DNA of 63,663 nt, counting the filler, from Octopus bimaculoides (taxonomy: Eukaryota), in assembly GCF_001194135.2 (NCBI RefSeq). It is 10 parts of 9 records of this genome, joined end to end, with 100 filler letters (N's around TTAATTAATTAA, not from the genome) between each part and the next. Parts side by side here need not be neighbours in the genome. Positions count along the whole stretch, not along the records: positions 32,175 to 37,365 come from NC_069007.1; 9 more parts are not named here. One strand, written 5' to 3'. How positions within the stretch are numbered: position 1 is the stretch's first letter; every line of letters starts with the position of its first letter. Position numbers and translations under genes: made by a program. Shown here one piece after another: positions 1 to 63,663 of this stretch. The notes under the pieces were generated by a model. It saw only the letters and a list, made by a program, of their open reading frames with translations, did not search any database and was not told where the DNA came from.

Positions 1-13314: not shown

Positions 13315-14655
13315 AACATATATATGTAAATACAAAGGTTTATATATTAACATATATGTAAGAATGCATATATGCATATANNNNNNNNNNNNNNNNNNNN
13401 NNNNNNNNNNNNNNNNNNNNNNNNNNNNNNNNNNNNNNNNNNNNNNNNNNNNNNNNNNNNNNNNNNNNNNNNNNNNNNNNNNNNNNNNNNNNNNNNNNNN
13501 NNNNNNNNNNNNNNNNNNNNNNNNNNNNNNNNNNNNNNNNNNNNNNNNNNNNNNNNNNNNNNNNNNNNNNNNNNNNNNNNNNNNNNNNNNNNNNNNNNNN
13601 NNNNNNNNNNNNNNNNNNNNNNNNNNNNNNNNNNNNNNNNNNNNNNNNNNNNNNNNNNNNNNNNNNNNNNNNNNNNNNNNNNNNNNNNNNNATATGCATA
13701 GTGATATTTATTTATATATTTATATACTGATATGTATACATACCCTCGCACATATGTGTGTACGTGTGTGTTTGTGTTTGTGTGCGTGTAAACGTTTCCG
13801 TTTTCACACCAAAGATAAATGCACGCAAAGTATATAATAGAATTTATTCATGTATTCTATGCTGGGACTGCATTCGGTTAAAACCAGAGTTTTTATACAC
13901 TTACACTCACTTATGCTCATTTACACACAGACGCACGCATAGACATATGTAGACAGGCTTATTAGCAAAGTTTGTTTAAAGTTCTCCATATACTGGATAA
14001 TATTTCTGTTATAAGAAAGAGTATTTATCAAACTACTTGTGTTTACGATTTCTTCAGCTTTCATACGTTTTCTGTCACAAAATACCCCGAACCGTTTACT
14101 TTTGTTTATATGCAAATCATTTCTATAAGTGTTGTTGATTCTCTTGATCGCGCCCTCCTTGTAGCCTTCTTCCAACGTAAAAATCTATTAACAAAATAAA
14201 CAGAGCTACATACATAGAAAAACACATTTCTCTGTCCTCAGTATTATTCCTCTCTCAATTTTTTGATGCTCGTTTATATTTCGTCTTTCTTTCTTTCAAT
14301 ATATGCAACTCATATGTTGTGCCCTTCGTTTTTACGGGGCTAATGTGTAGTTCAAACGTTTTAGCGTTTATACAAAGCGCAAAATACCTTCTCTATATAT
14401 CAAACCAGTGTGTTTTAGGACCTCCTCCCGAATGCTTGTCATTAATCTTTCTTTCTAGTAAATAGTCTTTGTATATCTTGAGTTCTTATCATGTCACCAA
14501 AGTAATTGAGCTTCTTTTCCTTAATTAAGACTAATGATCTTTATGTGTGCCTGCTAGTTGCAGCACTCCTTCATTAGTTTTATGTTTTGACCAAAATATT
14601 CTTATCATTCGTGCATAAAATATTTGCTCTGTTGTATTGGTATTTCTGTTGCTTC

Positions 14656-14674
14656 TTATTATTATTATTTATTA

Positions 14675-14728
<54 letters not shown>

Positions 14729-14736
14729 ATTATTAA

Positions 14737-14796
<60 letters not shown>

Positions 14797-14814
14797 TTTT
14801 ATTATTATTATTAT
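14656..14814. repeat. (TTA)n microsatellite
   Basis: Direct reading. Confidence 0.95.
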
Positions 14815-15125
14815 GGCAGCGTGCAGGCAGAATGGTTAGCGCGCTGGGAAAAATACTTAGCGTTATTTCGTCCGTCTTTATGTTAAGTCGGCGAGATGGC
14901 AAAGTGGCAAAATGGGAGAATCGTTAGCACGCTGGGCGAAATGCTCAGCGGTATTTCATTTGTCGTTACGTTCTAAGTTCAAATTCCACCGAGATCGACC
15001 TTGCCTTTCATCCATTCGTGATCGATAAATTAAATACCAGTGTAACACCGGGGACGATGTGATCAGCTTGTTCCCTCCCATAAAATTTCAGGCCGTGTGC
15101 CTTTAGTAGAAAAGATTATCATTAT
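14815..15125 (+). mobile_element. SINE family B with duplicated head
   Basis: GGCAGAATGGTTAGCGCGCTGGG... is followed by a second GGAGAATCGTTAGCACGCTGGGCGAAATGCT, then the core and the tail AAATTTCAGGCCGTGTGCCTTTAGTAGAAA. Confidence 0.8.
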
Positions 15126-15964
15126 TACTATCATTATCAATGAACGTCCGTTTTTCTTGGACTATATCATAGTATATTGTATTCTGTATATATATATTCC
15201 TTTCTTGAGCGTCCAGTAACACAATATCTGTATCACGTCATTGCATTGTTGTTATATATATATGTATCCGTAATTTTTTTTTTTCAAAACTCGACGAACC
15301 CTGTTATGGGTTAATATATGCATGTAATCTGTAACGTATATATTTGAAATCACTCAACTTGCGTACACTTCAAACGTTTTGTAAATCATTTTCACTTTAA
15401 CTATTCACGGTAATTTAAATATATATGAAAGAGTCAATAACATCATGAATAATCCGGAAAATTGTTATATGATTCGGAAAAAAGTAGTCAAAAGAATCTA
15501 AACTCGATAATATAGAATAATATAGATGTGTACCCGTTCACTTTACGTCTATAGAGCAAATCTTTCATAAAAATTAAAATGTACATATATATATATATAN
15601 NNNNNNNNNNNNNNNNNNNNNNNNNNNNNNNNNNNNNNNNNNNNNNNNNNNNNNNNNNNNNNNNNNNNNNNNNNNNNNNNNNNNNNNNNNNNNNNNNNNN
15701 NNNNNNNNNNNNNNNNNNNNNNNNNNNNNNNNNNNNNNNNNNNNNNNNNNNNNNNNNNNNTACAAAAGTAGATTCTTTTAAGAAATTTCGGTCATGTATT
15801 AAACCAATTTCATTGTCAAAATATATTCATAATTCCATCCATCTATCCAGCCAGCCATGTAGATATACCCACTCAAATGCACATATACATTTATAAGTAT
15901 CCCTGTAAATAAATGTATAGATGTAGATGTATGCACAAAAGGAGCGCTGCATTCATCATTTTGT

Positions 15965-16490
15965 GACAGAGACAAGTAGAAAAGCGATGCAGTGAAAACA
16001 TCCATCCTCACCTGCTCCAAAGATGGCCAAAGGAAGGTCATGGGCTTAGTTGTTTGAGATGCAAGTGGCATTACGTTTATTGATTATCTTCAAAACGGTT
16101 ACAGCATTCGTGGGGAGAACAGTGACAACTCACGGAGGCTGTCTCGAAGGACTATAATGAAAGAACGCTCTGAAAAACAGACGAAAGTTATATTTTTTGA
16201 TTCGTACACACGTCATGGGTTTCAAAGGGTACGGTGCATGACTAGGCGTTTGACCTGGTTGATCAGCCTTATCATTCTACTGATTTGGCCCCATTTGACT
16301 ATTATCGGTTGCGAAACAGGAAAAGACATTTGGCTGTGGATCAATATCATAGTGATGATGACATCATATATGCTTTTGATGAGTTTTTTTTTTTTACCAA
16401 CCTCGTGAAAGCTTCATCAGCAATAGGATCCATGCACTGCAACACCGATAGAAGAAGTGTGTGGGCTGTAAGGGGGATTACGATGAAAAT
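15965..16490 (+). pseudogene. Decayed mariner transposase C-terminal half
   Basis: Q*KHPSSPAPK, GKVMGLVV*DASGITFIDYLQNG, DQPYHSTDLAPFDYY (YSPDLAPxD motif) and KKCVGCKGDYDE. Confidence 0.8.
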
Positions 16491-16587
16491 TGAACCTAAT
16501 TTGATCAGATTCCATGAGTGCACCATGGTCAGCCTATGAACTGTTCAGCCGACCCGCGTACGTATATAAATACATTCATAAACACAC

Positions 16588-16660
<73 letters not shown>

Positions 16661-16662
<2 letters not shown>

Positions 16663-16985
16663 CACTACGTCTGTTATGACGACGAGGGTCCCAGTTGATA
16701 CGATCAACTGAACAGCTTGCTCGTGAAATTAACGTGTAAGTGACTGAGCACTCGACGGACACCCGTGCCTTTCATGTAGTTCTCATGAAGATTTAGCGTG
16801 ACAGACAGTAACACAGAGTGTGACAATACTGGCCATTATAAATATAGGTACATCACATTTTTGCCTGCTGAGTGGACTGGAGAAATATGAAATAAAGTGT
16901 CTTGCTCAAGGACACAACGAATCGCCGGGAATTGAACTGACGATCGAGAGCCGAATGCCCTAAACACTAAACCACTATACACGCA
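16661..16985 (-). mobile_element. tRNA-derived SINE sharing its 3' tail with the SINE at 32174
   Basis: The head has GTGTCCTTGAGCAAGACAC (CORE/V-like). The tail region GTAGTTCTC...TAGCGTGACA...CAGAGTGTGACAA matches 32181-32222. Confidence 0.65.
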
Positions 16986-16987
16986 CG

Positions 16988-17030
<43 letters not shown>

Positions 17031-17429
17031 ATACACACACACACACACTACAAGTATGTATTAAATACATATATATGTCTATACAAGCATCTACATATGT
17101 TCATGCTTACATATGCACTCATATGCTTATACGTAGATTTGAGTATCTGGATGTACGCCGGCACATATGTCTTGTTATATGTGACTATACAATGGTTGTT
17201 GATTAATCAAGCTAACGATATATCCAACAATAGCTTTTTAATCTCCTGTCAATCTTAAATACGAGGTTGTTGTATGCATTCATCATTATTCGCTCGGCGT
17301 CATTTAACTGTTTTCGCGAGATAATTCAGTTAGCTTGGCTCTCCATTCGTTATGGGGGGATGTATCAGTAGATTCAATGAACCGAGCAGCCTGCTCCTGA
17401 AATTTAAGTGCAAGAGACATACCAGCAGT

Positions 17430-17625
17430 TCGCTTAGAACTACATATAGTTAGTTCAACAATGTTATGATCTGCGAGTGCTGTTGGTGTCACCATCAGAT
17501 TATGAATATGTTCCACATTATTTGTGAAGCAGAGGTCCAATATGTTGTTGCCCTTGGTTGGCCTTAGTATCGCTTGCTCCATGAACAGCGTATTAGAAAA
17601 TTCAAGTAATGACTCTATATGTTTA
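17430..17625 (-). pseudogene. AP-endonuclease C-terminal fragment of a CR1/L2-like LINE
   Basis: LLEFSNTLFMEQAILRPTKGNNILDLCFTNN...LADHNIV carries the PT...ILDL.F and (S/A)DH motifs of LINE APE. Confidence 0.7.
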
Positions 17626-17643
17626 CCTATAGTTATGCATGTG

Positions 17644-17693
<50 letters not shown>

Positions 17694-19390
17694 NNNNNNN
17701 NNNNNNNNNNNNNNNNNNNNNNNNNNNNNNNNNNNNNNNNNNNNNNNNNNNNNNNNNNNNNNNNNNNNNNNNNNNNNNNNNNNNNNNNNNNNNNNNNNNN
17801 NNNNNNNNNNNNNNNNNNNNNNNNNNNNNNNNNNNNNNNNNNNNNNNNNNNNNNNNNNNNNNNNNNNNNNNNNNNNNNNNNNNNNNNNNNNNNNNNNNNN
17901 NNNNNNNNNNNNNNNNNNNNNNNNNNNNNNNNNNNNNNNNNNNNNNNNNNNNNNNNNNNNNNNNNNNNNNNNNNNNNNNNNNNNNNNNNNNNNNNNNNNN
18001 NNNNNNNNNNNNNNNNNNNNNNNNNNNNNNNNNNNNNNNATATATATATATATATATATATACATACATATAGTCATGCATGCATACATACATATACATA
18101 TATGCATGCATGCATGCATGCATAAGTACATGCATACCTACATACAAACTTATGCATAGTGTTTCAATTAAGAGTTAAATCATATGAAGCGTTCCCAAAT
18201 ACTCAACTAAATATTGTCAATCAAAATATATAAGTCTGTTGGTAGTGTATATTTGGAAGGCATGAAGACAAGGGATTTTTTCTCATCTATATTACCTGTA
18301 TTACAATAAATATTTAGAATGGATGACTGCATCGGTAAGACGCTGCCCAAATACACTACGCGGTTCTTTTCTAGGAAATGAGCAACTTTCGCTTATGTAG
18401 AAATATCAAGGTCACGAAGTGGTAGTGATTGTTGAACGTCGGCAAAATCTCGTGATGTGATTTTAGATTCTCTATTAAATTGAAGCTGCCTTTGCGCTTT
18501 ATCTTCCTGGAATCGATAAAAAGCGTCGATGAGAGTGGAATCGATATAATTAACTACACTCTTCCTGGAATATGAGATCTTGTACTATGCATATTTAGTA
18601 ATCTAGCAACATATCATTATTTTATCTGTTATACTATCTGCGATGTTTCACGTATACATATNNNNNNNNNNNNNNNNNNNNNNNNNNNNNNNNNNNNNNN
18701 NNNNNNNNNNNNNNNNNNNNNNNNNNNNNNNNNNNNNNNNNNNNNNNNNNNNNNNNNNNNNNNNNNNNNNNNNNNNNNNNNNNNNNNNNNNNNNNNNNNN
18801 NNNNNNNNNNNNNNNNNNNNNNNNNNNNTATAATATTTATATATATATATATTATAATATTTTATATAAAGCGTGTGTCCTTCGTTCATATATAGGTTAA
18901 TACTAAGGTTTAACGTGATGAAAATGATCGTTAAAGCATGTATATGTCATGCTGACGGCGTTTATTTTTCTTTTAAGAATCATTATCTCACACTTTTTCC
19001 TTGCACAACACGTTTTTTCGTACCTCTGTTTCTCACACTGTGCTTTATTTCTACCACGTTCTAATTTCCGTCATTTAGGCACATTGGCATAAGCGCTAAG
19101 AAAATATTTTACTTCTAATATTTACCTGCTAGAAATTCATTCACTACAATTCTTAATTTTTTTTCTACCCCTCCTCCCAATTTCTTCTTATTTCTTTTTC
19201 TCTTTCCTGTATTACAAGGCGCGCTCGCTTGTTATTCTTTTACGCACAAGTCACGAAGAGAGATTCTGCCGGGCGAAGTTGAAAGAGATATGACGCTAAC
19301 AATGTCGAAAATAGTTGCACAGAAAAATATATGAGTAGGAGAAAATATATATGCTAAAATAACAAAACTGATCCTATGCGCAAGCAGAGA

Positions 19391-19416
19391 TGATAATAAT
19401 AATAACAACAATGATG

Positions 19417-19490
<74 letters not shown>
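19391..19490. repeat. (TAA)n microsatellite
   Basis: Direct reading. Confidence 0.95.
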
Positions 19491-19800
19491 CCTGTTCAAA
19501 TGCACAAGGAGTTAGAAAATAACAGACCAGACATAACAATTATAGATAAAGAAAAGCGATGTTGCTAATGTATCGATCCATCATGCCCGTTTGATTCTAG
19601 GATTATAAAAAAAGAGGAAGAAAAACACACACACACGCACACACAAAAAAAAATACAATCCCTTAAATGTTGAAAGCGGAAGTATTTGGAGCATGCGAAC
19701 AGTAAAGTCCGCGCCTATAAAATGTGGTGCGTTGCGAACAGTAAGCAAATATGTAGACAAATAGCTGAAGGAGATTCAGATCAAATGACCGGATCTTTGT
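19491..19800 (+). pseudogene. R4/Dong-like non-LTR retrotransposon, RLE domain fragment
   Basis: VQMHKELENNRPDITIIDKEKR...IDPSCPFDSRIIKKEEEK...CGALRTVSK (RPD motif). It starts immediately after (TAA)n. Confidence 0.65.
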
Positions 19801-19949
19801 CCCTTAGGGACAGCAACGGTTATGATGAGGCTCTAAGCCCTTGAAAGACAGCTGAAAACTTGTGGATCCCTATGGTTACAAGTAGTAACCAACTATCAAC
19901 ATAAATTCTTCTAGGATTAAGACCGAGCCTGAGCCAAACCACTATAACC

Positions 19950-20020
<71 letters not shown>

Positions 20021-20024
<4 letters not shown>

Positions 20025-20457
20025 GCCCGGATGCAATACCAGGCAGTGGCTCTCATGGCTTCTGGTCTTAATTGAATGGAAGTGTTATCATGTGCATTGT
20101 ATTGTCTTGGTATAAAAAGATGGGCTACAGCAAATATTCCGCTTAATACCACAGACTTGCTCGTCAGTTGTTTGACCTTAACCATTTGAGCATGTCCCTT
20201 GGTGGCTGACGATATGTGCATCTCTGATCATGAGCAGAAGTAGTGAGGGAGCATCATAGCCATAGACAATTCTAACTGGGCCCCACCTGCGAGGCCATGC
20301 GTTGTTTATCTTGATATGTGATCGCCATGTCGCTCACATATGGTTGTCATGCATATGCCTGGTGTACCCTTATCAGATGAGTAGTCATGATGGGTATAAT
20401 GGGTTTTGTATATTTTACCCCAGTGTCACTTTGATGGCAATCACTTCTCTCTCACTC

Positions 20458-20460
<3 letters not shown>
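20021..20460 (+). mobile_element. Non-coding ~440-bp repeat embedded between (TAA)n runs; putative Dong-mobilised element or UTR
   Basis: Unique-looking sequence bounded exactly by (CAA/TAA)n at ~19945-20020 and (TAA)n at 20458-20545. It ends ...CTCTCTCACTC-AATAATAAT. Family assignment is inference. Confidence 0.45.
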
Positions 20461-20537
<77 letters not shown>

Positions 20538-20659
20538 TAACAATAAGGATCCACGTGTGGGGAAGGCTATCAAAAGCCTTTCGGTAGTCGATCCAAATCT
20601 TACTGAGGCCTTTCTTCTTTCTGTGGCTGTCTTCAGCTATGGTTTTATTGATTATTAGT

Positions 20660-21712
20660 TGATCTCTACAGCTGTATGAGACCTTGCAGCATCCATTCTG
20701 CTCGTCTGGAAACTAATACAAATGGCCACAAAACACGACCAAAACAAAAAAAAAACTGTTTTCAGTATTTAAGGAAGCTGACAAATACAAACAACAAAAC
20801 ATACTACCTACCAAATATGAAAAAGAAGAAACAACAAAAGCTATAAAACAAATGAAATCCAATCTAAAACTAGAACAGCAACAGATCAGGATAAAGCGAT
20901 GGCAAGAAAAGCCCCTTCATAGCAAATATTGGGCTAAACTAAATGCAAAATAAATAGACAGAGAAAAATCCTCAGGAGTCAAAGCAGAGACTGGTTGATT
21001 TTTAATTACTGCACAAGACCAAAGCCTCCCCAAGAACATAACAAGTAACTGCAGAATATGTGGCAATGGACAAGAAATAATAAATCATATTATCTCTGGC
21101 TGCCCAGTCCTGGCTAAGAAGGAATATATTCACAGACACGACAGAGCTGGGATCTACATACACTGGAAGCTATGTCAACACTATGGAATAACAACAGAAA
21201 AAAGATGGTATAGGCACACGCCAGAAAAGGTCACAGAAAACGAGAAAGCAACCATAGTATGGTATATGCCAATACACATAGAGAAATTAAGGCAAATAGG
21301 TCAGATATAGTTGTCAGAGATCATGAAGAAAATAAAATGCTTTCTAATTGATGTATCAATATCAGCAGATGACAACGTTTCACTAAAAGAAATGGAGAAA
21401 CTTTCAAAATACAAAGACCTGGAAATAGAGGCAACTCGAATGTGGAATCTAAAAACAGAAATTATTCCTATCATAGTAGGCGCATTAGATACGATAGAAT
21501 GATATTCAGACAAATACATAACAAAGAAAAAGCAGGACTTACAAATATAGACAACATACAGAAAATTGCACTACTGGACACTGCACACATCCTACGCAAA
21601 ACACTTTCAGTACAGTAATCTTTAGAGCAACACAGCAAACCACAGCACACACCCATGGTACACAGAGCTGTGCTCGTCAGTGAAGTGAAAGCACGTTATA
21701 AAAATAAAACTA

Positions 21713-21715
<3 letters not shown>
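20660..21715 (+). pseudogene. 5'-truncated R4/Dong-like retrotransposon (zinc knuckle + RLE + 3' UTR)
   Basis: CRICGNGQEIINHIISGC (CX2CX8HX4C), HDRAG..IHWKLC, and LIDVSISADDNVSLKEMEKLSKYKDL...IPIIVGAL. It ends in (TAA)n at 21716-21766. Confidence 0.85.
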
Positions 21716-21766
<51 letters not shown>

Positions 21767-21769
21767 CGA

Positions 21770-21975
21770 TTGTACTACAGGCACAAGGCCTGGATTTTCT
21801 AGGGAAGAGGACTGTCTATCTCATCGACCCCAGTATTCATCTCGTCCTTAATTTATCGAGCCCGAAAGATTGAAAGGCAAAGTCGACCTCAGCGGAATTT
21901 GAACTCAGAACGTGGTAGGGGGAATACCGCTAAACATTTCGCCCGGCGTGGTAACGATTCTGCCAGCTCGCCGCC
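21770..21975 (-). mobile_element. SINE family B, full length
   Basis: Head GGCGGCGAGCTGGCAGAATCGTTACC on the minus strand, followed by core and tail. Confidence 0.85.
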
Positions 21976-22757
21976 TTAATAATAGTAATATTAATGACAA
22001 TGATGCTGACGACAGTGACGATAATGATGATGATGATGATGATGATGATAATTGTAATATGTTTTATTGGGTAAAAGGGCCCAAGACATTTACATATATA
22101 TATATGTATATATGTATATATACTATAGTAGAAGGAAATATATGTATATAATATATATATATATATAAAGATATGTAAATGCTTAGATACATACAATCAT
22201 ACATACATACTTATATTCTACGTGTATACAATTGTCTCGTGTTGCATCATTTTATTGAGCAGCGATAAAACATTCTTTTTAGAACGCCATATCAGTAAAA
22301 TTGTAAATTCACATTATCTATCTCCTTGAAGCTACTGCACTCGCATTGTTCGATGAAAACTAACGACCGAATAGAAGTATATCGAAATAGCGAATCATTT
22401 TTGTTTCAAAATAGTTTAAAAGATGCCATTTTATTAACATAGATTCAGGGGAGAGAATCAAAGAATGAAACCATAGAAAAGCCAGTTTTACTTCTGCTAT
22501 GCAATTTAGCTTCAATGTTTAATGATGAACAATATATTTTATATTTGGTGTCAGGCAAACACGGATCTTTACAATTTATTGTTCGACTACAAACACAGTA
22601 GCAGACTGCTTTTACTACTTAGTAATAATTCTCTGACCACCTGCCTTTATGTGACATGTATNNNNNNNNNNNNNNNNNNNNNNNNNNNNNNNNNNNNNNN
22701 NNNNNNNNNNNNNNNNNNNNNNNNNNNNNNNNNNNNNNNNNNNNNNNNNNNNNNNNN

Positions 22758-22813
<56 letters not shown>

Positions 22814-25418
22814 AACATACACGAATATATATATATGTATGTATGTATGTATGTATATATATATACAAATACATATATCCATACATGCGTACATACAGTA
22901 TATAAATAAATGTATGCATGTATTTGCGAATATATATGTCTGTAGGTCTGACTCTCAGATATGAAAATATTTTAACGGCAGGTGAAAGGCAGATATATTC
23001 AATTTGCATCATTCTAACTATTTCAAGAATGTCTATGAGGAAATTAAACAGAGACGTCTGCAGCATGAAAAATTCAAACGAAAATGTCTAATGTTATACT
23101 TAAAATCTATACAGCCAAAAGAATTTTAATAATAAGACATTTCCTTCGTTATCATTAGGATAAGTAATTAAAAGAATAATTCCGGCGATGAAACATTGTT
23201 TTACCGTAATTAATTAGGTGTAATGGGATCTTGAATTGAATGTTATTTACAATTTTTTTTCATGTTAAGCAATTAGTAATCTATTTGTTAAGGATTTCTG
23301 ATATAGGGAAAATGCCTGCAGTTATATGGTAAGTAGTTTTATTCGTTACCCAGGAATTAAACTGGTCCCATATTTCATCGAAGTAACACCTCAACAGACT
23401 TGATCGCCGTGGAAATTGTCTAATCATCTAAATCTCTAAAATTATTAGAGATCTTTTTTATATTCCGACATACAAATTCCTTAATAAGTAATGTGGTACG
23501 AAATGAATTGGTATTGAAGAGATTGTAAGAAAGTTTTCGGCGTATGCTGCGCCGAAATTGCTCTAAGAAATCTTCAGGCAGTAATTGTACTAGTTGCGGG
23601 AACCTGGCGTTTCTGCAAGAGGTGCCATGCTTAATTTCATTTCACCCTTAAAATGCAAATATCCATAATTTCATATTCAGTACAATTTAATATATAGACT
23701 TCTAACGTCATATAAAGGTGAACAGCACAACACTTTGCAATGTGGGGACAAGTTAGAATATTCTTCAGATCGAGTAGCCCATGCCGCTCATGTATGTATG
23801 TACCTATGTATGTATGTATGTATGTATGTATGTATGTATGTATGTACGAAATCTTAGCCGTCACTCGATAACGATCATATGACATGTTCGATTGTACCAC
23901 ATTTTTGCTAATAGTTTGAGATGCCTATATTGTTGCAACATGATTCTCAGTATTTTTTTTTTTAACAATAAAAAAAACATTGAATATGAAAGATAAAGGA
24001 AAGGTGGGCTGTTTGTCGGTGATACTTATTTCAGCCGAGTAGGCAATATCAGAGTGAAAAGGTATGCATTCATGACACCACCTTTTCGAGAAATTGAAAC
24101 CAAGAATGCATACCCGATTATCTATTATCTAAGATGCATGCCTTCACATATGTACCCACATGGATAGGTACAAATCATTTTATGTGTTTCTGTAGATATA
24201 TATCTATATCTATCTATCGATATATCTATATATGCATACACACGCGCGCGCGTGCATATATATTTGTTAATAGGCAATATCAGAGTGAAAAGGTATGCAT
24301 TCATGACACCACCTTTTCGAGAAATNNNNNNNNNNNNNNNNNNNNNNNNNNNNNNNNNNNNNNNNNNNNTTAATTAATTAANNNNNNNNNNNNNNNNNNN
24401 NNNNNNNNNNNNNNNNNNNNNNNNNTGATGAAATCATATTTCCGGTGCATTGATAAACCAACGCATCAAAAACTAGCATGGTACAACATCGTAGAAATGT
24501 AAGCATTTAAAACAAAAAGGGAAGAAAAAAGACACATTAGTTGTGTATTATTATGATAATCATTTATATAAGTGCATAAACGTCATTGTACGGTTAACAG
24601 ATTAGCTTCGAAATCACGTGGTTTCGAAGTTAGCCTGGAGGCTGGTCAGTGTCTTCACAAACACATAACACACACACATACACGCACATATACAGACAGA
24701 TACACATACACAAGAAAAAATTATTTCGACAAAGTGATAACGTGCGAGAAAGGCAATACACACACACAACACAACACGCACGCGCGTGTATGTGTGTACA
24801 AAAGTTTATGCACACACACACACACCTATATATACATGCATACATACATATGCAGGAAAATACATACATAAAACAAAACATAGAAACCAGTACATATACA
24901 TACATACATATATACATACATACATACATATATACATACATACATGTATACATACATACATACATATATACATACATACATATATACATACATACATATA
25001 TACATACATACATACATATAAAATTACCCTGTTGATGTTGTTGAAATTCCAATGAAGGAGCCTAGGATCTAGGTTAGAAACCGGCCCTTTCTCTATTGGA
25101 AGAAATCTTGAAATAAACCTAAACAATGACATACATACGTACAACGGCATATGTGTTCATGGCTATATAAGAAACGTATGCTCAGTGGAACGTCCTTGGT
25201 CAACTTCCAGCATGTCGTAGCAATGAAGGGCCTCCGACATTTTGTACAAGCAAGATTTGGGGTTAACAGTCTAGGAAACACTACTGTGCAGCATCAAATG
25301 CAGCTCATCTCTTTACAACCGATGGTGGTGACGTGCTTTCATTGCGTGACCTTAGGTCTTCTCAATCTGGACTGACCTGGGGTTATACAGCAATAATCAC
25401 ATTTAAAGACGTACAAAA

Positions 25419-25610
25419 AAGGCTGTACAGTGAAGAGGTTGCATATGCAAACTGCACCGCTGCACTGTATATCAGAATGTGCGGCATGATACTCAGTTAC
25501 AAAGGAGATATGGCATATCCACATATCCAGAATTACGGATCTATAGAACGAATCTAGTTGTTTGACCAACTACCTACATGGCATGGGGTCTACTCACGCA
25601 ATAAACCAAG
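25419..25610 (+). repeat. Source copy of a ~192-bp local duplication (second copy at 27613-27805)
   Basis: Near-identical sequence AAGGCTGTACAGTGAAGAGG...CAATAAACCAAG at both sites. Confidence 0.95.
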
Positions 25611-26636
25611 CGAAGACCCAAATAATTATATATTCATTATCTTTTGAACACACAACAATGCAGCCAATCAATCAACTAAAACAACCGAATAATCAACCTG
25701 CCCACCACTCAATCANNNNNNNNNNNNNNNNNNNNNNNNNNNNNNNNNNNNNNNNNNNNNNNNNNNNNNNNNNNNNNNNNNNNNNNNNNNNNNNNNNNNN
25801 NNNNNNNNNNNNNNNNNNNNNNNNNNNNNNNNNNNNNNNNNNNNNNNNNNNNNNNNNNNNNNNNNNNNNNNNNNNNNNNNNNNNNNNNNNNNNNNNNNNN
25901 NNNNNNNNNNNNNNNNNNNNNNNNNNNNNNNNNNNNNNNNNNNNNNNNNNNNNNNNNNNNNNNNNNNNNNNNNNNNNNNNNNNNNNNNNNNNNNNNNNNN
26001 NNNNNNNNNNNNNNNNNNNNNNNNNNNNNNNNNNNNNNNNNNNNNNNNNNNNNNNNNNNNNNNNNNNNNNNNNNNNNNNNNNNNNNNNNNNNNNNNNNNN
26101 NNNNNNNNNNNNNNNNNNNNNNNNNNNNNNNNNNNNNNNNNNNNNNNNNNNNNNNNNNNNNNNNNNNNNNNNNNNNNNNNNNNNNNNNNNNNNNNNNNNN
26201 NNNNNNNNNNNNNNNNNNNNNNNNATATATATATATATATATATACAGATGTACTGTTGCTTATACATGATGCAATAACAAGTATATGCATATATACACA
26301 CACACGCACACACTCACTCGCACACACGTGAGTATGTATGTATGTATGTATGTATGTATGTATGTATGTATGTATGAGTATGTACGAACATGAATATGTA
26401 TATGCGAAAATATTTCTTTGCATGCATATATGTATGTGAGTGTATATGCTGTCCCAAAGCTTTATAAATCTGTATGTTCATGTGTATGCTTCCAAATATG
26501 TATGCATGCATGAATGTATGTATTACGCATATACAAATACATGCTTGTGTAGCTGTCATATGTGTAATTGCTTTTCTGAATATGTGTCTATATTTCTATG
26601 AAAATGATTATGATGATGATGATGATGATGATGACG

Positions 26637-26707
<71 letters not shown>

Positions 26708-26999
26708 TGTGTGTGTGTCTTTTGTTTTTAATTATTCAAATTCTTTCTCTGGAGAAGGAGCTGCTGTCTAACAAAGATACAAAGCTCCATCGTTGGAACG
26801 CAGATAACAAAAACAATGTCCCATTATAATTATAAAAGTCTTGAATATTTTTACTGTTCCACTTACAGACTGAATTTGTAATGTGCGTGTTAGTTGGCCG
26901 ATTCCCTTTTCAGAAAATCCAACGTAATCCAGAGTGTCAAGCAGTTACTCACAAAACCAAGTGCATCAATTATTATTAGTATAAATGTGAATTTATAAC

Positions 27000-27210
27000 C
27001 TGGATATAAAAGCTGGAGGCTTCAAGGCAGTTGTCCACAGTTATTCTCTTCCACTTTGATTTTCAAAGAGATAGGAAGAGAACGCTTTGGGTAGTGTGCA
27101 GAATATTGGTAATAAGGTTAATCATAGTTTTCTGGTTTTCGATGTTTCTGAATGGGGCAGTGTTATTGAAGAGTCTTCGCTTGAACGATCCACCAGTCAA
27201 TCTGCCGCAT
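27000..27210 (-). pseudogene. Possible Penelope-like GIY-YIG fragment
   Basis: RLTGGSFKRRLFNNTAPFRNIENQKT resembles the YIGLTEG.FK.R.NNH..SFR segment of Penelope endonucleases. It is highly decayed. Confidence 0.35.
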
Positions 27211-27504
27211 CGTTTTAGGTTGGTGTCATGTTATCCGTAACTTTGATCCCTGTCTCACAAACGATGGCCTCACTGTTACGGGCTATATTGCAGAAGCGTT
27301 GAGGGTTTTTTTTAAGTGAAGCAGTTATTACTGCTTTTAATCATTGTAATTTTAGTATATCATTATTATACATCTAATAAGCAGACCTGCCAACGTTTGC
27401 TATTCCAGATTGAAGGAGACTGCTGTAATAGCACTTTGAACACACCTTACTAAACACTGCTTGTCACAGCTGACGAGTTTGCAGAATGCAATCGGAACGT
27501 GAAG

Positions 27505-28290
27505 CTCACTATGCAATAAAGTCTTGTGTTAAACTGGACGAAAACTCTACATAAACTTATGACATACTCCAGAGTGCTTATAGATTAACTTTTTCGCTGT
27601 CATAAGAGGTTTAAGGCTGTACAGTGAAGAGGTTGCATGTTGCAAACTGCACCGCTGCACTGTATATTAGAATATGCGGCATGATACTCAGTTACAAAGG
27701 AGATATGGCATATCCACATATCCAGAATTACGGATCTATAGAACGAATCTAATTGTTTGACCAACTACCTACATGGCATGGGGTCTACTCACGCAATAAA
27801 CCAAGGAGGTGAGAGACAATGAGAGGTTTGGGGGGTGAGAGGGATCATCAGAGAATCAAAGCTGGGCGAGAAAATTCACAATTTTCTAGATGAAGACCAT
27901 CGTATGCCTATGAAGGCAATAAACAAATAGTTGGAGTTGGTGTGGAAATTGTACACAGAATTATTCGCGAAAATCTGAACATGCACAAAATTTGTTCAAA
28001 GTTTCTTCACGGGGTGCTCAGTGACGAACATTAATCCGGGTAAACAATTAGTTGACAAAGGTGAGCATCAAAACTGTTCCTCACACTTCCTACAGTCCAG
28101 ACCTTGCTCCCTGTGGTTTTTGGTTGTTTCCCCAAGCTGAAAGAAAACTTCAGAAGCAGTCAATTTGAAGATGAAAGAAGCTGTAACAAGGGTGCTGGAC
28201 ACTTTCTCTTTGAAGAACTTCCATAGAGCGTTCAGAAAGTGGCTGGGCGCTACAACAAGTGCATTGAAGTCAGAGGATTCTACTTTGTAG
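27505..28290 (+). pseudogene. Decayed mariner transposase, interrupted by the 27613-27805 insertion
   Basis: AIKSCVKL, FRCHKRFK | insertion | VRDNER, NLNMHKICSKF...VLSDE, SYSPDLAPCGFWLFPKLKE and RYNKCIEVRG.YF. Confidence 0.8.
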
Positions 28291-28324
28291 AGTTTTGTAA
28301 TTCTTTGAAAAAAATCTGAAATAT

Positions 28325-28870
28325 CTGGAATTTTGGAATCTGGCCTGGAAATCGTTTCCCATAAACGATTTGCGGACCTTTTGCGATTCGCCCTGGATCT
28401 CGATAGCGGTGTTAAGACGGCGACCTTTGATAACGGTGTTAAGACGGTAACCTTTGATAACTGTGTTAAGACGGTGACCTGCATTTTTAACTCGGGTAAG
28501 AGACCAAAGTTCGCAGGTGCTACATCTGGCGAATAGAGCGGGTGTAGATACCTTGTTGTTTTAGCGAAAAACTCACGTATGAGGAGAGCACGGTGACAGT
28601 GTGCATTGTTGTCATGAAGAGTCCAATTCGTTCGTGAGGAATCCAATTTCACGGTAGTTCTTTGTTCTTTGTCCATGACAAAATCGCTGATTACATCATA
28701 CACGTGATCACAAAAACACAAATTTCACAGTTTGCGAAGAAAACAAAGTGGTGTCACTCGGCACACAGCCTCATGAAGCTCACTGCTAGGTCTCACTGCG
28801 CACACAACTGTGTGCTGCCATCTCTTGTCACTCTATGGAACTAGTCCGGGAACGTTTTGATACCACTTCG
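28325..28870 (-). mobile_element. Internally deleted mariner, one TIR missing
   Basis: The right TIR CTAGTCCGGGAACGTTTTGATACCACTTCG is followed by TA. It encodes LHDNNAHCHRA and YSPDVAPANFGLLPELK, and carries three 27-bp tandem units at ~28402-28482. Confidence 0.85.
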
Positions 28871-29059
28871 TAATTCAGTAGAATTGTCATAGGAAACTGC
28901 ATAAATATCCATCTTCAAAAGCAGAAGTCGACTTATGTTAGATTATTTGTTTCATGTTTGGTCATCCCTTTAGGTTATCTTAAATGTGTATCACCAGAAC
29001 GATTTCTTGTATTTGTGTTTTTGTGGATAATGTTACATGATCTTTTTGACTAATGATTG

Positions 29060-29295
29060 GCCTACACAACTTTCTCCTTGAAATTCAAATATCTAACAAG
29101 TCAATTGGGGTTATCATTCACAATTTTCGGTCAATCGTTTTGCTGATGACACCTACGTATGTGGAAACACATGTCAACAGTTGTCCTCTTTAATGGAATT
29201 TCAGTTTGAAGAATTTTTGATTCTTGAGATTATACCCACTTCACAGTTGGAATTGACATCAACAGCCAATAAACAGCTGGCTCTTGATGGGTAGG
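29060..29295 (+). pseudogene. Possible non-LTR reverse transcriptase fragment
   Basis: NRFADDTYVCG (FADD at 29139-29150) in a short open frame. There is little other supporting homology. Confidence 0.35.
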
Positions 29296-29691
29296 TAATT
29301 TCAATAAACTTCGGTGATCTTAAATGTGTATCGAACGATATCTTGTAATTATGGTTTTGTAGGAAATATCTTTTCTATTAAACTAAGGAAGGTTTTTACT
29401 TATATTAGACCTTGCGTTGACAAAGATAGAATACAAACTAGATTACATTTCTGCACTGCATTCTTCTGGTTGGTCTAAAGAGTGTCATTTTAGTAAGAAG
29501 TAACCTTAACAGAGATTTCTTTACTGGATGACAATTTAGTGAATAAAGTTCTTGAACTCAGGGGGTGCGAGGAAGGACAGGATCCTACTTCTGTATGTGA
29601 TTTTCTCATTTTGTTCCCTAAAAGACTTAGAGCAATCAGTATTACTGTGACGTTCAGAAAAGAAACTTCACTAAGGTTAGTGTCTATAGTA

Positions 29692-30323
29692 CAAGATGAT
29701 ATCAAAAGTTCACCGGACTATTTATGTTTAATAAAAAAAAAAAAATTATTTACTTAAGTTTTAACATCATCTCTATCGAAATAGTTATCTTAAGCAGCAA
29801 TACACCGATACCAGCATTCCTGCCAATTTTGGAATCCGGCCTGAAAATCGTTTCCCATAAACGATTTGCGGACCTTTTGCGATTCGCTCTGGATCTCGAT
29901 AACGGTGTTAAGACAGCAATCTTTGATAACGGTGTTAAGACGGCGACCTGCATTTTTATCTCGGGGAAGAGACTGAAGTCCGCAAGTGCTAAATCTGGCG
30001 AATAGAGCGGGTGCAGAAGTGATACCATGTTGTTTTTAGCGAAAAACTCACGTGTGAGGAGAGCACGGTGACAGGGTGCATTGTTGTCATGAAGAGTTCG
30101 TGAGGAATCCAATTTCACGGTAGTTCTTTGTTCTTTGTCCATGACAAAATCGCTGACTACATCATACACGTGATCACAAAAACACAAATTTCACATCTTG
30201 CAAAGTAAACACAGCGGTGTCACTCGGCACACAGCCTCATGAAGGTCACTGCGCACGCAACTGTGTGCTGCCATCTCTTGTCGTTCTACGGAACTAGTCC
30301 GGGAACGTTTTGATACCACCTCG
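29692..30323 (-). mobile_element. Non-autonomous mariner derivative with both TIRs and TA TSD
   Basis: TA-CAAGATGATATCAAAAGTTCACCGGACTA ... TAGTCCGGGAACGTTTTGATACCACCTCG-TA. Residual HDNAPCH, YSPDLALADFSLFPEIK and WQECWYRCIAA*DNYF. Two 27-bp units. Confidence 0.9.
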
Positions 30324-31094
30324 TAATTATTAGGCCGAGGGATGTGAGTGTCTCTAAAATGTCTTCTTTTCGCCTACATAACATAAGTTCATTAGCATGG
30401 ATCATTGATTATTGTGTATGTTGCTTTTAAGGATTGTGAAGCCACTTTACGTTCATCATTATTGGTGAGGTTCATTTCATTACATAGGAATGATTACATT
30501 GGCAGAGTGAGGGTTTATAAATTATAAGTACATTAATGGGTATTATTATATTGTTTATATAGACAAAGTTTAGTTAAGAGAAGATCTTTCTGAAATATCC
30601 AAAATGTGTAGCCCAAAGATAATGCGAATGTACGTGCCATACATCGAATATACCCACTAGATCTGATTTTTTTTCCATCCAAACTGAGCCCTCGTTAAAG
30701 AGTAGAATGTTCTTCATATGGAGTATGGTGTCTAAGTCTTCACCACTGTAAGTAAATATTTCGCCAATGACAGGTTAAAATTGACGGTATCAAATTGGCT
30801 GAACCTAACATTATTTACATCATGTGTACATTTCAACTAAGAAATGACGTTTCAGATATCTGGAGGGTTTTCTACAGTTACTGATGTATCCAAGTATTAT
30901 ATAATTAATGAGACCTATATCTGATTTTGTGGCTTTATTAACTTCTTTCGATCTGGAACAACTAATTGTTGCTCACTCGTCCCTAAAAGTTGTAATATAT
31001 TTATGATTCTGCGTTAAATTCGCTGCTGTATACCCTCTGTAAAAAAAAAAAGGGAGGTTTTGGACGAGGAATAACTCATCTGCACCATAAATGA

Positions 31095-31145
<51 letters not shown>

Positions 31146-32173
31146 CGTTCCATGCTGAGCGATTGTCGGATTGTGCACGATACGCTATACAAGCCCGTCC
31201 AAATACTGCACTATCTTGAAAATTGAAATGGGCCTCGTATAATTCCTGCATTCGTTAAACATGTAAATGTATCTATGTACATATATATGTGTTTGTGTGT
31301 CTTTGTGCGTGTGCGCGCGCGTGTGTTTGTGTGTGGGGGAGTGTAAAGGTAAGATCCAAGGATCAAGGTGTAGAAAGTTAGTAAGCTTCGAGCAGTCCGT
31401 GGAAGGTAAAGTAACAACTTTCAGGAACAATAGTGCTTTATTCACGTGTAGAAGGTTGGAAATTTTTGCCCATATCGAAGTTTGATGAGCTGAAGCAAGT
31501 TATTTCATAGTTCTCGGTTAGCCCGATGAGTAATTAGTGGAGTAAGCCTCGTTTTGGCTAATTACTGCTTCCGAGGTTCTGCTAGCTACGAAACATATGT
31601 AGCCAGGATTTTATCTATTCAATTCCCTAAATTCAAACACACACACACACACACACATATGAAATGATACTTATATATGCAATGAGATACATACATGTAA
31701 AAATGCATACATATATATATGGGGGGAGGATGTAAATGAGTATGTGTCTGTGTGTGTATAGGCAAAAGGAAATGTAGGAGTGAAAAACGCAAGAATGATA
31801 CGTAAATGCACATGAATATTCCCACAGTAGCCTGATATTGAAACATATATACACAGAATATTTAAACGCGTGGTGGTATATACGAATGTATATATGGTTG
31901 TGTGTATAAATTGTGTACCCGCATAGTAGGTTCATAGGTATATAAACGCCTAACGACAAACATGTAGGCATTTACGCATTCGTATATCTACATACGTATG
32001 TATATATATATGCCATATGATTATATATACATACAAACATTCATACATATATATATACATACATATATATATATNNNNNNNNNNNNNNNNNNNNNNNNNN
32101 NNNNNNNNNNNNNNNNNNTTAATTAATTAANNNNNNNNNNNNNNNNNNNNNNNNNNNNNNNNNNNNNNNNNNN

Positions 32174-32445
32174 NCCCTTAACGTAGTTCTCGGGGATATT
32201 CAGCGTGACACAGTGTGACAAGGCTGACCCTTTGAATTACAGGTACAACAGAAACAGGAAGAAAGAGTGAGAGAAAGTTGTGGTGAAAGAGTACAGCAGG
32301 GTTCGCCACCATCCCCTGCCGGAGCCTCGTGGAGCTTTAGGTGTATTCGCTCAATAAACACTCACAACGCCCGGTCTGGGAATCAAAACCGCGATCCTAT
32401 GACCGCGAGTCCACTGCCCTAACCACTGGGCCATTGCGCCTCCAC
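32174..32445 (-). mobile_element. tRNA-derived SINE, family D
   Basis: Minus-strand head GTGGAGGCGCAATGGCCCAGTGGTTAGGGCAGTGGACTCGCGG...GGTTTTGATTCCC with A/B-box-like motifs. The 3' end runs into a gap. Confidence 0.75.
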
Positions 32446-33071
32446 TTAGAACACTACAGCTTAAAGGTTTCACAATTTTATTTCTCTTCAAATCCCTCAG
32501 GAATAGATAATATATCATTTGGGGAGTTTTACCTTTGATAGACTAGTGTCCTATCCAGAAAAAGACTTACCTCTCATTCACTTCAAACTATAAAAGTTGA
32601 CAGTCTATATAAGTTTTCTGTGCTGTGGCCAAATGAGGAATCTGACATTTAAAGTTTGACCTTTGAGAAAGAGAAATTTTCTTTTCAACTGAACTTCAAC
32701 GTATAATTTCTGTCTACACACCACCACTGCCACCAGTTCTTTCAGATTCCATTCTTTTATGTATAAAATTGGGTGCCTCGCAGAGATCTCGTCTGCCACT
32801 TGGAAACATTATTTATTTCTTTAATTACATTATTTTGTTTGATTTTTTTATTTTTTTTATTTCTGTGATATTTCTTGTAACATTTCTATTTCAAAATATT
32901 TATTTAATCATTGAAGTCAGACTGGCATGGTAACCCTTACTCTCGACATGATGCCCCTATTCCATGTCCTGCATTCCAGAGTGCAACCCATCAGTGCTGA
33001 CACAGTCGTCGTCTTTCCTTACCTTGTTCACATATCTTATATCTGCATACCACACATTACATTTCCATTAA

Positions 33072-33292
33072 CCCTTTTGATACCAACCCGGCTGAAACTG
33101 TCTCTGGCTCTGTAGAACAAATATCTTGTTTTCATAAGTTCTGAATTAAAATCTTCCACCAAACCTTAGTCACAATTTATGTTCCTAACACTAGTTTAAT
33201 GATAACTAAGTTATTTTACTAAATTCTTTGTTATATTTAAAATAATTGAAAGAAACACAGAACATCTCAACAGAAATATGGTAGCAAAAGGG
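33072..33292. mobile_element. piggyBac-type MITE, 221 bp
   Basis: TTAA-CCCTTTT ... AAAAGGG-TTAA termini. Confidence 0.8.
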
Positions 33293-33312
33293 TTAACAAA
33301 TGATTAATTTAA

Positions 33313-33533
33313 CCCTTTTCATACCAACTTGTCTGAAACCACCTCTGGCTCTGTAGTACAAATGTCCTGTTTTTATAAGTTCTGAATCAAAATCTTCCAC
33401 CAAACCTTAGTCACAATTTATGTTCCTAACACTAGCTTAATGATAACTAAGTTATTTTACTAAATTCTTTGTTATATTTAAAATAATTGAAAGAGACACA
33501 GAGCATCTCAAAATAAATACAGTAACGAAAGGG
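33313..33533. mobile_element. piggyBac-type MITE, second copy, 221 bp
   Basis: TTAA-CCCTTTT ... GAAAGGG-TTAA. It is colinear with 33072-33292 but has scattered substitutions. Confidence 0.8.
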
Positions 33534-33904
33534 TTAATNNNNNNNNNNNNNNNNNNNNNNNNNNNNNNNNNNNNNNNNNNNNNNNNNNNNNNNNNNNNNN
33601 NNNNNNNNNNNNNNNNNNNNNNNNNNNNNNNNNNNNNNNNNNNNNNNNNNNNNNNNNNNNNNNNNNNNNNNNNNNNNNNNNNNNNNNNNNNNNNNNNNNN
33701 NNNNNNNNNNNNNNNNNNNNNTATAAGTTCTGAATCAAAATCTTCCACCAAACCTTAGTCACAATTTATGTTCCTAACACTAGCTTAATGATAACTAAGT
33801 TATTTTACTAAATTCTTTGTTATATTTAAAATAATTGAAAGAGACACAGAGCATCTCAAAATAAATACAGTAACGAAAGGGTTAATGGCCTCCCAGAAAA
33901 CAAA

Positions 33905-34180
33905 TCTCAAAGTAATTAGGTCGGGATAACACACACCGAGATTGTTAAGTTGCAGTCTCTTCTGTCCAATTTTTGCGGTCACTAATGGTAGATGTCACTA
34001 TTTGGTCATGTATTCCCTTTATCAGATGACCTGGACTCAACAGAGGGTTCTGGTGTAACATCCATTCAGTGATTCTTCCTAAGCAGCAGTTAGTATCCAT
34101 GTTTCTTCTCTATGCAACAGAGCAGATTCAAGAGTGCGCACATCCTATATTTCTACCAGTGCGCATATTTCACAATTCTC
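33905..34180 (-). pseudogene. RTE-clade LINE, RT C-terminal fragment
   Basis: LESALLHREETWILTAA*EESLNGCYTRTL...TAKIGQKRLQL resembles RTE VESVLLYGSETWTLT...LDGCYTRML...KIRERRL. Confidence 0.65.
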
Positions 34181-34479
34181 CCGCTATATGTAGTATCTAA
34201 GTTGCCAAGGATGTTATAACTGATTATTTAATTAAAAAGCATTTAAATTACTATTTAGCTGGACACTATATCCATATTCAGGAGCAAGGCATCTGGTGAG
34301 AACCAGAGGTCATTCTAGCAGAAATACATTTTAGATATAAATATTGTAAGTATACACTTTATATTAGAGAGAGAGAGAATCTATAGAAAAATGGTTAGAA
34401 TTAGGATGCCTTAACTTGTGAATGTTGGATGATGACTGAAAGAATACAATCATGAATGCAAACAGCTGAAATGGGGTTC

Positions 34480-34685
34480 CAGGAATGTGTAGCATGCCAA
34501 GCAAAATGCTTAGCAGCATTTCACCTATCTTAATGTTCCAAGTTCAAATTCTGTTGAGGTTGACTGTGCCTTTCATCCTTTCGGCTGTTGATAAACTAAG
34601 TACCAGTTGTGTACTGGTGTCAATGTAATCGTCTTGCATCTTCCATTGAAATAGCTGACCTTGTGCCGAAATTTGAAACCAATAT
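34480..34685 (+). mobile_element. SINE family B
   Basis: AAAATGCTTAGC...AGTTCAAATTCTG...GCCTTTCATCCTTTCGG...GACCTTGTGCCGAAATTTGAAACCAATAT. Confidence 0.75.
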
Positions 34686-35408
34686 AAGTGGTGAGGCGGG
34701 GTGGGGAGATGATGGGGAGGTCTACTTTTCGAGTTTCTTTAATTTACTCAAAGCCTTTCTTTACATATTTATAATTCTTCCCGCTTGCCCCTCTACCCCC
34801 TCCATCTCCTCTTCCACGTGCTTTTCTTCCCCACCACCTCCTCCTCCTTTTCCTCATTCTCCTCCTCCTCTTTCAGATTTACTCCAGTAAACACCCCCTC
34901 TCCACCGTTCCTTGGTAGATTTATATTCCTCCCCCCCCCCNNNNNNNNNNNNNNNNNCCCCCCCCCGCGGACATCGCTGCTGTCATCGTCATCGTCGTCG
35001 TCACTCTTAAATGCCAAACCTTCCAATTACTGCAAAACATTTCGGAAATAAACATGGAAACACGCACCGTTGCTACGGCGATGACTGTACCCAATATTGA
35101 ACCTTCACCTGTTTTGTTATTGAAATGTAAAATTAAATACCAATGACGATGACGGATGTTTAATGAGTGAGTCGTTATCTTCAGTTTATCATCTCTTTTA
35201 CGTTGTTTTGGTTCATTAGCATTAGCAGAAGTTTTCAGTTATCTCATGTTATTGGATGTTTACCAACTGGACGGTGATAGTGGTGGTGGTGGTGGCATTA
35301 GTGAGATGATGATAGCATTGGCAGTAATAGTGGTGGTGGCGGCTATGGTTATGATGGTTGTTTGTGCTAGTGTGACGGTGGTAGTGATGATTATGATTAA
35401 ACTCTTAT

Positions 35409-35635
35409 ACTTATTTCTTTATTGCCCACAAGGGGCTAAACATAGAGGGGACAAACAAGGACAGACAGAGGGATTATTTTTTTAACGCCCAGACAGGGCC
35501 CCGGGACGATGGGATCCCAGGGCCGCAATGTGCGTTCGAGGTGTCGATGTTCACTGAGTCCTGCAATTCGCATCAGTTCACGTGGATAGCCGCGCTCTTC
35601 ATCGACGGACGAGCAGAGTGATCCCCCGTCCAGGG
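35409..35635 (-). mobile_element. Chimeric retro-insertion: 5.8S rRNA + A7 + SINE/LINE-type 3' tail, with 12-bp TSD
   Basis: TTAAACTCTTAT occurs exactly at 35397-35408 and 35636-35647. The tail (plus strand CCCACAAGGGGCTAAACATAGAGGGGACA...AGGGATTA) also occurs at the 3' end of the SINE at 62109-62150. Confidence 0.85.
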
Positions 35636-35637
35636 TT
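35484..35637 (-). rRNA. 5.8S rRNA: Full-length 5.8S rRNA sequence; orphan retroposed copy, probably a pseudogene
   Basis: The minus strand reads AACCCTGGACGGGGGATCACTCTGCTCGTCCGTCGATGAAGAGCGCGGC...GAATTGCAGGACTCAGTGAACATCGACACCTCGAACGCACATTGCGGCC...CTGTCTGGGCGTT (154 nt). It has the conserved 5.8S motifs and the 3' GC-rich hairpin GGCCCTGGGA/TCCCGGGGCC. No ITS, 18S or 28S sequence flanks it. Confidence 0.95.
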
Positions 35638-36637
35638 AAACTCTTATTCTGTCACCTGCATTGCCTCAGTCCACCTAGTTCTAAAGTAGGCACCTGTAAC
35701 AAAGTACAACAACATTAACTTACAGTAATTAGCTCTCCATCTTATATAAACTACCCCTATTTTGCAGAAAAAAGTGTAGGTGGTTAGCTATATGTATANN
35801 NNNNNNNNNNNNNNNNNNNNNNNNNNNNNNNNNNNNNNNNNNNNNNNNNNNNNNNNNNNNNNNNNNNNNNNNNNNNNNNNNNNNNNNNNNNNNNNNNNNN
35901 NNNNNNNNNNNNNNNNNNNNNNNNNNNNNNNNNNNNNNNNNNNNNNNNNNNNNNNNNNNNNNNNNNNNNNNNNNNNNNNNNNNNNNNNNNNNNNNNNNNN
36001 NNNNNNNNNNNNNNNNNNNNNNNNNNNNNNNNNNNNNNNNNNNNNNNNNNNNNNNNNNNNNNNNNNNNNNNNNNNNNNNNNNNNNNNNNNNNNNNNNNNN
36101 NNNNNNNNNNNNNNNNNNNNNNNNNNNNNNNNNNNNNNNNNNNNNNNNNNNNNNNNNNNNNNNNNNNNNNNNNNNNNNNNNNNNNNNNNNNNNNNNNNNN
36201 NNNNNNNNNNNNNNNNNNNNNNNNNNNNNNNNNNNNNNNNNNNNNNNNNNNNNNNNNNNNNNNNNNNNNNNNNNNNNNNNNNNNNNNNNNNNNNNNNNNN
36301 NNNNNNNNNNNNNNNNNNNNNNNNNNNNNNNNNNNNNNNNNNNNNNNNNNNNNNNNNNNNNNNNNNNNNNNNNNNNNNNNNNNNNNNNNNNNNNNNNNNN
36401 NNNNNNNNNNNNNNNNNNNNNNNNNNNNNNNNNNNNNNNNNNNNNNNNNNNNNNNNNNNNNNNNNNNNNNNNNNNNNNNNNNNNNNNNNNNNNNNNNNNN
36501 NNNNNNNNNNNNNNNNNNNNNNNNNNNNNNNNNNNNNNNNNNNNNNNNNNNNNNNNNNNNNNNNNNNNNNNNNNNNNNNNNNNNNNNNNNNNNNNNNNNN
36601 NNNNNNNNNNNNNNNNNNNNNNNNNNNNNNNNNNNNN

Positions 36638-36677
<40 letters not shown>

Positions 36678-36757
36678 AGAGGGATGACCACTAAGTGGAC
36701 ATCTATTATGCTAGAAGAAGACCCCATATGGTCTGACCACTAAGAAAACATTGTTCT

Positions 36758-36879
36758 CAAATCCACTCACAAGGCTTTGGTCGGCCCGAGGCTATAGTAG
36801 AAGACACTTGCCCAAGGTGCCACGCAGTGGGACTGGACCCAGAACCATGTGGTTGGTAAGCAAGCTACTTACCACACAG
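36758..36879 (-). mobile_element. Family A SINE head fragment
   Basis: CAAATCCACTCACAAGGCTTTGGTCGGCCCGAGGCTATAGTAGAAGACACTTGCCCAAGG. Confidence 0.9.
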
Positions 36880-37465
36880 TGCTTTGAAAGTTGAACACAC
36901 TCTCACCTTCTTCTGAGAGCAAAATCATGTGAAATACTTGACATCACTGGTAAGTTCCAGTAACAAACCATGATGGTGAATATGTTAAATAAAATATGAA
37001 TACCAGCCACTACGCTTTACATTACACTTTCTATCTTTCTAATTACTTAAACATGGTTTATTAATATTTCAACATGACAGCCGCTCTTTTCAATGTTTAA
37101 AAGAATAACAAAAAAACAGTTTAATCATTTTATTACACTAATTAGGTTTATAAACGAGAAGAATGACTTTTTGACAGCACAGGTTTTAATCAATTTTATT
37201 TAATAACTCTTCCTGAAGAAATTTATTTCAAAAAATCAATTAAATACTTAGTTTTTTGACCAGTTTCGTAATTTAGATTCATTTTAATTAACCTGTTTTG
37301 TTTTTTTTTGCTCTTTTTTTTTGTGATAAGAGTTTATTGTGATTTCAAGATTCTTAACACTTTATNNNNNNNNNNNNNNNNNNNNNNNNNNNNNNNNNNN
37401 NNNNNNNNNTTAATTAATTAANNNNNNNNNNNNNNNNNNNNNNNNNNNNNNNNNNNNNNNNNNNN

Positions 37466-37509
<44 letters not shown>

Positions 37510-37510
<1 letters not shown>

Positions 37511-37600
37511 GGTATTTTTATTGTTCAGGTCACTGCTTGGAATCGAACTCGGAATCTTGGGGTTAGTAGCCCGCGCTCTAAACCACTATGCCATATGCCC
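37510..37600 (-). mobile_element. tRNA-like SINE head followed by (AAT)n
   Basis: GGGCATATGGCATAGTGGTTTAGAGCGCGGGCTACTAACCCCAAGATTCCGAGTTCGATTCC has A- and B-boxes but non-pairing acceptor and T stems. Confidence 0.65.
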
Positions 37601-37899
37601 ATTCCCCAGAACACCTGAAGAAGGCTGGAGTGTATCCCATCTGAAACGTTGCGTTAACAACAAACAAGATGAGGACAAATATCCATCGAATGTAAATAAT
37701 ATGTGTGTAATCTGTTGGCATGCAGAGAAGTACATCATATGATGTCCAGAATTTGAAGTACTTGACTATATAGGCCACAACTTTAGGATTTGAATGAAGC
37801 ATGATGTTTGCGTTACCAGTAGTAACATACCTGCCTTCAGTTGTGAAAGCATGGAAACTGCTCGATGGGCCCGGTTACCAGTGGGAAAATGTGAGAATA

Positions 37900-39120
37900 T
37901 TAACAATTCCACCTCTGAGGAGGCGAATAATAGTAGATTCCAAGCATATTATAAGGTGTATGCCATAAATTCCTTAGCAGCCCCAATTGTTCTTTATATC
38001 TTCAATGTGCTTAACTGGAATACCAGTGAAATAATTAAAATTGATAGAAAAATCCGCAAGCTACTGACTTGTAATAAGATGCACCATCCAAAGGCAGACG
38101 TGGATCGTCTTTACCTTCCCAGAGCTCAGGGAGGTCGCGGCTTGATCCAGCTTGAACTTATGTACAAAGTCACCACAATTGGACTGGCCAAATACCTTGA
38201 AACAACCAACGAATGGATGCTGAAACGTGTTGAAAAACATGAAAGACCTAAAAAAACTTCACTCTATTCTAAAAGAAAGCAAAAACTTCGCTACTGATCT
38301 CGTAGATACCCACCGTCTTGATCAGGCTGAAGGAAATGCGCCAACTGCTGCTGCGAAGAAAATATGTAGCCCGTAGCAAACACGCTGATGTCGACCAGAA
38401 ACACAGGTATCAGTGGTTGCGAAGCTCAGGGATAAAAGCAGAGTGAAGGTTTCATATTAGCTGCTCAAGACCAAAGCTTATTAACGCGGAACTACCAAGC
38501 CAATGTGATAGAAAATGGAGCTGACCCAAAATGCCAATTCTGTAACGATGCGATTGAAACTATAGACCACCTAATCCCAGGGTGTAGAGTCTTATCACCT
38601 GTAGAATATAAAGCAAGACATGACAGATTCGGCCGGTATTTATACTGGACAATATGTCGGCATTATAAAATCAAAAGTGCTGAGAAATGGTATAAACATC
38701 ATCCTGAAGCTGTGACTGAGGGAGAAAATGCATCGATTCTATGGGACTTCCCCGTACATAACGACAAATCTTCAAAAGCTAATAAACCAGATATTATTAT
38801 AAAAGATCAGACAAAGAAGAAGCGTTTATTAATTCACATGAGTATTCCTTGCGGTCATAATATAGCGGCGAAAGAATTTGACAAGATCAGTAAATATAAA
38901 GACTTGCTAATAGAAATTGAAAAAAATGTGGCACCTCAAGGCGACTACCGTAGTAGTGACTACCTCAGGCGACTACCGTACATATTTTACCTGTGAATTT
39001 GCGTGTGTAAACTAGGAAAGCATATAATGAGCTTCTCTGCCCTAGGTGTACGGAAAACCCTCGGCAAAAAATGGAAGAAAATTTGAAGAAACAAGAAGAA
39101 AAATCAATAATAATAATATT
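37900..39120 (+). pseudogene. 5'-truncated R4/Dong-like retrotransposon (RT end, CCHC, RLE)
   Basis: AINSLAAPIV...HHPKADVDRLYLPRAQGGRGLIQLE; CQFCNDAIETIDHLIPGC; RHDRFG; WDFPV...NKPDIII...EFDKISKYKDL. Frameshifts are present, and AATAATAAT lies at the 3' end. Confidence 0.9.
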
Positions 39121-39139
39121 AAAAGAATAAGAAGAACAC

Positions 39140-39176
<37 letters not shown>

Positions 39177-40149
39177 TACATAGAATTAGATTAAGATCAT
39201 CCCAATAGCAGATGTAAAGTATTAGGAATTGACTTTAATGTGTATTTAGTTCAATCCTCACAAAGTCTATCCCACCATCTCGAAAAGAAATTTACCAAAA
39301 CATGTATGATAGAGCTCTGATAATTTCCCCTCTGCAGCGCAACTCCTAAAGGAAAATTAGTTTCCAATTTCCGTCTAAAAGATTTTGTGAAATCGTGGCA
39401 TTTAGTATTAAAAAAAAGCAAAAAGGTAAAAATACCTAGATTAAGCCATTAAATCTTTTGTTTTAAACAATGCAGAATGCTTCAAATTTGGTGTACCACA
39501 TATATTAGATTTTTATCAATCCTGCAATTAACTGCTATTTTGCTATCAACGGAGCAAGCTAAATAACTATTTAGCCTGCAGTGATATGAATGTTGAAAGG
39601 CATCTGCGAATACCGCTACTTATTTTGTACAGCCCACTAATTACAAATGAATTCCATGATAAATGTTGTTTATACAATGGCACTTCATCTACTTCGAATT
39701 AGGAGTTCGGAAATATATCAATAAATGTCCAGTCATTTTAGGTGCCATCTTTACTATAGATAATATAATGCATATTCTTCATATCTTATCGAATATTTCC
39801 TTTTTTGCACATCGACTCTACAGATTTATATTCATCATCTCTCAGTTGTGTGTGTGTACAAGGTCAGTGAATCAGAAAATGTCGATGATAGAACAATGAA
39901 GGACAATACACTTCGACTTAACAACCATTTGATTGGTCATTTCTATTATCGATTATCTGATAAATGTCTTGTCCGGCTTCTAAATCAATACTGCATTGAA
40001 TTAAGAAGACTTTGAACGGAAATACTTGAAAAAGAATACTTAAGAAACGCAAGGTTGATACTTTAACATAGTCAATAGTAGGGAGGAGAAACAGACATGC
40101 AAGCACACAAAACTTGATCTGAAATATATCTAGCGTAGCTATAATATTG

Positions 40150-40350
40150 ACTCCAAAGTTTGGCACAAGGCCATCAGTTTGAGAGAAGGAACTGAGTTGA
40201 TTACTTCGTCCCTAGTGCTCTACTGCTACTTATTTTATCGGCCCAGAACGGATGAAAGGCAAAGACGACCTCGGCTGAATCTGAATTGAGAATGCAAGAA
40301 CGGACTAAATATCATGAAGGATTTTGCACGTTTCTGCCAGCTCCCTGCCA
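40150..40350 (-). mobile_element. SINE family B, decayed
   Basis: GGATGAAAGGCAAAGACGACCTCGGC core and TTCTGCCAGCTCCCTGCC head. Confidence 0.65.
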
Positions 40351-41389
40351 TGTAGTGTAGCTATAATATTGACGTCAAGCAATGTGAAATATGTATCCCA
40401 AAATGAAGTGGAAATACATTAGGCATAATGGGGTATATCAAAATAATGATATCATATTCAACTCTTCGGTGTCATAAGATGGTAACATCTGCCTATGAGA
40501 AAGAGATTGTAAGTTGTTAATATTTACAAAGAAATTAGAAGTGGCGCTTAAATCTACTATTGAAGGTAGGACAAAAGTGTAGCCTGTAAATTAATTATGG
40601 AAAAGGTATATTGAGAAAATAGAAGGCAAGACACTGTTGCACAATGCTGCAAATTTGAAACCAAGTTCATTATTGAAGGATTCGAATCTAATAAAAGATT
40701 TGGGATATATCAAGTGCCAATCGACTTCGTGGCACGTCATAAGCAACCATCTAACGAAAGTTTGAGCTATTGTTTGTCACTCAACGAAATTCAATGTAAT
40801 TCCACGATTCCGTTACTAGACGTCGATGCTTTACTAGCAGACACTTCACGTTAGCGCAGGTGTTGTCGCCAATGTTCAAAGTGCTTTGCGGATATCGGCT
40901 AGAGTTCAAAAATATAATTGTCTGAATTGTGTCCACCTTCAAATTCCGAGTATCTTTATTATGCTAACAAAAATTTCATACTGGGTATTTGTGAATGAAA
41001 GATAAATCTTTTTTGGTTGACGTCTATAAACCATTTCATGTTTGTATGGTTCCGAGGATCATTTTGGAGCGATGTTCTTTTTTTTAATGTACAGAAGCTA
41101 TGTTCGTGATAGGAATATGCTCAAAACGCTCTATGTTCAAACACATGGTTTTTCTAGTTATGGTATTTGTTAACAAATAATTCATGTATACTTGATACTA
41201 AATGATCTCATGCCGAAAGGGTAGCATATTTACACAAAGCATGACTTCACTAAAATACAAAGAACAACCAACAATAAACAATTAATATGTAATAAATGAA
41301 AATATGCGTGTTAAAAATACGTCCAGAAAAGAAAAAGAAAATGTACTACTTGTTAGCTTTTATTTGTTTTCCTCATTGGACAGCGGTAA

Positions 41390-42180
41390 TGTTTGGGCAG
41401 CGATTTGAACGATTTCAATAGAAACAATCGACTTACTATTTTTTTAAAGCCAGACATTTATTCTGTCGGACACAAGATCCAATCAAACAACATCACAAAC
41501 TATATCACCGCACAAAACAGACACTACAAAAATAGGAAATCAATTAAATGTGAAAATGATATCAGAGTAACGAATTCTAAACCTGGGGAGTTTGATTATT
41601 ATAATAATATAAAGTTTGCAATTGCTACAGAATTAGACTGATAATATAACTTCCCATCGAGTAATAAAGACACGCCAAAATATAGAAATAAGAAAATAGA
41701 ATACTTAAAAAGAAATATTAAAAGTGATGTTTAATACATCTATTATAGAGTTAATATATGTAAACACCAGTAAACCATCATGAAACAAATCATACATGGA
41801 GCAGCTGCATTGCACAGAAAGAAAAATTAAAACACCCTCAACATTTTGTAAATAGGATCATCTAAACCTAAGCAGGCCATATTGATATCAACTTGTAACT
41901 GAAACTGGAAACTACTAAAAAGCGAAAAAGACGAAAAAAGAAGAATACTCTTCTTAAGAAAAGTCAAGAAGTGAACCAAAACTAAGCCGTATAACCAGAA
42001 GAGACAATTTTAAAGAAATGCGTACAAGTAATCAAATATAATTGATAATCGGAATCCTTTCCAGTTACAAGACTGTATTCACAGAAAGTAGCAGCAAAAG
42101 AAACACTGCCCTAAAAACAACCGTGTTTTCAGAAAACCTAAATTTAGATGCAACAGAAAACCATGAAGCACCAGCAGTAC
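41390..42180 (+). pseudogene. Decayed Penelope-like element (RT thumb to GIY-YIG region)
   Basis: Remote similarity by eye: TIFLKPD...SNN, KRNI...FN, NRNPFQLQDC (vs CNCR....CPL...C) and FRKPKFRCN. Confidence 0.4.
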
Positions 42181-42283
42181 AATAATCAGAATGATGACAC
42201 ACTCACACACAGTCATACACACACACGCGTGCGTATGCATGTGTGTTTATAAACGCACATGTGTATATATATATATATATATA

Positions 42284-42430
42284 GGCGCAGGAGTGGCTGT
42301 GTGGTAAGTAGCTTGCTTACCAGCCACATGGTTCCGGGTTCAGTCCCACTGCGTGACACCTTGGGCAAGTGTCTTCTACTATAGCCTCGGGCCGACCAAA
42401 TCCTTGTGAGTGGATTTGGTAGACGGAAAG
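42284..42430 (+). mobile_element. Family A SINE head, young copy, running into a gap
   Basis: GGCGCAGGAGTGGCTGTGTGGTAAGTAGCTTGCTTACC...GGATTTGGTAGACGGAAA. Confidence 0.9.
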
Positions 42431-44279
42431 NNNNNNNNNNNNNNNNNNNNNNNNNNNNNNNNNNNNNNNNNNNNNNNNNNNNNNNNNNNNNNNNNNNNNN
42501 NNNNNNNNNNNNNNNNNNNNNNNNNNNNNNNNNNNNNNNNNNNNNNNNNNNNNNNNNNNNNNNNNNNNNNNNNNNNNNNNNNNNNNNNNNNNNNNNNNNN
42601 NNNNNNNNNNNNNNNNNNNNNNNNNNNNNNNNNNNNNNNNNNNNNNNNNNNNNNNNNNTAAAAAACAGTCTGAGTATTAAAATGCATATATACATTCTTT
42701 GATGATAAAATATATTTAAAGTATAAAGCTTTGTATGAACTTTGTAGTGTTACATACTGATTGTCATATTAAGGTGAAATTGTTAAAAACAGTGTTAAAA
42801 ACAGTGTATGAAAATACACATATGGAAAAATACATATACATATACATATTCTCATACATATTCTTTGACAATCGAATAAAATTGAGAAGGAACTGACCTG
42901 GCCTTTTTCTCTTGTGTATATTGAAGGAATGTATATATATTATATATATATATACAGAGTGAGATAGATAGATAGAGAGATACATACATACATACATACA
43001 CACATATAAAGGGGCAAGAGTTCTAAACAACAACACTTTGAACCCTTGTATATGAATCTTAGAAATAACAGCCCAATAAGTGTTAGTTAAATACATGCCT
43101 ATCTATCAACTAGCTGGATAACACCTAAATGTGACCGTCAAAACTTAGTTTGAAGAATTATGTGTAAATATATTGATCTATGTATTGGTAGAACTACAAA
43201 CATCACCTCAAGAAAAGATCAAAGAAAATCTAATCTTAGATTATCTATCAAGTCTCAATACTTACCAACCTATAATCTGTTATGCCGGCATACACCAAAC
43301 CGTAAAAGCGATATTATTGGAAATATTTCTGCACAAAAAGCATATTTCTAGTATTATAAAACTGATGTTTCAAAGGCATATACAAATATACAAACTAGTT
43401 ATTTATACATAAGTATGGTAGAAAGAGGGGCGATATGCTGATATTGGAATGAATGCGTCACGTGAAGCCTTCTCGCAATATACTATACTGGAAGCATAAG
43501 CAATGAATAATACACCGTTCGTATTGATCAGAAACACGAAACAGTCCGTGATTAAATTGCATTGTGATGTACATAAACAACTCACACCCTGGACTGCGAT
43601 AACGTAACTAATCCTTAATCATTTTCCTTATCTTGTATACACGTGTCATGTTTGACAATAGATGACCTTTTACATATTGGCATTCCGTCGTATGTTGGGG
43701 ATGACAGTTGCATGCTCAAATTCATACGATCAAGTGTTTCAGTAAAGAAATTAATTTGGCGATCGGTCGAAGGAAATACAACAAAGACATGGTAAAGAAG
43801 GCAAAAGTAATAAAAGTGGTATACGCTATTATCAAATACGACATTGCTGTAACTTAACTAGAAGGTGTACAATATGGACAAGGAAAACCGTTGCAGAATA
43901 ATATCACAGGCGCGATCGATGCATTTCTTAAAACTGCACGAATGTTAGAAAATATATCTGAATGATAAAAAGCTCATAAATACGGTACAGGGACTCCTGA
44001 AATTCTTTAATTTTGATATATTATTTGACGCAAGAATACAATTACTCAATAAAATCAGAAAATATCCATATATATAAACAGAGCTATGTATATGTGTGTA
44101 TAAATGCATACATGCGCGTAAAATCTCTCTTTCTGTATACCTATAATACATGTATATGGAGAGAGAAAAAAGATAATACATATATGAATATAAATGTGTA
44201 TTTATATACTAATATAGGTATTACACACATATTTGTACACACACCCTTTCTCATATGCACACACTATAACACGTATATT

Positions 44280-44312
<33 letters not shown>

Positions 44313-44412
44313 NNNNNNNNNNNNNNNNNNNNNNNNNNNNNNNNNNNNNNNNNNNNTTAATTAATTAANNNNNNNNNNNNNNNNNNNNNNNNNNNNNNNN
44401 NNNNNNNNNNNN

Positions 44413-44450
<38 letters not shown>

Positions 44451-45028
44451 GGCATTTGCAATCTTCTATGCTTTCTCTCAGTCTATATATTTATCAACAT
44501 CATATTGTTTCTACTTATCATTTCGAAACCTCATAGATCCTGCATGTCTACCCTTTCATTTATATACACACTCACTCTGTGTGCAAGAGGTCAACATCTG
44601 GGTATTTATGTACGTCTACACGAGCAACTTCAAGAGCACTTAAAGCACACGCGAGCACACACACACATACATGCACACGTACACATACACCCACATGTAT
44701 ATGTTATTTGTGCATACAAACTGTGCATCGAGTAGCTGCACTATAGATAACGTTATACATACCGTTTCATATCGCTTTCTTATCAACACGTTCTTCTACC
44801 TTAGCTTAAACAGAACACTGCAATTGTCACAATATACTGTACCACATGCTGTCTAAAGTCTATGAGTATATGCATACATGCTTAAAGATAAGTATATGCA
44901 TATATATACAAATATATATATATATATANNNNNNNNNNNNNNNNNNNNNNNNNNNNNNNNNNNNNNNNNNNNNNNNNNNNNNNNNNNNNNNNNNNNNNNN
45001 NNNNNNNNNNNNNNNNNNNNNNNNNNNN

Positions 45029-45061
<33 letters not shown>

Positions 45062-45163
45062 ATTGTCGGTAGTATATATATATCAGTAAAGTTGATAAAT
45101 TGTGATAAGTTTTTAACAGTAACATTTATGTATGTCTGCGCACGTGCGTATGTTCATATATAT

Positions 45164-45215
<52 letters not shown>

Positions 45216-45352
45216 ATGCGTGCGTATGTGTGTGTGTGTATGTATATATAGATACCTATATGCATACATATATATGTCAATTTGTGAGTTGTGAAGTATA
45301 TTATATAAAAATATATTTTAGAGAAACTGGGAGTAGACTGTGAACTTTTGAT

Positions 45353-45394
<42 letters not shown>

Positions 45395-45401
45395 ATATGT
45401 T

Positions 45402-45434
<33 letters not shown>

Positions 45435-45616
45435 GTGTGTGTGTGTATGTGTAAATTCACACACACACACTGAAATGCGAAATTGCATGTACATGGCTGT
45501 CCATATAACGTCGATATGTTTGGAAGTGTATATAATCAGTGATATTCAAGTGACTCAAGAGGTGAAATTTCGGTCACGGTCTATATCTTTTCATATACGA
45601 ATACACCACACATGCA

Positions 45617-45699
<83 letters not shown>

Positions 45700-45949
45700 G
45701 CACGCACATATACACAGACATACGTGTGCCTCTGTGTGTGTGTTTATGTGTCTATATGTAAAGATAAAGACTCAAGTAGAATTAAGGATAACTCACAATC
45801 TCACAATAATATATGTCTACTCAATCTGTATAAGAGTTCCCTAATACAAATATGGCGGTTGCTAGTGTTCCTTTCCTTCAAAGTATTTCATTATCTCTCC
45901 ATTTACTCATGTATATATCTACGAATATATATGTATAGATACATACATA

Positions 45950-45995
<46 letters not shown>

Positions 45996-46373
45996 AACAT
46001 ATACATGCACATACATACGTATATGTAATGTTACAGGAAAAGACAGGGTTTGTAAACTATGAAACGTGCGTAAGATACCATCTTACATGAATTTCATTGA
46101 CAAAACGTTGATCATTATTTACGTAATGTGCATTACATTATCAGAATGCATTGTCAAGCCTTCAGAGATTTGTAAGCGTACATAATGATGTATAATTATT
46201 TCTTTATTTAAGCGTACATAATGTTGTGTAATGAAACATAAACAATTTCTCACAGTTTGTTCGGTTTGTTTATTTTGTACAAGTTATGAAAATCCATGAA
46301 TGGGCATACACATTTTTCAATAGTTCTAGGTACTCTTTATCCTGCATTTTTAGGTTTCAAATTGCAATACACA

Positions 46374-46412
<39 letters not shown>

Positions 46413-46766
46413 ATATATGTACAAACTTTTCGACTGAAATACAGACTAATTATCGTGTAGTTGTTTCCACAAGGGTCTCTATATTTGAGAAAAAAAAAAA
46501 CTTACCACAAAATACTTTTCTGTATTTAACGTCAAACATTGTCAATCAGTGCCTGTCTGTCTGTCCGTTTCCCCTGTCTATCTGCTTACGTATTTATGTT
46601 TGCCTATCATCTCTCTCTCTCTCCCTTTTTCTCTCCCCCTCACGCGCTCTCTCTCTCTCTATATATATAAGTATATATGTAAGTATATATATATGTATGT
46701 ATATATGTGTATATGTATATCTATCTATCTGCATACATACATATATATGATTTGCATCCATATATG

Positions 46767-46825
<59 letters not shown>

Positions 46826-47442
46826 GAATACATACATACACACATATACATATACATATATGCACGTGCGTGCATGATTGTGTATGAACAGTTATCTCGG
46901 AAGAGTTAGAGACAGAAAGAGACAGACAGAGAGTGGAGAGAGAGAAAGAGTCAGATAGACAGTGAGAGAAAAAAAAAGACAGACAGATCTAAGCAAAGAA
47001 TTTCGAAACGGTAAACACAATAGCATGGCTTGTGCCTTCTTTCACTAGCTTATTGTTAGTTTGTATTGTCTTTCTCTCCCCCTCTCTCCCTTGGGTTTGT
47101 TTTTCTTTCTTTAGTTTCTCTTATTTTCCTATTTTTTCCTCTCTTCCTTCTTGTTGTAAGCCGGAATTTAAAAGATCAAAGACGAAGGTGAGATGATAAA
47201 CATTCCTTCCTACCTGAATCATCAGATTGTTGTTTACACCTTAATTACACAGGCCGCCAATATTAATGGTGTTTCGTCAAAAAAACTGTTTTGTTAATGC
47301 ATTAGTATGTTAATCACATAACCTGAGAAATACGTACCTATTTTGGCAGCCACTTACCTAATCACTTGTGTAAATACCAATTCGGAGTTACTGTACTGTG
47401 TTAATAATTTAACATCTACCTACTTATCTCTCTGTCTCACCC

Positions 47443-47484
<42 letters not shown>

Positions 47485-47540
47485 ATATATACATAAATGC
47501 ATACATACGTAATTACATACATACATTGTATATATATATG

Positions 47541-47572
<32 letters not shown>

Positions 47573-48354
47573 TGTATGCATGTATGTATATATATGTATG
47601 TATGCATATGGATCTTTCTAGGTTAACTATCTTCCTGCCTTGGTAGCTGGCTATTTAACCATCCATCCGTTTGTGCATCCCTCGATTACAATCTCTGTGT
47701 GAATGTGTGTATGTGTGTATGCGTGTATGTGTATGCGTGCATGTATCTATCTTTCTCTCTAACATATATATATGTGTGTGTGTGTGTGNNNNNNNNNNNN
47801 NNNNNNNNNNNNNNNNNNNNNNNNNNNNNNNNNNNNNNNNNNNNNNNNNNNNNNNNNNNNNNNNNNNNNNNNNNNNNNNNNNNNNNNNNNNNNNNNNNNN
47901 NNNNNNNNNNNNNNNNNNNNNNNNNNNNNNNNNNNNNNNNNNNNNNNNNNNNNNNNNNNNNNNNNNNNNNNNNNNNNNNNNNNNNNNNNNNNNNNNNNNN
48001 NNNNNNNNNNNNNNNNNNNNNNNNNNNNNNNNNNNNNNNNNNNNNNNNNNNNNNNNNNNNNNNNNNNNNNNNNNNNNNNNNNNNNNNNNNNNNNNNNNNN
48101 NNNNNNNNNNNNNNNNNNNNNNNNNNNNNNNNNNNNNNNNNNNNNNNNNNNNNNNNNNNNNNNNNNNNNNNNNNNNNNNNNNNNNNNNNNNNNNNNNNNN
48201 NNNNNNNNNNNNNNNNNNNNNNNNNNNNNNNNNNNNNNNNNNNNNNNNNNNNNNNNNNNNNNNNNNNNNNNNNNNNNNNNNNNNNNNNNNNNNNNNNNNN
48301 NNNNNNNNNNNNNNNNNNNNNNNNNNNNNNNACATATATATATATATACATATA

Positions 48355-48519
48355 TACGACAGGCTTCTTTCAGTTTCCGTCTACCAAATCCACTCACGAG
48401 GCTTTGGTCGGCCCGAGGCTATAGTAGAAGACACTTGCCCAAGATGCCACGCAGTGGGACTGAACCCGGGACTATGTGGTTGGTAAGCAAGCTACTTACC
48501 ACACAGCCACTCCTACGCC
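48355..48519 (-). mobile_element. Family A SINE head, young copy
   Basis: Near-identical reverse complement of 42284-42430. Confidence 0.9.
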
Positions 48520-48540
48520 TATATATATATATATATTCGT

Positions 48541-48971
48541 CCATCGTGCTAACGATTCTGCCAGTTCGCCGCCTTAATAATAATAATAATCCTTTCTACT
48601 AAAGGCACAAGGCCTGAAATTTTGAGAGAGAGGGTACTAGTAGATTAAAAGGACCCTTATGTTTCACTGGTACTTATCTTGTCGACCTTCGAAAACGATA
48701 AAAGACAAAGTAGACCACGCTAAGCATTTTGCCCGCTGTGCAAACGATTCTGCCGGCTAGCGGCCTTAACCATCAAGTTTATTGCTTTGAAATTGCGGCA
48801 CAAGGCCACCGATTCCGAACGCAAGTGCTCAACTGGTTCTTATTCTATCGACCCAGAAAGGATAAAAAGGGTTAGTCGACTTCGGCGGAGTTTGAACTCA
48901 GAACGTAAAGACGACAGAAATGCCGCTAAGTATTTTAACCGGTAAGCTAACGATTGTGCCAGCTCACCGCC
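48541..48971 (-). mobile_element. Chain of three family B SINEs (48541-48573 fragment, 48591-48765, ~48785-48971)
   Basis: Three AACGATT(C/G)TGCC head motifs and two cores, all on the minus strand. Confidence 0.8.
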
Positions 48972-50040
48972 TCAAGCCTCGAATGTATGAGAATTACACC
49001 ACCTGAACTGTCGCAGCCTCGATTTCAGTCATAAGTAAAGATGGCGGTGCTAAAGAAAAGCAATTATGTAAAGCTGTGAATCTGGCAAGAACACCATCAG
49101 TGGCTAAATGTGTATATGTTTTCCTTTACATGTTATGTACACTAATTAATACTGAGTGCTTTAATTTTTGTTCGTGTCATCAAGACTATATGTATGAATG
49201 TAAATATGTACGCGAGCGTGTGTGTGTGTTTGTGTGTGTGTGTGTTTGCGTGTATGTTTATCTACGTTTTAGATATGTGCTACTATCGTATTACGGCTTG
49301 CCCCACCCATCTGAGGTTATTAAATGAAATAATAATAACAGTAATAATAATAATAACAACAACAACAATAATAATAATAGATACAACAGCAACAATAATA
49401 ATAGTAACAACGACAGCAACAACAAGAATAATAATAATAACAATAGTAACTATTATTATTATTATTATTATTGTTGTTGTTTTTATTCAAAATAGTTCCG
49501 GAAGCAGTGGAAAGTTGAGTATCATCAGATGACCTTTGGGGTTAGCTTACAATAAACTTTATGAAACGTTCCCTGATGATGTGAGCGTTAAGAGTGACTC
49601 GAATTCCCTAAAGAAGACATTTTCGAAAAGTGTACGGCGGATGAATGGTGTTTAGTACTGCTGCTGCTGTTGCTGCTGCCATTTTTATAGTTGTTGCTGT
49701 GGCTGTTGCTGCTCCTTTTGTGTGTTGTCAGCAAATAAACATGCACACACATACACGCACACGCACGCATGCGCGCATGTATATTTATACAGATCTGAAA
49801 AGGCTAGTATCAAACGTAGAGTGTAAAATATACTCTTATTCGAGAAACGTTTACGCGTTACACATCGAAGGAGTATGGGTGGCTCTTCCGAAGCTCTCTG
49901 GAGATATTTAAAAAAAATTATATTAGTAAGGTCTCCTATATATATTCTGACATCGCAGACTCAGTGAGTGGTCTTTTCACAGCGCGGAGTTGTAGATTTT
50001 GAGTGAGAGTGAGAACGATTAAGAGCGCGATAGCAGGAGG

Positions 50041-50044
<4 letters not shown>

Positions 50045-50130
<86 letters not shown>
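50045..50130. repeat. (GA)n microsatellite
   Basis: Direct reading. Confidence 0.95.
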
Positions 50131-50131
<1 letters not shown>

Positions 50132-50263
50132 GGGGGGGCGGAATAATTGACTTCAGTACTTGACTGGTAATTTATTCCTCGACCCATGAGAGATGAAAGG
50201 TAAAGTTGATTCCAGCGGGATTCGAAATCACAGCACTACATTTGCGTGTATGTACATACACAC

Positions 50264-50296
<33 letters not shown>

Positions 50297-50659
50297 CATA
50301 CATATATACATACACATAGACAAACACACACGCATATGTATATACATATTAGTATATGTTCAGACGTTGTGAAAAAACGTATGATGTTTCCTTGTCTGAC
50401 GATCGCTGCAACGTGAAACTCGAATCGCAAAAACAAAATTCGATTTTAGTGTATGTGTATGTGCGCGCGCGTGCGTGTGTGTTCTTCTCTTTCTGCTTTT
50501 TAATTTAGAGTAAATGTTGACAGGCCACCTACTTGGTAGCTGGGTTACGAAGGAAAGCCTCTCGTTTTAACCATCATCCTTTAAATCTTAAGAAGATCTT
50601 GGAGATTTTTGTAGTCGCAGACATCGTGATCATTTGTAACATGTGAATTAAGGATTTGC

Positions 50660-50798
50660 ATTCTCTCCACAACGGCCATGCTGGGGCACTGCCTCGAAGA
50701 ATTTGTAGTCGAATGAATGAATCGACCTTAGAACTTACGCTATTCAAGCCTGGTACTTACTCTATCGGCCTCTTTTGCCGAAACGCTAATTTACGGGG
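50660..50798 (-). mobile_element. Family A SINE 3' tail, cut by a gap
   Basis: GGCCATGCTGGGGCAC...CCTGGTACTTACTCTATCGG...TTTTGCCGAAACGCTAATTTACGGGG. Confidence 0.75.
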
Positions 50799-50878
50799 NN
50801 NNNNNNNNNNNNNNNNNNNNNNNNNNNNNNNNNNNNNNNNNNTTAATTAATTAANNNNNNNNNNNNNNNNNNNNNNNN

Positions 50879-51250
50879 NNNNNNNNNNNNNNNNNNNNCG
50901 GTTCCAAGCAGTGCTGTTTTCTGCAGGTGTTCCACCCTTATTGCAGCCCCTGTTTGTTCCATGTACTTCTTGAGATTTTTGCTCACTGTTCCCAGGGCTC
51001 CGACAATTATTGGTACTACTACCAACTTTTTCAGCAACCACAACTGCTTAACCTCCCAAGCTAACCTGTCATATCTCTCGACTTTTCTTTCTTCCTTATC
51101 GCATACCTTGTTGTCAGCTGGGCATGCAATATCTATGACCCAGCATAGTTTGTTTTCTTTCTCAATTAAGACTATGTCCGGCTTCCGATTCTCTAAGAGT
51201 GCGACTGTTATCCAATGAACAATATTTCAACATTTCGTGTGTCTTCCACA
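50879..51250 (-). pseudogene. R4/Dong-like RLE C-terminus
   Basis: RKPDIVLIEKENKLCWVIDIACPADNKV..., and VVVPIIVGALGTVSKNLKKYMEQTGAAIRVEHLQKTALLGT. Confidence 0.85.
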
Positions 51251-51325
51251 AGTTTCAAAATAATCATCGTAGTCTACTCCATTTTGGTAATATTTAAGGA
51301 TTGATGTTACTCCTACAGAGTATTC

Positions 51326-51500
51326 GAGCTGACAGAATCGTTAGTTACGCTGGACGAAATGCTTAGCGATATTACGCCCGTCGCTACGTTCTGAGTTCAA
51401 ATTCCGCCGAGGTCGAATTTGCTTTTCATCCTTTTGGGATCAATAAGTTAAGTACCAGTAAAACACTAGGGTCGATGTAATCGACTCGTCCCCACCCTAC
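51326..51500 (+). mobile_element. SINE family B
   Basis: GAGCTGACAGAATCGTTAG...TTCTGAGTTCAAATTCCGCCGAGGTCG...GGGTCGATGTAATCGACT. Confidence 0.85.
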
Positions 51501-51909
51501 AGTGTGTTCGGCAGCAAATATAATAATAATAATGATAAATAATAATAACAATAATAATAAAAGCAACAACAACATCATTAACATTAATAATTATGATAAC
51601 AAATTAACGAAAACAAAGTGTTATATTTTATAACTGTCACTTTATTTTTCTCAAGTTGATATATTTCGGGAAAAAAATCAAAAAAGGAAGGAAATTGGAA
51701 CAAATTCATTAATACAGTAAATTATATCATAATTAGTTATATATTTAATTGGACGGTAATTAAGGTCCGAAAATGGGGGGAAAAAGGGGTTTTTATTGTA
51801 TTTTTTTTTTTTTACTTGTTTTCAAGAAAAGATGTGTTGCATACACGTATGGAACATGTGTATATACTTCATATATATACACACAAACGCGTGGATATAT
51901 ACATGCAAA

Positions 51910-51940
<31 letters not shown>

Positions 51941-52084
51941 TGCACACATGGATATACATATATATAAATATAGGTATGTATATACGTATACGTATATATA
52001 TATATATGTATATAGATCACATACAAAAATTTACACACCATACGCAATGACTACAATTACTCATGTGGAATATGTATATATATA

Positions 52085-52118
<34 letters not shown>

Positions 52119-52269
52119 NNNNNNNNNNNNNNNNNNNNNNNNNNNNNNNNNNNNNNNNNNNNTTAATTAATTAANNNNNNNNNNNNNNNNNNNNNNNNNN
52201 NNNNNNNNNNNNNNNNNNTCAATTCTATTAAAAAATATAGCTAATCTTCAGGTCAAAATACAACAATAG

Positions 52270-63663: not shown

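What the first reader, a model, noticed from the sequence alone, without database searches (positions are those of the whole stretch)
35397..35647. Chimeric retroposon: full-length 5.8S rRNA + oligo(A) + SINE 3' tail, with a perfect 12-bp TSD
Seen: on the minus strand a complete 154-nt 5.8S (35637-35484) is followed by A7 and then TAATCCCTCTGTCTGTCCTTGTTTGTCCCCTCTATGTTTAGCCCCTTGTGGGCAATAAAGAAATAAGT. That tail also terminates the family B SINE at 62109-62150. The unit is bracketed by TTAAACTCTTAT on both sides (35397-35408, 35636-35647), so rRNA and tail inserted as one event. No SINE head, ITS, 18S or 28S lies next to it. Established: chimeric retrogenes such as U6/L1 form by template switching or RNA ligation, and SINE heads from tRNA, 7SL, 5S, U snRNA and 28S are described. 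5.8S is a Pol I product with no internal Pol III promoter. Inference: a mature, possibly oligoadenylated 5.8S was joined to the LINE-recognised tail and retrotransposed. It is either a one-off chimera or a member of a 5.8S-headed SINE-like family; I am not aware of a named one but cannot search.
Basis: partly seen in the sequence, partly recalled or inferred. Interest (0 to 1): 0.85.

Follow-up and report, generated by a model that had tools for sequence, protein, structure and literature searches.

The report
One-off 5.8S rRNA–SINE-tail chimeric retrocopy
A mature 5.8S ribosomal RNA, carrying a short U/A tail, was joined to the last 68 bases of this genome's most abundant SINE and pasted into the chromosome in one retrotransposition event; it is a clean, single-locus, old pseudogene of a known type, not a new mobile family.

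Summary
On the minus strand lie a 12-bp repeat, a full-length 5.8S rRNA copy (Rfam 101 bits, model 1-154), TT, A7, 68 nt of SINE 3' end, then the same 12-bp repeat.

Reads from the same species show three things:
- The 68 nt are the 3' end of a hugely abundant SINE. Its body normally continues upstream, so A7 is not SINE sequence.
- The real rDNA departs from the copy exactly at the 5.8S ends, into ITS1 and ITS2.
- The 5.8S/A7/tail junction has single-copy depth in three individuals, even at 80% likeness.

A second species carries both outer junctions at the orthologous locus, so this is neither a misassembly nor a recent event. The copy differs from the expressed 5.8S at 6 of about 152 positions, and four of these are CpG-to-TpG changes.

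Best explanation: a bipartite chimeric retropseudogene of the U6/L1 or WEIRD-MgSINE type. It was made in one LINE-mediated event, by template switching from SINE RNA to a 3'-tailed mature 5.8S, or by RNA ligation before reverse transcription.

There is no 5.8S-headed SINE family at this junction. The partner LINE and the origin of TT+A7 remain untested. I rate it a new member of a known kind, of modest interest.

The parts
35636..35647 (-). 5' copy of the target-site duplication (minus strand ATAAGAGTTTAA). Its last two bases (AA, 35637-35636) are also the first two bases of the 5.8S, so the true duplication is 10-12 bp.
   Evidence: Exact 12-mer, the only such pair in the contig. rDNA reads diverge from the window at 35637/35638.
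35486..35637 (-). Full-length 5.8S rRNA retrocopy (about 152 nt). It differs from the expressed rRNA at 35495, 35519, 35583 and 35491 (CpG to TpG), at 35615 (C to A) and at 35488 (T to G). Position 35486 is a C/T polymorphism at a CpG.
   Evidence: Rfam RF00002, 101.3 bits, model 1-154. RNA contig X38 (553 nt, depth 1294) matches 35492-35637 with 4 differences, and its loose ends give ITS2 and ITS1. DNA reads show the same differences.
35484..35485 (-). Two T (U in RNA) that are not in the rDNA, which has AG here. They may be non-templated 3' additions to the 5.8S RNA, or additions made by the reverse transcriptase.
   Evidence: Comparison of the window with the rRNA contig's loose end: real ...GTCCGGTCG|AGAGGCGG, window ...GTCTGGGCG|TTAAAAAAA. 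The origin is inferred.
35477..35483 (-). A7 linker between the 5.8S and the SINE tail. It belongs to neither the SINE consensus nor the rDNA.
   Evidence: 4,609 (X21) and 4,262 (X22) reads at 95% likeness, and 14,451 (X21) at 80%, leave the window at 35476 and continue with the SINE body. The rDNA has AGAGG here.
35409..35476 (-). 5'-truncated copy (68 nt) of the 3' end of a very abundant SINE: TAATCCCTCTGTC...GGGCAATAAAGAAATAAGT. It has one difference from the majority sequence (35468). A small GCCC/GGGC hairpin is predicted ahead of the A-rich end.
   Evidence: Read depth of about 9,400 against 2-4 on the flanks (X21), and contig word depth of about 1e7 against 41.6 (X1). The same tail is abundant in species B, C and D. 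Fold.
35397..35408 (-). 3' copy of the target-site duplication (ATAAGAGTTTAA). Its first five bases, ATAAG, repeat the SINE's terminal ATAAG, which is microhomology expected for target-primed reverse transcription.
   Evidence: Contigs X1 (749 nt, depth 41.6) and X4 (470 nt) run from the left flank through this repeat into the tail.

Best explanation
This is a bipartite chimeric retropseudogene made in a single LINE-mediated retrotransposition event.

Proposed sequence of steps:
1. A LINE reverse transcriptase began target-primed reverse transcription at a nick in the target ...ATAAGAGTTTAA..., using the 3' end of an abundant SINE RNA as template. The SINE's terminal AUAAG matches the start of the duplicated target.
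2. After copying 68 nt it moved to the 3' end of a mature 5.8S rRNA that carried a short non-genomic tail (UU + A7), and copied it to its 5' end.
3. Second-strand synthesis produced the 10-12-bp target-site duplication.

The product has no promoter and never amplified. It has decayed as a neutral pseudogene, mostly by CpG transitions, and is inherited at the same locus by at least two species.

Shown here: the anatomy, the borders of each part, single-copy status, orthologous presence and the decay pattern.

Inferred: the template switch itself (as opposed to RNA ligation before reverse transcription), the tailing of the 5.8S before capture, and the identity of the LINE.
For: - Full-length 5.8S: Rfam model 1-154. 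Its ends coincide with where rDNA/rRNA reads depart into ITS1 (35637/8) and ITS2 (after 35486).
- The 3' part is a 5'-truncated SINE. Thousands of reads continue beyond 35476 with ...CACTGGGGTCGATGTAATCGACT, so the break and the A7 are specific to this locus.
- Both parts have the same orientation, and one exact 12-bp direct repeat flanks the composite, with a chance of about 4e-6. No separate repeat flanks the tail alone.
- The junction is single copy. X1 unitig 35449-35525 has depth 41.5 against 41.6 for the flank unitig; X3 contig 35449-35545 has depth 60.7. Nothing else spans the junction at 80% likeness.
- It is real and old. The left junction is in X1 and X4 contigs. The right junction is in 4 X21 reads carrying the locus-specific A at 35615. 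Both outer junctions are in species D contigs (472 nt: left flank into the tail; 220 nt: 35554-35773).
- Six differences from the expressed 5.8S, four of them CpG to TpG, fit neutral decay.
- The anatomy meets the published feature list of chimeric retrogenes, including a WEIRD-MgSINE case with 12-bp repeats (PMC2104539). LINEs with stringent 3'-end recognition (L2, RTE) are reported to make such chimeras by template switching (PMC4476161).
Against: - The two parts are not directly fused: 9 nt (TT + A7) lie between them. Classic chimeras lack this, and adenines at a junction have been read elsewhere as a sign of two separate insertions (PMC4476161).
- The partner LINE was not found, so recognition of this tail is assumed.
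- Oligoadenylated or uridylated 5.8S could not be demonstrated in cephalopod RNA reads.
- The right flank 35639-35737 is absent from the Logan contigs of four runs of the same species. It is supported only by a few raw reads and by the species D contig.
Confidence: 0.8

Rival explanations
1. The structure is the same, but the two RNAs were ligated before reverse transcription. A tailed 5.8S 3' end was joined to the 5' end of a cleaved SINE RNA fragment, and the LINE then copied one chimeric RNA from its recognised tail. This model has been proposed for U6/L1 chimeras (recalled from my own knowledge; not checked in a paper here).
For: The final DNA anatomy is identical to that predicted by template switching. 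A LINE with stringent 3'-end recognition would need only the intact 68-nt tail. The break falls right after the conserved SINE core ...GTAATCGACT, where an RNA cleavage site is conceivable.
Against: Nothing in the sequence distinguishes it from template switching. No junction-spanning RNA was looked for successfully. The published comparative evidence for non-L1 LINE clades is framed as template switching (PMC4476161).
Confidence: 0.25
2. Two independent insertions. First a polyadenylated 5.8S retropseudogene arrived with the 12-bp duplication. Later a 5'-truncated SINE copy landed exactly between its A-tail and the 3' repeat, without making a duplication of its own.
For: There is an A-run at the junction. 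A-tails are known landing sites, and junction adenines were interpreted this way for a U6atac/Alu case (PMC4476161). A few other loci have this tail preceded by an A-run: extra depth at 35480-35484, and X19 contig 35413-35484.
Against: The tail fragment has no flanking duplication of its own (A7 on the left, ATAAGAG on the right). The start of the outer duplication (ATAAG) matches the SINE's 3' terminus, as expected if the SINE RNA primed at this target. Species D already carries both outer junctions, and no intermediate state was seen.
Confidence: 0.08
3. It is a member of a 5.8S-headed SINE-like family that has amplified.
For: It has head + linker + LINE-type tail architecture. Many other 5.8S-like sequences sit at single-copy depth in species A-D. 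In species B and C a single-copy contig joins tail position 35438 to 5.8S position 35490.
Against: The junction is at single-copy depth in X1, X3 and X4 even at 80% likeness. The other dispersed 5.8S-like copies that could be read continue into ITS1- or ITS2-like sequence, so they are DNA-level rDNA fragments. By established knowledge 5.8S has no internal Pol III promoter. Reviews of rDNA-derived transposable elements and of octopus repeats list none.
Confidence: 0.03
4. It is an assembly artefact that joins rDNA reads, SINE reads and unique sequence.
For: The scaffold is a short-read draft with gaps 150 bp and 440 bp away. The right flank 35639-35737 has zero depth in the Logan contigs of four runs of the same species.
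Against: Locus-specific variants and junctions recur in independent data. The X1 and X3 junction contigs are at single-copy depth. X1 and X4 left-junction contigs are present. X21 raw reads cross the right junction. Species D contigs cover both outer junctions. A perfect 12-bp bracket is not what an assembler error produces. The zero depth fits graph clean-up of a roughly 100-nt low-depth path between two very high-copy repeats (inference).
Confidence: 0.02

Closest known systems
Bipartite chimeric retrogenes/retropseudogenes formed during LINE reverse transcription (U6/L1, U3/L1, 5S/L1 and 7SL/L1 in mammals; MINE = WEIRD-MGL and WEIRD-MgSINE in Magnaporthe)
   Same: The 5' part is a full-length small cellular RNA. 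The 3' part is a 5'-truncated retroelement end. Both have the same orientation, and one short direct repeat (12 bp here; 10-20 bp in the literature) brackets the whole (PMC2104539). WEIRD-MgSINE is the nearest formal match: a full-length RNA plus a 5'-truncated SINE with 12-bp repeats.
   Different: The captured RNA is 5.8S rRNA, a Pol I product that I did not find named as a chimera partner in the papers read. The host is a cephalopod mollusc. The 3' part comes from a SINE without a poly(A) tail. A 9-nt non-genomic linker (UU + A7) sits at the joint instead of a direct fusion.
U6 chimeras made by non-L1 LINE clades with stringent 3'-end recognition (L2, RTE) through template switching (Doucet et al. 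2015, PMC4476161)
   Same: A retroelement 3' end that lacks a poly(A) tail is used as the initial template, followed by a switch to a small nuclear or nucleolar RNA. This shows the mechanism is not confined to L1.
   Different: Those cases start on LINE RNA and capture U6. Here the start is on SINE RNA, or on a LINE sharing its tail, and the captured RNA is 5.8S. The clade of the LINE is unknown.
rRNA-derived SINE heads (5S-derived SINE3/OS-SINE and others; 28S-derived SINE28)
   Same: rRNA sequence is fused to a retroposon tail (review PMC10946416).
   Different: Those are amplified families, and the 5S ones carry an internal Pol III promoter. This element is a single locus, and 5.8S has no such promoter. 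No 5.8S-derived transposable element is listed in that review.
Dispersed rDNA fragments ('orphons') and rRNA pseudogenes
   Same: A 5.8S sequence outside the rDNA array. Several such copies exist at single-copy depth in these genomes.
   Different: The other copies that could be read keep ITS1- or ITS2-like flanks, so they are DNA-level copies. This one ends at the mature RNA termini, carries a non-genomic tail and a target-site duplication, and is therefore RNA-mediated.

Membership tests
Bipartite chimeric retrogene (feature list of Gogvadze/Buzdin, PMC2104539) | 5' part is a full-length copy of a cellular RNA | tested here: met
   Rfam model 1-154 of 154. rRNA and rDNA reads leave the window at 35637/8 and after 35486, that is at the mature ends +/-2 nt.
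Bipartite chimeric retrogene (feature list of Gogvadze/Buzdin, PMC2104539) | 3' part is a 5'-truncated copy of a retroelement | tested here: met
   68 nt match the 3' end of a SINE whose body continues upstream in thousands of reads (loose ends at 35476).
Bipartite chimeric retrogene (feature list of Gogvadze/Buzdin, PMC2104539) | Both parts in the same transcriptional orientation and directly joined | tested here: inconclusive
   Same orientation: met. Direct joining: not strictly met, because TT + A7 (9 nt) lie between the parts. They are best read as a 3' tail on the captured RNA.
Bipartite chimeric retrogene (feature list of Gogvadze/Buzdin, PMC2104539) | [quoted passage not shown] | tested here: met
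   Exact 12-mer at 35397-35408 and 35636-35647, unique in the contig, chance about 4e-6.
Bipartite chimeric retrogene (feature list of Gogvadze/Buzdin, PMC2104539) | Made by a LINE's enzymatic machinery (partner LINE sharing the 3' end) | not testable with these tools
   No eukaryotic genome or repeat library could be searched. A metagenome scan for the tail found nothing. Active RTE, Dong-R4, CR1 and L1-Tx1 LINEs are reported in Octopus (PMC13282606).
SINE family with a 5.8S head | Many copies sharing the head-tail junction, each with its own target-site duplication | tested here: not met
   Junction contigs are at single-copy depth (41.5 against 41.6; 60.7). No other junction-spanning contig appears at 80% likeness in X1, X3 or X4.
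SINE family with a 5.8S head | Internal Pol III promoter (A/B boxes or 5S-type control region) in the head | not tested
   By established knowledge 5.8S is processed from the Pol I precursor and has no such promoter. ARAGORN finds no tRNA-like structure in the piece.
DNA-level dispersed rDNA fragment | 5.8S contiguous with ITS1 and ITS2 sequence | tested here: not met
   ITS1 (...GCAAATACCGA|AACCC) and ITS2 (CG|AGAGGCGGTCACG...), as seen in rRNA/rDNA reads, are absent from the window copy.
Simple processed pseudogene of a polyadenylated small RNA (template choice) | A-tail directly followed by the 3' target-site duplication | tested here: not met
   A7 is followed by 68 nt of SINE tail before the duplication.

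The most novel reading that the evidence does not exclude
5.8S/SINE-tail chimeras may be recurrent in octopods, in the way U6/L1 chimeras are in mammals. The cause would be that the SINE/LINE ribonucleoprotein meets surveillance-tagged (U/A-tailed) 5.8S in the nucleolus.

On this reading the single-copy contig in species B and C, which joins tail position 35438 to 5.8S position 35490, would be a second, independent event with a different truncation point. The UU + A7 linker would then be a genomic fossil of rRNA 3' tailing.

My junction test would only have caught copies with the same break point.
Probability: 0.15. Interest if true: 0.5.

Novelty: new member of a known kind. Interest (0 to 1): 0.3.

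Why it matters
It is a tidy, well-bounded example that the template-switch (or RNA-ligation) route to chimeric retrocopies also operates in a cephalopod. The SINE tail involved has no poly(A), and the captured RNA is a Pol I-derived rRNA. I did not find 5.8S named as a chimera partner in the reviews and papers read here.

It shows in miniature the step thought to create new SINEs: a LINE-type tail grafted onto a small RNA. It also shows why most such grafts die, since without a promoter this one stayed a single copy.

The UU + A7 linker may record 3' tailing of 5.8S.

Practically, it is a clean presence/absence marker shared by at least two species. It also warns annotators that this 5.8S hit is a pseudogene, not an rDNA locus.

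Tried and rejected
- Family hypothesis. I laid contigs and reads at 95% and 80% likeness across the junction. Only the single-copy locus spans it. Rejected for this break point.
- Misassembly. The zero depth of the right flank in four contig runs looked alarming. However, raw reads and the species D contig 35554-35773 cover it. Rejected.
- Divergent 3' end of the 5.8S. At first the last 8 nt seemed unrelated to the rDNA. Re-reading the loose end in register showed homology through CG, with one CpG transition and one transversion. Only TT + A7 is foreign.
- Empty site in species B and C. The left-flank contigs stop in the GGT-rich repeat at about 35279-35295 and the right flank is not recovered. 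No verdict.
- Oligoadenylated 5.8S in poly(A)+ RNA reads of species E. No loose-end consensus was returned at the 3' end. Inconclusive.
- Fetching better assemblies through ORFs that cross the junctions found no record.
- A metagenome scan for the tail gave 0 hits. A junction-only run search sampled 4 words and listed 0 runs. A literature search for the SINE sequence strings gave 0 papers.
- Idea that the target was an old SINE tail. The 18 nt upstream of the 5' repeat match the tail end at 10 of 18 positions (nominal p = 0.01). Local alignment of the flanks against the tail is no better than shuffles. Treated as chance.
Full report
**1. What is in the sequence**

Read on the minus strand, window 35647-35397 is ATAAGAGTTTAA | 5.8S | TT | AAAAAAA | TAATCCCTCTGTCTGTCCTTGTTTGTCCCCTCTATGTTTAGCCCCTTGTGGGCAATAAAGAAATAAGT | ATAAGAGTTTAA.

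- Rfam's 5.8S model matches 35483-35637 at 101.3 bits (gathering score 42), E = 2e-25, over all 154 model positions. It is the only RNA-family hit in the piece.
- The 12-mer TTAAACTCTTAT (plus strand) is exact at 35397-35408 and 35636-35647.
- It is the only exact 12-mer pair at such spacing in contig 34958-35798. The chance expectation is about 4e-6 even with slack at both ends (family D2).
- The 5' copy overlaps the first AA of the 5.8S, so the duplication is 10-12 bp.

**2. Identity of the three parts, from reads of the same species (organism A; names are coded)**

*Tail.*
- Positions 35410-35476 have a read depth of about 9,400 against 2-4 on the flanks in raw run X21. Contig word depth is about 1e7 against 41.6 in X1.
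- Beyond 35476, 4,609 X21 reads at 95% likeness, and 14,451 at 80%, leave the window. They continue, in the element's sense, with ...AGTTACGCACTGGGGTCGATGTAATCGACT|TAATCCC.
- So the 68 nt are the 3' end of a very abundant SINE. The copy here is 5'-truncated, and the A7 is not SINE sequence.
- The same tail is equally abundant in organisms B, C and D.
- A related SINE body, with a different tail, sits at about 34470-34690 in the piece.

*5.8S.*
- The 5.8S part has a depth of about 400-500 in X21, which reflects the rDNA.
- Nearly all those reads differ from the window at 35495, 35519, 35583 and 35615.
- An RNA contig of organism A (X38, 553 nt, depth 1294) covers 35492-35637 with exactly these four differences. 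Its loose ends give the species' ITS1 (...GCAAATACCGA|AACCCTGG...) and ITS2.
- Put in register, the real sequence is ...GGGGCCCCGTCCGGTCG|AGAGGCGGTCACG... and the window is ...GGGGCCCTGTCTGGGCG|TTAAAAAAA.
- Homology therefore runs to CG (35486), with two further differences (35491 and 35488). TT + A7 replaces ITS2.
- In all there are 6 differences in about 152 nt. Four are CpG to TpG. Position 35486 is itself a C/T CpG polymorphism: the window has C; X1, X3 and X21 have T.
- This is the signature of a neutrally decaying, once-methylated pseudogene derived from the mature RNA. It is not an rDNA fragment.

**3. One locus or a family?**

- In X1 the 77-nt unitig 35449-35525, which spans tail/A7/5.8S, has depth 41.5. 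The unique left-flank unitig has 41.6.
- In X3 the contig 35449-35545 has depth 60.7, which is that run's single-copy level.
- At 80% likeness nothing else spans the junction in X1, X3 or X4.
- Many other 5.8S-like sequences exist at single-copy depth in organisms A-D. Those whose ends could be read continue into ITS1- or ITS2-like sequence, so they are DNA-level rDNA fragments.
- There is therefore no amplified family with this junction.

**4. Is it real, and how old?**

- Left junction: contigs of 749 nt (X1) and 470 nt (X4) run from 35000 through the repeat into the tail.
- Right junction: the 100 nt right of the 5.8S (35639-35737) are absent from the Logan contigs of four runs of organism A.
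  - I attribute this to graph clean-up of a short low-depth path between two very high-copy repeats (inference).
  - Four X21 raw reads carry the locus-specific A at 35615 and run to about 35675.
- In organism D a 472-nt contig covers the left flank (11 differences in 290 nt), the repeat and the start of the tail. A 220-nt contig covers 35554-35773, that is 5.8S, repeat and right flank, with 17 differences.
- The insertion therefore predates the A-D split and is not an artefact.
- In organisms B and C the left flank (about 90% identical) cannot be followed through the GGT-rich repeat.
- B and C do have a single-copy contig that joins tail position 35438 to 5.8S position 35490. This is either the ortholog with a 51-bp deletion or an independent chimera. 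I could not resolve which.

**5. Mechanism**

The anatomy matches the published definition of bipartite chimeric retrogenes: a full-length cellular RNA at the 5' end, a 5'-truncated retroelement at the 3' end, the same orientation, and short direct repeats around the whole. That definition includes a WEIRD-MgSINE chimera with 12-bp repeats (PMC2104539). LINE clades with stringent 3'-end recognition (L2, RTE) are reported to make U6 chimeras only by template switching (PMC4476161).

The duplicated target begins with ATAAG, the same five bases that end the SINE. This microhomology is expected if the SINE RNA 3' end annealed to the nicked target.

I therefore propose:
1. Target-primed reverse transcription started on SINE RNA.
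2. After 68 nt it switched to the 3' end of a mature 5.8S carrying UU + A7.
3. It ran to the 5.8S 5' end, and the cDNA was integrated with a 10-12-bp duplication.

RNA ligation before reverse transcription gives the same DNA and cannot be excluded.

A two-event history would be a 5.8S-A(n) pseudogene followed by a SINE fragment landing exactly at the end of the A-tail. It would require an insertion without its own duplication, and it leaves the ATAAG microhomology unexplained. I rate it at about 0.08.

That the A-run and the two U were added to the RNA by tailing enzymes is an inference from general knowledge of nuclear RNA surveillance. Poly(A)+ RNA reads of organism E gave no usable 3'-end consensus.

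**6. Comparison with what is known**

- A 2024 review of rDNA-transposon relations lists 5S- and 28S-derived elements but none from 5.8S (PMC10946416).
- A 2026 repeat annotation of Octopus vulgaris lists tRNA-, 5S- and U-type SINEs, and active RTE, Dong-R4, CR1 and L1-Tx1 LINEs, again with no 5.8S element (PMC13282606).
- The kind of event is well known. The specific combination is new to me: 5.8S, a SINE tail without poly(A), a cephalopod host and a U/A linker.
- It fails the SINE-family test on copy number. It meets four of the five structural criteria of chimeric retrogenes. The fifth, direct fusion, is blurred by the 9-nt linker.

**7. Verdict**

This is a new member of a known kind and is of modest interest.

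Open points: the partner LINE, the origin of UU + A7, the state of the locus in organisms B and C, and whether other 5.8S-tail chimeras with different break points exist.

Noticed in passing
window 33068-33296, 33309-33537, 33657-33885 (the last runs across an assembly gap): There are three adjacent copies of a roughly 229-bp element with terminal inverted repeats TTAACCCTTTTGATACC...GGTAGCAAAAGGGTTAA, each bounded by TTAA. It looks like a piggyBac-type MITE that is tandemly arranged or repeatedly inserted.
   Followed up: partly
window 35746-35798 (runs into the gap at 35799): This is a high-copy repeat (contig depth about 1e5) that departs from its family consensus at 35746. Family members continue to the right with GTGGACTCGAAC..., which looks like a tRNA T-arm in reverse. 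So another SINE-like element lies about 100 bp from the chimera.
   Followed up: partly
window 35639-35737: The unique right flank of the chimera has zero depth in the Logan contigs of four runs of the same species. It is present in raw reads and in a contig of a related species. This is probably loss of a short low-depth path between two high-copy repeats during contig building.
   Followed up: partly
organisms A-D, contigs laid on window 35492-35637: Numerous full-length but diverged (80-93%) 5.8S-like copies sit at single-copy depth. Several continue into ITS1- or ITS2-like sequence, so they are dispersed rDNA fragments. One reads ...GGTCGATAAAAAAGCGG at its 3' side.
   Followed up: partly
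organisms B and C (X13, X16), joint between window 35438 and 35490: A single-copy contig places the last 30 nt of the SINE tail next to the 5.8S 3' end, skipping 51 nt that include A7. It is either the ortholog with a deletion or an independent 5.8S-tail chimera.
   Followed up: partly
window 35410-35476, read joints: Reads and contigs often show the SINE tail followed by a short spacer (for example AAACGTTAGCATG...) and then another tail ('goes back' joints). A few loci have the tail preceded by an A-run. Tail-to-tail arrangements therefore seem common for this SINE.
   Followed up: no
window 35648-35665 compared with 35409-35426: The 18 nt upstream of the 5' repeat (GGCAATGCAGGTGACAGA) match the SINE's last 18 nt (GGCAATAAAGAAATAAGT) at 10 of 18 positions. 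The nominal p is 0.01, but this was noticed post hoc and local alignments are not better than shuffles.
   Followed up: yes
window 32175-32445 (minus strand), about 34470-34690 (plus strand), about 36770-36880: There are three further SINE copies of other families. The first has a tRNA-like 5' part and is cut by the edge of the piece. ARAGORN calls none of them a tRNA.
   Followed up: no
window 35270-35390 and 34790-34990: These are GGT/GAT-rich and CCT-rich low-complexity tracts with moderately repeated words. The first blocks tracing of the orthologous locus in more distant species.
   Followed up: no
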